Assembly: GCA_965219455.1 (NCBI GenBank)
Contig: OZ244744.1
Location: forward strand, 2,240,001 to 2,304,000
Length of the DNA: 64,000 nt
Direction of reading: 5' to 3'
Source of the DNA: Candidatus Latescibacterota bacterium
GTDB lineage: Bacteria; Latescibacterota; UBA2968; GCA-2709665
Position 1 is the stretch's first letter; every line of letters starts with the position of its first letter. The notes below the pieces were generated by a model, which saw only the letters and a program-made list of their open reading frames with translations, did no database searches and was not told where the DNA came from. Below, piece by piece: positions 1-64,000 of this stretch. A program made the translations under genes and the position numbers.

Positions 1-1
1 G

Positions 2-232
2 GAGCGGCAGAACACGTTAATCGGAAGACTCGGGATTCCGTCCGGCGCCGGGATACTCGGAGCAGACGAACTGATCGGGCGAATGGCGAGCGACAAGAAA
101 GCGCGGGATGGGGTGATCCGGTTTGTACTGCCGGAGGCGATCGGACGTGCTGTGTCCTGCGACACGGTGGATAGAAAGGAGATTAAGGCGGGGATCCGGT
201 ACATGCAGGAACTTTCGCCCGCATCGGGTTGA
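2..232 (+). CDS. aroB: 3-dehydroquinate synthase, C-terminal part (gene starts before the window)
   Basis: Manual translation of frame +2 gives ...ELIGRMASDKKARDGVIRFVLPEAIGRA...*, matching the AroB C-terminal M-x-x-DKK...IRFVL...IG motif. Confidence 0.8.
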   Translation, partial: ERQNTLIGRLGIPSGAGILGADELIGRMASDKKARDGVIRFVLPEAIGRAVSCDTVDRKEIKAGIRYMQELSPASG

Positions 233-261
233 AGGTCGTCGTGACCGGGCGACCATCCGCG

Positions 262-765
262 TCAACGCGTCAACCGTTTGATAACCGCGCTGTGTTCGGG
301 AAAGTCCCTGATCAAATCGGCCCGATTCGCCAATTCAAAGTCCTCGAATTCGAAACCGGGAGCAACCGTGCCGCCCACCAGCGCGTATGAGTCGGGCTTA
401 TTCAGCGTCGCGCCGTACCAGCAGCGGGCGTTGATGACCGCCGCGAACCATTCATCGTTTTCGGGGTTGTTGCCGAGCAGGATTCGGTCGTATTCGCCGC
501 TTTGATCGATTGTATGGATGGTGATGGACGATCCCGCATAGAAGTGCCAGACTTCGTTGGACTGAATACGGTGAAGGGCGGAAAAGTCGTCGCCCTCAAG
601 CAGGAAGTAGATGGCGGTTGAAAGCGATCGGGGGCCGTTGAACCGCTCCGGGAGGGCCTGAGCGGCGACGGTCTCCACCGAGCGGTATATTTCCCGATAG
701 AAGCCGCCTTCGGGATGCTTTTTGAGTTTCAGCTTTGAGATCCAGTAATCGGCATTCTGGCCCAT
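262..765 (-). CDS. Cupin_5 (DUF985) family protein
   Basis: HPEGGFYRE, STAIYFLL, HRI-x-S-x-EVWHFY, VAPGFEFEDFE motifs. Confidence 0.9.
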   Translation of the reverse strand: MGQNADYWISKLKLKKHPEGGFYREIYRSVETVAAQALPERFNGPRSLSTAIYFLLEGDDFSALHRIQSNEVWHFYAGSSITIHTIDQSGEYDRILLGNNPENDEWFAAVINARCWYGATLNKPDSYALVGGTVAPGFEFEDFELANRADLIRDFPEHSAVIKRLTR

Positions 766-789
766 AACAATAGAAAAAACCCACGGATC

Positions 790-812
790 AGGGGCGAGAC
801 AATCTCGCCCCT
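790..812. repeat. REP-like palindrome or terminator hairpin
   Basis: AGGGGCGAGA-caa-TCTCGCCCCT, a perfect 10-bp stem between mnmA and the cupin gene. Confidence 0.55.
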
Positions 813-884
813 TTTGATTTCTTGGAGACGAATCCCATCACAATCTCAGGTCCTGGGACGGCAACAAGACTTGGCGATATACGC

Positions 885-1949
885 CTATGCTATAACACCG
901 CCCCCCAGACAAATATCGCCATCGTAAAAGACGGCCGATTGTCCGGCGGCCACACCAGGGTCCTTTTCCGACATTTCCACGGTCAGGCGGGTACCGCAGG
1001 CGGGCGCAATACGACACGGTACGGTCCGGGGCCCGTGTCGGATTTTGACATGAACGTCGTGTCGATCGGGAGCGCCGGAGATCCAGTTCGGATTTGATAC
1101 CGTGAAACGACTCGACGACCGGTCCGCCAGGTGTGTCTTGTGGGACACGTAGACAACGTTGTCTTCGGTGTCTTTCCTGACCACGTACCAGGGACCGGCG
1201 GCAAGGCCGAGACCTTCGCGCTGTCCGATGGTGTAAAACCAGTAGCCCCGGTGACGACCGAGCCGGGTGCCCGACTCCAGTTCGATGATGTCACCGGGCT
1301 TTTCTCCCAGGTGCGCCCTGACAAAGTCGGTATAGCTTATTTTACCCAGAAAGCAGATCCCCTGGCTGTCCTTGCGGTTGTGGTTCGGCAGACCGAAGAT
1401 CCGTGCGTGTTCCCTCACCTGCGGTTTGGTGAGATGCCCGATGGGAAAACATGCGCGTTTGAGCTGCGCCTGTTTGAGTGCGGATAGAAAGTACGTCTGG
1501 TCCTTGACGGGGTCCGGCGCTCGCCTCAGGTAACAGGTACCGTTTAGTTCGGCAATTCGGGCATAGTGCCCCGAAGCGACTTTGTGGTAGCTGCTGTCGA
1601 TTCGGGCCGCGAACTCGCCGAATTTGATGCGCCGATTGCAAACGATGTCCGGGCTGGGGGTTCGTCCGGCTCTGAGTTCGGACACGGCGTGGGAGACCAC
1701 CTGGTCCAGGTATTCGCCCTGAAGGGGAATAATACGCAGGGGTACCCCGGCCTGTTCGCAGACAGCGCGCGCGTACTTGAGATCTTTCTCCCAGGGGCAG
1801 TCGCCCAGGAAGGCAAGTTCGTCTTCAAGCCAGACCTTGAGGTAGAAGGCAGTGATCTCGTGGCGCCCTTCTCTGCACAACAGGTTGAGGGCCACGGAAC
1901 TGTCGACGCCGCCGGAGAGCAGGAGGGCGATTTTCATGGATCGATTCAA
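885..1949 (-). CDS. mnmA: tRNA 2-thiouridine(34) synthase MnmA
   Basis: SGGVDSSVA PP-loop, TPSPDIVCN, SGHYA, KDQTYFL, DSQGICF, AGQSAVFY. Confidence 0.95.
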   Translation of the reverse strand: MNRSMKIALLLSGGVDSSVALNLLCREGRHEITAFYLKVWLEDELAFLGDCPWEKDLKYARAVCEQAGVPLRIIPLQGEYLDQVVSHAVSELRAGRTPSPDIVCNRRIKFGEFAARIDSSYHKVASGHYARIAELNGTCYLRRAPDPVKDQTYFLSALKQAQLKRACFPIGHLTKPQVREHARIFGLPNHNRKDSQGICFLGKISYTDFVRAHLGEKPGDIIELESGTRLGRHRGYWFYTIGQREGLGLAAGPWYVVRKDTEDNVVYVSHKTHLADRSSSRFTVSNPNWISGAPDRHDVHVKIRHGPRTVPCRIAPACGTRLTVEMSEKDPGVAAGQSAVFYDGDICLGGGVIA

Positions 1950-2209
1950 GACACACCATCCGCGTAAAAAGGATTTGTTGAATAGCTGGCGCCCGGGGCA
2001 CTGCCTATCCTTCCCCTGCCCGCGACCGTGGCTTCGTCGCCCGGGAATACCGCCGCGGCGTAGTCCGCCATAATATTCGCGGCGGGCGTGGCCATGCCTG
2101 CAATGGTTGCGGCGAATAGGTCCAGAAGATTCTTGCTCAGTTGCTTCCGGACATCATCCGGAAGATCGCCGTATCGGACGTGTGTAATAAAATCGTTTAT
2201 CGGGTGCAA
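1946..2209 (-). pseudogene. Truncated MmgE/PrpD-family protein (N-terminal ~75 aa only)
   Basis: FI...YGDLPDDVR...LLDLFAATIAG...ATVAG resembles the MmgE/PrpD N-terminus; full-length members are ~450 aa; the ORF runs into the mnmA start. Confidence 0.6.
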
Positions 2210-2228
2210 GAGATCCGGGCTTCCCGCT

Positions 2229-3143
2229 TCATTCCGTCAGAATCTGATTCTCGATGTCCAGCCCGACCCGGTTGCTCCAGGCAGCCATCATATCTCTGAA
2301 AAGCGGACCGGGTTCACCGCTGCCAACGGGTATGTTGTTGAATTTCGTACAGGGGGCGATGCAATATGGCGTGGTGGTCAGCCAGGCCTCGTCGGCATTC
2401 GCGACGTCGTATGGCTGAATGTCTTTTTCTATCCAGTTGAGACCGAGTTCGGCAGCGAGTTCCTTGACGGTGAGGAGGCTGACGCCCTGGAGTATGTTCC
2501 GCGTGGTGGGGGAGTAGATTGTGCCGTCCGCAACGACGACAAAGTTGGAACCCGCGCATTCCGTGACGTTTCCATCCAGGTCGAGAAGCAGCGTTATCGC
2601 TTCCGGGTCGACCGCGTGGGTCTGCTGGTCGGCCAGCCACCAGTGCAGGCGGGACCGGTTCTTGGACTTCGGATCCAGGCATTGGGGCGGGACGTGCCGA
2701 ATGGCCGGCGTGACGACGTGGGCGCCGACCTCGAAGAGATGACGCCAGACGCGGAAGGGCAACGGAAAGGAGTGAATACAGACGGTTGGCGTGAAGCGCA
2801 CGCTCCCCGCGGCGCTACCGGCGTAGATTTCGTTCTCACCCGCAGTGATGAAGTGTACGATCCCGAGGTCCGCTTCAGGTTCGATCAGTTCATTATTGGT
2901 TTCAATGAGTTCGAGGGTCTTCTCCCGCATCTCGTTGCGCGTCAGCGGCGGTTGAATGCCGGCGTATTTGCACGATCGGTAGAGCCGGTCCAGGTGATCG
3001 TCCAGGCGAAACGGCGCGTGGGCGAAGGTACGGGTCATTTCGGTGAGCGTGGCGCCCAGAATGATGCCCAGGTCGTAGATCTTGATGGCTGCCTGGGAGG
3101 CGGGCACGAAATCTCCGTTGAGGAAGACAATCGGTTCTTTCAT
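2229..3143 (-). CDS. Aminotransferase class IV (branched-chain/D-amino acid type)
   Basis: FLNGDFVP...A.IKIYD, FRLDDHLDRL, ECAGSN, ILQGVS, ADEAWLT, G.G.PGP. Confidence 0.9.
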   Translation of the reverse strand: MKEPIVFLNGDFVPASQAAIKIYDLGIILGATLTEMTRTFAHAPFRLDDHLDRLYRSCKYAGIQPPLTRNEMREKTLELIETNNELIEPEADLGIVHFITAGENEIYAGSAAGSVRFTPTVCIHSFPLPFRVWRHLFEVGAHVVTPAIRHVPPQCLDPKSKNRSRLHWWLADQQTHAVDPEAITLLLDLDGNVTECAGSNFVVVADGTIYSPTTRNILQGVSLLTVKELAAELGLNWIEKDIQPYDVANADEAWLTTTPYCIAPCTKFNNIPVGSGEPGPLFRDMMAAWSNRVGLDIENQILTE

Positions 3144-3620
3144 GTAATGGCTCTATCTGGCGAATTGCCGGTGACGGCGTTGTGTGATTCCCCGGGATAT
3201 AATTGCGGGCGGAACACGGCCACGCACGGGAGAAACGTCTCGGCCTGTTGACGGAGCGGGTTGCACCGAAAGGCGTTGCGGGCCCCATTGATCGAATGCA
3301 CTGGTATTCGGAGATGCTTCGGCGAGCGGAACCGGATGGCGAAGAGGCCCCCTGTAGTTCCGGATGGGATACGGAAGGCATGGATTTCAGAAATCCCGAC
3401 GCCTCGCAACTCGTCCATAATATACCGGATGGGTATTGTCAAGACAAACGGAAAGGGATTTTGTGGGGTTGCGGCGGAAGGGCAAGCTGCAAGGTAGAAG
3501 GCTTTGTTGCCCACAATACAGACAAAGACGCTACCGCATATACAGATGATGCCTCAGCCCATAAAGGTGTTCAGGGCTTGAGGCATCGGGGGGTAAAGAC
3601 TATGATTGTATGGGACGTCT

Positions 3621-4031
3621 TCATTTCTGGCCGCTTTGCGCGTCTTGTAGCATTTCGGATATCTTCTCCATTCGGGCTCTTTCTTCCTTTTGATTTTTTT
3701 CTAATGCCTCCAGGAGCGCACTCAATTCTCCTTCGCGCTTTTTGCTGGAAGCTTCCAACTCCCTTAGAGCCTTAATTGCTCTTGCTCTCGTTTTGGCCTC
3801 GCTCTCCGCGATCCACTTATCGGCAAGCTTCATCATTGCGCCCATGAAATCAACTCCTTCTATGATGAAAAAGGATAGCGTTACGGAGAATATACCCGCC
3901 TCGTATAGATTTTCGACTAAATCTCTTTCAGGTGGTCTATATCGATCTGTCAGGGTGAACAAGAAAATGAGCAAATTCAACGCCCCAAAAAGAGCGCGGT
4001 CACTTACGCTCCATATGGGCTCTCGTTCCAT
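3621..4031 (-). CDS. Hypothetical membrane protein (two hydrophobic segments plus coiled-coil tail) in an AT-rich patch
   Basis: 136-aa ORF with an upstream sigma70-like promoter; charged helical C-terminus. Confidence 0.6.
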   Translation of the reverse strand: MEREPIWSVSDRALFGALNLLIFLFTLTDRYRPPERDLVENLYEAGIFSVTLSFFIIEGVDFMGAMMKLADKWIAESEAKTRARAIKALRELEASSKKREGELSALLEALEKNQKEERARMEKISEMLQDAQSGQK

Positions 4032-4077
4032 TTATTTTATTCTCTTGCGTGAGTTGACTTAATGGTGTACACGGAAA

Positions 4078-4106
4078 ATTAAATGTATTTACACGAGTAA
4101 AGTCAA
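4078..4106 (-). promoter_or_regulatory. Sigma70-like promoter for 4031..3621
   Basis: Minus strand TTGACT-N17-TTTAAT. Confidence 0.55.
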
Positions 4107-4466
4107 GCGTTTTTTAGCATCCTTTATCGAAATCCGAAAAACCGCATGATAGCGGGCTTTTTCGAGGATTGTTGGCCTTGATTTGCCTGTCTATGATGTG
4201 CTCGCCCCTTTGCAAAATGCAAGTAATCATGACAACTTAACAGAGAGGGTTTGCAATGAGTAAGGCGATGGAAATGGTAGGGCGTGGTGTTGCGGGCCAG
4301 GATCAGGATCTGTGGAAAAAAGAAGCAAGAATAAGATGGATTGACCAGCGACCTTCTGTTGTTTGCCCCTCGCAAATGTGACTTTGGGTTATAATCCTCT
4401 TTTTTTTGCAACCGCAGTTTCAATGACGGCCTTGGGCTTGGCGCCTCCTCAACGGTCGCCCAATCG

Positions 4467-6002
4467 CTACATCCACAGATTCCGATCCAGACTGCGGTAC
4501 TGAATGGCCTCCCCGACATGCTGAGGTTTGATTTCGGATTCTTCTTCCAGATCCGCAATGGTGCGGCTCACTTTCAGGATGCGGTCGTAGGCGCGTGCGG
4601 ACAGGCCGAGTTTCGTGATTGCCATTTTGAGAAGTTCTTCCCCTTTGCCGTCGATTCTGCAATATTCCCGAATTTCCGCGGAGCCCATGTGCGCATTGCA
4701 GAACAGGTGTTGTTTCTCGCGGAAGCGATGAAGTTGCACCTTGCGGGCGGTATTGACCCCTTCGCGAATGGCATCGGACGTATCTCCGCCGGGTTCACCG
4801 ACAAGTTCAGAGTAGTCGACCCCGGGTACTTCAATGTGAATGTCGATGCGGTCAAGGAGTGGGCCGGAAATTCGGGCCATATACCGCTGGATGATCGGCG
4901 GGGAACATGTACAATCGTTTTTGGGATCGCCGAAGTATCCACATGGGCACGGGTTCAGGGCGCACGCGAGCATGAATTGGGCCGGATAGGTCAGAGAGAC
5001 CATCGCGCGGGCAATGGTGACAAATCCGTCCTCAAGAGGTTGGCGCAGAACTTCGAGGACATGCTTTTTGAACTCAGGTAGCTCATCCAGGAAGAGTACG
5101 CCGTGGTGTGCAAGGGAGACCTCGCCGGGTCGCGGGTGAGGTCCGCCGCCGATCAGGCCGGCGTCCGAGATCGTGTGGTGAGGGGACCGAAAGGGCCGGA
5201 TCGCCACCAGGGTGGTATCCGGAGGCAACAGTCCGGCCACGGAGTGAATCTTGGTGGCTTCGAGGGCTTCATCCAGGGTCAGATCGGGCAGGATGGTGGG
5301 CAGGCGGCGGGTGAGCATCGTTTTGCCGGAACCGGGCGGACCGATCATGATGATGTTATGGCCACCGCTGGCAGCCACCTCCAGCGCACGCTTGGCGTGC
5401 ACCTGGCCCCGGACGTCGCGGAAATCTATACGGTAGTCCAGGGCCTGGCTGAAGATCTGGTCGATATCGATCTGGAGTGCCGGCACGGCTCGATAGCCCT
5501 CCAGGAAGTCCAGTGTCTCCAGCAGGTCGCCGACAGGATGGACATCGATACCGCCGGCAATGGCTGCCTCACGGGCGTTCTCACGGGGGAGGATCATGCC
5601 CTTGAGGCCTGCCTGGCGGGTCTCGACCGCCATCGGCAGAACGCCCCGGACGGGCCGGACCGCTCCGTCAAGAGCAAGTTCGCCCAGAATCGAGTATTGG
5701 GAGAGGATTTCAGGCGAGATATCTCCGGCAGCGGCCAGGATGCCCACCGCGATGGGCAGGTCGAAAGCCGAGCCTTCCTTGCGGATATCCGCGGGAGCGA
5801 GATTGACCGTTACACGGCGATTCGGAAAGGTCCGACCGGTGTTTTTTATGGCGGCGGTCACGCGATCCCGGCTTTCCTTGACGGCGTTGTCCGGCAGACC
5901 TACCATCGAGAATGCGGGAAGTTGATAGTCCAGATCGGTCTCTATGCGCACAATATAGGCGTCAATGCCCAGGGTGGCGCAACTCAACACGCGGGACATC
6001 AT
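4467..6002 (-). CDS. comM: YifB/ComM family Mg-chelatase-like AAA+ ATPase
   Basis: VGLPDNAVKESRDRV, GPPGSGKT, RPFRSPHH, GEVSLAHHGVLFLDE, SARAYDRILKVSRTIADL; start reset to the ATG at 6002 behind GAGGAGG. Confidence 0.93.
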   Translation of the reverse strand: MMSRVLSCATLGIDAYIVRIETDLDYQLPAFSMVGLPDNAVKESRDRVTAAIKNTGRTFPNRRVTVNLAPADIRKEGSAFDLPIAVGILAAAGDISPEILSQYSILGELALDGAVRPVRGVLPMAVETRQAGLKGMILPRENAREAAIAGGIDVHPVGDLLETLDFLEGYRAVPALQIDIDQIFSQALDYRIDFRDVRGQVHAKRALEVAASGGHNIIMIGPPGSGKTMLTRRLPTILPDLTLDEALEATKIHSVAGLLPPDTTLVAIRPFRSPHHTISDAGLIGGGPHPRPGEVSLAHHGVLFLDELPEFKKHVLEVLRQPLEDGFVTIARAMVSLTYPAQFMLACALNPCPCGYFGDPKNDCTCSPPIIQRYMARISGPLLDRIDIHIEVPGVDYSELVGEPGGDTSDAIREGVNTARKVQLHRFREKQHLFCNAHMGSAEIREYCRIDGKGEELLKMAITKLGLSARAYDRILKVSRTIADLEEESEIKPQHVGEAIQYRSLDRNLWM

Positions 6003-6246
6003 ACGGGCCTCCTCAGAGCCTCTTGGGAACGTGACTGAACTCCGTGGAAGCGCGTTGTACTGCAAGGAGTCCTGTGTTGGTGAATCCCCGACATCCTCTG
6101 AGAAGGCAAAGGGTGTGCCAGCGAAACCGGACGCACCTAACCTGCTGTACGGAAAAGAGATGGAGTTGACGGCAGGAACATTGGAGGGAACGGCGGGAAA
6201 GGGATTTTCAAAATTCGGCGAAGGGATTGAACAATATGTCGATGCG

Positions 6247-6331
6247 AACCGGCGATTCAACTCGGTCGCGCACCTTGTCTTCGGTCACACTGGGCGTCAC
6301 ATGCAGAGCAACTTTATCAAGGGACTGCTAA
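6247..6331. mobile_element. MITE family A, right-half remnant abutting the fabV stop codon
   Basis: GATTCAACTCGGTCGCGCACCTTGTCTTCGGTCACA...TTTATCAAGGGACTGCTAA matches the right half of the copy at 27558..27726. Confidence 0.75.
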
Positions 6332-7506
6332 AGGGACTGGTCCGGGTTTACGTCGGCCGCATAGTCGACCGCAGGAAGGCCGAAGCCGAAGAGCTTGAGG
6401 AATTCCTTGCGATAGCCATGCAGATCCGAAATCACTTCCAGATTTTCGGTCGTTACGGATTCCCAAAGGGATGAGATGCGCGACTGTACGTCTTCTCTGA
6501 TCTCCAGGTCATCGATCCGGATGCGCCCGGTCTCGTCCGTGAGAACTTGAGGACCGGCATAGACTCGATCTTTCAGGAGCCGGTACATCTGTTGTATACA
6601 TCCCTCGTGAAATTTCTTCTCCTTCATAATCTTGTAGAGCAGCGAAATGTAGAGGGGTACCACCGGAAGCGCCGCGCTGGATTGTGTGACCACGGCCTTG
6701 TTTGCGGAGACGTAGGCGCTTCCGTTTCTTTTTTTCAGCCGGGCGCTTAATTTGCGAGCCGTGGCCTCGAGGTGAATTTTCGCTTTTCCAATGGTGCCGT
6801 CTCCGTAGATCGGCCGGGTCAGGTCCGGGCCGATATAGGTGAAGGCGACCGTGCGCACGCCCTCGGAAAGCACGCCTGCTGCTTCAAGCGCCCGAATCCA
6901 CAGCTCCCAATCGTCTCCTCCCATCACGGCAACGGTATCGTCGATCTCTTCGTCGCTGGCCGGTTCTATCGTAACATCCGAGACGACGCCAGTGTGGATA
7001 TCGACCGTTTTGCCCGTGTAGGGTTCGCCCACAGGTTTCAATACGGAGGTGTATTGCGCCCCAGTTTGCGGATGGATTCGCCGCGGCGACGCCAGGCTGT
7101 AGACGACGAGGTCGACGCCTCCCAGGTTGTTTTTGATGGCTGAAATGGTCTGTTCCTTGATTTCATCAGAAAACGCGTCGCCGTTTATGCTCGTCGAAAA
7201 ACAGCCGGCGTCCCTTGCGGCGCTTTCAAAGGCGACCGAATTGTACCATCCCGCCGAGGCCGTGCGATTCCTGAAGGCAGGTCTTTCAAAGAAAACACCC
7301 ACGGTCCGAGCGCTTCCGCCGAAGCAGGCTGCAATTCGAGAGGCCAGCCCGTATCCGGTCGACGCGCCGACAACCAGCACATTCCGGAATCCATTCAAGG
7401 GCGGCTGTTTCTTCACCCAGTCGATCTGTTCACGTACATTCTGCGCACATCCGACGGGGTGCGCCGTCGTACATATGTATCCTCGAATTCTGGGTTTGAC
7501 AATCAT
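6328..7506 (-). CDS. fabV: Enoyl-ACP/trans-2-enoyl-CoA reductase FabV
   Basis: MIVKPRIRGYICTTAHPVGC, GASTGYGLASRI, YSLASPRR, VMGGDDW, GTIGKAK, HEGCIQQM. Confidence 0.95.
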   Translation of the reverse strand: MIVKPRIRGYICTTAHPVGCAQNVREQIDWVKKQPPLNGFRNVLVVGASTGYGLASRIAACFGGSARTVGVFFERPAFRNRTASAGWYNSVAFESAARDAGCFSTSINGDAFSDEIKEQTISAIKNNLGGVDLVVYSLASPRRIHPQTGAQYTSVLKPVGEPYTGKTVDIHTGVVSDVTIEPASDEEIDDTVAVMGGDDWELWIRALEAAGVLSEGVRTVAFTYIGPDLTRPIYGDGTIGKAKIHLEATARKLSARLKKRNGSAYVSANKAVVTQSSAALPVVPLYISLLYKIMKEKKFHEGCIQQMYRLLKDRVYAGPQVLTDETGRIRIDDLEIREDVQSRISSLWESVTTENLEVISDLHGYRKEFLKLFGFGLPAVDYAADVNPDQSL

Positions 7507-7534
7507 GAGGCCGTCCTTTCGCGGGAATCAGGCC

Positions 7535-7601
7535 TTAACAGCCCGTTGAGAAAGTCCATCCGGGCTGCGGCCGGCTCTTGTGGCCGAATGACTGAGTTGC
7601 G
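7535..7601. mobile_element. MITE family A, left-half remnant upstream of fabV
   Basis: TTAACAGCCCGTTGAGAAAGTCCATCCGGGCTGCGGCCGGCTCTTGTGGCCGAATGACTGAGTTGCG matches the left half of the 27558 copy. Confidence 0.8.
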
Positions 7602-7642
7602 GGAGATCGTGCGCTTGACGCCGCCGCGAAAGCGTCGTGGAA

Positions 7643-9061
7643 TCACGTTTTTTCCTCCGGTTCGACGGCGGGTTGTGTTTCTGTCCAGGGTGAGAGCGAT
7701 TCAAAAGCGGCGGAGGCGCGCAATACGCCCACGTCGTCGCGCCAGCGCCCGACAATCTGGAGGCCAACCGGCAATCCGTTCCCTGCAAAGCCGGCCGGAA
7801 CGCTGGCCGTCGGCTGGCCCGTGATGTTGAAGGGATACGTGAAAGCGGTCCAGCCGAGATAGCTGGTCGGATGGCCCGCGATATCACCAGGATGGTCGCA
7901 TCCGGCGGTAAAGGCTGTAACCGGAAGTGTCGGGCTGAGAAACAGGTCGTAGGCGCCCATGAATTCGCGCCACCCGTGGTAATAGTCATTGCGCCGCGCG
8001 TAGGCCGTTGCCAGCTCGGCGCCGGAGACGCATTTCCCCCTTTCAATCACGGCGAGGAGGCCGGCGTCCAGGAGGTCCCGGACGTCGTTCAGGTTGTCCT
8101 TGAACACACCCGCGAACGAGGCGGACCAGATCGTGTCGGCAATATCCCAGGGGTCGGGCAGCCCCGGATGGGCTTCTTCGACATTGCAGCCGAGTTCCTG
8201 AAACCGCGCCGCCGCCGCCGCCGCGATCGTTCGGACATCGGGGTCGATCCGGGCGTATCCGAGATCGGGAGACCACGCAATGCGCATGCCGGCGATATCG
8301 CCTTCCATTTCGCTGAGGTAGTCGGTGGAATCGGGCAGCGAGAGGCGGTCCATGGGGTGGGCGCCGGCCATGGCCGTGAGCATCAACGCGGCATCCTTCA
8401 CCGTGCGGGTAATGGGACCCGCGTGGGAGAGCAATTCGACCAAACTGGCCGGGTATTGTGGAACACGCCCCCAGGAAGGTTTGAGTCCGTAGAGGCCGCA
8501 AAAACTGCACGGGATGCGGATGGAGCCGGCACCGTCCGTTCCCTGGGCGAGCGGTCCCATACCCAGGGCGACGGCGGCCGCAGCGCCTCCGCTGGACCCG
8601 CCAGCCGTACGGCCGTACATCCAGGGATTGTGCACCGGGCCGTTGACGCGGTTTCCGGAATCTCCCTTCCAGCCCAGTTCAGGGGTGGTGGTCTTGCCGA
8701 GAAGGACCATTCCGGCGTTGTAGAGGCGTTCCGCAAGCGGTGCGTCGTAATCCGGCACCCAGTTGTTGTAGAGCAGGGATCCCCGGGCGGTGCGGATACC
8801 CTTTGTGGGGGTGAGATCCTTGAGCGAACCGGGGATACCGGCCAGAATCCCGGTCTCACCCCTGATATAGGCACGTTCGGCGCAATTTGCCTGTTCGAGG
8901 GCACGTTCGCAGGTCACCGTGACGTAGGGGTTGAAAGCAGGGTTGAGCCGTTCAATTCGGCGCAGCAGCGCTTCCGTGACTTCGACGGGCGAGAGTTTAC
9001 GCTTTTGATACAGGTTGCGCAGTTCGAATGCCGAAAGATAGCAAAGATCGTCTGAATTCAT
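7643..9061 (-). CDS. Amidase signature family protein
   Basis: GIPGSLKD, GKTTTPE, GGSSGG, GTDGAGSIRIP, GLPVGLQIVG. Confidence 0.93.
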   Translation of the reverse strand: MNSDDLCYLSAFELRNLYQKRKLSPVEVTEALLRRIERLNPAFNPYVTVTCERALEQANCAERAYIRGETGILAGIPGSLKDLTPTKGIRTARGSLLYNNWVPDYDAPLAERLYNAGMVLLGKTTTPELGWKGDSGNRVNGPVHNPWMYGRTAGGSSGGAAAAVALGMGPLAQGTDGAGSIRIPCSFCGLYGLKPSWGRVPQYPASLVELLSHAGPITRTVKDAALMLTAMAGAHPMDRLSLPDSTDYLSEMEGDIAGMRIAWSPDLGYARIDPDVRTIAAAAAARFQELGCNVEEAHPGLPDPWDIADTIWSASFAGVFKDNLNDVRDLLDAGLLAVIERGKCVSGAELATAYARRNDYYHGWREFMGAYDLFLSPTLPVTAFTAGCDHPGDIAGHPTSYLGWTAFTYPFNITGQPTASVPAGFAGNGLPVGLQIVGRWRDDVGVLRASAAFESLSPWTETQPAVEPEEKT

Positions 9062-9687
9062 CCTTCCACTCCGGGTTTGGAACCATGCACGTCCGGGGTT
9101 GACGGCGTTGAACAGACAGAATGACCCAATAGCGTCAGCAACTGCGCGACCAGTCGGTATGAAATGCCCCAGAGGACGCGCCGGCCGGAACCGGGCAGAT
9201 CGATGGTGTCAAAGAGACGTTCCGCGTTGTCGATCCGGAAACAGCGCTCCCGATGGCGTCTGGCGTCGGCGAGTACGTCTAACCCCACCCAGAAGGCGTC
9301 TTTCACTTCGTCGTTTGGAAGAAGCCGACCGCAAGTTCTGACGTCATAGACGAAACCCGACACCAGGATGGGTAGGGTGGCGCCTGTGACGTCATCCAGG
9401 CGACCGAGGTATTCGGCGTTCCCGAGATCCAGGCCGACTTCTTCCCGCGTCTCGCGCTCGGCAGCCAGGCGCGGGCTCCTATCGACAGGTTCGACCATAC
9501 CCCCCGGGAACGCGACGTGGCCGGACCACGGATCGTCATCACGCTGCGACCGCTGAATAAAAAGCAGTCGCACTGCTTGCGCATGTTGATGCAGAACCAT
9601 CGCGACGGCGGCACGGGTTTTGTCTCCGGAGGCCAGATGCGGCCGATATACTGTCAGAACCCGGCGGATGTCTGCAATCGAGGTCAT
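9058..9687 (-). CDS. Nudix hydrolase, CoA pyrophosphatase type
   Basis: AAVA, LLFIQRS, WSGHVAFPGG...AAERETREEVG Nudix box, LWGIS; start reset to MTSIAD. Confidence 0.88.
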   Translation of the reverse strand: MTSIADIRRVLTVYRPHLASGDKTRAAVAMVLHQHAQAVRLLFIQRSQRDDDPWSGHVAFPGGMVEPVDRSPRLAAERETREEVGLDLGNAEYLGRLDDVTGATLPILVSGFVYDVRTCGRLLPNDEVKDAFWVGLDVLADARRHRERCFRIDNAERLFDTIDLPGSGRRVLWGISYRLVAQLLTLLGHSVCSTPSTPDVHGSKPGVEG

Positions 9688-9846
9688 GGTGGCCTGATCC
9701 GGTGGACAATACCGGGGCCGGAGCCGGTTGGAACGTCGCTCACCCCTTGGTCCGGAGCCGGGGCGCCGTCTGCGCCTGAGGAATCCCGAAATGCCGAAGC
9801 ACCGGCACGGTCGGGATTGCGGCGCAACCAATTAAGTCGTTGTGTT

Positions 9847-10299
9847 TTAAGGGCTTTTTCGTCCCCTGGCTGGCTTGTGTTTTCGATATAGGCTGTAAAC
9901 CAGATATCCGAGGCCAAGACCGGCATTGATCAGCACCGGAACGCGGTATATGCTGACCATTTCGTACCTGAACACGGCACCCGAGGCGCCTGCGGAAACG
10001 ATCAGAAACGACAGGACGATAAGGGGTTTACAGATCACGGGCGGTACAAACGGTGCAGTTACGATAAACAAAAGCGCCGAGTGAAAGATGAAGAACCCGG
10101 CGTAGCCGTTTCTGACGGCCATGGCGAACTGCCAATCGTACCGGTAGGCCCAGACCAGATAAACGTGGGCGACGACAACAAGCGCGACCAGGGCGATCAC
10201 CGGGCGCTTGAAGGAACCCCTGGAGACGAGTACCAGATTCCCCGAAAGGCCGAGATAACCCAGAAAAGCCAGAAGAAACGTGAAGGTTTCGAGCGTCAA
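9847..10299 (-). CDS. Hypothetical integral membrane protein (~5 TM)
   Basis: Several hydrophobic segments and a basic C-terminal tail; start codon uncertain. Confidence 0.65.
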   Translation of the reverse strand: MTLETFTFLLAFLGYLGLSGNLVLVSRGSFKRPVIALVALVVVAHVYLVWAYRYDWQFAMAVRNGYAGFFIFHSALLFIVTAPFVPPVICKPLIVLSFLIVSAGASGAVFRYEMVSIYRVPVLINAGLGLGYLVYSLYRKHKPARGRKSP

Positions 10300-10653
10300 G
10301 GCGAGATCGTTATCGGCGACGTGGAAGCGTGCCGTGGATGCGCGGACCGAAGGACGTCGGACCGGAAGAGCGCACAAAAGCCGTAATCGGGAATGGGTCC
10401 ATTAAGGTGTCCATGCCCCTGGTAGAAGAAGGCACCTGCCCGGAGAGGACTTTTAAGACGTTAAACGGAAAGTTCAAGGAATGGGATTTAATCCGGACGC
10501 GCGCCGGCTGATGGTCGGCGGCTAAAGACAGTATCGAGGTGAATGGTTGTGATAAAACCGGCTTTGTGAGGCTCCCGCGGTATCCTGGAGGGCGCCGGAT
10601 GATGTGGAATCAGTCGCCGGGGATTTGCACACCGGACTCCTTCCGCCGTACTG

Positions 10654-11868
10654 CTATTCTCCGGTGTCCACCGGGTTTTTGATCCGGTCGATCTTATCCT
10701 CGCAGTACTTTTTCCACTTGCGGGCTCGGAGTCCCTTTTGGTAGCTCCGTATCGCTTTTTCCTTCCAACCCTGAGGCCGCCAGGCATCGTATATATCGCC
10801 GATGATGACGTGTGCCGGAACCCCGAACCTTCGGCTCGAAACGGCTTTTCGGGCGAGGTTCAGCGCGTTCTGATATTGTTTGAGTTCGACATAGGCGACC
10901 GCCGCCCTGTACTGGGCTTCGCTGTCTCTGGAGTTCAGGGCCAGGGCCTGCTGGTACGCAGAGACCGCGCTCCGGTAATTTTTCCCCCGTTCATGGGAGT
11001 GTCCCAGCGCCGTGTAGACCTTGACCTTGTCTTTCCTGGTAGGCGCCACAGCAACGGCTTTTCTGAGCGTGGCGACTGCTTTTGAACGTTGTTTCGTGCT
11101 ATTGTAAACGACGGCCAGGTTGCGATAGGCGTTGATATTCCTCTTGTCTTTGCAATTCGGATCGCTATCGATTGCCCGGTTGTAACTCCGGATTGCCCTG
11201 CTGTTTTTCTTGGTAATCCGATACAGGTCCCCCAGTTGCCGGTGGGCCTTGGCGTATTTCGGGTTGAGTTCTACGGCCGTATTGAAGGCGTTCTCCGCCT
11301 GTCTATACTTTCGGGAATGTCTGGCGGCTAACCCCAGATTGTAGTAATTGGTGGCATCCGTCGGATCGAGTTGCGTGGCATTTTCGTACTCTTCAATCGC
11401 CTTCCTGTAATTCTTGCGAAGAAGGTAATCCCTGCCTTGCTTTGCATAGGCCGCCTTCAGGAGTTTCCTGACGCCGCCATCCAGAAAATTGGCGTCCAGA
11501 TTCAGGACCACCTTAAACGCCACCTGTGCGTCCTTGTAATTTTTCAGGTTGAAATACAGATTGCCCAGTTCATAATGGGCTTCTGCGTAATCCGGTTTTA
11601 CAGTTGCGGCCATCCTGAAATTGCCGATGGCCTTGTCAGTATCTTTGAGCTTCTGATAGGTCTTGGCCATGCCCCGATACGCCTGGGCGTTATTGCCGTC
11701 CAGTTTGACGGCTTCTTCGAACGCCTGCAGGGCTTGCTGATAACGCCTTTTCTCGAAGAGCGTCTGACCGGCGTTGTATTTTTCCGCCGATTCGGGAGAC
11801 ACTTGAGCCCACGCCGGCTGGCAGAACAGAAGACACAAAAGCAGGAGAAATGGCTGTCGACAACGCAT
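10654..11868 (-). CDS. Secreted tetratricopeptide-repeat protein
   Basis: Signal peptide ending AWA-Q; many TPR units (A.E.YN.G...A...F..A..LDP). Confidence 0.88.
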   Translation of the reverse strand: MRCRQPFLLLLCLLFCQPAWAQVSPESAEKYNAGQTLFEKRRYQQALQAFEEAVKLDGNNAQAYRGMAKTYQKLKDTDKAIGNFRMAATVKPDYAEAHYELGNLYFNLKNYKDAQVAFKVVLNLDANFLDGGVRKLLKAAYAKQGRDYLLRKNYRKAIEEYENATQLDPTDATNYYNLGLAARHSRKYRQAENAFNTAVELNPKYAKAHRQLGDLYRITKKNSRAIRSYNRAIDSDPNCKDKRNINAYRNLAVVYNSTKQRSKAVATLRKAVAVAPTRKDKVKVYTALGHSHERGKNYRSAVSAYQQALALNSRDSEAQYRAAVAYVELKQYQNALNLARKAVSSRRFGVPAHVIIGDIYDAWRPQGWKEKAIRSYQKGLRARKWKKYCEDKIDRIKNPVDTGE

Positions 11869-11971
11869 ATCAGGTGATCCTCTCGAAAATGCCGGTTAAC
11901 AGGAACGCGATTTACAGACGGATAATATTGCCATTTTCCGAGTTGCTGTCAACCGCTTTAGACAAGCGGAA

Positions 11972-11998
11972 AGGCCACCACCGGTTACGTGATGGCCT
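11972..11998 (-). terminator. Probable intrinsic terminator after tonB
   Basis: Minus strand AGGCCATCAC-gtaaccg-GTGGTGGCCT followed by a short T run. Confidence 0.45.
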
Positions 11999-12027
11999 CC
12001 GCGGAGTTGAAATTGCCCGGCTCGGGT

Positions 12028-12699
12028 TCAATCGTGCAGCTTGAAGCGGATGCGCTGGGTCATCCAGACATTCACGGGTTTGTCGTTCTGGATGGCCGGC
12101 TTGAATACGAATTGTCTCACGGCATTGATGGCCGCCTGCCTGAAAATTTCCTGGCCCTTTAATACCGTAACCCTGTCCGTCCGCCCATCTTTGCGTACCA
12201 TAAACTTGACGAAAACGTTGCCCACCAACCCCGCTTTGCGCGCAATTTCGGGGTAGTCTGGGTTGACTTGCTTGATCAGCTCCGGTTTTTCCTCCACGCT
12301 CCAGAACTCCATCACTTCCTCTTCCATCGGCGCTTCGGTAGCACCCGGTGGAGGGGGTGGCAGATCTACGGGCGCCTGATCCAGGTTGAGGTCGGTCGTT
12401 TCGATGGTCACGTCGTCGGGTACGTCGTCGCTCTCGGTCTCAACCGGCATGGCGGGCCTTGGCGGAGGGGGCGGGCGCTGAATCTGGCGCGTCTCCGGAA
12501 TCTCCTCCATCTGGATGATGATCTGGTCTTTCTTGCCCGCCGAGGCCCGTATATCGAACGTGGGAAAAAGGATAGCCATTAAAAGGTGCAGGGCGCAGGA
12601 AATACCGACCGACGACCAGAAGACTTTGGGATAACGCCTTCTGAGATCGTGTTCAGGGTATTTCCTGCGGACGATATCCTTCCCTTTGATATAGGCCAT
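12028..12699 (-). CDS. tonB: Energy transducer TonB
   Basis: N-terminal TM with S...H, Pro-rich linker, C-terminal YPEIARKAGLVG.VFVKF...F.PA.Q..KPV domain. Confidence 0.9.
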   Translation of the reverse strand: MAYIKGKDIVRRKYPEHDLRRRYPKVFWSSVGISCALHLLMAILFPTFDIRASAGKKDQIIIQMEEIPETRQIQRPPPPPRPAMPVETESDDVPDDVTIETTDLNLDQAPVDLPPPPPGATEAPMEEEVMEFWSVEEKPELIKQVNPDYPEIARKAGLVGNVFVKFMVRKDGRTDRVTVLKGQEIFRQAAINAVRQFVFKPAIQNDKPVNVWMTQRIRFKLHD

Positions 12700-12704
12700 A
12701 TGCG

Positions 12705-13115
12705 TTACCTCTCTCGATCGGTTGCAAAGTTGACGCGGAGGGCGTCGGCCTTGCGAAGTTCCTCGATCACTCTGGAGACCAGCCCGTAGGGCGCGCGTGT
12801 ATCGGACTTCAGGGAAACGATCAGGCGCGGATTCTGGACCCGGCGTTCGTAGAAGATGGGGGCAACCTGATTGATCTGAGCGATTTTATCGTCGATGTAG
12901 ACCTTCTGGTCTGCGGAGATCCAGACATAGGATATGTGGCGACGCGTTTTGATTTCCTCGACCTTTTCCGCTTTGGGCAGCACAATACCGGTGACCCGAT
13001 AGCGGACAAAAACCGTCGTGACCATGAAAAAGATCAGGAGGAGAAAGGCGATATCTGCCATTGAACCGGTCGGAATGGACGTATGTACCCCGGATTTTTT
13101 TGAAAAATCTGCCAT
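12705..13115 (-). CDS. exbD: ExbD/TolR family protein
   Basis: SMADIAFLLLIFFMVTT, SLKSD...Y. Confidence 0.9.
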   Translation of the reverse strand: MADFSKKSGVHTSIPTGSMADIAFLLLIFFMVTTVFVRYRVTGIVLPKAEKVEEIKTRRHISYVWISADQKVYIDDKIAQINQVAPIFYERRVQNPRLIVSLKSDTRAPYGLVSRVIEELRKADALRVNFATDRER

Positions 13116-13143
13116 GCTGAGGGTCTCCTGTTGCCGGACGGGT

Positions 13144-13560
13144 CTACTTTTCCGGGGATGCTAGAGAGATCCGCGTTGCGCCAGAAAGCTTGATCTCATC
13201 CAGAACGTTTATGAATGCGTTATAGGGGGTCTCCTCATCGGCTTTGAGAGAAACGATCAGCTTGTCGTTTTCGCCCAGACGCCGCTCAACGTCGGCGCGG
13301 AGTTGCGTCAGAGGTATTTCCTGTTCCAGGTTGATAAGAATATCGCCGCCGGCATTCACCCAGACGTTGCAGATGTTCTTCTTCTGGATCTTTTTGTTTT
13401 CTCCGGCGGGCGGAAGCTGCATCCCAATGCCCTTGTCCTGGTTCATCGTGGTGGTCACCAGGAAAAAGACGATCAGCAGAAAGGCGATGTCCGCCATTGA
13501 CGAAGTCGGAATTTCAGGGTTGGATTTGTTTCGCCTTGACAGCGCTGGCTTGTTTGCCAT
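13144..13560 (-). CDS. exbD: ExbD/TolR family protein
   Basis: SMADIAFLLIVFFLVTT, LKADEETPY...VLDE. Confidence 0.9.
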   Translation of the reverse strand: MANKPALSRRNKSNPEIPTSSMADIAFLLIVFFLVTTTMNQDKGIGMQLPPAGENKKIQKKNICNVWVNAGGDILINLEQEIPLTQLRADVERRLGENDKLIVSLKADEETPYNAFINVLDEIKLSGATRISLASPEK

Positions 13561-13563
13561 GGC

Positions 13564-14190
13564 CTATTCTCCCGCAGGGGTATCGTAGCCGGCCCGGATC
13601 AGTTCGTCCACGAACTGAGAAGAACTTTCCTGCATATCGATGATGATTTTATCGATCTTGGAAACAAAAAGGTTGTGAAATGCCTGGATGGGAATGGCGA
13701 TAACCAGGCCGGAGGCGGTGGTGATAAGTGCCTCGGAAATGCCGGAAGCCACAATACTGGGCTCTACGTCGCCGGCTTTTGCAATGGCGTCGAAGGCGCT
13801 GATCATGCCGCTCACGGTCCCGAGGAATCCGAGCAGCGGGGCGATATTGGCCACGGTGGACAACCAGACCATGCCTTTTTCCAGGAAAGCCATTTCAATG
13901 GCGCCGGATTCTTCGATGGCCTTTTCCACGTGTTCAATCCCTCGATCGAGACGGAGAAGGCCGGCATGGAGAACCGAGGCCACCGGGCCTCGGTGGCTCG
14001 CGCAGACTTCGGCGACGCCTTCCGGCCCTCGTTGCTTGAGCGCTTCCTGAACCGCAGTGAAAAATTCCCGGGTGTCGATTGAAGACCGCCACAGCGACCA
14101 GAAACGTTCAATACTAACCGCAATACCGAAAAGCAACATAAGCAGTAGCGGGTGCATAAAGGGCCCGCCGTTAACATAAAGTTCAACCAT
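13564..14190 (-). CDS. exbB: MotA/TolQ/ExbB proton channel protein
   Basis: APLLGFLGTVSGMISAF, GISEALITTASGL. Confidence 0.92.
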   Translation of the reverse strand: MVELYVNGGPFMHPLLLMLLFGIAVSIERFWSLWRSSIDTREFFTAVQEALKQRGPEGVAEVCASHRGPVASVLHAGLLRLDRGIEHVEKAIEESGAIEMAFLEKGMVWLSTVANIAPLLGFLGTVSGMISAFDAIAKAGDVEPSIVASGISEALITTASGLVIAIPIQAFHNLFVSKIDKIIIDMQESSSQFVDELIRAGYDTPAGE

Positions 14191-14376
14191 GCTTCAATCC
14201 CCCAGTTGATGATGTGAATGTTCGCTTCGGTGGTATAATGCGCGAAAGAAGCGCAGGCCGCCGACGATTGTCCACGATTCAATTAGGATCCCGGACGGTC
14301 CGCGAGCCCTGGCATTCTGAAAATTGACGCGACGCAGTAACGGAGAATTCGTCGCATTTCCAGAGACCGGCATGCC

Positions 14377-15579
14377 CTATTTTTTGCCTTCGATATCTAC
14401 CTCCTCCTCTTTCTTCTTTTTAAAGAATTCCAGTCTCTTTTTCTCCTCCTCGGAGATGGGAGGATTGATTTCATCGATCATCCGCTTGGCGTTTCCGGCC
14501 CAAAGAGGATCTCTTCCGGCTCTCTTGAACCATTTCAGCGCGTTGACGGAATCCCGGTCGGCATTGGATTTTTTCCATTTTCTGTAATGGAACTCTCCTC
14601 GCATGTAGTTGAATTTCCCGTTTCCCGGATCCAATCTGAGCCCTCTGTCGACCAGATTAATATCACCGGTTAAATCGGCCAGTTGCTCGACGACGCTCAG
14701 GTTATCGGGCTGAAGCCTGATCATTTTTCTCAGGAGGCCGATCTGAAACCGCCTGGGTTTTTCGAGCAGTTTACCAAGCGCAAGCAACTGGTCCAGATAA
14801 AGATAATCCTCCGGGTTGCGGGCGCGGAGTTTCTGATACGCGCTGAATGCCTTCCGGTCCATTCCGAGCCGCCGGTACATTCTGGCGAGATGGTCCAGCG
14901 TGGCGTAATCTTCGGGGTTTATTTCCAGAAGCCGCTCCATCTCCTTGAGGGCTTCGTCTTCGTCACCCATATACAGGGTGAGCTTTGCAATCGCATCCTG
15001 GACTTCGGGATTGTCCGGCTCCAATTCGCTCCAGCTGCGCGTATGCTTCAGCGCCGACTCGTAGTCTTCGATATCGATATAAAGTGTGACCAGGTGGTGC
15101 AGGTATTGGATTTGCTTTTCCGGCTCTTTGGCAATGCTGAGGAGCTTTTCGTAAACCTCGATGGCCTCCTGCCACATTTCTTCCATTTTGAAAAGCTGTC
15201 CGAGGTAGTAGAGGGCGTTACGCGCATTAGGACCCGCCGGATTCAGGTCGATCGCTTTCTTGAACCAGGTAATGGCGTCATCTGGTTTTTCGGTCTCATT
15301 ATACATCTTAGCCAGATAGTAGGCGGTCTGGGCATTCCGGGGATTGAAGTCCCATGATTTGGTCAATTGCACATGGGCGTCTTCGTATTGTTTGTTTTCC
15401 AGATATCGCTTGCCAAAGTAAACGTGTTTCCGTGACATTGCCCCCGAGTCGACGGGCGCTTCCCGTGGCTTGTGCTTGTCCTTCTTCGACTTTCTTCTGG
15501 CCTCGACCGGGGACAACAGTCCCAGGATAAGGAAACCGCAAAGAAAAATAACGACGACGTCTGAAAGTCTGGATTTCAT
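14377..15579 (-). CDS. Secreted tetratricopeptide-repeat protein
   Basis: Signal-like N-terminus (MKSRLSDVVVIFLCGFLILG...VEA) and TPR units; start reset to the ATG at 15579. Confidence 0.82.
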   Translation of the reverse strand: MKSRLSDVVVIFLCGFLILGLLSPVEARRKSKKDKHKPREAPVDSGAMSRKHVYFGKRYLENKQYEDAHVQLTKSWDFNPRNAQTAYYLAKMYNETEKPDDAITWFKKAIDLNPAGPNARNALYYLGQLFKMEEMWQEAIEVYEKLLSIAKEPEKQIQYLHHLVTLYIDIEDYESALKHTRSWSELEPDNPEVQDAIAKLTLYMGDEDEALKEMERLLEINPEDYATLDHLARMYRRLGMDRKAFSAYQKLRARNPEDYLYLDQLLALGKLLEKPRRFQIGLLRKMIRLQPDNLSVVEQLADLTGDINLVDRGLRLDPGNGKFNYMRGEFHYRKWKKSNADRDSVNALKWFKRAGRDPLWAGNAKRMIDEINPPISEEEKKRLEFFKKKKEEEVDIEGKK

Positions 15580-15680
15580 GACAACCACTCCACGTCGAGA
15601 CAACACTTCTAAACCGCCGATACTGCGTAAATCGCTGGTATCAAGACGCATAGACGTTGTGTAATTCTTAGAAACATAGA

Positions 15681-15709
15681 AATCTAACGAATAGGAATTT
15701 GGATGTCAA
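15681..15709 (-). promoter_or_regulatory. Sigma70-like promoter of the TPR-exbB-exbD-exbD-tonB unit
   Basis: Minus strand TTGACA-N17-TAGATT. Confidence 0.6.
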
Positions 15710-15943
15710 GGCAAAATCCATACCTATCTTAAGGAATTGAAAACGCGACGCGGCGGGAAAATTGACCCGGGGCGACACGATGGATGAGTCGCAAGCTCCT
15801 TCCAGGCAATCCTCTCCAAATGCCTGTTGACACATCTTGGTGAATCCGGTATAATTGGAATACTATCTTTGGGACGGATTTACGATCATAGCAGTCGCAC
15901 CCGGGAGTCTCGCATGCACAAGAAAATCTGGGCATCCGACCTG

Positions 15944-16106
15944 GCGTTCCGTCACGGAAATATGTCACCATTCATCCGACGATTCATCCCGTCTCGCTGT
16001 GTTGCCCTCGCTCGCCGACCTTGCCCAGGTCGCCTGCACTCAGGCGCCTTGCGAGCCCAGCGACTCGTCGGCCGAATTTCAGCACCCTATTTCCGCGACA
16101 GAACAC
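15944..16106. mobile_element. MITE family B, long copy (~163 bp)
   Basis: Imperfect 19-bp TIRs GCGTTCCGTCACGGAAATA / TATTTCCGCGACAGAACAC; homologous to 16350..16405 and 30610..30719. Confidence 0.75.
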
Positions 16107-16159
16107 TCGCCGTTAAGGACAGGTCTTCTCCGCCTTTGCTCACGTGCGCGGGGAGGAGG

Positions 16160-16259
16160 TGTCCGGCCTTGTAATGGGCAGCTATGCAAACCCCTTGACA
16201 CTGTCCGGCCTTGTAATGGGCAGCTATGCAAACCCCTTGACACGTGTGTCAAGGGGTTT
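16160..16259. repeat. 42-bp tandem duplication ending in a 14-bp inverted repeat
   Basis: TGTCCGGCCTTGTAATGGGCAGCTATGCAAACCCCTTGACAC occurs twice; the end of the second copy forms AAACCCCTTGACAC-gt-GTGTCAAGGGGTTT. Confidence 0.9.
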
Positions 16260-16308
16260 CTTGTATCCGGATATGAAGTAATGGCTGAGCGCGAAAGCGC
16301 CGCAATAC

Positions 16309-16534
16309 TTAACAGTCCGTTGACAAAGTCGCTCTGCAGGCGAGGTCTCGTGTCCCGTCCCAGAAATATGTCACCATTCGGCAATCTATTTCCGGGACAG
16401 AACACTTGCGATTGTGAACGAAGACAAGGCGCGCGACCGAGTCGAATCGGGGGATTCGGGGAGGGAGCGCAACGCAGCAATTCGGCCACAAGAGCCGGCC
16501 GCAGACCGGATGGACTTTTTCAACGGGCTGCTAA
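16309..16534. mobile_element. MITE family A, full copy carrying a nested family B element
   Basis: Ends TTAACAGTCCGTTGACAAAG / CTTTTTCAACGGGCTGCTAA; colinear with 44584..44750 except for the insert. Confidence 0.85.
16350..16405. mobile_element. MITE family B, minimal 56-bp copy nested in family A
   Basis: GTGTCCCGTCCCAGAAATATGTCACCATTCGGCAATCTATTTCCGGGACAGAACAC. Confidence 0.8.
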
Positions 16535-16548
16535 ACGGGGAGACACCT

Positions 16549-18021
16549 ATGGACAGATCTACGGAAAAAATCGCCAAAGAGGGTCTGACTTATGACGATG
16601 TGTTGTTGATTCCCGGAAAATCCGAAGTACTGCCCAACCAGGTGGATCTGACCACGCAACTCACCCGTATGATCAGGTTGAATATTCCACTGGTGAGTGC
16701 CGCCATGGATACGGTTACCGAAGCCCGGCTGGCCGTCGCACTTGCCCAGGAGGGCGGTATCGGAATTGTCCACAGGAATCTGTCCATCGACGAGCAGACC
16801 GAGGAAGTGGCCAAGGTGAAGCGGTCGGAAAGCGGGATGATCGTCGATCCGTTGACGCTTTCACCCGATAATTATATTCGAGAAGCGCTGGAGATGATGT
16901 CCAAGTATCGAATTTCCGGAGTGCCGATCGTTGATGGCGGAAAGAGGCTGGTGGGCATCCTGACCAACCGGGACCTCAGGTTCGAAAAGAACGTGCATCG
17001 GAAGGTGTCCGAGGTCATGACGCACAAGGGGCTGGTGACGGCCCGGTTGGGGATATCTCTTGAGGAAGCACAGGAAATTCTCCAGGAACATCGTATTGAA
17101 AAGTTGCCCGTGGTCGACGAGAAAGGCGTGCTTAAAGGCTTGATCACCGTAAAGGATATTGAGAAAAAGATCCAGTATCCGCACGCGTGCAAAGACAACC
17201 TCGGAAGGCTACGCGTCGGCGCCGCGGTGGGGGTGGGTAATGACCTGGAAGCCCGTGTCGGAACGCTGGTTGACCGGGACGTGGATGTGATTGTCGTGGA
17301 TACGGCGCACGGACACTCGCGGGGTGTTCTTGAAGCCGTCGAACGCATCAAGAATGCCTTTCCGGAAACCGAAGTGATTGCCGGAAACATTGTAACGGCC
17401 GAAGCGGCCCGGGATTTGATTCTGGCTGGAACGGATGCCGTCAAGGTTGGCATGGGGCCTTCGGCAAGTTGCACCACCCGGGTGATCGCCGGAGCCGGCG
17501 TGCCCCAGGTTTCGGCGATTATGGATTGCGCCGAGGTTGCGGAGAAGGCCGGCATTCCGGTGATCGCTGACGGCGGAATCACCCAGTCGGGAGATATCAC
17601 CAAGGCCATCGCGGCCGGCGCGAATTCCGTGATGATCGGATTCCTGTTCGCTGGGACGGACGAGAGTCCCGGAGAGACGATCATTTATCAGGGACGGACG
17701 TTCAAGGTTTATCGGGGTATGGGTTCGCTGGGCGCAATGCAGCGGGGAAGCAGGGACAGATATTTCCAGGGAGATGTTGAACCCAACAAACTGGTACCCG
17801 AGGGAATTGAAGGGCAGGTTCCATACAAAGGTTCAATTTCAGGATTCATATATCAACTCGTTGGCGGGTTGAGAGCGGGCATGGGCTATTGCGGAACGAG
17901 AACCATTGCGGAACTCCAGAGGAACGGTCGATTCGTGAAAGTGTCGTCGGCCGGTGTCCGGGAGAGCCATGCGCACGACGTGTCGGTTACGAAAGAGGCG
18001 CCAAACTACCGGCTGGAGTAG
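16549..18021 (+). CDS. guaB: IMP dehydrogenase with CBS pair
   Basis: [23 protein letters not shown] domains, DTAHGHS, CTTR, YRGMGS, VPEGIEG; start reset to the ATG at 16549 because the upstream ORF extension is MITE sequence. Confidence 0.95.
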
Positions 18022-18106
18022 AACCCGGACGGCGGGACGGCACACGGCAGATGGTACTTCACATCTGCCGTTTCACATGGAGTTCCGAGGCGCCCGGGAG
18101 GCGAGC

Positions 18107-19234
18107 GTGCAGATCGATATCGAGGAAATTCGGACCCGGTTTCCCGTTACGCGGAATTGGATTTACATGAATCACGCCGGTATCGCGCCCATCTCACAGT
18201 GCGTCTACGGGGCAATGGACGGTATGCTGCGGGACCTGACCCACAACGGTATGGCAAACCTGCCCGAATGGGACGAGGTATGTAATCAGACGCGGGAATC
18301 GGCCGCCCGTCTGATTGGCGCAAACGCGGCGGAAATTGCCTTTGTCAAGAATACGACTGAAGGTATCTTGATGGTCGCCAACGGATTGGCGTGGCGGGAG
18401 GGCGACAACGTCGTCATCCCCGATCGGGGATTCCCGGCTAATATCTACCCGTGGTTGAACCTGCGTTCAGAAGGCGTCGAGGTCCGGCGTGTTCCCGAGG
18501 TTGACGGCCGTATCCCCTTGAAGGGCTTGTTGAACGCTGTCGACGAACGGACACGAGTGCTTTCCGTGAGTTCAGTGGAGTTCGCAAGCGGATTCAGGCA
18601 CGACCTGCGGAAAATCGGCAGATTCTGTAGAGAGCGGGGCGTTCTTTTCTTTGTGGACGTTATTCAGAGCCTCGGGGTGCTGAACCTGGACGTGGCTGAC
18701 GCCGAAATCGATTTTGTTTCGGCCGACGCTCACAAATGGCTTCTGGGTCCGGAGGGAATCGGCGTCTTCTATTGCTCACACCACGCCCGGCCAAACCTGC
18801 GCGTGGTGAATCTGGGCTGGGCGAACGTCGTGGAGCCGAGGGATTTTCTTTCGTACGATACCACTCTATTGTCCGATGCGCAGCGGTTTGAATGCGGCAC
18901 ATTGAATACGGTCGGCATCCACGGGTTGAGGGCCGGTCTCGAACTCCTTCATCGTGTCGGCATCGAACGGATCGAGGCGAGGGTATTGTCATTAACCGAT
19001 CAACTCTGCACCGGGCTCGAGGAAAAAGGTTATCGGGTGGTCAGTTCGCGAGCTGGAGGCGAAAAGTCGGGCATTGTCGTCTTCCACCATTCCCGGATCG
19101 CCACGGAAGCCATTTATCGGAAGCTGAACGGGGCACGGATCGTTTGCGCGATACGGGGGGGACGTATCCGACTGTCGCCGCATTTCTACAATACCGAAGA
19201 GGAAGTCGATCGTGTGCTGGAAACCATTCCGTAA
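18107..19234 (+). CDS. Aminotransferase class V, PLP-dependent enzyme
   Basis: YMNHAG, KNTTEG, DVIQSLG, DAHKWLLGPEG, RLSPHFYN; GTG start after GGAGG. Confidence 0.88.
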   Translation: MQIDIEEIRTRFPVTRNWIYMNHAGIAPISQCVYGAMDGMLRDLTHNGMANLPEWDEVCNQTRESAARLIGANAAEIAFVKNTTEGILMVANGLAWREGDNVVIPDRGFPANIYPWLNLRSEGVEVRRVPEVDGRIPLKGLLNAVDERTRVLSVSSVEFASGFRHDLRKIGRFCRERGVLFFVDVIQSLGVLNLDVADAEIDFVSADAHKWLLGPEGIGVFYCSHHARPNLRVVNLGWANVVEPRDFLSYDTTLLSDAQRFECGTLNTVGIHGLRAGLELLHRVGIERIEARVLSLTDQLCTGLEEKGYRVVSSRAGGEKSGIVVFHHSRIATEAIYRKLNGARIVCAIRGGRIRLSPHFYNTEEEVDRVLETIP

Positions 19235-19279
19235 GACGCTTAACCGCGTCGCAGGCGGCGAAACCCGCGCAGGGTGCAT

Positions 19280-19699
19280 ATGATGACGGAGAATGTCGCC
19301 GGCGAGGTCGAGGGTCTTCTTGACTCACTGGAAAATGCCGTAGTCGATCGGGATTCGGATGCACTGGAAGAGATTCTGGCGGAGGATATCTGTGCGTTTT
19401 TTTCGGGAGGAGACACACCGGTACGCGGCCGGGAGGCCGTGCTCGCGACATGGATACGACACTTCGAGCGCTGGTCTGACGTGCGAATCGTGCGAAGGAC
19501 TACCGGGGTGGAAACCCGCGGAAATGTGGCCTGGGGACGCTTTCTGTGGGACGGCGAGGGCAGGGTGGGCGCGCAACGCTACAGGTTGGAAGGGGAGCGG
19601 TGGACCGTGGTTCTGCGATTCGAGAGTGGATGCTGGCGGTTCGTACAGATGCATTCGTCCATGCCGTACAGGGATTGGGAAGCGCATCGCACGGAGTGA
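19280..19699 (+). CDS. NTF2-like/SnoaL-like (DUF4440) protein
   Basis: D...L..ILAED...G...RGREA...RWTVVL....G.WRFVQMHSS. Confidence 0.75.
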   Translation: MMTENVAGEVEGLLDSLENAVVDRDSDALEEILAEDICAFFSGGDTPVRGREAVLATWIRHFERWSDVRIVRRTTGVETRGNVAWGRFLWDGEGRVGAQRYRLEGERWTVVLRFESGCWRFVQMHSSMPYRDWEAHRTE

Positions 19700-19862
19700 T
19701 TTTCCGGGGATAGTGTCCGGTGCCGGCATAAAGGATTCATGGCTTTGGGAATCCATGCATCCCTTCAGCGCCGGGAGGATGCATCTGCGCCTCACGATGC
19801 GGATTCCTTACGCCTGGACCGCAGGGTAAAGCGTCGGCGAAGACGGATTTCAAACGAGGGTC

Positions 19863-20978
19863 GTGGTGGATGGATTGCCGGAAACGATTCTGCAGTTTGG
19901 CGGAGGCAGTTTTCTCCGGGCGTTCGCGGATGTGTTCGTACACGAGGCGAATGCCCGCGGTGAATCCGTGGGGCGCGTCGTGGTGGTGCAGTCCACCGAG
20001 GGCAATCGCGCTGCGTTGCTGAACGCGCAGGGTGGACGGTATCACGTGGTCTTCAGGGGGTTGGCCGAGGGGGAAGAAATCGACAGAACACTCGCGGTTC
20101 GAAGTATCAGCCGTGCGCTGGTTGCGAAATCCGAGTGGGCTAAGGTGATGGAGGTTGCCCGGTCGCCGGCTTTACGCATGGTCATTTCCAATACGACCGA
20201 AGCGGGGTACTCGCTCGTCGACAAAGATAATCCCCACATGCCCCGTTCATTCCCCGCCCGACTGCTTTGCGTTCTCCAGGCACGTTACGAAGGTGGTCTG
20301 GCGGGTTTAACGGTGTTACCCTGTGAACTGGTAGAGCCGAATGGGGAGTTGCTGCAGGAACTGGTGCTTGCCCAGGCCGAAGCCTGGCGCCTGGATGCGG
20401 GGTTTCAGGACTGGATCCGCCGGAACGTCCGATGGGTGAATACACTGGTGGATCGAATCGTAAGCGGCAGGCCGGAAGCGCATCCGCTTCTGGCGTCTGA
20501 CGGGCTGCTGACGGCAGCGGAACCGTTTGCCCTCTGGGTGATCGAAGCAGGAGCAGGGGAACTATTCGCACACGGGTGTGTCCGGTGTGTTGACGACGTT
20601 CGACCGTATGCGTTGAGGAAGGTGCGCATTCTGAACGGAGCGCATACGGCGCTGGTGTGCAGGGCGCTTCCGTCGGGATTGCGGACGGTTCGGGAGGCGG
20701 TGGGGGATCCGGTGGTCGGGCCGTGGCTGCGGCGCCTGGTTTTCGAGGAAATCGTACCCACGCTTCGGGATGTCGTGGAAGACGCCGTGCCGTTTGCCGA
20801 ACAGGCTCTCGATCGATTCGCCAATCCCTTCCTGGATCACCGGCTCGAGGACATCGCGCTGCATCACGACGAGAAAGTAAGGGTCCGGTTGAAGCCGACC
20901 TATGAGGCGTTTCTGAAAGCATTTGGCCGGCCGCCGGATTTGCTGGGAAACATACTCGCTCGAGAAGCGTGGCGATGA
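19863..20978 (+). CDS. Altronate (tagaturonate) oxidoreductase-like protein, mannitol dehydrogenase family
   Basis: LPETILQFGGG.FLRAF, ISNTTEAG, PCEL, NTLVDRIV, KVRILNGAHT, RFANPF. Confidence 0.85.
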   Translation: MVDGLPETILQFGGGSFLRAFADVFVHEANARGESVGRVVVVQSTEGNRAALLNAQGGRYHVVFRGLAEGEEIDRTLAVRSISRALVAKSEWAKVMEVARSPALRMVISNTTEAGYSLVDKDNPHMPRSFPARLLCVLQARYEGGLAGLTVLPCELVEPNGELLQELVLAQAEAWRLDAGFQDWIRRNVRWVNTLVDRIVSGRPEAHPLLASDGLLTAAEPFALWVIEAGAGELFAHGCVRCVDDVRPYALRKVRILNGAHTALVCRALPSGLRTVREAVGDPVVGPWLRRLVFEEIVPTLRDVVEDAVPFAEQALDRFANPFLDHRLEDIALHHDEKVRVRLKPTYEAFLKAFGRPPDLLGNILAREAWR

Positions 20979-21220
20979 CGTCTACAAAAAATCGCCGATA
21001 TCCGATTCCCGCCGGAATGGGTCGGTACGAAGAAACGATTCAACGCAGCCGGTTCATTACTACATTGACCCATGCGCAGACAGTGGGTGCGGCGAAATCC
21101 TTCGTGGCGCGAATGCGCGCGGAGTTTCCGGACGCAAGCCACAATTGCTGGGCCTATCTGCTCGGGCCGCCGGGGGTCTCTATGACAAATGCCCAGGTCA
21201 AGGGAGGTGTGGATGGATAA
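20975..21220 (+). pseudogene. yigZ: Truncated YigZ/IMPACT family protein
   Basis: I.RSRFIT...A..F...R.EFPDASHNCWAY..GPPG, then similarity is lost before the SDDGEP motif. Confidence 0.72.
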
Positions 21221-22442
21221 AGCAGCACTGTTGGGCGGAACACCCGTCCGATCCGAACCGTTTCCGTCCTGGCCGCAGTCGGACGGGCGCGACCTGGATT
21301 ATCTGAGCGAGGTACTGGATACCAGTCTTTGGGGAGGCACCATTCATGGCCCGAGGGTGACGGCGTTCTGCGATGCATTCGCACAGTATTCGGACGCACG
21401 GCATGGCGTGGGGATGGGCAGCTGTACGGCCGGGCTGGAGTTGTCCCTGCGGGCATTTGGCGTTGGACCGGGAGACGAAGTGATCGTCCCTGCCTACACC
21501 TTCATTGCAACGGCGCTGGCGCCGCTTGCGATAGGCGCGGATATTGTTTTCGTGGACATCGATCCCCGGACGTTCTGCGCAACGTCGGAGACGATGGAAA
21601 GGGCCATATCCTCGCGTACGAAAGCGGTGATTCCCGTTCATTTTGCAGGACACGCCGCGGACGTGGCAGGAATTCGGACGTTGGCGGACAAGCACGGGCT
21701 GAAGGTCGTATGGGACGCGGCCCACGCGCACACATCCGGGTGGCGGGGCAGGATGCTGGGCGGTCCGGGCGACGTGGCGGTCTACAGTTTCAACCACGCA
21801 AAGAATCTGACGTGCGGCGAGGGAGGGATTGTGACCACGAACGACGAAGGGCTCGCGGATTTTCTGAAGTACACACTCTCCACGTTCGGAAGGAAAAAGG
21901 GCCGGCCCTGGTACGAACATCACCATTTGGGATTTTCGGATCCGTTGACGGAGTTCCAGGGCGCGATTCTACTGGCACAGTTCGAGCGGCTGGAGGAGCA
22001 GAGCCTTAAGCGCGAGGAGAATGCCAGGTTGCTGATTCGCGGGCTGACGGAGGTTAAAGGGATAGAACCGCCATACGTCGGTCCGGACGTCACACGCCAT
22101 GGCTGGCACGTGTTTGTCATGACCTATAACGGAGACGCGTTCAAGGGGCTACCCAAGGAGACGTTTCGCAGGGCGCTCGAAGCGGAGGGAATCCCGAACG
22201 GCGGGTATACCTATCCGTTATATGACAATCCCATGTTCAACAAAGAAACGGGCGAAGTCGCCGGAGCGCAGGGCAGGTGTCGCGTGATGCCCTGTCCGGT
22301 GAGCGAGTGGGCTTGCAGGGACGGCGTATTCAATATAGCGCAATCAGTGCTGCTGGATGACGCCGACGGCATGAACGATATTGTCACCGCCATAGAGAAG
22401 GTGAAAGCGAATGCCGACGCGCTTCTGGAGTGGAAGGAGTAA
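21213..22442 (+). CDS. DegT/DnrJ/EryC1/StrS aminotransferase
   Basis: GPGDEVIVPAYTFIATA, PVHFAG, DAAHAH, SFNHAKNLTCGEGG. Confidence 0.92.
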   Translation: MDKAALLGGTPVRSEPFPSWPQSDGRDLDYLSEVLDTSLWGGTIHGPRVTAFCDAFAQYSDARHGVGMGSCTAGLELSLRAFGVGPGDEVIVPAYTFIATALAPLAIGADIVFVDIDPRTFCATSETMERAISSRTKAVIPVHFAGHAADVAGIRTLADKHGLKVVWDAAHAHTSGWRGRMLGGPGDVAVYSFNHAKNLTCGEGGIVTTNDEGLADFLKYTLSTFGRKKGRPWYEHHHLGFSDPLTEFQGAILLAQFERLEEQSLKREENARLLIRGLTEVKGIEPPYVGPDVTRHGWHVFVMTYNGDAFKGLPKETFRRALEAEGIPNGGYTYPLYDNPMFNKETGEVAGAQGRCRVMPCPVSEWACRDGVFNIAQSVLLDDADGMNDIVTAIEKVKANADALLEWKE

Positions 22443-22445
22443 GAA

Positions 22446-23264
22446 ATGGCCGAGACGGTTGCACTGACGTTGTCCCAGCGGTATCATTTCGACACATACG
22501 GTTACGTATTGCTGGAAGACGCGTTGACGCAGGGCGAGGTAGCGCGCATGAAGGCGGCGCTTTACCGGCTGAAAGCCGATCCCGAATCGGCGGCACCGCG
22601 CGTGTACGTGCGCCCGAGGGACGATCACCACGTGCTGTTTGGAAATCTGGTGGAGTACGACCCTGCTTTGCTGGAATACGCGGCCCATCCCGGGCTGGTT
22701 CCTCTGGTGGAAGAGGTGGTGGGCGGGGCGGTTCGACTGGAGGAGACGGAAGCGATTATCAATCGGCGGGATTCGAAGACGGATCTGGATCAACTTCGGA
22801 AACGCCGGACCAATCCTACGGGTTTTCACAGGGGAACTACGGCGACCTGGGGTTGTTATACGGAGCAGGATCGGTTTCACTGTATCTTTGTAAAGACGCT
22901 CGCTTATCTGACGGACGTGGGTCCGGATGACGGAGGCACCTGCCTGATTCCCGGCAGCCACCGGTTGACGTGGCCCCGCGAAGAGATGATTCGGGCGGCC
23001 ATGGACGACGAGAGGCTGATCCATCAGGTCGAAGCCAGGGCCGGTTCGGTACTCTTGTTCGGGGAGTCGCTGATTCACAGCACCACGGCCATCAGGAGCG
23101 ATAGGGAGCGGGTGATTCTGGTTGCGGGATACACGCCGCCGATGCTCCGGGAGTGGATGGGCAACGAAGTGAGCCCCGGATTTGTCGCGACCCTGCCCCA
23201 AGAGATGCGGCCGCTGATTTCGGGCAGCGACAGCTGGAACTGGCGGCGGAACTATACACAGTAG
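22446..23264 (+). CDS. Phytanoyl-CoA dioxygenase (PhyH) family protein
   Basis: FDTYGYVLLEDAL, YLTDVGPDDGGT.LIPGSH, AGSVLLF.ESLIH. Confidence 0.85.
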   Translation: MAETVALTLSQRYHFDTYGYVLLEDALTQGEVARMKAALYRLKADPESAAPRVYVRPRDDHHVLFGNLVEYDPALLEYAAHPGLVPLVEEVVGGAVRLEETEAIINRRDSKTDLDQLRKRRTNPTGFHRGTTATWGCYTEQDRFHCIFVKTLAYLTDVGPDDGGTCLIPGSHRLTWPREEMIRAAMDDERLIHQVEARAGSVLLFGESLIHSTTAIRSDRERVILVAGYTPPMLREWMGNEVSPGFVATLPQEMRPLISGSDSWNWRRNYTQ

Positions 23265-23291
23265 AATCAATTCTTGCGAGGAGTTCTCTCA

Positions 23292-24035
23292 ATGGCGGAC
23301 TTGCGTGTATTTGTCGGAGATCTGACCCGATCAGAGTTTCGGAAGCGGATGGAGTCGGGTGTGATCGAGGCGGGGATTGTGCCGATCGGCGCCACGGAGC
23401 AACACAACGAACACCTGGAGATGATTCACGATGCATTTCACGTGAGTCACGTCGCGGAACAGGCCGCCAGGCGGCTTCATCCGCAGGTCGTGGTGGCGTC
23501 TCCGGTTAGCATCGGCGTCTCGGAGCAATGGATGGAACATATCGGAACGCTGACGGTCCGGCCGGAGATTTTTTGCGAGTACGTTTACGACGTGTGTGAT
23601 TCACTCAGACGGGCGGGTGTTCGGAATATTCTGATTCTGAATGGCCATGGGGGTAACGTGAAACCGCTTATGCGCCGTATTGACGAGTACCGGGAACGGC
23701 TGGGTCTGAATCTCCGGTTTCAATCATACTGGGATGTGTACGATCCCGCGCTGGTTTTTTCGACCATGGAGACCAACCGTCTTCCCGGACACGCCTGTGA
23801 ATACGAAACCTCGACGATGATGTTGCTTGCGCCGGAACGGGTGCACACGGCGGATATCGTCAATGAGGCGGCAACGCTCGCAACGAGAGAAAAAGGGGAG
23901 CTGCTAATTGAGGCGGCTGCTACGGGTGTGGCGGACCTGGTGCGCCAAATGATCGCGGGCGAACCGGTGAATAAACCTCCGGTCACGTTCGTGGATGGAC
24001 AACGCATTCATATGGTGACCGGCGACCCGGTTTAG
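23292..24035 (+). CDS. Creatininase/creatinine amidohydrolase family protein
   Basis: PIGATEQH, LNGHGGN, GHACEYETS. Confidence 0.9.
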   Translation: MADLRVFVGDLTRSEFRKRMESGVIEAGIVPIGATEQHNEHLEMIHDAFHVSHVAEQAARRLHPQVVVASPVSIGVSEQWMEHIGTLTVRPEIFCEYVYDVCDSLRRAGVRNILILNGHGGNVKPLMRRIDEYRERLGLNLRFQSYWDVYDPALVFSTMETNRLPGHACEYETSTMMLLAPERVHTADIVNEAATLATREKGELLIEAAATGVADLVRQMIAGEPVNKPPVTFVDGQRIHMVTGDPV

Positions 24036-24085
24036 GCTGGCGACCCTACGCGATGCGTATCGGCCTTCAGGCGAACCGCAAAAAA

Positions 24086-24160
24086 TGGAGCCGCCCGGGG
24101 GACTCGAACCCCCGACCTACGGATTACAAATCCGTTGCTCTACCACTGAGCTAGGGCGGC
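24086..24160 (-). tRNA. tRNA-Thr(TGT), CCA encoded
   Basis: Reverse complement GCCGCCCTAGCTCAGTGGTAGAGCAACGGATT-TGT-AATCCGTAGGTCGGGGGTTCGAGTCCCCCGGGCGGCTCCA folds as a cloverleaf. Confidence 0.96.
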
Positions 24161-24187
24161 TTGAATTCAGCACTTGACGACGGTCCG

Positions 24188-25600
24188 TCAGGACCGCTTC
24201 CAGACCGTCCCTTCGGGTGTGTCCTCCAACGAATAGCCCAATTCCGTGAACCGATCCCGAATCTCGTCCGCCCGCGCCCAATTCCTCTCCTGCCTCGCCT
24301 GGTCGCGTTCCCCGATCAACGCCTGAAGATCGTCGGGAAGTTCTTCCTCCTGGTCATCCTCCGATGGCGTATAGAACACCCCAAGAACCTGATCGATTTC
24401 GTCCAGGAAGCCGCCAATCCTGTCTGCGCCGACCCGGTCCACCCGTCCCTCTCCAAGCAGATCCTCCACGGCATTTACCATCTCAAATACGGCGCTCATC
24501 GCACGCGGTGTGTTCAGATCGTCATCCATGTGCCTGATAAACCCGTCCCGCGCCGTTTCCAACAGCGACGCGGGTTCCTCCCCGCCGTCCGTCTGTGTAA
24601 TATTGCTCAGCCTGCGCCTGAAATTGTCCAGCCTCCGCATGGTATTCCGGCCCGCGTCGAGCACTTCCCCGGAGAAATTGAACGCGGTACGATAATGGTT
24701 GCTCACGACCAGGTAGCGGAAAGCGCGGGCGTCATTTGGCGTATTCACGATATCCCGCACCGTCAGAAAATTGCCAAGGCTCTTGGACATCTTTTCGTCG
24801 TCTACGTTGATATGCGCGCCGTGCAGCCAGTAATTGACAAAGCGCCTGCCCGTTACGGCCTCGCTTTGCGCGATCTCATTCTGATGGTGCGGAAAAATCA
24901 GATCCACGGCCCCGGCGTGGATGTCGATGGTTTCCCCCAGATATTTAATCGACATGCATGAGCACTCCATGTGCCAGCCCGGCCTTCCCGTACCCAGGTC
25001 CGTTTTCCAGAACACGTCTCCGTCTTCGGATTTCCACGCCTTCCACAACACGAAGTCGCGCGCATCTGCCTTGTCATATTTATCCGTATCCACACCGCTG
25101 GCGCCTTCCTGCAATCCGGAAACGTCCAGTTGCGCCAATTCCCCGTATGAGGGAAAGCTCCGTATCGAGAAATATACGGATCCGTCGTGTACGTATGCAT
25201 GACCGTCTTCTATCATCCGCGCGATCATTTCCACCATTTCGGATATGTGGTCCGTGGCCCGCGGATAATGATCGGCCGGGAGCAGATTCAACGTTGCCAT
25301 ATCCTCGAAGAAGGCGGCCGTATACCGATCGGTGAGTTCCTTTAGCGTTGTCTTCTCGTCGCGCACTTTCCCGATAATATTGTCGTCCACGTCCGTTATG
25401 TTCATCACATGGCAAACCTGATAGCCACGATACGTCAGATAGCGTTTTATCACGTCAAAGACGACAAATGTCTTGAAATTTCCGATATGGGAATAGTCGT
25501 GAACCGTCGGCCCACAACTATAGAACGTGACCTTGCCCGGCTCGATCTCCCTGAATTCCTCTTTTTCCCGGGTCAAACTATTGTAAAAACAAATGGCCAT
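24188..25600 (-). CDS. cysS: Cysteinyl-tRNA synthetase
   Basis: CGPTV...HIGN, DFVLWK, GRPGWHMEC, FPHH.NE, KMSKS, DDLNTP. Confidence 0.96.
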   Translation of the reverse strand: MAICFYNSLTREKEEFREIEPGKVTFYSCGPTVHDYSHIGNFKTFVVFDVIKRYLTYRGYQVCHVMNITDVDDNIIGKVRDEKTTLKELTDRYTAAFFEDMATLNLLPADHYPRATDHISEMVEMIARMIEDGHAYVHDGSVYFSIRSFPSYGELAQLDVSGLQEGASGVDTDKYDKADARDFVLWKAWKSEDGDVFWKTDLGTGRPGWHMECSCMSIKYLGETIDIHAGAVDLIFPHHQNEIAQSEAVTGRRFVNYWLHGAHINVDDEKMSKSLGNFLTVRDIVNTPNDARAFRYLVVSNHYRTAFNFSGEVLDAGRNTMRRLDNFRRRLSNITQTDGGEEPASLLETARDGFIRHMDDDLNTPRAMSAVFEMVNAVEDLLGEGRVDRVGADRIGGFLDEIDQVLGVFYTPSEDDQEEELPDDLQALIGERDQARQERNWARADEIRDRFTELGYSLEDTPEGTVWKRS

Positions 25601-25645
25601 TGACGGTTCCCCTGTTGCAGCGTTCCAATACCCCATCGCACGTGG

Positions 25646-26749
25646 CTATACGGATGTCTTCAGCCGCTGCTGCCGCCGGTGCCGTTCAAACGCGAGCTGA
25701 ATCAGGCGATCGACCAGTTCCGTGTACGATATCCCGCTCGCCTCCCAGAGTTTCGGATACATGCTGATCCGTGTAAAGCCGGGAATGGTGTTGATTTCGT
25801 TGATCAGCACCTCGTCTTCTCCGTGTAAAAAGTAATCCACGCGCGCCATTCCCTCACAGCATAACACCTTGTAGGCCCGGATTGCCAGCGCCTGGACCGA
25901 GCGTACAATCGCCTCGGGAAGATCTGCAGGAATCGCCAGTCCGGCTCCGTTTTCGTCGATATATTTCGCTTCGTAGGTGTAGAATTCGCTATGCGGAATA
26001 ATCTCTCCTGGAACGGATGCGATCGGATCGTCGTTGCCCAGCACGGAACACTCGATCTCACGGCCGGCCGCGTTTGACTCAATCAGGATCTTGTGGTCGT
26101 ACTGAAACGCAAGTTCGAGCGCATCGGCAAACGTATCCCGCCCGTCCACCCGGCTCACGCCCACCGACGAACCCAGATTGGCCGGCTTTACAAATACGGG
26201 CAATCCCAGCCGGTTCACAACCGCATCGAAATCAATTTCCACACCGGACCGGGAAAATGACAGAAAATCAGGGGTCGGAATGCCTGCCTCCCGCAGCAGG
26301 CGTTTCATGACGTCTTTATCCATCGCCACCGCCGAACCCAGGACACCGGCGCCCACGAAAGGAATATCGGCCAGTTTCAACATCCCCTGAATGGTACCGT
26401 CCTCTCCGAATGGCCCGTGCAGAACGGGAAACACGACATCCAGCGCTTCCAGCCGCTGATGATCGGAAGAACGAACGAGATGCGCACCGCCGGTGTCCTG
26501 CGGCACCAGCGTCACTCCGACGTCCGTGTCCCTTACCATCAGCTCAGGGAGCGCCGACCCCGCAGCCTCGACATACAGATGAGACGGTGTGCCCAGGTGC
26601 CACTGCCCTCCCCTGTCGATTCCGATCAATACCACTTCGTATTTGCTCTTGTCAATCGCCTCTACGACGTTTTTGGCGGACTCCAGCGACACTTCGTGCT
26701 CGGCTGACTTCCCGCCGAAAAGTACGCCGACGCGAATCTTTTTACCCAT
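25646..26749 (-). CDS. ddl: D-alanine--D-alanine ligase
   Basis: GGKSAEHEVSL, HGPFGEDG, KPANLGSSVG, YTYEAKY, NEINTIPGFT..SMYP. Confidence 0.95.
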   Translation of the reverse strand: MGKKIRVGVLFGGKSAEHEVSLESAKNVVEAIDKSKYEVVLIGIDRGGQWHLGTPSHLYVEAAGSALPELMVRDTDVGVTLVPQDTGGAHLVRSSDHQRLEALDVVFPVLHGPFGEDGTIQGMLKLADIPFVGAGVLGSAVAMDKDVMKRLLREAGIPTPDFLSFSRSGVEIDFDAVVNRLGLPVFVKPANLGSSVGVSRVDGRDTFADALELAFQYDHKILIESNAAGREIECSVLGNDDPIASVPGEIIPHSEFYTYEAKYIDENGAGLAIPADLPEAIVRSVQALAIRAYKVLCCEGMARVDYFLHGEDEVLINEINTIPGFTRISMYPKLWEASGISYTELVDRLIQLAFERHRRQQRLKTSV

Positions 26750-26805
26750 CGACGTTACCCCAGGTGAAAACTGGCGCCTGTCGCGCCTTTATTCGGTCAG
26801 TCCAT

Positions 26806-27507
26806 TCAATGCGGGGGGCCGTCAGGACGCCCGATATCAGGTGGTGTTGAATCCCCGGAATCGTCTGAATCTCTCCGGACCTTCATTCTCCACCACAGCC
26901 AGTACCCGATTCCGCCGGCCACCATCAGTACGAGAATCACCCGATTATAAGCCCGCAGTACATCGACCACCAGCCCCCAGTTTTCGCCCACCTTCAGCCC
27001 GAAATACACCAGCAGGCTGTTCCACAGAATCGTGCTCAGGACGACATAGCCCAACATCCGAAGCGGATGAATGCGGCTGATCCCGGCCCCGATCCCGACA
27101 AATGCCCGCACGGTAGGCAAAAACCGGTTGAAGATCACAATCCGATCGCCATACCGCGAAAAACCCGCCTCCACGCGGTTCAGATTTTTCTCTGAAAAAA
27201 TCCGGGAATTGAAACTCAGGATAAATGCACGCCCTTTCCAGTACGCCACCGCGTAAACCAGCAGACATCCCATTGTGCTGCCCAGCCACATTGCCACATA
27301 TGCCGGCACCAACCGGACAATGCCCATCCCGGCGAGATAGGCGCCAAAGACGATTAGGGTATCTCCCGGAAGGGGCGGTATCAAATTCTCCATAAAGGCG
27401 CCGAGAAACAAAAAAAAACAGATCAATTCCGGTGGCTGATCGCCCAGAAACAGCAGAAACTGCTCCCATGCCCCCGACAAAAACACAAGATCGAACGAAA
27501 AATCCAA
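26806..27507 (-). CDS. DedA family membrane protein
   Basis: EN.IPPLPGD, F.RYG, RFLP.VR, AG.SR. Confidence 0.88.
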   Translation of the reverse strand: MDFSFDLVFLSGAWEQFLLFLGDQPPELICFFLFLGAFMENLIPPLPGDTLIVFGAYLAGMGIVRLVPAYVAMWLGSTMGCLLVYAVAYWKGRAFILSFNSRIFSEKNLNRVEAGFSRYGDRIVIFNRFLPTVRAFVGIGAGISRIHPLRMLGYVVLSTILWNSLLVYFGLKVGENWGLVVDVLRAYNRVILVLMVAGGIGYWLWWRMKVRRDSDDSGDSTPPDIGRPDGPPH

Positions 27508-27557
27508 CCGCCCCCCTTAATCCCGGTTTCCGTTTCCCGGGTCATGGACCGCTGCCC

Positions 27558-27726
27558 TTAGCAGCCCGTTGAAAAAGCCCATCCGGGCTGCTGCCTGCCC
27601 TTGTGGCCGAATTACTGCGTTGCGCTCCCTCCCCGAATCCCCCGATTCGACTCGGTCGCGTGCCTTGTCTTCGGCCACAACGACTCGGCCGCGCCTTCTC
27701 ACGGCGCACTATCAACGGACTGTTAG
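27558..27726. mobile_element. MITE family A, full copy overlapping the last codons of ispDF
   Basis: TTAGCAGCCCGTTGAAAAAG ... ATCAACGGACTGTTAG. Confidence 0.85.
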
Positions 27727-28917
27727 CGCAACCAGCGCGACAGCCTGCGCCGCGATTCCCTCTTCTGTCCCTACAAATCCCAGGCCCTCGGTGGTCGTTG
27801 CCTTTATCGACATCCGATCCTTCCCGATTCCAAGCGACCCTGCCATTTTTGCCCGCATATCTGAAATGTACGGCGCAAGCTTCGGGCGCTGCGCAATCAC
27901 GGTCGCGTCCACGTTTATGATTTCGGCGGCGGTTTCGCGGGCCAGCGCCGACACCCGCTCCAGCAGAATCAGACTGGAAATACCGGCATAGGCCGGATCG
28001 GCATCGGGAAAATGCCTGCCGATATCGCCCCGACCCATCGCGCCGAGAATGGCATCCGCAACCGCATGGGAAAGCACATCGGCGTCGGAGTGCCCCTGCA
28101 GACCCCGTTCGAACGGAACCGTCACCCCGCCCAGAATCAACGGACGGCCCGAAACCAGCCGGTGTACGTCATAACCCTGTCCTGAGCGCAATTCTGATGG
28201 CACACTCCCTGTTCTGGATCTCAAAATCGATTCAGCCATCGCCAGATCTTCCGGCGCCGTGATTTTCAGATTGTCCTCCCGGCCCGTCACGACGTATACC
28301 GGCGCCTTCAGGTGCTCAACAAGCGACGTGTCGTCCGTGCCCACGTACCCACGTCGGGCGGCCGCTTCATGCGCCCGTCGCAATATTGGCGCGTGAAACG
28401 CCTGGGGGGTTTGGACGCGCCACAACCGTGACCGGTCCAGCGTACGCAACACACGCCCGTTTTCGATCTCCTTGACCGTATCCGTTATGGGCGTACCCAG
28501 CACCGCCGCGCCCTTCTGCCGGGTCAGATCGATGACAGCGTCGATCTGCTCCGGCAGAATCAATGGCCGCGCCCCATCATGGATCGCAATGACACCGGCG
28601 GTGTCCGGTACCGCCCGAAGTCCCTCCGCAACAGAATCCTGGCGCCGCGCCCCTCCCGTCACCACGGACGTTACCTTCCGTATGCCCCACCCTCGAACAA
28701 CCTCCCGGCATCGATCCACGCTATCCGCCAGCGTGACAAGCACCACGCGGTCGACCTGATTTGCGCGCTCGAAGGCCGTCAGCGCATGGAAAAGCATGGG
28801 TCGCCCGGCCAAGCGCATGAACTGCTTGGGCAGGTCGCTCCCCATCCGACGGCCGGAGCCGGCGGCAAGCAAAATTGCGTATACCATAGAAACCGACGAA
28901 TCTTCAACACGGTTCAC
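27712..28917 (-). CDS. ispDF: Bifunctional IspD/IspF
   Basis: AAGSGRRM...PKQ, RQDSV, HDGARP, QTPQ; GQGYDVH, GHSDADV, DIG.HF, KATTTEGLGF. Confidence 0.95.
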   Translation of the reverse strand: MNRVEDSSVSMVYAILLAAGSGRRMGSDLPKQFMRLAGRPMLFHALTAFERANQVDRVVLVTLADSVDRCREVVRGWGIRKVTSVVTGGARRQDSVAEGLRAVPDTAGVIAIHDGARPLILPEQIDAVIDLTRQKGAAVLGTPITDTVKEIENGRVLRTLDRSRLWRVQTPQAFHAPILRRAHEAAARRGYVGTDDTSLVEHLKAPVYVVTGREDNLKITAPEDLAMAESILRSRTGSVPSELRSGQGYDVHRLVSGRPLILGGVTVPFERGLQGHSDADVLSHAVADAILGAMGRGDIGRHFPDADPAYAGISSLILLERVSALARETAAEIINVDATVIAQRPKLAPYISDMRAKMAGSLGIGKDRMSIKATTTEGLGFVGTEEGIAAQAVALVALTVR

Positions 28918-29951
28918 ATAATCAACATTGCGTCGCCGTAGCTGTAAAACCGATACTGCTTCCGCACCGCCTCATTATACGACTCCAATATGAACGCTCG
29001 ATCCGAAAATGCGGAAACAAGCATCAGCAGCGTCGACCGGGGCAGATGAAAATTGGTGACCAGCCTGTCTATAAGCTTGAACCGGTACGGAGGATAGACA
29101 AATAACCGGGTCCAGCCCGACCCGGGATTCAGAATCCAGCTATCGCGGGTTCGCGACGCCGACGACTCGAGCGCACGCACGGTGGTTGTGCCCACCGCCA
29201 CAATCCGCCCTCCATTCCGCCGGCATGCATTCACCTTCCCGGCGGCTTTGGTACCAATCTCAAAGTACTCCGCATCCATTACGTGCCGCCGGGGATCTTC
29301 CACTTCCACGGGCTTGAACGTGCCCGGACCCACGTGGAGCAGCACCGGGACGATCTCCACGCCGGACGCCCGGATCCGATCAAGGAGATCCGACGTAAAA
29401 TGCAGGCCCGCGGTAGGCGCCGCCACCGCCCCCCGGGTACGCGCGTACACCGACTGATATCGTTCTCGATCAGTCGGATCCTCTTCCCGTCTGATATATG
29501 GCGGCAGTGGGATGCGTCCCTGGCTCTGCAGAACCGATTCCAGAGACGCACTGCCCTTGAACCGAACCATCCGGCGGCCCGACGGCAGAACCGCGGTCAC
29601 TTCCGCAACAAGATCCACGTCCGGAAAGGCCACCTGTGCGCCCTCCCGGAGCCGGCGGCCCGGACGCGCGAATACTTCCCAGCAATCCCCTTTGCAACGA
29701 ACCAGCAAAAGCTCCACGGCCCCGCGGGTGCCGGGTCGGTACCCGTTGAGGCGGGCCGGAAAAACGCGCGTTTCGTTGACGACCAGACAATCTCCGGGAC
29801 GCAGAAAGTCCGGAAACGACCTGAACACCGTATGGTCAATCCGCCCGGTTTTCCGATCCAGAACCATCAACCGGGCGCCGTCCCGTTCGGAGGCCGGGTA
29901 CTGGGCGATCAATTCCTCCGGAAGCCCGTAATCGTAGTCGGCAAGATTCAT
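28914..29951 (-). CDS. queA: S-adenosylmethionine:tRNA ribosyltransferase-isomerase
   Basis: LPEELIAQ, PLPPYI, AAPTAGLHF, HVGPGTF, VGTT.VR.LE, TNFHLP.STL, FYSYGDAMLI. Confidence 0.96.
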   Translation of the reverse strand: MNLADYDYGLPEELIAQYPASERDGARLMVLDRKTGRIDHTVFRSFPDFLRPGDCLVVNETRVFPARLNGYRPGTRGAVELLLVRCKGDCWEVFARPGRRLREGAQVAFPDVDLVAEVTAVLPSGRRMVRFKGSASLESVLQSQGRIPLPPYIRREEDPTDRERYQSVYARTRGAVAAPTAGLHFTSDLLDRIRASGVEIVPVLLHVGPGTFKPVEVEDPRRHVMDAEYFEIGTKAAGKVNACRRNGGRIVAVGTTTVRALESSASRTRDSWILNPGSGWTRLFVYPPYRFKLIDRLVTNFHLPRSTLLMLVSAFSDRAFILESYNEAVRKQYRFYSYGDAMLIM

Positions 29952-30128
29952 GGAACCCGATGTGCGGTATCAGGAATGCCCGGACATAATTGCCGCCGTT
30001 TCGTCCCGTGTGGCGGGTTTCCACGTTTGCTGCTTCCCGCAGGCAGACCGGCGAGCCCACGCCCTCGGATCCGGCCGTGAGGGCCGCGTCAGGCGGACGC
30101 CGCGGTGGGCGGATTCGCTCGATATTCG

Positions 30129-30353
30129 TCATCGCCGGGAAATCAGATTCAGGATCACGGTCAGGACGATGCTGATTACAATACACGTCACAATTGGGAA
30201 ATAAAACCTGAAGCCCTCCCGGCGAACGACAATATCTCCCGGCAACCGCCCAGGAAAAGGAATCTTGTCTCCGACCCAGAGTACAAAGCCCACCGAAAAC
30301 ACGAGAATCCCCACAATCATCAGGACCCTGCCGAAGCCGGAAAACTCGTTCAC
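30129..30353 (-). CDS. DUF2905 small membrane protein
   Basis: GRLPGDI......FYFPI.TCI..S. Confidence 0.85.
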   Translation of the reverse strand: MNEFSGFGRVLMIVGILVFSVGFVLWVGDKIPFPGRLPGDIVVRREGFRFYFPIVTCIVISIVLTVILNLISRR

Positions 30354-30609
30354 GACAACAACCTTTCACAGAAGTCAAAACTTACAGAATTCTTGAACCG
30401 ACGTCAAGGCATTGCGTCCCACGAAGAGGCTCCGGAACAAGCGGGCGAGAAGTCAGAGCCAGGCAAATCCGGCTTTACCGACCCTCTCGAAATTTCGATC
30501 GAATCCACGCCCGTTGTCGCCGCCTTCCCAACAAAATAAAAACGTGAAACACGCCACACCGCAGCGGTGGGCCGTTTCACGTTTGGCATCTGGCGTGGGG
30601 CGTACTTAA

Positions 30610-30719
30610 GTGTCCCGTCCCCGAAATATGTCACCATTCATCCGCCGGTTCATCCCGTCTCGCTGCGTTCCCCTCGCTCGGCGGCCGAATTTAGGCAATC
30701 TATTTCAGGGACAGAACAT
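30610..30719. mobile_element. MITE family B, ~110-bp copy abutting the stop codon of the Zn-dehydrogenase
   Basis: GTGTCCCGTCCCCGAAATATGTCACCATTC ... TATTTCAGGGACAGAACAT, flanked by TA-containing sites. Confidence 0.8.
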
Positions 30720-31753
30720 TACGGCGTAAATACGACCTTAAGCGCCTCCATATTTTCCGCTGCCGCGAACCCCCGCTCCCAATCTGTAAGGGGCAGCCGA
30801 TGTGTAATCATCGGATCCACGTCGATCTTGCCGTCCGCAATCATCCAGATCGTTTTGTCCCAACTCGCGTATTCGGTCGACATGTTGAAAAAGAGCGTTA
30901 CGACCTTGGTCATGGCGGCGTCCCAGTCCAGTTGCACGGGTCGCTTGCCGGTAAGGCCGATGGCGCATATCCGACCCCATTTACACACCAGATCGACCGC
31001 CTGCGCGATGGCCGGTGGCGCGCCGGAGCACTCAATCACCAGGTCCGCCCCCTTGCCGCCGGTCAACGCCAGGCAGCGCTCCACCGGATCCGCCTCGGCG
31101 AAATTCACCACATGCTCGACGCCCAACCTGCGCGCCGTCGCCAGGCGCAATTCCTCGTCTGCCGGCGCGCCTACGATCATCACTTCCCGCGCCCCCGCCA
31201 CCCGCGCCACCTGGGCCGCCAGCAAGCCGATAGGCCCCGGCCCCAGAACCACCACAAAATCGCCCACCTCAATTGCTTGCCGATCAATGATATCCGTCAC
31301 CGTATTGGCCGCCGGTTCGACCAACGCACCCTGCTCAAAACTCATATGATCCGGTATCCGGTGCAACAGGTTGGTGGGATATTTTATATATCTGGTGAAC
31401 GCGCCATCGATACCCCATCCGGGAGATCTTTTCTCCAGGCAGTTCTGTATATGCCCCTTCCGACACAGGAAACACTTGCCGCAGTGCAAGGTATGGGGCT
31501 CGCCAACCACGCGGTCGCCGACCTTCCAATCCGATACCGAATTTCCAACTTCGACGATCTCACCCGAGAACTCGTGGCCCAGGATCACGGGCGGCCAGTA
31601 CGGAAACGTATCGTGTTTAACGTGTACGTCCGTACCGCAAATGCCTGCCGCCTTTATCTCAATCAGAACCTCGTCGTCCGTAATCTCGGGCTCCGGCACG
31701 TCGCGCAATTCCAGAAACCCAACGCCTCGTTTGGTCTTGACAACCGCCTCCAT
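30719..31753 (-). CDS. Zinc-dependent alcohol/polyol dehydrogenase (MDR family)
   Basis: GICGTD, GHEFSG, C..C..C.......C, GPGPIG. Confidence 0.92.
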   Translation of the reverse strand: MEAVVKTKRGVGFLELRDVPEPEITDDEVLIEIKAAGICGTDVHVKHDTFPYWPPVILGHEFSGEIVEVGNSVSDWKVGDRVVGEPHTLHCGKCFLCRKGHIQNCLEKRSPGWGIDGAFTRYIKYPTNLLHRIPDHMSFEQGALVEPAANTVTDIIDRQAIEVGDFVVVLGPGPIGLLAAQVARVAGAREVMIVGAPADEELRLATARRLGVEHVVNFAEADPVERCLALTGGKGADLVIECSGAPPAIAQAVDLVCKWGRICAIGLTGKRPVQLDWDAAMTKVVTLFFNMSTEYASWDKTIWMIADGKIDVDPMITHRLPLTDWERGFAAAENMEALKVVFTP

Positions 31754-31959
31754 AATCTGCTCCTTGTTATGTTGGATCGTTACAACTCCGCTTAGTCGGC
31801 CGGTGCGAAACAACCTCAACGCCGTGAGACGGATACCTCAGGATCGCGTGTTCCCTGCCGAACCCTGCGCGGCTGTGAAATCTGGCGAAGAAGGCACGCA
31901 CAAGGCACGAATTCCCCTTGAAATTTCGGGTCGGATAATGTATAATCAAATTTACAATG

Positions 31960-31988
31960 CAGCCGACCGGGGTTTCACCGGTCGGCTG
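31960..31988. terminator. Strong hairpin downstream of the small gene 32198..32007
   Basis: CAGCCGACCGG-ggtttca-CCGGTCGGCTG, 11-bp perfect stem. Confidence 0.55.
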
Positions 31989-32006
31989 ATCCGATTGTAA
32001 CTGTAA

Positions 32007-32198
32007 TCAGCCACAATCCAGACAACGCACTTCGTCAAAAATCCGATCCTGCTCATCCGGCTCGTCAATTGCAAAATTAACGAGGCACCGTACGGCCTTG
32101 GAAGCGTCTTCCAGACGGTATCGGGCGGCGATCTCTTTCAAAAACGCCATCTGGTGTGTTTCCAGCAAGATCTCGAAAGTCTGCTTTTCCTTGAACAC
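32007..32198 (-). CDS. Small hypothetical protein (63 aa) with C-terminal CxxC
   Basis: GGAGGT RBS before a GTG start; protein ends VRCLDCG. Confidence 0.65.
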   Translation of the reverse strand: MFKEKQTFEILLETHQMAFLKEIAARYRLEDASKAVRCLVNFAIDEPDEQDRIFDEVRCLDCG

Positions 32199-32394
32199 GC
32201 CAGCACCTCCCTGGAGAGTCGGATTCCACCATGTAGCCGATAATATTCCCGCGTTTCCCAAGATTCATGATAGGGTTTCCGCAGTGTATTGTCAATGGGG
32301 ATTCATCTTCCCGCACCCGCTCTATCCGAACCGGCCGGTACCCAACGCAGCAAGTCGACAACAGGGCGTTTACTGATCGCAGGTTCCCGAATTC

Positions 32395-35253
32395 ATGTCT
32401 ATACTTGGATCTTTCATCGCCATTGACCTCGAGACTTCCGGCCTGGAACCCCCGGGTGCCGAAATCCTGGAAATCGGTGCGGTACGTGTGGAAAACGGTC
32501 AAGTCGTCGACCGTTTCCAGACCTATGTCAAGCCCAGGGGGGTCATTCCGGACGAAACTGTCCGTCTCACCGGGATCACGGCACGGACGGTCCGGAATGC
32601 GCCGCCAATCGACGACGCCTTCGAGAAATTTCGGCGTTTCGTGGCCGAACTGCCCCTCATTGCCCACCAGGGACGCTTCGAATCCCGTTTCCTTAATGCC
32701 TTTGCTGATTTTCCCATCGAGAATTCAGCGCACAGCGTTCGGGAACTCGCCCGCACCGCTCTGCCCACCCTCCACGATCACCGCGTGCAAACCCTTGCCG
32801 TACACTTCTCCGTTGAGTGCGACTCGCCGCACAAGGCCCTGGCCGACGCGGAAACCCTGGCGGGAATCTACCTCAATCTGGTAGAACGGCTCCGGTCCGT
32901 GTCCCTTCACCTGAAACAGCAAATGCTTCGTTTGCTGCAGGGCTCCAGGTCGGGGTTGCTTCCAATTCTGGTCGAATTGGCCAGCGAAGGCGCGAGGAAA
33001 GAGTTCCTGAGCCCGAAGCCGGGCGGCCGGCTACCTGACACCCCGCTATTCAATGCAGGAGGGGAGACACTTCAGAGTCAGGGCGACCCATCCGATCAGC
33101 CCTTGGACGCAAAGACGGTCTGCGACATGCTGGAACCCGGCGGAAGCTTTGACGAGGGGATCTCCGGGTACGAATATCGTCCCCAGCAGGTCGAAATGGC
33201 GCAGGCCGTGACCGAAGCCATCAACAATGGGCGGCACCTGGCCGTGGAAGCCGGCACAGGCGTGGGAAAATCGATCGCCTACCTTGCGCCGTCCATACTC
33301 TATGCCGTACAGAACAACGTACGATTCATCGTTTCGACCAACACCAAAAACCTCCAGGAACAACTCTTCTTCAAAGACCTGCCCGTTCTGTCGCCAATCC
33401 TGAACGTGCCCTTCCGCTACGCCCTGCTCAAGGGTCGAAACAACTATATGTGTCTGAACAGGTGGGATTCCGCGCTGGCCAATCCGGACGCCACCTTCAC
33501 GCCGAACGAACGCATCGGTGCGCTGCCCCTGGTGCTGTGGGCGGAAACAACCGGCACAGGGGACATCACCGAGAATACAGGATTCGACCCGGCACGCCAT
33601 GCAGGGCTGTGGGCTAAAGTCTGCTCCGACTCTGGCTTCTGCCGCAGCCAGCGTTGCCGCAACAACGGACGGTGTTTTGCCAACAACATCCGCAGAACCG
33701 CCGCAAAAGCGCATCTGGTGGTGATCAATCACTCGTTGCTCTTCTCCGATCTTGTCACAGAGAACGCCATCCTTGGCGAGTACTCCCACCTGGTTTTGGA
33801 CGAAGCGCACAATCTCGAGAAAGTCGCCGCGCACTACCTGGGAAAAGAACTCAGCATGTGGCGGGTCAAGAACATCACCGATCAACTGTGCGGCCCCGGT
33901 TCGTCGGACGCGGGTACTCTGCCCGCCCTGAGACATTGGATCGCCCTTGCAGATCCGGAACCGGCCACGGCCAAAGCCTTTGACGCCGGCATCAAATCCG
34001 CGACGATTGCGGCACAGGACCTCTGGCTTGGGACCCGGACGTTTTTTGAGAACCTCTCCCTACACCTTCTGCAACGGGTGGGCGGTCCGGGAAATACGTA
34101 CAGAGAAAAGATCCGCTATCGAACTGGCGAATCCACCTTCGAGACCCTGACGGAATCGCTGACCCCGTTTTCGCTTGCCCTGGGTGCGCTCTGCAGCCGC
34201 CTCAAGGACCTCTCGGACTGGCTTCGGGACCTGCCGGGGCACACCTTTGTCAACCAGGATGAGATCAACAACGAGCTGGTCGGGTGCATCGAGACCACCC
34301 AAACCATTCTGGACGACCTGAACGACCTCGTCACGGCCAACGATGAGAACGCCGTTTACTGGCTGGAATTGCCGGGGACGGAAAAAAGCGCCGACACCCG
34401 CCTCTTTTCCGCTCCCCTTGATGTTTCCGAGATGCTGAACGACGGGCTCTACGAAGGCAAAGACACGATCGTATTTACGTCCGCCACGCTGGGTATCCGT
34501 GGCAGGCTTACCTATTTTCTCCGGCGCATGGGCCTCGAATCCATGCCCGGGACCCGCATGCAGACCCTTTGCCTGGGCTCCCCTTTCGACTACCGGAAAC
34601 AGGCTCTCGTATGCACTCCTCGCTTTATGCCCTCGCCCAAATCCGCCGATTTCCAGCAAGCCGTGGACACGCTGCTGCACGAACTGATGCTCAAGACAAA
34701 ACGAGGCACCCTGGCCCTCTTCACTTCTTACGGCATGTTGAACCGCACCTACGATGCCATTAAGCCAAACCTGCACTCCAACGGCGTTCTCGTGCTGGGA
34801 CAGGGCATTGACGGATCCCGCACGAATATCACGAACCGGTTCAAACTCGAAGAAACCGCCATGCTCCTGGGTACCGACAGCTTCTGGGAAGGCATCGACG
34901 TTCCCGGCAACGCGCTCCAGGTTCTGGGCATTGTACGTCTGCCATTCGCCGTGCCCTCCGAACCTCTCGTAGCCGCCCATATAGAGGAACTGGAAAAACA
35001 GGGCAAAGATCCGTTTCTGAATTACTCTGTACCCGAAGCCATCCTGAAGTTCCGGCAGGGCTTTGGACGACTAATCCGCAACAAGACCGACCGGGGCGCG
35101 GTCGTCGTACTGGACAGCAGGGTGCTCAGCACCCGATACGGTCGGGCTTTTCTGCAGGCCCTGCCGGTGGGCCATCACACTTTCAATACCCGGGACGAGA
35201 TGATCGGCGCCATCGCCGCCTGGTTTGAAGACACCAACGGAACAGACCATTGA
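32395..35253 (+). CDS. dinG: DnaQ-like exonuclease fused to a DinG-family helicase
   Basis: IDLETSG, HKALADA; YEYRPQQ, EAGTGVGKS, Fe-S Cys cluster, DEAH, TSATL, FWEGID, QGFGRLIR. Confidence 0.92.
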   Translation: MSILGSFIAIDLETSGLEPPGAEILEIGAVRVENGQVVDRFQTYVKPRGVIPDETVRLTGITARTVRNAPPIDDAFEKFRRFVAELPLIAHQGRFESRFLNAFADFPIENSAHSVRELARTALPTLHDHRVQTLAVHFSVECDSPHKALADAETLAGIYLNLVERLRSVSLHLKQQMLRLLQGSRSGLLPILVELASEGARKEFLSPKPGGRLPDTPLFNAGGETLQSQGDPSDQPLDAKTVCDMLEPGGSFDEGISGYEYRPQQVEMAQAVTEAINNGRHLAVEAGTGVGKSIAYLAPSILYAVQNNVRFIVSTNTKNLQEQLFFKDLPVLSPILNVPFRYALLKGRNNYMCLNRWDSALANPDATFTPNERIGALPLVLWAETTGTGDITENTGFDPARHAGLWAKVCSDSGFCRSQRCRNNGRCFANNIRRTAAKAHLVVINHSLLFSDLVTENAILGEYSHLVLDEAHNLEKVAAHYLGKELSMWRVKNITDQLCGPGSSDAGTLPALRHWIALADPEPATAKAFDAGIKSATIAAQDLWLGTRTFFENLSLHLLQRVGGPGNTYREKIRYRTGESTFETLTESLTPFSLALGALCSRLKDLSDWLRDLPGHTFVNQDEINNELVGCIETTQTILDDLNDLVTANDENAVYWLELPGTEKSADTRLFSAPLDVSEMLNDGLYEGKDTIVFTSATLGIRGRLTYFLRRMGLESMPGTRMQTLCLGSPFDYRKQALVCTPRFMPSPKSADFQQAVDTLLHELMLKTKRGTLALFTSYGMLNRTYDAIKPNLHSNGVLVLGQGIDGSRTNITNRFKLEETAMLLGTDSFWEGIDVPGNALQVLGIVRLPFAVPSEPLVAAHIEELEKQGKDPFLNYSVPEAILKFRQGFGRLIRNKTDRGAVVVLDSRVLSTRYGRAFLQALPVGHHTFNTRDEMIGAIAAWFEDTNGTDH

Positions 35254-36722
35254 ACCCCAAGGGCGTGACATCCATCAAGGAGCCCCTGACGAAACTGCTC
35301 TCGCAGGTGCCCCAGGTGAACCATCCGCTGATCGGCCAGGCGTATCACCTCGCCAACGCGAGCCACGAAGGGCAACACCGGGATGAGGGGCAGCCGTTTA
35401 TTACCCATCCCATCGCCGTGGCGCTCATCCTGGCATCCGAACTCGGCTTCGCCAGAGATTCGGATATGATTTCGGCCGCCCTGCTCCACGACGCGGCGGA
35501 AGATTCCGTGCTGACTCCGGACGAGGACATTCTGCCCACGTTCGGCGCACGGGTCACCGAACTGGTGAAGGGCGTAACCAAAGTGGACGAACCCGGCACC
35601 CGCAGCCGATCTGCCCGCCGGTCCGCGACGCTCCAAAGGCTATTCACCGCCGCGCACCGCGACCCGCGGGTACTCATTCTGAAACTCGCGGACCGCGTGC
35701 ATAACATGCGCAGCATCGCGGGCATCAAGGACGCCAAACGCCAACATCGAATTGCACAGGAAACCATCGACGTCTACGCGCCGCTCTCCCGCCTGCTGGG
35801 CATGGACCGCATACGCAGGGAACTGGAAGACCGCAGCTTCGGCTGCCTCCACCCCAGAGTCTACGACCAGCTTGTCCGCCACATGCAAGATGGTCCGCCA
35901 CAATCCTTTCTCGACTTTCAGACCGGGATGCGCGATCTTTTCGCGGACCACGGAATCCGCACACGCATCCGGCTCCGGGCCAAGAGTCTGAGGAGTATCT
36001 ACGGCAAAGCCATTGGCGCCGGTTCCAGTGGGACGCGCCTGTTGGTAGACAACGTCCACGACCGATACACCGTCATCGTAATCGCCTCCAATCGTTACTC
36101 GTGCTACAGGACGCTGGGAATTGTCCATCACAGGTTCACCCCTCTGACGGATGGAATAAAGGATTTTATCGCCTTGCCCAAACGAAACGGTTACCAGGCG
36201 CTACAGACAACCGTCATCGACAAAGGGCAGCGCTTTGAAGTCGTCATACAGACCCCTTCCATGTACAGAATGGGTGAACTGGGCGTGGGGACCCTTCGCG
36301 GCGGAGAACTTCAGGAAGAGCGGCGGACCCGATGGCTTCAGGAACTGGCCGAATGGCATGAACACGGCGGCTCCGGCGTTCAATTCCTGGACGAGGTCAA
36401 ACGCATGCTCTTTGTCCATGAAATGGCCGTTTTCACACCCAACGGCGATCCCATTATTCTGCCCGAGGGCGCCACCCTCGCGGACTTTGCTTTCGCCGTC
36501 CACACGGACCTCGGCCGCCACTGTATTGGCGGGCGCATCAACGGCAAATCCGCATCGCGTTTTTCGGTTCTGAACTGGGGCGATACGATCGAAATAGAAA
36601 CCGCTCCCCACCAGCAGCTAAAACGCGCCTGGCTGCGTTATGTGAAGACCTACCGCGCCCGCCGCCTCATCCGGCGTCACATCACCCGCGCGGAATCGTC
36701 CGGCGAACAGATCATCGAGTGA
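35250..36722 (+). CDS. RelA/SpoT-like protein (HD + degenerate synthetase + TGS, no ACT domain)
   Basis: H.GQ.R..G.PFITHP, LLHDAAED, KLADRVHNMR, PKRNGYQ.L.T, VFTPNG...LPEGAT..DFAFAVHT. Confidence 0.85.
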   Translation: MNPKGVTSIKEPLTKLLSQVPQVNHPLIGQAYHLANASHEGQHRDEGQPFITHPIAVALILASELGFARDSDMISAALLHDAAEDSVLTPDEDILPTFGARVTELVKGVTKVDEPGTRSRSARRSATLQRLFTAAHRDPRVLILKLADRVHNMRSIAGIKDAKRQHRIAQETIDVYAPLSRLLGMDRIRRELEDRSFGCLHPRVYDQLVRHMQDGPPQSFLDFQTGMRDLFADHGIRTRIRLRAKSLRSIYGKAIGAGSSGTRLLVDNVHDRYTVIVIASNRYSCYRTLGIVHHRFTPLTDGIKDFIALPKRNGYQALQTTVIDKGQRFEVVIQTPSMYRMGELGVGTLRGGELQEERRTRWLQELAEWHEHGGSGVQFLDEVKRMLFVHEMAVFTPNGDPIILPEGATLADFAFAVHTDLGRHCIGGRINGKSASRFSVLNWGDTIEIETAPHQQLKRAWLRYVKTYRARRLIRRHITRAESSGEQIIE

Positions 36723-36823
36723 CCGGAAATCCACGTGCGAATCGCCGATGCCACACCCGGGTCGGTGTTTTCTATCAGCAATCCTTCATCAACGTTCTCT
36801 CTTAATCGCTGAGGAGTCATGGT

Positions 36824-37165
36824 TTGAAATCCCACTTTTCCCTCTTCGCTGTCTTCCTGTTCCTCGTGGCCTGTGGCCAGGACGCCGAACGCGTACAGGC
36901 TGAAATCGACGAGCAGGAAAAGAAAATCGTCAACGCAAAAACCATCGTTCAACTCGAACAAAAGCGCCTGGTAGAGCTGCAGGACAGCCTCGAAATCAAT
37001 ATCAGGCAGAATATCGCTCTGAACATGGACACAACCACCGCGGCCGCGATCGAAAAAGAACGGTTGGCTCTCCAGGAAACCCTTGTCGAAACAGCGAAAC
37101 GCAACCTCGACAGCCAGAAGGAATTTCAGGCCCTCCTGAAAAAGCGCATGCAAGCCCTGAGATGA
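36824..37165 (+). CDS. Coiled-coil lipoprotein, hypothetical
   Basis: Lipobox LVAC after a hydrophobic stretch; heptad-rich body; GAGGAG RBS. Confidence 0.75.
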   Translation: MKSHFSLFAVFLFLVACGQDAERVQAEIDEQEKKIVNAKTIVQLEQKRLVELQDSLEINIRQNIALNMDTTTAAAIEKERLALQETLVETAKRNLDSQKEFQALLKKRMQALR

Positions 37166-37336
37166 CCCCTTTCAACCCCCGGATCGATCAATCCGCTGCA
37201 CAGGGGTATGGTCCCGCTCGGCGAAAAAGCCCGATCTGCCGTTCCCAGGCCGCCGAGGAGCCATACGATCCGAAGACGCGGACCGGGGGCGCCCGGTCCG
37301 ACGGGACGGCCTCACGCGCCACGACAGGAGATCCCG

Positions 37337-38902
37337 ATGAACGATGACTCAGCATTGATCGCACACTGGAAGTTGAACGGCGACTGCCGTGATCGTGCAG
37401 GCTTCAACCACGGAGAAAATCACGGCGTCGCCTTTTCCACTGACGGCGCCGGATTCAACGGTCGCGGCGCCCACGTCCTGGTGCCCTCCACCCGCTCGCT
37501 CAACTTCGGCGCCGATGATTTCTCCATTTCCGTCCACGTTCATACCGACGAAATCCTGGACGACGTGCCCGGAGACATTCTCAGCAAATACGACCCCGCC
37601 ACCCGCACCGGCTTTAACTTCGGACTTGCGAACAGCGCGGGCGTCACGGCAGCCCAATCCAACTACCGCCACCTCCATTTCGGCATCGACAGCGGCCGTA
37701 CGGGTGAGTGGATGGACTGCGGTCGCCCCGGTAACAACCTGCGCGTCTACTCTCTGTGCGTTTTCGATGGCGATCTCTACGCGGGTACGTTCGAAACCGG
37801 CGCGGAAGAATCGGGCGGCGTCTACCGATACGACGGGGAGGCCGGATGGATCGACTGCGGGCACCCGGACAGGTGCAATACCATGGCATCGCTCTGTGTT
37901 TTCAACGGAACTCTATACGCGGGATCCTCCCGCTACAAGGCCGGCGGTTCCGCCCTTCCCGAATCCGAAAACCAGAACCCGGGCGGCAACATGTTCAGGT
38001 ACGAAGGCGGTTCCGACTGGACACGCATCGGCCACCTGGAAGGCGCGGATTCCTGCGCCGGAATGGCCGTCTACAGGGTGCGCCTCTACGCAATCCCCCT
38101 CTACAGCCAGGGCGTTTTCCGCTACGACGGCGATGACGTCTGGAGTCACTGCGGCACCCCGGGTCGACGCATGATGTCCCTGGGGGTATTCAACGGCCAT
38201 TTGTACGGCGCAGGAAACGAAGGAGATGCGGACGGCGGCGTGTTCCGCTACGACGGCGGAACCGGGTGGGCGCACGCCGGCGGCCAGGAGGGCGTGAACC
38301 AGGTCTATTCCTTTGCCGCCCACAACGGCAGACTCCACGTGGGCACATGGCCGGAGGGCAAGGTCTTCCGGGACGACGGCGACGACACTTGGACGTGCGC
38401 CGGACGCCTGGGCGAGGAACTGGAAGTCATGGCGATGGCCGTCTACAACGGCAAACTCTACGCCGGTACCCTGCCTCTGGGCCAGGTCTATCGGTACGAC
38501 GGGGGTGACACCTGGACCCTCACGGGCCAACTCGACACAACCCCCGACGTGAAATACCGCCGCGTCTGGTCCATGGCCGTTTACCGGGGGAAACTATTCG
38601 GCGGCACGTTGCCTTCCGGCCACGTCTACGCAATGGAGGCCGGCGCGAACGTGAGCCACGACCGCGAACTCGCGGCCGGATGGCGGCATCTCGTGGCGGT
38701 CCGCCAAAGCAACCGGCTCCTTCTCTACGTCGACGGCAAACAAGTTTCCACGTCGTCGACCTTCGATCCCTCGGTATTCGACCTCACGAACGACATGCCC
38801 CTCAGGATCGGCGCCGGTGGCGTCGACACCTTCAACGGACGGCTCCGGGATCTTCGTCTCTATGGCCGCGCCCTCACGGGGGCGGAAATCGCGAATCGGT
38901 AA
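37337..38902 (+). CDS. LamG-like jellyroll domain with an inserted beta-propeller
   Basis: LIAHWKLNG...F.G..N-half and WRHLVAVR...LYVDG...LRIG...FNGRL.DLRLY C-half flank repeated V[YF]RYDG..W units. Confidence 0.75.
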   Translation: MNDDSALIAHWKLNGDCRDRAGFNHGENHGVAFSTDGAGFNGRGAHVLVPSTRSLNFGADDFSISVHVHTDEILDDVPGDILSKYDPATRTGFNFGLANSAGVTAAQSNYRHLHFGIDSGRTGEWMDCGRPGNNLRVYSLCVFDGDLYAGTFETGAEESGGVYRYDGEAGWIDCGHPDRCNTMASLCVFNGTLYAGSSRYKAGGSALPESENQNPGGNMFRYEGGSDWTRIGHLEGADSCAGMAVYRVRLYAIPLYSQGVFRYDGDDVWSHCGTPGRRMMSLGVFNGHLYGAGNEGDADGGVFRYDGGTGWAHAGGQEGVNQVYSFAAHNGRLHVGTWPEGKVFRDDGDDTWTCAGRLGEELEVMAMAVYNGKLYAGTLPLGQVYRYDGGDTWTLTGQLDTTPDVKYRRVWSMAVYRGKLFGGTLPSGHVYAMEAGANVSHDRELAAGWRHLVAVRQSNRLLLYVDGKQVSTSSTFDPSVFDLTNDMPLRIGAGGVDTFNGRLRDLRLYGRALTGAEIANR

Positions 38903-38971
38903 TATCCGCCGGCCGTCCCGCAGCAGGGACAGGAACGGAACCCGGATACCAACACCTATTGGAGGACCGAA

Positions 38972-40297
38972 ATGTTAAGAGCAGGCGCATCCAGGGTCAA
39001 CATTACCCCGTTTCTGGGCGGGCCGATGGCCGGTTACGGGGCACGCGACCGCGGCAGCGAGAGCATCCACGATGAACTCTATGCCAAAGCCTTTGTGCTG
39101 GACGACGGCAAAACCGCTGTCGCGATGATTACCACCGACCTCATCGGCATTGATCGGGATTTTGCGGAAGACGTCCGCACGCTTATCGAAGAAAGGGTCG
39201 GATTGCCACCGGACCGGGTCTGGCTTTGCGGGTCCCACACCCATTTCGGGCCGTCCGTAAGCACAAGCCGGACGAACGACGGTAACGTCGATCCCTTTGA
39301 CCGGGCCTACGGCGACGTCCTGGCGGCAAAGCTGGCCACCGCCGTACAGTTGGCCCATAGCCGGTTGCGCCCTGCCCGCCTGGGGGCCGGCGCCACCCGC
39401 GCCGAAGGCATCAGCTACAACCGCCGGCTCATTCGCGACGACGGCAAGGTGGAAATGAGCCTCACGCTGCCGCTACCCTATGAGGGCCTCAAGTTCGGTC
39501 CCGTGGACCCGGAAGTGGGCCTCCTCAAAATAGAAGGCGAAGACGACGGCGACACCATCGCCTCGCTCGTCAACTTTGCCTGTCATCCCGTCTCCAGCAC
39601 CGACCGCATGTATGAATTCACCGCCGACTATCCGGGTTACGCCATGGACCTTATCGAGTCCGCAGAAGGCGGCATCTGCCTGTTCGCCCTTGGCTGCGCG
39701 GGCAATATAGTTCCCATACAACGGCAGGGCCGGTCCAAACGCCAGGTGGGTCTGTCGCTTGGCGGATGCGCATTGAACGCACTCCAGTGGATTCGGACCA
39801 CCGGTCAGGTACGCATCCGCGCCGCCAGAAAGTCGATCGAATTGCCCCTGCGCAAATTTCCGCCAACCGCGCGAATGGAGCGGCAAATTGCAGACGCGGA
39901 GGCCGCGCTGAACAGTGCGATGAAAAGGAAAGCGCCGTCACGAGAAATAACCGAATGCCGGGAAGCACTGGGTCTTGCCAGAAGTCTACCCCGCTGGTCG
40001 GAACGTTTCGGCGGAAGGAAGACCCGTTCCACGGAAATCCAGGTCTTCTGGATCGGCGACGTCCCGATTATAGGGCTGCCGGGAGAAGTCTTTGTCGAAC
40101 TCGGGCTCCGCATCAAGAAAGCCCTGGATGCCTTCCCGGTTCTGGTTGTGAGTCTCAGCAATGACAGCGCGGGATACATTCCGGTCCGCCAGGCATACCG
40201 CCAGGGCGGTTATGAATCCAATGTGTCGGCCTTCGCCCCCGGCTGCGGCGAACACCTCGTCAAAGAAGCCCTCGACCTGGCCGAATCGATACGATAA
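38972..40297 (+). CDS. Neutral/alkaline ceramidase-like metallohydrolase
   Basis: AGASRVNITP, HDELYAKA.VL, SHTHFGP, NRR, NFACHP, ADYPG, G.AGN, PGEVF, GYIP...GGYE. Confidence 0.85.
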   Translation: MLRAGASRVNITPFLGGPMAGYGARDRGSESIHDELYAKAFVLDDGKTAVAMITTDLIGIDRDFAEDVRTLIEERVGLPPDRVWLCGSHTHFGPSVSTSRTNDGNVDPFDRAYGDVLAAKLATAVQLAHSRLRPARLGAGATRAEGISYNRRLIRDDGKVEMSLTLPLPYEGLKFGPVDPEVGLLKIEGEDDGDTIASLVNFACHPVSSTDRMYEFTADYPGYAMDLIESAEGGICLFALGCAGNIVPIQRQGRSKRQVGLSLGGCALNALQWIRTTGQVRIRAARKSIELPLRKFPPTARMERQIADAEAALNSAMKRKAPSREITECREALGLARSLPRWSERFGGRKTRSTEIQVFWIGDVPIIGLPGEVFVELGLRIKKALDAFPVLVVSLSNDSAGYIPVRQAYRQGGYESNVSAFAPGCGEHLVKEALDLAESIR

Positions 40298-40352
40298 GCC
40301 ATCGATCCACCAACCCGCGCTTCCGGGCGCGGCCCATGACAAGGAATCGCTT

Positions 40353-41669
40353 ATGTCGATACTCACGTGTCTGTTTCTCTTCGTAGTGGTCCTTCACTTC
40401 ACCAGAACACGTGCGGCTGCCGCCGAAATCACACTCGCAGCCGGCGCGGCAAGAACCGACATCACACCCGATCCCGCGATGACAAACTGGGTGGATGGCA
40501 AACCCTATGACGGCGTGCTGGATCCGCTCACTCTGCGCGGTCTCGTTCTTTCCGACGGTAACACCGAGTTCGCTTTGATCTGCTGGGATCTCATCGACGC
40601 GACGGAGGAATGTGTCATCGACGTCCGCAGGGCGGTTCGCGGCGCAACAGGCATCCCGGAAACGCACATCCTCGTGGCCGCCTCGCACACCCACTCGTCG
40701 CCCCGGTCCCCATTTGCGGGATCCACGTTTCCCGGCCGCGGGAGCGAACGCCTGAGAGCCATTCTGGGCGATCCCGTCTTCCAGGCCTGGGGCCGGCGTC
40801 TCCCCGGACGATGCGCGGATGTCCTGAAACGAGCGCAGGATCGCCAGCAACCCGTCACCTTGAACATCGGCCGCGCGAATGTCTCGGAATGGTTATTCAA
40901 TCGGCGGCCCCTCGATCCCGATGGCAACGTCGTTACGATGTTTCAACCCAGAGATCCGCACACGTTGCCTGACGGACTGCGTTTCGGCTCGCTGGATCCC
41001 ACCCTGACCGTCCTCACCCTGAAAAACGCAGACAACACCAACGTGGCCACTGTCTACAGCGCGCCATGCCATCCCGTCTCCATCTATCCCTACCACCGCG
41101 GCGTTTCGGCGGACTGGCCCGGGCTCGCCAATGAGCGGATTTCCGAAGTCCTGGGAGGCGAATCCTTTTTTTTGCAGGGTTGCGCCGGAGACATCGTCCC
41201 CGCCACCCGAGGGGAAGAAGCGCGCACGGAAATGGCCCGTTTCTTCGCGGAACGGGCCGTCGCGGCCGCACGGAGTTCCCACCGCCTGCCGTCGTCGCCT
41301 CTGAAGGTCGCAACCGGGGTTGTCGGCCTGCCGCTCGTATCCGAAAAGCGAAAAGAGGCCGGCGCCGACATCCGACCGGTCGAAATTCAGGTGGTTGTTT
41401 GCGGACCCTTCGGCCTGGCCGTGCTGCCCGGCGAACCCCTCAACGGACTCGCACGTGAGATTCAGGCGCGTTCACCCCTCCCGCACACGCTTGCCATCGG
41501 CTATGCCAATGGTCGCGGGGTGAGTTACGTAGGCCTTCCCGGAGAAAAAGCCAGAGGCGGATACGAAGCGGGCGCCGGCCAGGGTACCGAAGAAGCCGGC
41601 GACTTTATGATTCAGACCGCCCTTCGGCTTCTGGCGGTTTCTGAGAGTCAAAAAAAGCCAGCATCATGA
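40353..41669 (+). CDS. Neutral/alkaline ceramidase-like metallohydrolase with signal peptide
   Basis: AGAARTDITP, DPL..R.LVL, SHTHSSP, NRR, CHP, ADWPG, QGCAGD, PGEP, GGYE. Confidence 0.82.
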   Translation: MSILTCLFLFVVVLHFTRTRAAAAEITLAAGAARTDITPDPAMTNWVDGKPYDGVLDPLTLRGLVLSDGNTEFALICWDLIDATEECVIDVRRAVRGATGIPETHILVAASHTHSSPRSPFAGSTFPGRGSERLRAILGDPVFQAWGRRLPGRCADVLKRAQDRQQPVTLNIGRANVSEWLFNRRPLDPDGNVVTMFQPRDPHTLPDGLRFGSLDPTLTVLTLKNADNTNVATVYSAPCHPVSIYPYHRGVSADWPGLANERISEVLGGESFFLQGCAGDIVPATRGEEARTEMARFFAERAVAAARSSHRLPSSPLKVATGVVGLPLVSEKRKEAGADIRPVEIQVVVCGPFGLAVLPGEPLNGLAREIQARSPLPHTLAIGYANGRGVSYVGLPGEKARGGYEAGAGQGTEEAGDFMIQTALRLLAVSESQKKPAS

Positions 41670-42611
41670 CCCCGAGATGGCGTCGATCATCTCCATCGTC
41701 TTCACCGCGTCGTCCAGACTACAGGCCGGGAACGGAAGTGCGCCTCCATTCCGGACCCATCTCAAGAACGTGCGATCCTGCTGATAAAATCCTGGTTTGT
41801 AGCGGCGATCAATGTCATTCCCTTCGACGTTCTCCGGCTGTCCGCCCCTGCGTCTCAAGGTTGCGGCTTGCCCAAGAGCGGACGTGAAGGTAACCCCATT
41901 GCCGCGCACTTCCACGCGGTGCCCTCCCGGAGCGAACCAGTCCATAGAGGCACGCCCGACAGCCCCGCCTGTGAAGGTCAACAGCGCCGAACAGCAGTCC
42001 GGCATGGGACCTTCCACAGTATGGTGCATCGGCTGGACGCTCACCACGTCACCGCCGAAGAATCGCAACAGGTCCAAGGCGTGGATGCCGTTTGCTACGC
42101 TCCAGCGTTCCAGGACCTTTTCAGGAAATTTCGGGTTTTCCCGGACCCGCTGGATATCTTCGTGGGCGTCCACAGTGACGCTTTGTACCGGCCCGGATTC
42201 GAGGATCAGCTCCCTGCCCTTGAGAAGCGTGGAATAGAACCGCCGATTTACGCCCACCATCGCCGGCGTACCCACCGCTCGCGCCAGATCGGCCAGCGCA
42301 CGGGTCTGGCACGTATAGAGGCCAGGAGGCTTTTCCAGAAAGGTCGGGATACCGGACCGAATGAAGTCTGCGGCGACCGCAGCGACCTGGAGGACACTCA
42401 CGAGAACGAAAACGGCGTCGGGCCGATCCCCTTCCAGCAGGCTCTCGTGCAAGTTCAGGCGATTCGACACGCCGAACCGCGCTCCTGTCTCTTCCAGAAC
42501 GCGGGGGTTGCTGTCCACAAGCGTCGTCACACACCCCTCGCGAAGGTCGGTGAGTACTTTCAGGTGCCTCTGGGCTATGTTTCCGGCTCCAACTACCGCA
42601 ATGTTCAGCAT
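41664..42611 (-). CDS. Gfo/Idh/MocA oxidoreductase
   Basis: IAVVGAGNIA, EKP, GVNRRF, IHALD; start reset to MLNIAV. Confidence 0.9.
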   Translation of the reverse strand: MLNIAVVGAGNIAQRHLKVLTDLREGCVTTLVDSNPRVLEETGARFGVSNRLNLHESLLEGDRPDAVFVLVSVLQVAAVAADFIRSGIPTFLEKPPGLYTCQTRALADLARAVGTPAMVGVNRRFYSTLLKGRELILESGPVQSVTVDAHEDIQRVRENPKFPEKVLERWSVANGIHALDLLRFFGGDVVSVQPMHHTVEGPMPDCCSALLTFTGGAVGRASMDWFAPGGHRVEVRGNGVTFTSALGQAATLRRRGGQPENVEGNDIDRRYKPGFYQQDRTFLRWVRNGGALPFPACSLDDAVKTMEMIDAISGS

Positions 42612-42743
42612 TTCGTCCTTTTTCCTATAAAAAAAGCCGCCGATGCCGACGATAACGGTGACCACTGCGAAGATAAGCAGTCCGATGAGGAGCACGGCGC
42701 CCGCACAATGGCTTGTCGAGCTATTGAGGAAGCGTGTCTGAAG

Positions 42744-42816
42744 GTGGGGCAGACATTCCTGTCTGCCCTTCTCATCGTCCGTCTGTCGCAATGCAGACAG
42801 AAAAACGGCTTGCACC
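42744..42816. repeat. REP-like palindrome with a decayed inverted partner
   Basis: GTGG-GGCAGACA-ttcc-TGTCTGCC, then a degenerate GCAGACAG...CACC about 25 bp downstream. Confidence 0.6.
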
Positions 42817-42903
42817 GCCTTTATGGAGCCAATAGCCCTGGCGGCTCTTGCGTTACCACAATAAAGCGACTTGAGTAAGGAAACGACCGTATGGGTTATT
42901 CGC

Positions 42904-43521
42904 TTACGGCCAGGTGGGGCGTTCCATCGAAAAAGATTCGGTGACGCAGGCGTAGTCCAGATACCCGAGACGCCCCACGGGTTTCAGGGCCACGGTGTCG
43001 ACAAGGCCATCTCTTATAGCCCGATCGGCAATGTGGATGCCAATCACCTGACCGAATACAACCGTGTTCGGATCGTCCGGATCGTCGGTGGGAAGGTCCA
43101 CGGTCCGGGTATGGATACACTCCAGGTGGACCGGGCTTTCCGCCACACGGGGAGGTTTTACAAGTATAGAAGGCGCCTGGGTGACACCCGCGTATTCGAA
43201 CTCGTTGACGTTTCCAGGCGCGGGTACCGCGGTCGCGTTCATCTGTGTCCGAAGCTCCCAGGTAACGAGGTTTACCACGAATTCGCCGGTTTCCTGCGCA
43301 TTCTTTATGGAATCCTTCAACCCGCCGTGGGTGTGTGTGGTTGTAGCGGCGAACATGACCTGCGGCGGGGTATAGGCCACCGCGTTGAAAAACGAGTACG
43401 GGGCCAGGTTGACCGCACCCTGCGCGTCTATCGACGAAATCCATCCGATCGGTCGCGGCACAACGATGGCGTTAAAGGGATCGCGACGCAGGCCGTGGTG
43501 TTCGGTCGTCCTGTAAAACAT
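42904..43521 (-). CDS. Flavin reductase family protein
   Basis: VVPRPIGWIS, NLAPYSFFN, KDS..N..ETGEFVVN, PPRVAESP..LEC, RLG..DY. Confidence 0.92.
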   Translation of the reverse strand: MFYRTTEHHGLRRDPFNAIVVPRPIGWISSIDAQGAVNLAPYSFFNAVAYTPPQVMFAATTTHTHGGLKDSIKNAQETGEFVVNLVTWELRTQMNATAVPAPGNVNEFEYAGVTQAPSILVKPPRVAESPVHLECIHTRTVDLPTDDPDDPNTVVFGQVIGIHIADRAIRDGLVDTVALKPVGRLGYLDYACVTESFSMERPTWP

Positions 43522-43570
43522 GCCTGAGGCACCCTTTCCGGTGGTTAACTCGCTTTCTTTTTAGCAGGTC

Positions 43571-44572
43571 CTACTTCCACTTGAACACAACACCCAGCGC
43601 GGCGCTCGGATCATCTGCGAGCATGGTGTAGATTTCCTGGCACCGTTCCGGCTCCGCCACGTGGGTGACGAGGTCATCGACGGGTAATTTGCCCTCTCCC
43701 ATCAGGCGCATCACCAGCCGGCGGTCCCGTTCCTTTGCCCATCGGTAGTAGATGTGATCGGCCTCCGGCGTTTTGGGCTGGTGGGCGCCCAGGATGCTGA
43801 CTTCCCTCAGATGCACGTCGGCCAGGAAATCCATGTCGACGGTGCCTCGCGGGGAACCCAGCGCGACCACCCGGCCTGCCGAACAAGCAATCCGGACGGC
43901 GGTGGGATATACCGCGGGTTTGCCAGTCGCTTCGATAACGACGTTGGCGCCGTCTTCCACGCAGTGTCGGCCAACCGCCTCCCGGACGTCGTCCACGGCG
44001 ACGGGATTGATGCAGAGGCCGATGCCGCGGCTTTGCGCCTTGTCCAGACGAAAGTCGTCGAGATCGATAGCGATTACCGGCAGGGCGCCGGAGAGTCCCG
44101 CGAGCGTCGACGCGAGTTGGCCGACAATCCCCAGGCCGATGACGACGACAACCTCACCCAATTCGATGCGCGCCACCCGGATTCCATGGATGGCGATGGC
44201 GCCCATGACCATAAAGGCGGCGGCTTCGGACGACACGGTATCCGGGACCTTCTGGTGGAAGGACCTGCCGCCGTAGAGTATGGAGTGGCTGGCGTGGTTT
44301 CCCTGTCCGGCTATGCGATCGCCGGGGCGGATGCCTTCAACGTCCTTGCCGACTTCCAGGGCCGTTCCGACGTTGCAATAGCCGGTGGGGCGCGGAAAAC
44401 GAACGGGGTTTCCGGGTTCGCCTCCGTGGGTCCAGCCGTGGATCTCGGTGCCGACGCTGACGGCGGTGTACTGGTTTTCGATAAGGATACCGTCATCCGG
44501 TACTGGCCCCGTTTCGAAGGACGCCAATTCCATCCGACGGATACCGGGAATGAGAAAACGTGTGGCTTTCAT
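43571..44572 (-). CDS. Zinc-binding-type alcohol dehydrogenase (MDR family)
   Basis: VSVGTE, FP..TGYC.VG, GDR...G.HASH, GLGIVG, IEATG; start reset to MKATRF. Confidence 0.87.
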   Translation of the reverse strand: MKATRFLIPGIRRMELASFETGPVPDDGILIENQYTAVSVGTEIHGWTHGGEPGNPVRFPRPTGYCNVGTALEVGKDVEGIRPGDRIAGQGNHASHSILYGGRSFHQKVPDTVSSEAAAFMVMGAIAIHGIRVARIELGEVVVVIGLGIVGQLASTLAGLSGALPVIAIDLDDFRLDKAQSRGIGLCINPVAVDDVREAVGRHCVEDGANVVIEATGKPAVYPTAVRIACSAGRVVALGSPRGTVDMDFLADVHLREVSILGAHQPKTPEADHIYYRWAKERDRRLVMRLMGEGKLPVDDLVTHVAEPERCQEIYTMLADDPSAALGVVFKWK

Positions 44573-44583
44573 CGTGAAGTCCT

Positions 44584-44750
44584 TTAGCAGTCCGTTGAAA
44601 AAGTCGCTCTGCAGGCGAGGCCGAGTCATTGTGGCCGAAGACAAGGCGCGCGACCGCGTCGAATCGGGGATTCGGGGAGGGAGCGCAACGCAGTAATTCG
44701 GCCACAAGGGCCGGACGCAGCCCGGATGGACTTTTTCTCCGGGCTGTTAA
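44584..44750. mobile_element. MITE family A, full copy (167 bp)
   Basis: TTAGCAGTCCGTTGAAAAAGTC ... GACTTTTTCTCCGGGCTGTTAA. Confidence 0.85.
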
Positions 44751-44805
44751 GGTTGCTCGACGGCGGAAAGGATCGGGTAATCGAGACAGACGCCCTGCGT
44801 GGTCT

Positions 44806-45843
44806 CTACGCCTGCCCGCGGTCCAGGGTCTCCCGGAAGAGTCGAAGGAAGTTGCCGCCCCAGATCTTCCGGATTTCGTTCTCTGAGAGACCACGACTGA
44901 GCATGGCGCGGGTGAGGCGCACAAGCTTTGAGACGTCTCCAAAAACAGGTGTGCGCGAACCCATGCCGTCGTAATCGGAACCGATGGCGACGTGGTCGAT
45001 ACCGACCAGGTCGGCCACGTAACAGATGTGGTCGACCATTCGGTCCACGGAAGAATTCTCCGGATCGATAAAGCCTGGCAGAAAGGCGATGCCCATCACC
45101 CCACCGGAGGCGGCCAGCGCCCTGAGTTGATCGTCGGTGAGGCAGCGCCAGTGGTTGCAGACGGAAAAAACCGCGGTGTGGGTCATCGTTACCGGGAGGG
45201 AAGACAGTTCCAGAACCTGGTAGAAAGCTTTGTCATTAATATGGGCCAGGTCGGTGATGATGCCCAGCCGGTTACTTTCCTCGAGCACGGCCTTGCCGAA
45301 GTCCGTCAGACCGATGGCGTTCCTGCGTTCACGTTCACGGTCGTCCGGCGTGCATGGGCCGAAAGGACTCTTGCTGCCCTGAAGGTAGGCCCCGGCGTCC
45401 CCGCCTTCGCCGTGGGTGATCCCCACGCAGCGTACGCCCAGGCGGTAGTAGAGACGAAGAATATCCATCTCCCCTTCCAGCCAACGTCCCGCGCCTTCGA
45501 TTGTAAGCAGGATGCCGATTTTGCCGGATGCTCTCGCACGTTCAACGTCCTGTGGCGAGAACACCAGCATCAGGTCCTCGGGATACCGCTCCACCGAGGC
45601 CAGGGTCTGTTCCAGGGTTACACGAACGTTTGCCGTCGGACCGTTGCCGACCACGAAAAAGCCGGCATCGAATCCGCCTTCCCTCATCCGGGGAATGTCC
45701 ATGTGATACGCGGGATCCCGTTTTTTCAGGTCCATCGGGCGCTCGCCGCGGTGCACGCGCTCCACGGGCGTGTCGTTGTGGCCGTCGACGATTAGGCAGC
45801 GGTCGTGGACTGCCTGCGCTTCTTCAAGGGTAATGTCCGGCAT
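44806..45843 (-). CDS. Membrane dipeptidase (peptidase M19) family
   Basis: VDGHND, IEG, GL...G, DLAH, TH, RCLTD.Q, HV.IGSDYDG, GGNFLR. Confidence 0.9.
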   Translation of the reverse strand: MPDITLEEAQAVHDRCLIVDGHNDTPVERVHRGERPMDLKKRDPAYHMDIPRMREGGFDAGFFVVGNGPTANVRVTLEQTLASVERYPEDLMLVFSPQDVERARASGKIGILLTIEGAGRWLEGEMDILRLYYRLGVRCVGITHGEGGDAGAYLQGSKSPFGPCTPDDRERERRNAIGLTDFGKAVLEESNRLGIITDLAHINDKAFYQVLELSSLPVTMTHTAVFSVCNHWRCLTDDQLRALAASGGVMGIAFLPGFIDPENSSVDRMVDHICYVADLVGIDHVAIGSDYDGMGSRTPVFGDVSKLVRLTRAMLSRGLSENEIRKIWGGNFLRLFRETLDRGQA

Positions 45844-45912
45844 GGGAATTGTCCTCTGCTTGGGGTTGACGGTGTGCGCTTTCGGGTCGGTATGATGCGC
45901 TCTCAGGCCGGT

Positions 45913-47235
45913 CTACGGCGGGTCGACCGGTACTTTCTGGTTCTTGCGGACCAGGGGATCGTATGTAAATCCGTCGGACCGTTTTTCGAACTCGGCGCGT
46001 ACCTTTTTCATGTTCTCCGGGCTCCGGCAGAGGTCGACCGCGGTTCCGGCGAAAACCTTGGCGGTCTGCCGGATCGAGCGCTCGGCGAAAGGCAGCGCGG
46101 CCTGCGCGGCCATGTCCCGGTGATGGCCAGGCGTTCCCTTTGCATAACAGACCATCTGGAAGCGTCCCAGAGGGGCCAGCCAGGAAACGTTGTCTTCGTC
46201 GGTGGAGCCCCGGCCCTGGGAACCGCTGCCCTTGGCTATCTTCGTGTTGAACCCCTTTTTGTAGCCGAGGGCTTCGGCGCGCTTCGTGTCGGCTTCCGTC
46301 GGTTCGGGCGGCCCGAAGAGTTTCAGGTTTTTTCGAACAATCTCACACATTGACTTGTTGGGCAGACGCGGGTACACGGCAGTGATACGCGACCATTTCA
46401 TCTTCGTGTCCGTGGCTTTGGCGGCGCCCCGGGCGCAGGCGGTGAGGCGTTCACGCACTTCGTCTACCTGCGCGCGGTCCTTGCCCCGTACGAAGTACCA
46501 GATCTTGGCATAGGCCGGCACCACGTTGGGGGCATCGCCTCCATTGCGAATGACGGAATGAATCCTGACGTTTTCGGGAACATGCTCCCGGAGGTAGTTG
46601 GCGGCAATATCCGTGAGCATCACCCCGTCCAGGGCGCTGCGGCCCCGGTGAGCCCACGCGCCGTGGGCGGTGCGGCCGAAGAACTCGTAAACGAGGGAGT
46701 CCAGCGACGATCCGCCAAAATTGTTGACGCCGGAAGAATTCCCCGGATGCCAGGCGAGGCAGGCGTCCAGGTCCCGAAACCCGCCGTCGCGAGCCATATA
46801 CACTTTGCCGGCCAGGGTTTCCTCGGCCGGACAGCCGTAGTAGACGATTGTGCCCGATGTTCCGGTTGATTCGAGGATTTTTGCAGCGGCGACCGCACCC
46901 ACGGCCGGGGCAACGCCCAGCAGGTTGTGGCCTCAGCCATGCCCCCAGTCACCTTCCTCGGGACCGCAGTTCGGCAGCGCGTCGTATTCCCCCAGCATCC
47001 CGACCGCCGGTTCTCCGTTGCCCCGGGTCGCGCGAAATGCCGTGGGGATTTTCTTGAAAGAGAATTCGACTTCGAAGCCGTGCGAAGCCAGGTAGTCCGC
47101 GACCGCTCCCGAGGATTCGACCTCCCGGAAGGGCCGTTCCGCCCAGGCGTGCACCCGCCTGGAAAGGTTCCTGGCGCGTTTCGACTCGTCCGCTACGGTG
47201 CGATCGATGAAGTCCTTTTTATCTTGCGAGGTCAT
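45913..47235 (-). CDS. AbgB/Acy1-like M20 amidohydrolase with an in-frame TGA (candidate selenoprotein), 440 aa if read through
   Basis: The two track ORFs are in the same frame: ...GEYDALP...WGHG-[TGA 46935..46933]-GHNLLG...GCPAEE...WHP...GRTAHG...GRSALD...PNVVP...GSTD..NVSW. Confidence 0.85.
46897..46932 (-). promoter_or_regulatory. Candidate bacterial SECIS element immediately 3' of the UGA
   Basis: UGA-GG-CCAC-AACCU-GCUG-GGC-[GUU]-GCC-C-CGGC-C-GUGG: apical loop starts with GU, 18 nt after the UGA; lower CCAC/GUGG stem. Confidence 0.55.
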
Positions 47236-47342
47236 GACATATCCCTTCTGTAAAAAACGCCGGCCCACGGTTAATGGAATTGCCGCGTTGGATCGTCAAC
47301 GGTTCCGGATCGATCTTCGCCCCGAGTTTTCGAGCGACAAGT

Positions 47343-48431
47343 CTATGGTTTGACGATGGCATCAACGACCGCGTCGCCCACCTCCGGAGTCGCAGCTTCC
47401 CCGCCCAGGTCCGCCGGATGGTTTGCCGGATGGACAAGCGTTCGATCGACGGCGCGGTCAATTGTCTGTGAGGCGGCGGCGGCTTCCGGATCGTTATGGC
47501 GGCTGCCCAGCCAGGACAGCATCATCCCCGCGGAGAGGATCTGGGCTATGGGGTTGGCGATGCCCTTCCCGGCTATATCGGGGGCGGTACCGTGGGAAGG
47601 CTGGAAGACGCCGTAACGATCGCTGACGTCGGCCGAGGGCGCCATACCCATCCCGCCGATAGTAGCTGCGGCCAGGTCCGAAATGATGTCCCCGAACATA
47701 TTTTCTGCAACGACAACGTCGTACCACGCGGGGTTGCGTAACTGGTACACGGTGAAGGCGTCCACGTAGGCATAATCCCGCTCGACGTCGGGATAGGATT
47801 CTGCCACCTCGTCGTAGATCTGCCTGAAAAAGGCCATGCTTTTCAGAATGTTGGCCTTGTCCACCGAGGTGACGCGGCTTTTCCCGTCGGCGGGCGCCCC
47901 CTCCCGTTGTTTTGCGATTTCAAAGGCGTACCGTACAATCCGCTCGGTACCGGCCCGGGTGATAACCATGTTGTCCACGGCGAGGCTGTCGCCGAGAAGA
48001 ACCCCGGCGCCCCTGGAGGCGTAAAGGCCTTCGGTATTCTCGCGCATAATGACGTAGTCGAGCGGCGGATTCCCCTCCAGAAGCGGAGGCACGCCACGAT
48101 ATTTCTTGATGGGCCGGATCCCGGCGTAAAGGTCGAGTTCGAAGCGCAATGTCAGCTGCGGTGCGATTTCCGTGCCATCCGGAAACCGTATATCCGGGTC
48201 GCCCGCGGAACCGAAAAGGACGGCATCGGACTGTTTGCAGGCGTTGAGCGTGGGCTCGGGCAGGTCATTGCCGGTTTCGGCGTAACACCTGGCGCCCACC
48301 GGGTACTCAGAAAAGGTGAATCGGAGATCGGGATGCGGCTCCTCGAGCGCGAGAAGTACTTTGAGCGCTTCCGCGACTACTTCCGGGCCGACGCCGTCTC
48401 CAGGGAGTACGGCAATGTTGTACGTTGGCAT
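47343..48431 (-). CDS. Isocitrate/isopropylmalate (beta-decarboxylating) dehydrogenase family
   Basis: LPGDGVGPEV, LR..LDLYA.IRP, RENTEG.Y, VDKAN, NMFGDIISD, P.HGTAPDIAG. Confidence 0.9.
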   Translation of the reverse strand: MPTYNIAVLPGDGVGPEVVAEALKVLLALEEPHPDLRFTFSEYPVGARCYAETGNDLPEPTLNACKQSDAVLFGSAGDPDIRFPDGTEIAPQLTLRFELDLYAGIRPIKKYRGVPPLLEGNPPLDYVIMRENTEGLYASRGAGVLLGDSLAVDNMVITRAGTERIVRYAFEIAKQREGAPADGKSRVTSVDKANILKSMAFFRQIYDEVAESYPDVERDYAYVDAFTVYQLRNPAWYDVVVAENMFGDIISDLAAATIGGMGMAPSADVSDRYGVFQPSHGTAPDIAGKGIANPIAQILSAGMMLSWLGSRHNDPEAAAASQTIDRAVDRTLVHPANHPADLGGEAATPEVGDAVVDAIVKP

Positions 48432-48527
48432 GCACGTCCTTTCAAGGGATGTTGCACTTCGAAATCGGCGAAACGCGGGCGCTTCGACAAGCTCAGTGCG
48501 AGCAACGCAGGCAATGACGGCGTATCG

Positions 48528-49691
48528 TCAGCGGCGGCGCCGGGAACGCTGGCGATCATGGATGCCGATTCGGAATCCGCCCTCGGATCCCACGCCGCGT
48601 TCCAGCATATCCGGTTCGACGTCGAATCCCGCGCCGGGCGTTTCGGGTACGATCAGTCTGCCGTCTTGCATCCGCCACCCGTCCAGGACGATGCCGGGCA
48701 TATCGGCGGGCGCCGCTTCCAGGAGGCTGAAGTTGGGAATGGAGGCGGCGAAGTGGGCGTGTGCGTAGCGTTCGATGATACTCCCCCAGCAATGGGGCGC
48801 ACACTTCGCGCCCCAGGGTTGGATACGGTCTGCGGTGGCTTTCCACCAGGTCAGACCCTTGAAGCGAAAGTCGTGCTGCACGATGTCTATCCATCCCTCT
48901 TCGACCATATCGAAGAAGTGGGGTGGAGGCGGCCCGGATTCACCGTCGGCCACGAGCGTGTTGCAGCCTCTCCGGACGATCGCTTCTTTAAAAGCCTGGT
49001 TGAACGCCCGATCTTCAGGAAACGGCTCCTCAAACCAATAGACGCCCACGTCCCGGCAGCGATCGAGTATGTCCAAAGCGATATTGAGCGTGGTTCCGTT
49101 GTTGGCGTCAACGAGGATTTTCCCGTCCCGTCCCGCGGCTTCGCGAACCGCGTGGATCACCAGCACGTCCCTGTCCGTTCCTTCCCGGACAGGCATCCAG
49201 CGCGCGCCGCGGCCGATTTTGATTTTGAAATTGCGATAGCCGTGTTTGTGACCGGTCCGGACCTCTTCGTGAAATATATGCTGCGCCTGATCGTCGGTAG
49301 TACCCAGATCGTCGATGTAGATGGAGCCGTCATAAAGTTCCACTTCGCGGGAACCACGCGCTCCCAGGAGTTTATAAAGAGGCACCCCTTCACATCTGGC
49401 GGCCAGATCCCACAGGGGCAGATCAATGGCTGCGCCGGCCCCTTTCGACCCCCGGGGAAGTTCGAAGAGGTCCGCGGGTCCCATTCCTAGCAGCGTTTCC
49501 GCGCGCTCCTTGTCGAGGGTCGACCAGCCGATGCCGACAGCGCCACCCTCGGTGCAGATGCGCACGACCGGGTCCGTAACGACCTGGCCATGGGTGCCGA
49601 TGCGGGCGTTTGATCCGATGATACGCGGACGCCTTCCGCGGACGATAACCTTTTCGATCTTGACGATGGGATCGGAGAAAGTACAGGGCAT
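48528..49691 (-). CDS. Mandelate racemase/muconate lactonizing (enolase superfamily) protein
   Basis: IDLPLWDL.A....PLY.LLG, KIKIG, VDAN, WFEEP, ADGE, PH. Confidence 0.87.
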   Translation of the reverse strand: MPCTFSDPIVKIEKVIVRGRRPRIIGSNARIGTHGQVVTDPVVRICTEGGAVGIGWSTLDKERAETLLGMGPADLFELPRGSKGAGAAIDLPLWDLAARCEGVPLYKLLGARGSREVELYDGSIYIDDLGTTDDQAQHIFHEEVRTGHKHGYRNFKIKIGRGARWMPVREGTDRDVLVIHAVREAAGRDGKILVDANNGTTLNIALDILDRCRDVGVYWFEEPFPEDRAFNQAFKEAIVRRGCNTLVADGESGPPPPHFFDMVEEGWIDIVQHDFRFKGLTWWKATADRIQPWGAKCAPHCWGSIIERYAHAHFAASIPNFSLLEAAPADMPGIVLDGWRMQDGRLIVPETPGAGFDVEPDMLERGVGSEGGFRIGIHDRQRSRRRR

Positions 49692-49811
49692 AAAGGGAAT
49701 CCGGGACCCGTGTTGGATGCACGATCAAGTAAAGTAAGCCAAAAATCGACAGTTGGAAATTAAAAAAGCCGTGTGGCGCGGTGTCCGGTTTTTTTGCCTG
49801 TGAAATAGGTC

Positions 49812-49840
49812 TTGACGGGCGGTACAAGATGTAGTATTTT
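49812..49840 (+). promoter_or_regulatory. Sigma70-like promoter upstream of smc
   Basis: TTGACG-N17-TATTTT. Confidence 0.45.
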
Positions 49841-50076
49841 TCAGGCATCGCAACGGATTCTTCCCCAATTTGTTGCGTCTTCCGCGTCTCCCCTACCTTC
49901 CCCCTTTCTGTTTATACTCCCTATTCCGGACCGATAGCGAACGTCCGTACCGTCCGGGTGACGACCCGGCGGATCGGACCGGTTGCCGTTCCTTCGCTAC
50001 CGGTGTGCCGTTTTCGATTCGTCCCGTGCATCTGTATTGACAGGCCGGATGTTCGTGTTCTTCAGGAGGCGTTGCC

Positions 50077-53000
50077 TTGCATCTTTCCCGACTGACGGTA
50101 TTGGGCTTCAAATCCTTCGTACAACAACTGGATCTTTCGCTTCAGAAGGGCATTACCTGCGTGGTGGGACCCAACGGCTGTGGCAAATCCAACGTCGTGG
50201 ACGCGCTGCGCTGGGCGCTGGGCGAGCAGCGGGTCAGGTCGCTGCGCAGCAACGATATGGAAGATGTGATTTTTTCAGGCACGCGAAACCGGAAGCCGCT
50301 CGGGATGGCCGAGGTGTCGATCACCATTGCCAATGAAGAACGGATTCTGCCGGTCGACTATACCGAAGTGACCGTTACCCGCCGTCTGTTTCGATCCGGA
50401 GACAGCGACTACCTGCTGAACAGGGTCCCCTGCCGGTTGAAGGATATTCAGAATCTGCTGATGGATACCGGCCTGGGTGCACACGCGTATTCCGTAATTG
50501 AGCAGGGGATGATGGATGAAATCATCAGCGACAAACCCGAAGAAAGGCGGCGGCTGTTCGAAAAGGCCGCCGGCGTCACCCGGTATAAGGTACAACGGCG
50601 GGCGGCGTGGAACCGTCTGGAGTCTGTGCAGCGGGATCTGGTGACCGTAGACGCTGTTATGGGTCAAATCGAGCGCCAGGTGAACACGCTCGCCCGGCAG
50701 GAGCGGAAGGCGCGGCTCTACAGACAGCTATCAGATCAGATGAAGGACCTCGAGGTACGGCTCGGTCGCTACCGGTTCTTTTATATGTCCGAAAGATCCC
50801 GTCCGGTTGCGGATGAGATGGCCTTTCTCAAAGAGGACGTGGAGGTGGCCTCAGGAGATATCGCCCGCGTGGAGGCCCGGCTCGAGGAGGTTCGAACGGA
50901 ACTGGCTGAACGGGATCATGCACTGGCGGAAGCCAACGCGGAAGTGAGCAGCCAGAGTAAACTGGTACACTTGAAGCAGACAGATATTGCGGTAGCGCAG
51001 GAGAAAATCCGATCGATCGACGCCTTCCTGAAGCATGCGGACCGGCGACAGGAGGAACTCGCCGGGCGGCGGGATGCGGCAAGGGAGGAAGCGGCGGCGA
51101 CGGCGCGGCGCGGGACCCAGGCACAAGAGGCATTGCAACGCGCGGAAGGCGCATTGGATAAGGAGCGTACCGCACTGGAAGCGACGAACCGGGCGCTCGA
51201 CGCACGGCGAACCCGCGCCGACGAACACCAGTCTCAACTGATAAGCGCCCTGGGTGAAATCAATGAAGGGAACGGCCGGCTGGAAGGCGGACGGGCCAGG
51301 CTGGAGGGAATTGCGCATCGCCAGGCCCGCCTCGAAGCCGATGCCAGGCAGGTGGCTCTCCGCAAACAGGAGGCCGATGCTGCCGGAGGGGAGGCCGCGC
51401 GGCAGGTTGAAAGTCTGAGTCGGGATGCGTCCGAACACAGCAGGTTGCGGGAGGCGCACGCGGCGGAACATGGCCGCCTGCAGGCCGAACTGGAAGGGAT
51501 GATGGAAAGGCGTAGCCGGCTGCTGGCGCAACTGGAGGCCGATGGAGCGCGGGTCGGCCTTCTGAAGAAGCTTCGGGAAGGATTCGAAGGGTATTCGAGC
51601 GGCGTACGCGCGCTGGCGGTCGATTCACCCTTTGTGGATAAGGTGCGCGGCGTGGTTGCGGACCGGATTGAAGTGGACGTGCGGTACGCAAGCGCCATTG
51701 AAGCGGCCCTCGGACGCGCGCTGGAATGTCTGCTGGTGGACGAACCCGCCGTCGCGGTGACGGCTATGGACTACCTGCGATCGGGCGACCGGGGATCGGC
51801 GGCGTTTCTCCCGCTGGATTCCCCTTCCAACGGCAACGGCGTCTCCTGGACGCCGCCCGATGGCGAAGGCGTGGCGGGTAGGGCGTCGGATCTCTTGCGC
51901 GGCGAGGAATCTCCGGTTCACGCACTGCTTCACCGCACGCTAGTGGTCGACAACGCCGACAACGCGATTGCGCTGCTGGAAAAAATGCGGCCTCTGGGCG
52001 TGGATCTGGTTACCGAGACGGGCGAACTGTTCTCGGCCGACGGCACGATATACGGCGGAGAGAAGACCGACGGCGGCACCGGACTGATCGGACGCAGACA
52101 GGAGATCGAAACGCTGGAAGCGAATCTGAGCGCGGCCGGCGCCGAACTGGAAGCGCTGGATGCGGCAATCGAGGACGCCGCCGCGTCGCTCGTCGAATTG
52201 CAGACCCGGATCGACAAAAAGGACCGTATTCTGGCGGACCTGAACAGTCGTTTGGCCGAACATCGGCGGGATCTTCAGATCGCGCAGGCCGAAGAACAGC
52301 GACAGTTGAGGGTCGAAGTGGAATTACGCGATGAAATTACAGCGTTGATGACCGACGAGACCGAACTGAGAGAATCGATCGCTTCCGAGGAAGCGGAATT
52401 GAACGTACTTAACGAACGACGCGAGCAACTGATGGCCGCCGCCCGCGACGTGGACATGGCGCTGCGGGAGCGGGAACAGCAGCGGGGAGCGGAGCAGGAC
52501 ACGGTTTCGAAACGGCAGATCGAGATCGCTTCATTGAAAGCCAGCGTGGACCGGCACGGAGACGAAGCGCAGAGATGGGCTCGGGACCGGGCCGACACGG
52601 AGCGGGAAATGAAACGACTGGCCGCCGAGTGCGAGGAACGGCAGAAAGAAAAGATCGACCTTGAGAAGTCCGCTCAGGCTGCCGCGAAGGAACTGGAGAA
52701 ACTGCATCGCAGGCAGGACGAACTGGAGGCAACGCGGGACAGGCAGGCGGAGCGCCAGCAGGCGTTGTTGACGGATATCCGGCAGTTGGAAGAGGAAGCG
52801 CGGGACAAGAACCGGCGCGCGAATCAGAACCGGGATCGATTGGGCGAGTTGCAGGGTGAGATGGCGGAGTTGAAAACGGGAGCCGAAACGTTACGGGATC
52901 GAATTCTGCGCGAATACGAGGTGGATGTCAGAGAGACGGGCGCATTGGACGATCCGGAATTCAATGAAGACGTGGCTGAAAAGCGCGCAGACGAGCTTCG

Positions 53001-53673
53001 CGATCGGCTCCGGCGGATGGGTTCAGTAAACCTGGCCGCCGTGGAAGAGTATGAGGACCAGAAACACCAATACGAGTTTATGGCCAAACACAGGAGCGAT
53101 CTGTCGGAGGCGGCGGAAACCCTCCAGCGAACCATATCCCGGATCGACCGGACCGCCCGCGGCCGTTTTATGGTTACCTTCGATCAGATCAGGGAGAATT
53201 TCCGGAAGACGTTCGAGGCGTTTTTCGAAGGTGGCCAGGCGGATCTCCTGATGCCAGCGGATCAGGACCCGCTGGAGGCGCCGCTGGAGATTATCGCACG
53301 GCCGCGGGGCAAACAGCTGCGGCATATCAACCTGCTTTCCGGCGGAGAACGTGCGCTGACCGCGATTGCACTGCTATTCGCGATTTACCTCGCCAAGCCG
53401 AGCCCGTTCTGTATTCTTGACGAAGTCGATGCCCCTCTGGACGATGCCAACGTCGCCCGTTTCGTGCGGGTGCTCAAACGGTTCGCGGCTGACACCCAGT
53501 TTATCGTGGTTACCCACAACAAGGTCACGATGGCTGCGGCGGACTGCCTGCACGGTATTACAATGGAAGAGCCGGGGGTGTCCAGGCTGGTATCGGTCAG
53601 GCTTGATTACGAAGCACACGGCGGTAACGGACAGGCGGAGGCGATGGCGGAAACCACGGCCGCGGATGATTGA
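50077..53673 (+). CDS. smc: Chromosome segregation protein SMC
   Basis: GFKSF, GPNGCGKSN, coiled coils, hinge (G.A.FLPL), LSGGE, LDEVDAPLD, VTH. Confidence 0.96.
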   Translation: MHLSRLTVLGFKSFVQQLDLSLQKGITCVVGPNGCGKSNVVDALRWALGEQRVRSLRSNDMEDVIFSGTRNRKPLGMAEVSITIANEERILPVDYTEVTVTRRLFRSGDSDYLLNRVPCRLKDIQNLLMDTGLGAHAYSVIEQGMMDEIISDKPEERRRLFEKAAGVTRYKVQRRAAWNRLESVQRDLVTVDAVMGQIERQVNTLARQERKARLYRQLSDQMKDLEVRLGRYRFFYMSERSRPVADEMAFLKEDVEVASGDIARVEARLEEVRTELAERDHALAEANAEVSSQSKLVHLKQTDIAVAQEKIRSIDAFLKHADRRQEELAGRRDAAREEAAATARRGTQAQEALQRAEGALDKERTALEATNRALDARRTRADEHQSQLISALGEINEGNGRLEGGRARLEGIAHRQARLEADARQVALRKQEADAAGGEAARQVESLSRDASEHSRLREAHAAEHGRLQAELEGMMERRSRLLAQLEADGARVGLLKKLREGFEGYSSGVRALAVDSPFVDKVRGVVADRIEVDVRYASAIEAALGRALECLLVDEPAVAVTAMDYLRSGDRGSAAFLPLDSPSNGNGVSWTPPDGEGVAGRASDLLRGEESPVHALLHRTLVVDNADNAIALLEKMRPLGVDLVTETGELFSADGTIYGGEKTDGGTGLIGRRQEIETLEANLSAAGAELEALDAAIEDAAASLVELQTRIDKKDRILADLNSRLAEHRRDLQIAQAEEQRQLRVEVELRDEITALMTDETELRESIASEEAELNVLNERREQLMAAARDVDMALREREQQRGAEQDTVSKRQIEIASLKASVDRHGDEAQRWARDRADTEREMKRLAAECEERQKEKIDLEKSAQAAAKELEKLHRRQDELEATRDRQAERQQALLTDIRQLEEEARDKNRRANQNRDRLGELQGEMAELKTGAETLRDRILREYEVDVRETGALDDPEFNEDVAEKRADELRDRLRRMGSVNLAAVEEYEDQKHQYEFMAKHRSDLSEAAETLQRTISRIDRTARGRFMVTFDQIRENFRKTFEAFFEGGQADLLMPADQDPLEAPLEIIARPRGKQLRHINLLSGGERALTAIALLFAIYLAKPSPFCILDEVDAPLDDANVARFVRVLKRFAADTQFIVVTHNKVTMAAADCLHGITMEEPGVSRLVSVRLDYEAHGGNGQAEAMAETTAADD

Positions 53674-53738
53674 ACGCGGCGGCAGGAATTCGCGCACAGG
53701 GGCTCGAAATTTGCCGCAGTAGCAACCCGATAAAAAGG

Positions 53739-53776
53739 AAAAGGATCGGCCGCGTAAAAGCTGCCGATCCTTTTTT
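53739..53776. terminator. Bidirectional intrinsic terminator between smc and the redoxin gene
   Basis: AAAAGGATCGGC...GCCGATCCTTTTTT between convergent genes. Confidence 0.75.
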
Positions 53777-53849
53777 AAATCGTGATCGCCCCGTCGATGG
53801 CGTCCGTCGCCGTAAGCCTGACATCGGGGTTGACGCAAGCGGGTTATAT

Positions 53850-55922
53850 TTAAACGGATCCCAGGCTTTTCAGGATCTTCGCGACAACGGCATCCGTATC
53901 GCGCACTCCGGACAGCCGCTCGACGATGATTCCCTGCGGATCCACAAGGAAATATGCGGGTATGGCCCGCACGTTGTAGGCGCTGGTCGCGCCGGAACCC
54001 CAGACCCCCGAGCGCACGTGGACACCTTTGATCCCATGTTTATCGATGGCCTTGCGCCACGCGGCGTCGCTCGAATCCAGTGAAAGGTTGACGAAGACCA
54101 CCGGTAAATCGGTGGTCTTCTTCTTTAATTCCCGGATGTACGGCAGATTGCCGATGCAGGGCCCGCACCAACTCGCCCAGAAATCCAGCAACACGACCTT
54201 GCCCCTGAACTGGCTGAGGGATACCTGCTGCCCTCCCTGGTCCGACAGCGTAAAGTCGGGCGCGGGACGGCCCGGCCGCAGCGCCATGGCCCTGTCCAGG
54301 GCCGCCTTGACAGCCGTGTCGTATTCGGGATACGGATTCGACGCCTGGAAATCCAGCCACTTGCGGCGGACCTGCGCAAAGCCTTCACCGCCATAATCAA
54401 AACCTCGAATCAGTTCTCCGGCGAGGAACCAGTAGAGCACTCTCCCCTTCAGTCTTTCACTAGCCAGATCGAACCGCCTGGTCTGCGAGGAATAAATCGT
54501 TCGTCTTTTTATTTCATAAATCGAATCGAGCGTTGCCTGCACCGGCTGCGTCAGTCCCAGGCCGGCGAGGTCCAGCTTGTCCGACAAACTGAGCGGCCGA
54601 CGGTTTTCGTACAGTGAGTCCAGTTGCGCACCGATCTCAGGCGATACATCCAGCCCCGACAGATCCACCATTTCGGCCAACCTCTGTTTCTTATGGATCG
54701 ACCGCAACTGTTCACTGACCTCCGCGCCGTCTTCTTTGGGCAGCCGGAAAACCAGCGCACCGCCAGTCGTATCGATTTCGGGTTTTTTCAGCTTGCTTGA
54801 AGTAGAGATCCTGTACGATCTGCCACTCTTTTCGAAGAAAGAGTCGAGCTGTGCCCGGGCCGTTTCCGGTACACCCAATTTCGACAGATCGATCACGTCG
54901 GATAGCGTGGACTTCCTCCTGTTGTCATACATCGAGTCCAGCCTGGCCTCGACCGATTGGGACAGCTCCAACCCGGACAGGTCGATCATTTTGGACAGCT
55001 TCGGGTGCCCCCCGTACCGCGCATAGAGAGAGTCGAGGCGGGCGAGCGTATCATCAGGTAGATCCAGGCTTGTCAGATCGTACAGGTCGGACAGCGTGGT
55101 CGACCCGGGCATCTTCATCATTTCCAAATCCAGTGTCCGAACAAGGTAGGTTGGATACGGATCCACACCGATCGCCTTCTCGTCCACCAGCGGGACCTGT
55201 TTGAGAAAGTCGTAAAATTCAGGTGGTATATTTCGGTTCTCACGGCCCGTGGCGAATCGGTAATTGGTAGGGTATGAAATCATCAAGAATGCGTACGTGT
55301 AGTTGAAAAAACGTTTCGCATACTCGATGAATTTCGGCGAGAACGCATATCTCGTGCGCCGCCTGTCCAGATATTTCAACTGATCCGCGCGCCACCCGTC
55401 CACCATGCGAGTAAAATCATCCGCCTCCATTTCCCGGGAGTCCCTGATTTTCCCCTGGAACGCCTGAAATCGTGGGAACCACTCAGCGATGAACCGGCTG
55501 TTGTCCGCGTTTTGACCACTGAACCGGAGGGAGGTGTAGAGATGACCGGGATGGACAGAAATATGTAGGCTGTCTCCGGGTTCGACGTAGAAAATCAGCG
55601 GACTGGGTTTCAAGAGGAACGCCACCGCCTGCCGCACCGGCTTCCACGGGACGCCCCTGCCCTTGTAGCTTCCCCGTACGAGGGTACCGCGTACGACGGG
55701 AATCTCGAGGGTGAAGCGGTTCCGGCTGTCCAGAACCACGCGCTGCTCGGAATTTCTTCCCAGCGCCGACGGAGGGTCGTAACTGAACGTGATCTCCCGC
55801 GAGGTCGGATTCCTGACTTCGCCGGTGATGATCGCCACCGATGGCTCGCCGCTTTCTGAAGCAAAACAGACGGTCGACATAACGAGTATGGCAACCAGGA
55901 CACTACCGCATATGTTTTTCAT
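53850..55922 (-). CDS. Secreted TlpA-family thiol:disulfide redoxin with internal repeats (paralog 1)
   Basis: Signal peptide; C-terminal PAPDFTL...GKVVLLDFWASWCGPC...IPAYFLVDPQG. Confidence 0.85.
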   Translation of the reverse strand: MKNICGSVLVAILVMSTVCFASESGEPSVAIITGEVRNPTSREITFSYDPPSALGRNSEQRVVLDSRNRFTLEIPVVRGTLVRGSYKGRGVPWKPVRQAVAFLLKPSPLIFYVEPGDSLHISVHPGHLYTSLRFSGQNADNSRFIAEWFPRFQAFQGKIRDSREMEADDFTRMVDGWRADQLKYLDRRRTRYAFSPKFIEYAKRFFNYTYAFLMISYPTNYRFATGRENRNIPPEFYDFLKQVPLVDEKAIGVDPYPTYLVRTLDLEMMKMPGSTTLSDLYDLTSLDLPDDTLARLDSLYARYGGHPKLSKMIDLSGLELSQSVEARLDSMYDNRRKSTLSDVIDLSKLGVPETARAQLDSFFEKSGRSYRISTSSKLKKPEIDTTGGALVFRLPKEDGAEVSEQLRSIHKKQRLAEMVDLSGLDVSPEIGAQLDSLYENRRPLSLSDKLDLAGLGLTQPVQATLDSIYEIKRRTIYSSQTRRFDLASERLKGRVLYWFLAGELIRGFDYGGEGFAQVRRKWLDFQASNPYPEYDTAVKAALDRAMALRPGRPAPDFTLSDQGGQQVSLSQFRGKVVLLDFWASWCGPCIGNLPYIRELKKKTTDLPVVFVNLSLDSSDAAWRKAIDKHGIKGVHVRSGVWGSGATSAYNVRAIPAYFLVDPQGIIVERLSGVRDTDAVVAKILKSLGSV

Positions 55923-56122
55923 AAAGAGATTCCTCCCTAAGTTCACGTTCCGCTTCACAGGCAACTCAAAAACCATCCGAACCCTGAGTCACGGCTTGCC
56001 CCGGACGGATGTCACAAATCTCAAGCACTTGCAATAGGCACGACGCCCGAGCGTCGCTTTTATGAGATATCGCCTTTCTCGTCCGGTCATTGCAATAATT
56101 GAGCGCCAATGGACAAGATCAA

Positions 56123-57988
56123 TCAACCTATGTGCTCAAGTGTGAAATTGACCAATGGTTCTTCTGTTCCCTCATACTCGAATAGTTCCTCCGCCTTCGG
56201 TGAGATATCCGGCAGTGTGCCGCGAGTTTCATCGCCCGCTTGAGGCATAGCCGCATAATACATCATTGCAGAAACGCCAAACCTTATCCCGGTCACGGGA
56301 AGTAAACCAGTCAAAGCATCGCCGGTGCTTTGCCTTCTCCCGCCCGTCTCTTCACCTATAAGCTGACCCAGTCCGCAATCCTTCACAACAGCGGCAAACT
56401 CGGCTGCCGCCGAAAAGGTACGCGGACCAATCAGCACATAGAGATCACCGTTAAACAGGTCCCCTCGCCGCTTGGGTATTACCAAGTCATCCGACTCCGA
56501 GATAATCAATCCGGTCAAGTCGCTATAACGGGCGTAGTGTGAATGTTGCTCGAACAGTAGGTCCGACAGTTTAATATCAACGCGAGACCACATCTTAAAC
56601 GGCTGCTGTGTAAGAAACTCAAGCAGAAAAACGACAAGATCTGGATTTCCACCACCATTCTGGCGCACGTCTATTATGAGGCGGTGGGTTTTCTTCGCCC
56701 TCAATTCACTAAATAGATCTGCTATATACGTCCTTCTATCGTCGGTATCAATGAAACTATCGCAATTGTAATAGCACGTATTTTCGTCATGATGGAAACG
56801 ATGGAAGCCATCTGACTCCTCCTTTTCAGGCAAGAGGTCGTCATATTCGCTTATCGATATCAGGTCAATTCGGTATGTTGAAGTCCTCCCCTTTTCTACA
56901 AATCGCATCGTTACGGGACTTTCCGTGAACATCGCACTCCACGCTCCATAGAATCGTTGGCTATCTACGAATTGCACGAGCCGACGAGTATCCGATTCCC
57001 CGGAAATCCTGCACAACGCTGGCTGAAGAAACTCGTTGATCGGTTGATCATCTACGGATACGAGTGATTTCCCTGTCAAATCCTCCAAACGCGGAATGGC
57101 ATTTTCTACTACCAAATCGTCAAAAAACCGTTTCAACCGAAACGGAAACATAAGTACATCGGGAATGGCACCATCAATGATATCACCAGCAGGCATGATC
57201 TCGGTATGACCATCCTTCAAACGGGCGGCAGCTTCAGCCAGTATACCTGACAGGTCGGCGTACGAGATATGGCCGCGCGATGCTTCTTGCCGCTGCAAGC
57301 GATTGCGAATGGATTTCTTTAGATCCAGATAGTCTTCTCCGGAAATATGACGCAACGGATAGGGGTGTACCCTCTCAAGTGTTGTAAAGAAATACTCTGC
57401 GTCGACTTGGCCATCATCGGCGGAGAAGACCAGAGGAGCGAAATCATGATCCAAATTCCCACCATTGATGACTTGATCTTGTAATGTGACAAAAAACGTA
57501 TAGTTCAACCTTAGACATTTCTTCATGCCTGTCAGGACAGTAGGGCTAGGTGCACAGAAGGCCGCTATATGCCCGTCTCCCAAGGGATTGTGGCCGACAG
57601 ACGCGAACCCAATTTCGCCCATCCCGCCTTCGAAAAGAAACTTCTGCTCCTCTTCTGACAGACCAAATGGCGTATCATTAAACGCTGCAAAGACAAGGTG
57701 GTTGGGCTTCGGGTCGAATAAGCCATAAACCACATAATTTCCCCTCTTTAGATCGAGACGTGGGAGACCGTCACTATCGTCCGTGCACCAAAAGGATACG
57801 CGTTGTATTGAATGACGCTCCGACCATGCCCACCAGTATTCCTTTAGAGCCTGGATCTGTTTTTCCCATCCGGCGCGGTCAAAATCAAATATGACAGAAA
57901 GTGTATCGCCTGCTGATTCCAATACGCGTTCAATTGTCAACGGGGACTGAGTTGCCGATGAAGATTCCATGATACTCGTCTCTGGCAA
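56123..57988 (-). CDS. S41-family peptidase with an uncharacterised N-terminal extension, lower GC than the flanks
   Basis: L.DGHT, IIDVRQNGGG, TFSAAAEF, LIGEETGG, G..PD. Confidence 0.82.
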   Translation of the reverse strand: MPETSIMESSSATQSPLTIERVLESAGDTLSVIFDFDRAGWEKQIQALKEYWWAWSERHSIQRVSFWCTDDSDGLPRLDLKRGNYVVYGLFDPKPNHLVFAAFNDTPFGLSEEEQKFLFEGGMGEIGFASVGHNPLGDGHIAAFCAPSPTVLTGMKKCLRLNYTFFVTLQDQVINGGNLDHDFAPLVFSADDGQVDAEYFFTTLERVHPYPLRHISGEDYLDLKKSIRNRLQRQEASRGHISYADLSGILAEAAARLKDGHTEIMPAGDIIDGAIPDVLMFPFRLKRFFDDLVVENAIPRLEDLTGKSLVSVDDQPINEFLQPALCRISGESDTRRLVQFVDSQRFYGAWSAMFTESPVTMRFVEKGRTSTYRIDLISISEYDDLLPEKEESDGFHRFHHDENTCYYNCDSFIDTDDRRTYIADLFSELRAKKTHRLIIDVRQNGGGNPDLVVFLLEFLTQQPFKMWSRVDIKLSDLLFEQHSHYARYSDLTGLIISESDDLVIPKRRGDLFNGDLYVLIGPRTFSAAAEFAAVVKDCGLGQLIGEETGGRRQSTGDALTGLLPVTGIRFGVSAMMYYAAMPQAGDETRGTLPDISPKAEELFEYEGTEEPLVNFTLEHIG

Positions 57989-58154
57989 AGTCTATCCGAG
58001 ATATTGTCAAATGTTGTGGATGGCGGCGAGCGCATCCTGATGGATTAAGCGGCGGCTTCGATGTCTCCGTCCTGAAATTCAACGCCCTGGACGACGAGTT
58101 CAATGAGTTTGTAACTGTATAATCGGTGGCAGCGATTCTGGGTTCACGTTGCAG

Positions 58155-58257
58155 GTGGCAATTGCGCCGTTTTCACCGGACACTATTCCGTCCTCCCCGC
58201 CGCCCAAAAGATAGCCAATCTGCTGTTTACAAGCGAACAGAAATGTCCGCCAGATGG
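58155..58257 (-). repeat. Duplicated promoter/leader segment (second copy at ~60811..60912)
   Basis: CGGACACTATTCCGTCCTCC...AAAGATAGC...GAACAGAAATGTCCGCC is shared by both sites. Confidence 0.75.
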
Positions 58258-58576
58258 CAAGTGCGTATCGGACATCGACTCGACCTCGAACAGCTGTCGT
58301 ACTTGTGGTTCGTGTTTCTAAGCCGAGACTTTGCTTTCAGCGTCCTACAAACCCTGCCTCGCGGCGACACCACTCGTGTTTGGCAAAGCGATCTGGACAA
58401 CCCAGCGATTGAAGCGAATCTCACCTTTCCACTCACACTCTGCTCAGATTTCCTTTCCGGATTCGGCCGCCGGTTCCTTCTGCCGGCGCTTCGCGCCATG
58501 CTCCGCGTACACAAAAAAAACGGCTGCCGTCAAGCAGCCGAACCAGGGTTTCCTAACTGCATGAGCGTGCGCTGTC

Positions 58577-60655
58577 TTAGACGGATCCGAGGCATTTCGT
58601 TATTTTTTCCAAAATCGCATCGGTATCCGTCATCAACTCGATCTGGGACAGTCGCTCCAGAATTCGCCCTTGCGGATCCACCAGAAAATAGGCCGGTATA
58701 CCACGTACGTTGTAGGCCCGGGGTGTGCCGCTGTTGGAGTCGCCTGTTCGCACGTGCACCCCTTCGATCCCGTGTTTTTCGATGGCCTTCCGCCATGCGG
58801 CGTCGCTGGAATCCAGTGAAAGATTCACGAAAACCACCGGTAGTTCGGCCATTTTTTTCTTTATTTTTCTGAGATAGGGCAAGTTACCGATGCATGGCCC
58901 GCACCAGCTCGCCCAGAAATCCAGCAGCACCACCTTGCCCCTGAACTGGCTCAGCGACACGGGTTGACCGTCCAGGTCCGTCAACGTGAAATCCGGCGCC
59001 GGACGCCCCGGTTGCAGCGCCATCGCCTTGTCCAGGGCCGCCAGGACAGCCGCGTTGTATTCCGCATATGGGTTGATCGCCTTGAAATCCTGCCATTTGC
59101 GAGTCGCCAACGCAAACGCATCGCCGTCGGCCCTGAAGCCATCGATCAGCTCGTCTGCGAGAAACCAGTACAGGACCCTACCGGACAATTTCCTCTTGGC
59201 CAGATCGTACCTTTTCGCAAAGAGATAACCACGGGCGCCGCTACTATTGGCATAAATCGAGTCCAGGCGTGTCCGTGAGGCATCGGTTACATTCAAATTC
59301 GACAGATCGACCTTCTCTGATAACCTGAGCGGCTGGCGATGTACATATAGGGAGTCCAATTGAGCTTGGACCGGTGGCGAAAGACCCAGGCTCGACAGGT
59401 CAACCTTTTCGGACAATCCTGGCGTCCTTTTGAAGGAGTCTATCTGTTCACTAGCCGTCCCCTCTTTCATTGGCAGGTACAATTCGACCGCCCCACTCGT
59501 CGTATCCAGCTCAGGTTCGCTGATTTTGTTAGACGTAGTGATGCGTAAGCCACGACCAGCCTTCGCATAGAATGAGTCAATCCTTCCGTGGTCCGCCGGC
59601 GCCACGCCCATCTTCCCCAGATCGTACCTTTTGGAAAGCCTGAGCCTTGCCCGGTTTTTGTACATCGAGTCCAGCCGTGCCTGATTCGCTGGCGAGAGAA
59701 CAGCCTGAGAGAAATCAACCATTTGTGACAGAAGGGGCTTTCGCCCCGTCTGTTCGTACAGAGAGTCGAGCCGGGCCAGGGTTTTCTCTGACAGACCCAA
59801 CCCCGATAGATCGTACACATCGGACAACCTGAGCGGTTTGGGGTCCTTACTTAATTCCCATCCGAGTGTCCGCACCAGGAACGTGCGGTAGTTCCCTACG
59901 CCAATGGCGTCTTCATTTGCGAGAGGGATTTCCCCTAGAAAGTCATAGTACTCTGGAGGGATTTCCTTGTTTTCGTATCCGTTAACGAGTGAGAACTGTG
60001 TCGGGTAGGAAATCATAAGACGTCCCCACCCGTATTTGAAGTAAATCTTCGCATAGTCGATGAACGCAGGCGACAACGCGTATTTCTCGCGTGCTTCAGC
60101 CAGAAGTTCGGACTGGTCCCGACGCCACTCTGCTATTTTTCTGGAAAAGTCCTCCACCTTGAGATCCTTGTAGTCCAGATCCCGTTGGAACCTGCGAAAT
60201 CGTGGGATCCACCCGGACATGAAGCGGCTGTTGTCAGCATTCTGGCCGCTGAACCGCAGGGAGGAGGAGAAATAGCCTGGTTCGATGACAACGTGCAGGC
60301 TGTCTCCGGGTTCAATGAAAAGGGTTATGGGACCGGGAGGTCCAAGGGCGTAGAATACGATCCACCCCAACCATTTCCAAGTCGGTCTTCTGGTTGGATA
60401 ACGGCAGACAACATAGTTCGCACTTGAAAGAGGTATGGTGATTGCAAAGCAATTTTGGCTATCGAGGACCACGCGCTGCTCGGAGCTTCTTCCCAGAGCG
60501 AGAGGAGACTGGAAGTTGAACGTGATTTCCCGCGAGGTCGGATCCCTTACTTCGCCGGTGATAGTCGCGACTGACGGCTCGCCGCTTTCCGCGGCAAAGC
60601 CGGCAGCTGACACGGTGAGTATGGCAGCCAGAATGAGAAAACACGTGCTCTTCAT
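58577..60655 (-). CDS. Secreted TlpA-family thiol:disulfide redoxin with internal repeats (paralog 2)
   Basis: Colinear with 55922..53850 (ESGEPSVA.ITGEVR.PTSREITF; WASWCGPC). Confidence 0.85.
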   Translation of the reverse strand: MKSTCFLILAAILTVSAAGFAAESGEPSVATITGEVRDPTSREITFNFQSPLALGRSSEQRVVLDSQNCFAITIPLSSANYVVCRYPTRRPTWKWLGWIVFYALGPPGPITLFIEPGDSLHVVIEPGYFSSSLRFSGQNADNSRFMSGWIPRFRRFQRDLDYKDLKVEDFSRKIAEWRRDQSELLAEAREKYALSPAFIDYAKIYFKYGWGRLMISYPTQFSLVNGYENKEIPPEYYDFLGEIPLANEDAIGVGNYRTFLVRTLGWELSKDPKPLRLSDVYDLSGLGLSEKTLARLDSLYEQTGRKPLLSQMVDFSQAVLSPANQARLDSMYKNRARLRLSKRYDLGKMGVAPADHGRIDSFYAKAGRGLRITTSNKISEPELDTTSGAVELYLPMKEGTASEQIDSFKRTPGLSEKVDLSSLGLSPPVQAQLDSLYVHRQPLRLSEKVDLSNLNVTDASRTRLDSIYANSSGARGYLFAKRYDLAKRKLSGRVLYWFLADELIDGFRADGDAFALATRKWQDFKAINPYAEYNAAVLAALDKAMALQPGRPAPDFTLTDLDGQPVSLSQFRGKVVLLDFWASWCGPCIGNLPYLRKIKKKMAELPVVFVNLSLDSSDAAWRKAIEKHGIEGVHVRTGDSNSGTPRAYNVRGIPAYFLVDPQGRILERLSQIELMTDTDAILEKITKCLGSV

Positions 60656-60959
60656 AAAACGATCCCTCTGTTCGGGTTCCGTTTCACAGCGAACTCGAAA
60701 ACATCATATCCCGTGAGGCGCACGTTGCCGCGTGCGGATGTCACACGTCTCACGCGCGCTCAACAGATACCACGCCCTGGCGCCGCTCTTGTTCTCAACT
60801 CACGGGGCCAGTGACAATTGCAGCGTGTTGGACGGACACTATTCCGTCCTCCGCGACGCCCAAAGATAGCTATATTGCTGTTCAGAAGCGAACAGAAATG
60901 TCCGCCCGACGGTACATCGGGCCGAAGGTCCCGGCGACAGTCATTGAAATGACCGGGAA

Positions 60960-63035
60960 TCATTCGGTCTTCCTGGGGTTCTCGAAGATAGCCAGCTCGT
61001 TGTTCAGAAGGGCGTAGATATGATCGCCCTCCAATATAAACTTGTCTCGGCCACGTGGAGTGTCTTGCGAAGTGTAGTCGAACATGCGCGCGTTTAGCCG
61101 ATACCTGAACCGATCAGACAGCGACAGCCCGAGCGTCTCCTTCCGCGCATAGGCGCCGTAAATGGTCCTGGCGTACGTCTGGACCGCGTTTCCTCGCAGG
61201 GCGTATGCGGAATCCCCATCGATCATCATCAACCGCGGCAGACGGGTCCACGGGAGATAATCGACCTCAAGTGGCTTTCGTGGATCGCTGATGTCCAAGA
61301 TAGCGACTTCGCGGGGGAGGTGTCTCTCAACATAAGCCCGGCCTTCGGTCAAGGTAAGCGGTCCCAGACTGGGAGGTGCGACGAGCGCGAGCACTTGAAT
61401 TCCGCGGGATTGCATCATGCGTTCGAGCACCCGCGCAAACCTGGGACCCGCTTTTGCCTGTATCCTCTCGAGACGCTCGGGTAGCTCTCCTGATGCCATC
61501 TGTTGTTGGAATTCCTCAATCATGGTCTCGTATCGGACGGAACGACCGAATCGATGAAGCGTTGTCCGGCTCAATATTTCGGGGCGCCCGGAATCTGCAA
61601 GATCCAGAATCAGAAAATCGTGTCCAAGCGTCATAAACGCACGTGAACCTGAAAATCGCATTGCCCATTCGTTGTTCCAGGCATGTTTCTCCGCCTCTTC
61701 GACCCGCATTACATGAACTTGCTTCGGCCGGCCACCTTCTCGTATATCGAAACTATGCATCTCCAGGAACTCTTCCCGGATAATACCCGCGTACAGATGA
61801 TTCTCCCATATCGCCCACCCTACGAGCCGGGGAATGCGCCGCAGCCACGGGGTTGCACCTTTCTCAACCGGATACAACAGGCGCTTCGCCTCCAACCGAG
61901 GACGGTCTGGCCGGCTGAGGTCAAATGTTACAACGCCCACGCTGTCGCGGAATTCGCCCCAGACGTAGGCGCGGGACCCGGATAACGCCAATCGTTCGAG
62001 ACGCCAACCTTTCCCTCTGGCCTGGCCGAGTTCGATTGGCGCCGACGCATCCGACACGTCCACCACGCTCAGGTCCCGCTCGAGCAGCACTACCGCAAGT
62101 CCATCCTTCAATGCCAGGTCCATCATCTTTGTCTTGTAAGACACGCGCCCTACAGGCGCGAAATGGGGATGACGGTGCGGAGATCCGAAGTGATCCACTC
62201 CGATGGCGACAACTGCGCAGATCAGCGCGATCCCTCCAAACACCCACTGGAAACGCCGACTTAAGTGTTCTTTGAATACACGACAGGCCAACACCAGAAT
62301 GCCCCCTGTCACCAGTACGGCTACCGCCCCCCTGGTCAACAAAAGAGGTACGTCGAACGCCTTTCGAAGGATTCCGGCGTGGTCGTGCACGCCAATGGAG
62401 AAAAGGAGCCTGAAATAGAATGCGACGATTGGCGGCCCCCAGTTCCACGCGATCATTATAACTACGTATGCTATCCATCCGGCGAACAGACACGTCACCA
62501 CCGTCTTGAGCGGATGGTTGGTAAGCGTCGAGACCAGCACGGACATACCATAGGGAATCAAGCTGACCAGAAACCATAAGAATACGGTTCGTCCATATCC
62601 AACGTCAGCCAGAATCTCATCAGGCTGCCAATTTGGCCACAAGATCAGAGACCGAGGAGGGAAGAAACCCAATTCATCAACGAAATTTCCATCTATTGCC
62701 ATATCAATAAATACGCCCGCCCAGAAAGAGGCCAGTACCACCAGGAGTCCGACAGCGCCAACGATGAACTTTGTCACCAGAATCTTCCAGGAAGCAATGG
62801 GCCTGCACAAGAGAAAGGGCAGGGTCATCCGGCTGCGCTCCCGAGCGATCGCATCCATCCCCATCAGCACCGCGCCAAAGAGACCTACCGAGTGACTGAC
62901 GACATTGACATCTGCAGGGGCGAATTCCCATTGGGAGAAAACCAGCCCGACAATCATCGCCAACCCCGCGCATGCGACGACTTTGTAGGCGGCCTCCCGT
63001 CCTTCCTTCCAGAGCAGAGCCAGAGTCGGGTTCAT
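60960..63035 (-). CDS. ABC-2-type permease with a large C-terminal LVIVD-like beta-repeat domain
   Basis: LLWKE.RE, A.ER...TL.FL...P......L..KF, ~6 TM, then LSVVDVSD, FLILDLAD, VAILDISDP..P units. Confidence 0.75.
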   Translation of the reverse strand: MNPTLALLWKEGREAAYKVVACAGLAMIVGLVFSQWEFAPADVNVVSHSVGLFGAVLMGMDAIARERSRMTLPFLLCRPIASWKILVTKFIVGAVGLLVVLASFWAGVFIDMAIDGNFVDELGFFPPRSLILWPNWQPDEILADVGYGRTVFLWFLVSLIPYGMSVLVSTLTNHPLKTVVTCLFAGWIAYVVIMIAWNWGPPIVAFYFRLLFSIGVHDHAGILRKAFDVPLLLTRGAVAVLVTGGILVLACRVFKEHLSRRFQWVFGGIALICAVVAIGVDHFGSPHRHPHFAPVGRVSYKTKMMDLALKDGLAVVLLERDLSVVDVSDASAPIELGQARGKGWRLERLALSGSRAYVWGEFRDSVGVVTFDLSRPDRPRLEAKRLLYPVEKGATPWLRRIPRLVGWAIWENHLYAGIIREEFLEMHSFDIREGGRPKQVHVMRVEEAEKHAWNNEWAMRFSGSRAFMTLGHDFLILDLADSGRPEILSRTTLHRFGRSVRYETMIEEFQQQMASGELPERLERIQAKAGPRFARVLERMMQSRGIQVLALVAPPSLGPLTLTEGRAYVERHLPREVAILDISDPRKPLEVDYLPWTRLPRLMMIDGDSAYALRGNAVQTYARTIYGAYARKETLGLSLSDRFRYRLNARMFDYTSQDTPRGRDKFILEGDHIYALLNNELAIFENPRKTE

Positions 63036-63931
63036 GGATGTCCTCCTGAGTCCGGTCGTACGTGGGCGACGAATGCTTCTTCCAGGCCTACGTCCAGCAC
63101 ATCCAGGATACGCCCGCCCTGCGCCCGGATGCGCGCGGCCTGTGCCTCGCCGTACCCCACCACCGTCAACATCCGCCGCGGACCCTCTCCCTGCACCTGG
63201 CGCAGGCCCTCGATATCCGGCAGTTCATCCGCACCATCCGGCATGCGCACCACCATGCGCTTGACCGACCCCTTCACCTCGTCCACCGTGCCGTCGGCCA
63301 CCAGGCGGCCGTTGTCGATAATGGCCACGCGGTCGGCCACGCGCTCCACTTCGTGTACCAGGTGCGAGGACAGGAAGACCGTGCGGCCCTCCTCCTGGAT
63401 GAGCCCTATAATGCTCTCGAGAAAGTCTCTCCGCACCACCACGTCCAGCCCCGAAGCCGGCTCGTCCAGGATCAGCAGCCGCGGCTCGTGGCCCAGCGCG
63501 AGGGCGAGGGCCAGTTGGGCGTTCATCCCTCGGGACAGGTGCTTCACCTTCTGTTCCGGATCCAGGCCGAACCCCTCGATGAGTTCGTCCACCTTTTCCT
63601 GGTTCCACGTGTCGTAGAACTGACCAGTGAACCAGATGAGTTCACGCACCCTCATCCACCCGTACATCACGCGATTCTCCGCCACGTATCCCACCTGCCG
63701 CCGAAGCGCCAGGGAATCCGTCACAGGATCCAGCCCAAGGACCTCGGCCGTCCCTTCCGTGGGCTGCAAAAGGTTCATGAGTATCTGAATCGTCGTGGTC
63801 TTGCCCGCGCCGTTGCGGCCGAGAAAACCGCACACCGTACCCGCGGGGACCTCCAGCCGTAGATCGTCCACGGCCGTGAGTCTGCCGAATCGATGGGTCA
63901 ACCCTTCAATTGCGATCGCTGTTCCGTTCAT
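63032..63931 (-). CDS. ABC transporter ATP-binding protein
   Basis: GRNGAGKTT, LSRGM, LILDEP..GLD, SSH. Confidence 0.95.
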   Translation of the reverse strand: MNGTAIAIEGLTHRFGRLTAVDDLRLEVPAGTVCGFLGRNGAGKTTTIQILMNLLQPTEGTAEVLGLDPVTDSLALRRQVGYVAENRVMYGWMRVRELIWFTGQFYDTWNQEKVDELIEGFGLDPEQKVKHLSRGMNAQLALALALGHEPRLLILDEPASGLDVVVRRDFLESIIGLIQEEGRTVFLSSHLVHEVERVADRVAIIDNGRLVADGTVDEVKGSVKRMVVRMPDGADELPDIEGLRQVQGEGPRRMLTVVGYGEAQAARIRAQGGRILDVLDVGLEEAFVAHVRPDSGGHP

Positions 63932-63950
63932 ATCCACTCCTTGCTCCCGG

Positions 63951-64000
63951 TCAATCTTTGTTCCGAAACCGGTCGAGGCGTTCCCGGATGACCTTCTCCA
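63951..64000 (-). CDS. 3' end of an upstream gene, possibly a YtrA/GntR-type regulator (partial)
   Basis: Open frame ...EKVIRERLDRFRNKD* ends just before the ABC ATPase RBS; identity inferred from context only. Confidence 0.3.
   Translation of the reverse strand, partial: EKVIRERLDRFRNKD

What the first reader, a model, noticed from the sequence alone, without database searches (positions are those of the whole stretch)
45913..47235. Candidate selenocysteine-containing M20 amidohydrolase (Sec in place of the metal-ligand Cys)
Seen: the two ORFs 47268..46933 and 46902..45913 share one frame and join as D-W-G-H-G-[TGA]-G-H-N-L-L-G, giving an otherwise intact 440-aa protein with no second lesion. 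Directly after the UGA the mRNA can fold CCAC/GUGG plus GCUG-GGC-[GUU]-GCC-C-CGGC, with a GU-starting apical loop 18 nt from the UGA. Known: in Acy1-like/AbgB M20 enzymes the H-x-C-G-H Cys is a ligand of the dinuclear metal site, and bacterial SECIS elements are hairpins just 3' of the UGA with a G at the start of a small apical loop. Inference: the UGA is decoded as Sec, which would make selenium a metal ligand in a hydrolase rather than a redox residue. That is unusual for selenoproteins and annotation pipelines would report it as a split gene or pseudogene. I cannot check whether the family has already been reported.
Basis: partly seen in the sequence, partly recalled or inferred. Interest (0 to 1): 0.9.

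Follow-up and report, generated by a model that had tools for sequence, protein, structure and literature searches.

The report
Selenocysteine-containing M20D amidohydrolase gene
A metal-dependent amide-cleaving enzyme of an uncultured Latescibacterota bacterium very probably carries selenocysteine, encoded by an in-frame TGA, where its relatives have the cysteine that holds the two catalytic metal ions, which is an unusual, non-redox place for selenium.

Summary
Window 47235..45913 (- strand) is one 440-codon frame with a single in-frame TGA at 46935..46933 (codon 101), in D-W-G-H-G-[TGA]-G-H-N-L-L-G. The selenocysteine reading is strongly supported.

- The genome has selA, selB, tRNA-Sec and a TGA-containing selD.
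- Of 168 Latescibacterota genomes, 55 carry the ortholog with exactly one TGA. The column was checked in the 46 whose DNA I fetched and is always the same.
- All 104 full-length database homologs and 50 of 51 loci from other phyla have Cys there (one locus unresolved).
- dN/dS is about 0.07-0.2 downstream of the TGA.
- The lowest synonymous variation in the gene lies in the 30 nt just 3' of the TGA.
- The one in-phylum ortholog with TGC sits in a genus where no selA was found, and it has lost that RNA element.

The protein is an M20D (HmrA/PM20D2-like) amidohydrolase with every metal ligand kept. In this subfamily the replaced Cys coordinates, and in one solved enzyme bridges, the metals.

Two adjacent hairpins fit all 52 distinct sequences. 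No report of this selenoprotein family turned up in my searches. Selenium incorporation itself is not shown.

The parts
45913..47235 (-). Whole gene: 440-codon M20D amidohydrolase read through one TGA. ATG at 47235, stop TAG at 45915..45913.
   Evidence: single frame, one internal TGA. (TIGR01891 188.1 bits, cut-off 153.75). (Peptidase_M20 and M20_dimer). (model pLDDT 84.8; HmrA 3ram_A TM 0.81/0.90).
46933..46935 (-). In-frame TGA, codon 101, proposed Sec codon. It aligns with the Cys of the H-x-C-G-H metal-ligand motif.
   Evidence: position. (same column in all 46 genome loci read). (Cys in 104 full-length database homologs and 50 loci of other phyla). (aligned with the Cys of 3ram, 7yh4, 8xzc, 1xmb, 1ysj).
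46890..46918 (-). Conserved 29-nt RNA element 3' of the TGA (positions +17 to +45 counted from the U of UGA as 0). This is the candidate SECIS.
   Evidence: lowest synonymous variation of the gene: 0.14 against a gene mean of 0.70. (all 572 cells pair in 52 distinct sequences). (folds alone into two hairpins, -15 kcal/mol). (not kept in Cys forms).
46908..46918 (-). Hairpin a: GGGC-[GUU]-GCCC, loop at +21..+23.
   Evidence: 4 pairs, invariant in 52 of 52. (loop is GUU in most, GUA in some, ACA in L064). (its G-U lies at the same distance from the UGA as the G-U of the GGUC loops in this genome's selD and fdhA-like genes).
46890..46907 (-). Hairpin b: a 7-bp stem, CGGCCG(U/C) paired with GCGGU(C/U)G, closing a 4-nt loop N-G-G-(U/C) at +35..+38.
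   Evidence: 7 pairs, 100% paired; pair 30-45 is G-C 43, G-U 6, A-U 3; pair 35-40 is C-G 31, U-G 21. (alone: z -2.76, 2 of 200 shuffles as good; the window was chosen after the fact).
47343..48431 (-). Upstream neighbour: isocitrate/isopropylmalate dehydrogenase family.
   Evidence: Iso_dh, E 4.9e-92. (adjacent in family f1 and in some f2 genera, not in the other TGA-bearing loci).
44806..45843 (-). Downstream neighbour: M19 membrane-type dipeptidase.
   Evidence: Peptidase_M19, E 8.5e-84. (adjacent only in family f1).
48528..49691 (-). Enolase-superfamily (mandelate racemase / muconate lactonizing enzyme) gene two genes upstream on the same strand.
   Evidence: MR_MLE_C, E 8.8e-39. Its conservation in relatives was not examined.

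Best explanation
The gene encodes one 440-residue M20D-type dinuclear metallo-amidohydrolase. UGA codon 101 is read as selenocysteine by the genome's own SelA/SelB/SelD/tRNA-Sec system. SelB is recruited by a conserved 29-nt mRNA element that starts 17 nt after the U of the UGA and forms two adjacent hairpins.

Sec101 takes the place of the Cys of the H-x-C-G-H motif. In this subfamily that Cys coordinates the catalytic metals, and in one solved member it bridges them. The selenolate would therefore be a metal ligand of a hydrolytic, non-redox centre, together with H103, E139, H163 and H371, with E138 as the general base.

Shown here: one frame; the TGA conserved at the Cys column; Sec machinery present and co-occurring with the TGA form; purifying selection on both sides; an RNA-level constraint behind the TGA; an intact M20D fold and ligand set.

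Inferred: that selenium is actually inserted; that it binds the metals; which of the two loops SelB reads. The substrate is also inferred: probably a dipeptide or N-acyl amino acid, judged from the nearest solved relatives HmrA and PM20D2.
For: (1) Machinery in the same genome. tRNA-Sec scores 73.6 bits and ARAGORN calls it SeC(tca). selA scores 562 bits and selB 366.6 bits; the three lie next to each other. selD scores 359.8 bits and itself holds one TGA. An fdhA-like gene with the classic SRA-U-HAPTVAG context is also present.

(2) Conservation. 37 of 41 related genomes and 55 of 168 genomes of the phylum hold the ortholog at 68-100% identity, each with exactly one TGA. The TGA is at the same column in all 46 genome loci read and in 32 of 33 metagenome stretches found by a motif pattern.

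(3) Sec/Cys pairing. All 104 full-length database homologs have Cys at that column. The other 16 hits are N-truncated pieces that begin 4 to 46 residues after it, as gene callers would cut them. 50 of 51 loci from other phyla have TGC or TGT; one was unresolved.

(4) Selection. dN/dS is 0.07-0.20 downstream and 0.09-0.62 upstream. All putative ligands are invariant in 49 distinct Sec forms. There is no other match at E <= 1e-30 in the genome, so no close Cys copy stands in for it.

(5) RNA element. The 13 lowest 10-codon windows of synonymous variation all start at codons 100-113. G107 is GGC in 52 of 52 Sec forms but uses four codons in 51 Cys forms.

(6) Co-occurrence. selA was found in 54 of the 55 TGA-bearing genomes. 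The 55th has a 68.5-bit tRNA-Sec. The only in-phylum ortholog with TGC (G154) belongs to a genus with no selA in 0 of 2 genomes, no selB over cut-off and no strong tRNA-Sec, and its downstream sequence no longer forms the hairpins.

(7) TGA is this genome's commonest ordinary stop, ending 1111 of 2190 long frames, so the genetic code is not reassigned.

(8) Contigs of 4 runs from 4 studies, two of them RNA libraries, span the TGA unchanged.
Against: - No direct evidence of selenium in the protein.
- The fold energy of the 60 nt behind the TGA is ordinary (z +0.37), and no Rfam family matches.
- Covariation support for the RNA structure is one base pair with changes on both sides, seen in 3 sequences. 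The rest is invariant and so says nothing either way.
- The element differs from the other SECIS candidates of the same genome. selD, the fdhA-like gene and one AhpC-like gene have a GGUC loop at +20/+21. This gene has GUU at +21 or N-G-G-U at +35.
- One ortholog (L064) has ACA instead of GUU in loop a.
- The contigs from RNA libraries do not prove transcription, let alone read-through.
- The metal-ligand role of the Cys comes from homologs, not from this protein.
Confidence: 0.9

Rival explanations
1. Pseudogene or error: a TGC/TGT-to-TGA nonsense change, or an assembly error, has killed the gene.
For: A single-base change from TGC or TGT gives TGA. One clear case of this kind exists in the same wider family. 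The gut-metagenome contig L178 has TGA at this column, while its 99%-identical relatives (a cluster of 247 member sequences) have Cys.
Against: The TGA is in 55 genomes spanning three family-level groups at 68-94% identity to this one. It is also in contigs of four independent runs. Downstream dN/dS is 0.07-0.20. All ligands are invariant in 49 distinct sequences. No second lesion appears in any of the 37 genes read in full.
Confidence: 0.01
2. Split gene: translation ends at the TGA, and a separate C-terminal protein of about 330 residues starts shortly after. The two pieces work together or separately.
For: Gene callers report 320-336-residue C-terminal pieces starting at L105, L106, V112 or later. 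NCBI names such pieces 'peptidase dimerization domain-containing protein'. In this window a GTG stands at codon 112.
Against: 24 of 52 distinct sequences have no ATG, GTG or TTG in codons 102-118, and where such a codon exists its position differs (105, 106 or 112). The break falls exactly on the Cys codon inside the H-x-C-G-H ligand motif, so both pieces would lack part of the metal site. A split does not explain the co-occurrence with selA or the frozen synonymous sites.
Confidence: 0.03
3. Read-through without selenium: the UGA is decoded as Trp, Cys or another residue by a near-cognate or suppressor tRNA, or by SelB carrying a residue other than Sec.
For: Nothing computed here distinguishes the residue actually inserted. 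From my own knowledge, not from a call: Cys insertion at Sec codons has been described in other systems when selenium is scarce.
Against: TGA is the most common ordinary stop of this genome. A dedicated tRNA-Sec with anticodon tca, plus selA, selB and selD, are present. The TGA form tracks selA across the phylum and reverts to TGC where selA was not found. Trp could not serve as a metal ligand; that last point is inference.
Confidence: 0.05

Closest known systems
HmrA of Staphylococcus aureus (PDB 3RAM), an M20D carboxydipeptidase/aminoacylase
   Same: It is the best sequence match among solved structures (E 4.8e-40 with the single sequence, 2.2e-59 with the profile). It is also the best fold match (TM 0.81/0.90, rmsd 2.4 A). 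It has the same two-domain layout and the same G-H-x-C-G-H-N motif.
   Different: HmrA has Cys where this protein has the TGA codon, and identity is about 26%. Two papers describe HmrA as preferring Met-X dipeptides (passages). The substrate here is unknown.
Human PM20D2 (PDB 7YH4/8XZC; named Xaa-Arg dipeptidase in one PDB listing and beta-alanyl-lysine dipeptidase in another)
   Same: Second-best sequence and fold match, with the same motif and domain order.
   Different: It is eukaryotic, has Cys at the motif, and is about 24% identical.
CsAga, the N-alpha-acyl-glutamine aminoacylase of Corynebacterium (PDB 6SLF), and the plant ILR1/ILL2 amidohydrolases (1XMB)
   Same: They belong to the same M20D subfamily. 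[quoted passage not shown] In ILR1-type enzymes the motif Cys is said to coordinate the metal cofactor, and a Cys-to-Ser change abolished hydrolysis in peach PpILR1 (passages). The Cys of 1XMB aligns with codon 101.
   Different: They are more distant (16-19% identity) and all have Cys. I did not see a residue-level alignment of 6SLF at this column.
Selenoproteins whose Sec binds a metal: formate dehydrogenase FdhA (Mo/W) and [NiFeSe] hydrogenases
   Same: Sec acts as a direct metal ligand. For FdhA this comes from a review passage; for the hydrogenases it is my recollection. The route is the same: a UGA with an mRNA element just downstream.
   Different: Those are redox enzymes with redox-active metal cofactors. 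This one is a hydrolase with a dinuclear site of the Zn/Mn/Co type, where the ligand is not expected to change oxidation state (inference).
AbgB, the p-aminobenzoyl-glutamate hydrolase subunit B. One source gives this name to several of the Cys-containing homologs.
   Same: Same M20 superfamily and the same G-H-x-C-G-H-N-L-L-G motif.
   Different: The match to the solved 'aminobenzoyl-glutamate utilization protein' 3IO1 is weak (E 9.6e-5 with the single sequence, 7.6e-8 with the profile). No second M20 gene or transporter gene lies beside it; the neighbours are Iso_dh and Peptidase_M19. The AbgB name is probably only a carried-over label.

Membership tests
Bacterial selenoprotein gene (UGA read as Sec) | In-frame UGA aligned with Cys in homologs | tested here: met
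   Cys in all 104 full-length database homologs and in 50 of 51 loci of other phyla. Aligned with the motif Cys of five solved structures.
Bacterial selenoprotein gene (UGA read as Sec) | UGA kept at the same column in orthologs of several lineages | tested here: met
   55 genomes in three family-level groups, each with exactly one TGA. Column checked in 46 genome loci and 32 metagenome stretches.
Bacterial selenoprotein gene (UGA read as Sec) | selA, selB, selD and tRNA-Sec in the same genome | tested here: met
   all over the curated cut-offs. Across the phylum, selA is in 54 of the 55 TGA-bearing genomes.
Bacterial selenoprotein gene (UGA read as Sec) | SECIS: a hairpin just 3' of the UGA with a G-containing apical loop about 16-37 nt away (criteria recalled from the bSECISearch model, not run here) | tested here: inconclusive
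   Two conserved hairpins have loops at +21 and +35, and synonymous constraint is strong. But the fold energy is ordinary, only one pair covaries, there is no Rfam match, and the loop differs from the GGUC loops of selD and the fdhA-like gene in this genome.
Bacterial selenoprotein gene (UGA read as Sec) | Purifying selection 3' of the UGA | tested here: met
   dN/dS 0.07-0.20 downstream in the 13 of 17 pairs where dS could be estimated.
Bacterial selenoprotein gene (UGA read as Sec) | Selenium found in the protein | not testable with these tools
   Needs 75Se labelling, ICP-MS or peptide mass spectrometry.
M20D amidohydrolase subfamily (NCBIfam TIGR01891 'amidohydrolases') | Family model score over the curated cut-off | tested here: met
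   188.1 bits against a cut-off of 153.75. Pfam Peptidase_M20 and M20_dimer are both over their cut-offs.
M20D amidohydrolase subfamily (NCBIfam TIGR01891 'amidohydrolases') | Two-domain fold: a catalytic domain made of N- and C-terminal parts, with an inserted dimerisation domain | tested here: met
   Model pLDDT 84.8, pTM 0.86. 3ram_A TM 0.81/0.90 over 422 columns. M20_dimer covers residues 184-273.
M20D amidohydrolase subfamily (NCBIfam TIGR01891 'amidohydrolases') | Metal ligand set Cys-His-Glu-His-His plus a general-base Glu (residue roles partly recalled, partly from the passages) | tested here: met
   U101 (in place of Cys), H103, E138, E139, H163 and H371 are invariant in 49 distinct Sec forms and in 20 mixed homologs. 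No distances could be measured, because the model's coordinates are not returned.
M20D amidohydrolase subfamily (NCBIfam TIGR01891 'amidohydrolases') | Hydrolytic activity on N-acyl amino acids or dipeptides | not testable with these tools
   Needs an enzyme assay.
AbgB (p-aminobenzoyl-glutamate hydrolase subunit B) | Encoded beside abgA (a second M20 gene) and an abgT transporter (operon recalled from E. coli) | tested here: not met
   The neighbours are Iso_dh, Peptidase_M19, MR_MLE, ADH_zinc_N, Flavin_Reduct and GFO_IDH_MocA.

The most novel reading that the evidence does not exclude
This would be a selenium-dependent metallohydrolase, and I found no report of one in the searches named here. 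A selenolate from Sec101 would coordinate, and probably bridge, the two catalytic metal ions of an M20D amidohydrolase. The form is fixed across much of the Latescibacterota, with no close Cys copy in this genome. It has reverted to Cys at least twice, one likely case being a lineage where selA was not found. If so, selenium was selected for what it does to a hydrolytic metal centre, such as metal preference, ligand pKa or resistance of the ligand to irreversible oxidation, and not for redox catalysis.
Probability: 0.55. Interest if true: 0.8.

Novelty: new variant of a known kind. Interest (0 to 1): 0.7.

Why it matters
Nearly all characterised selenoproteins use Sec as a redox-active residue. 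Where Sec binds a metal, as in formate dehydrogenase and [NiFeSe] hydrogenase, the metal centre itself does redox chemistry.

A clade-wide, selectively maintained Sec at the metal-ligand position of a plain amidohydrolase offers a natural test of what selenium gives over sulfur as a ligand. Nature supplies matched Cys forms at 70-76% identity for comparison.

There is also a practical point. Annotation pipelines report this gene as fragments; sources name the C-terminal pieces 'peptidase dimerization domain-containing protein'. The enzyme is therefore missing from metabolic reconstructions of Latescibacterota.

The 2026 review's family table does not hold it, nor do the main texts of the deep-Sep and BSepDB papers. 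NCBIfam release 20.0 gave only generic models for it.

Tried and rejected
- **Genome-wide codon-score scan.** I scanned for TGA codons flanked by coding sequence, to list this genome's other selenoprotein genes. The codon version was too noisy. The dicodon version ranked this gene 14th of 29,745 (row 13, counting from 0), but most top rows were gene boundaries, and selD ranked 8,754th (row 8,753) because its upstream part is short. I used family searches instead.
- **Long single hairpin.** RNAfold gives it for this window's sequence. Rejected: pair 29-36 fails in 38 of 52 sequences and nothing covaries.
Not conserved.
- **Rfam at a permissive threshold.** Only three chance-level rows, the best at 18 bits against a gathering score of 60.
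- **A second, independent Sec lineage (L178, gut-metagenome contig).** Rejected as a one-off. Its 99%-identical relatives have Cys, and no hairpin stands out.
- **Gene neighbourhood as a clue to substrate.** The Iso_dh-M20-M19 order holds only in family f1, so it says little.
- **Papers.** The Campylobacter avium paper that topped the first search is irrelevant; its terms co-occur by chance. The five papers holding selenocysteine, amidohydrolase and UGA together are irrelevant by title and abstract start (listing only). So is the single paper holding selenocysteine and aminobenzoyl-glutamate (listing only). I did not open the three listed papers holding selenocysteine and Latescibacter*.
- **Not done.** bSECISearch and deep-Sep are not on hand. 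The BSepDB web site cannot be reached. Supplements are closed, and Table S2 of the BSepDB paper, which lists all families, may bear on the novelty claim. The two Haft papers (PMC9879109, PMC12013261) are not held; I saw their families only as listed in the review's table. I did not run an AU test of a single Sec clade.
Full report
**Observation.** On the - strand, window 47235..45913 is one reading frame of 440 codons with a single internal stop. The stop is a TGA at 46935..46933 (codon 101), in the context D-W-G-H-G-[TGA]-G-H-N-L-L-G, and the frame ends in TAG.

**Sec machinery.** The window lies in a 5.84-Mb single-contig genome.
- tRNA-Sec scores 73.6 bits against a gathering score of 47, and ARAGORN calls it tRNA-SeC with anticodon tca.
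- selA (562 bits) and selB (366.6 bits) lie directly upstream of that tRNA, at C1:4374106-4377628.
- selD (359.8 bits) itself has one in-frame TGA, in the context CG-U-AAK.
- Family searches found further TGA-interrupted genes: a molybdopterin oxidoreductase with the formate-dehydrogenase context SRA-U-HAPTVAG, a rhodanese (CY-U-QGGYRS), two AhpC/TSA-type proteins and two CMD (AhpD-like) proteins.
- TGA is nevertheless the commonest ordinary stop, ending 1111 of 2190 long frames. The code is not reassigned.

**Conservation of the TGA.**
- A six-frame search of 41 related genomes found the ortholog in 37, each row with exactly one TGA.
- Over all 168 genomes held for the phylum, 57 have a match at E <= 1e-100. 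Of these, 55 have one TGA and 2 have none: G154 at 68% identity and the paralog-like G058 at 44%.
- I read the DNA of 46 of the 55. The TGA is always at the same column, W-G-H-G-*-G-H-N-L-L-G-(V/T)-A. In the 37 genes read to their end, the real stop is TAG or TAA.
- Named records place the clade in the Latescibacterota. Some MAG records of the same clade carry Gemmatimonadota or Planctomycetota labels.
- Of the 80 best genome-contig loci, 29 have TGA (all of this clade) and 50 from other phyla have TGC or TGT: Verrucomicrobiota, Planctomycetota, Lentisphaerota, Armatimonadota, Nitrospinota, Bacillota and others. One locus (L151) gave no motif match.
- In the protein database, all 104 full-length hits of the 120 listed have Cys at that column. 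The other 16 are pieces that begin 4 to 46 residues after it.
- A pattern for G-H-[GA]-TGA-G-H-[ND]-L-L-G found 33 metagenome stretches. 32 are of the Latescibacterota type.
- The 33rd (L178) is a contrast case. Its 99%-identical relatives, a cluster of 247 member sequences, have Cys, so its TGA looks like a one-off nonsense change.

**Selection and rival readings.**
- Nei-Gojobori dN/dS between this gene and orthologs is 0.07-0.20 downstream of the TGA and 0.09-0.62 upstream. dS is saturated in several between-family pairs, so ratios exist for 13 of 17 pairs downstream.
- 24 of 52 distinct sequences have no ATG, GTG or TTG in the 17 codons after the TGA. Where such a codon exists, its position varies. 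That speaks against a separately started C-terminal protein.
- The genome holds no second match at E <= 1e-30, so there is no close Cys copy.

**RNA element.**
- In a codon alignment of 49 distinct Sec-form genes, normalised synonymous entropy averages 0.70 over 293 scorable codons. The 13 lowest 10-codon windows all start at codons 100-113, with a minimum of 0.14 at codons 106-115.
- Over 52 distinct 54-nt stretches, positions +17 to +45 are nearly invariant.
- They fit two adjacent hairpins. Hairpin a is GGGC-[GUU]-GCCC. Hairpin b is a 7-bp stem closing an N-G-G-(U/C) loop.
- All 572 cells pair. One pair shows G-C 43, G-U 6, A-U 3, and another shows C-G 31, U-G 21. 2 of 500 shuffles reach this.
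- That is thin covariation, since nine of the eleven pairs never vary.
The long hairpin that RNAfold prefers for this one sequence pairs in 92.5%, with one pair failing in 38 of 52.
- Fold energy is not special. The 60 nt have z +0.37. The 29-nt element alone has z -1.12, and hairpin b alone has z -2.76, in windows chosen after the fact.
- Rfam has nothing.
- In 51 distinct Cys forms, G107 uses four codons and residues 108-113 vary. That set is more divergent, so the contrast is only indicative. The in-phylum Cys form G154 is the fairer comparison, and it does not keep the hairpins.

**Which loop SelB reads is open.**
- selD, the fdhA-like gene and one AhpC-like gene of this genome have GGUC loops at +20/+21.
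- Hairpin a puts G-U at that same distance, but in a 3-nt loop. That loop is ACA in one ortholog, L064.
- Hairpin b offers G-G-U in its loop and has the only covarying pair, but it sits 15 nt further away.

**Protein.**
- The read-through product scores 188.1 bits on TIGR01891 'amidohydrolases' (cut-off 153.75). It also matches Peptidase_M20 and M20_dimer.
- No selenoprotein-specific NCBIfam model matched.
- The nearest solved proteins are HmrA (3RAM) and human PM20D2 (7YH4/8XZC), then ILL2 (1XMB), YxeP (1YSJ), 4EWT, CsAga (6SLF) and 3IO1.
- In the five alignments printed, codon 101 aligns with the Cys of H-x-C-G-H.
- An AlphaFold model built from a 20-sequence alignment has pLDDT 84.8 and pTM 0.86. 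It superposes on HmrA at TM 0.81/0.90. The alignment is mostly Cys homologs, so this shows an intact fold and nothing about selenium.
- H99, U101, H103, E138, E139, H163, H371 and H372 are invariant in 49 distinct Sec forms.
- Literature, passages only. A review says a cysteine bridges the two zinc ions in the M20D enzyme CsAga (PMC11511702). A plant paper says the motif Cys of ILL2-type enzymes coordinates the metal cofactor, and that Cys137Ser abolished hydrolysis in PpILR1 (PMC8149794).

**Evolution.**
- I built a quick LG+G4 tree of 144 distinct rows: 39 Sec and 105 Cys. The rows were loci L027-L046, L064-L073, L097-L153 and L187-L195, plus database proteins P0002-P0061 of at least 430 residues. 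Duplicates and loci L047-L063 and L074-L096 were left out.
- All Sec rows fall in one 45-row clade (SH-aLRT 94) nested among Cys forms. Six Cys proteins from metagenomes sit inside it.
- The fewest state changes is 5, and at least 3 are forced by well-supported branches.
- With the distant Cys clades as outgroup, this reads as one gain of Sec followed by reversions. The root is not inferred, so that reading is inference.
- selA is present in 131 of 168 genomes of the phylum, and in 54 of the 55 with the TGA form. The exception, G032 (91% complete, about 430 contigs), has a 68.5-bit tRNA-Sec.
- G154 and its congener G155 show no selA, no selB over cut-off, and tRNA-Sec scores of only 46.1 and 49.5 bits. 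Ordinary tRNAs of the own genome reach 45.5 bits.

**Reads.** Contigs of four public runs from four studies cover 46400-47300 in one piece. Two of the runs are metatranscriptomic libraries. None shows another letter at 46933-46935. The two RNA-library contigs differ from the window at 32-34 places, none between 46851 and 46923. Contigs cannot show expression level or translation, and the closest DNA run may be the window's own source.

**Function.** The neighbours on the same strand are an enolase-superfamily gene, an Iso_dh gene, then this gene, an M19 dipeptidase, a zinc-type dehydrogenase, a flavin reductase and a GFO/IDH/MocA oxidoreductase. The Iso_dh-M20-M19 order is kept only in family f1. 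From the nearest solved relatives, a dipeptide or N-acyl amino acid is the likeliest substrate. That is inference.

**Novelty.**
- The 2026 review of the prokaryotic selenoproteome tabulates the known families. Its main text has no occurrence of amidohydrolase, M20, peptidase, hydrolase, acylase, amidase, AbgB, deacetylase, TIGR01891 or PF01546 (term look-ups and reference-list part 2).
- The deep-Sep and BSepDB papers likewise have none of amidohydrolase, M20, peptidase or hydrolase in their main texts.
- Library-wide searches gave nothing relevant.
- The same review says about 20% of selenoprotein families are predicted to bind atoms or chemical groups, mostly metals including Zn. A metal-ligand Sec is therefore not new in kind.
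- Supplements, the BSepDB site and the two Haft papers could not be seen.

Noticed in passing
L178:157-159 (contig labelled human-gut metagenome): An AbgB-like M20 gene of another lineage has TGA at the same Cys column. Its 99%-identical relatives (a 247-member cluster) have Cys, and no hairpin stands out. It looks like a one-off nonsense variant, and it is a useful contrast to the conserved case.
   Followed up: yes
G000:C1:5417168-5418439 (+), outside the window: A molybdopterin oxidoreductase with one TGA in the context SRA-U-HAPTVAG and a GGUCU hairpin loop at +21. It is a formate-dehydrogenase-type selenoprotein gene.
   Followed up: partly
G000:C1:4029824-4030156 (+), 219084-219359 (+), 3107795-3108178 (+), 588227-588385 (+), 585243-585392 (+), outside the window: Further TGA-interrupted genes: a rhodanese (CY-U-QGGYRS), two AhpC/TSA-type genes (one N-U-PTC) and two CMD/AhpD-like genes (HCVY-U-I). 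In one of the CMD genes a TAA follows 12 codons later, so it may be broken. Their conservation in relatives was not checked.
   Followed up: partly
G000:C1:4374106-4377628 (+), outside the window: selA, selB and tRNA-Sec lie head to tail in one cluster. selD (C1:3407174-3408097, -) is itself a TGA-containing gene.
   Followed up: yes
window 45913..45915, and the same place in 36 orthologs: The real stop of this gene is TAG or TAA in all 37 genome copies read to the end, although TGA ends about half of this genome's long frames. One metagenome copy (L181) does end in TGA.
   Followed up: partly
L074, L076, L084, L097, L100 (genome contigs records): Several MAG records that the genome search places in the same genus or class as this Latescibacterota genome are titled Gemmatimonadota or Planctomycetota. 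The public labels of this clade are inconsistent.
   Followed up: no
G154 (L187) and G155, genus g29: This genus of the same class shows no selA, no selB over cut-off and no convincing tRNA-Sec. Its M20 ortholog has TGC. It may have lost the Sec trait. The genomes are 86% and 90% complete.
   Followed up: partly
G000:C1:4030058 onward (rhodanese gene), compared with window 46908..46918: The stretch GGCGUUGC occurs behind the TGA both in the rhodanese gene (as GGCG-[UUG]-CGCC at +35..+45) and in this gene (within GGGC-[GUU]-GCCC at +17..+27). It may be chance or a shared SelB-binding feature.
   Followed up: no
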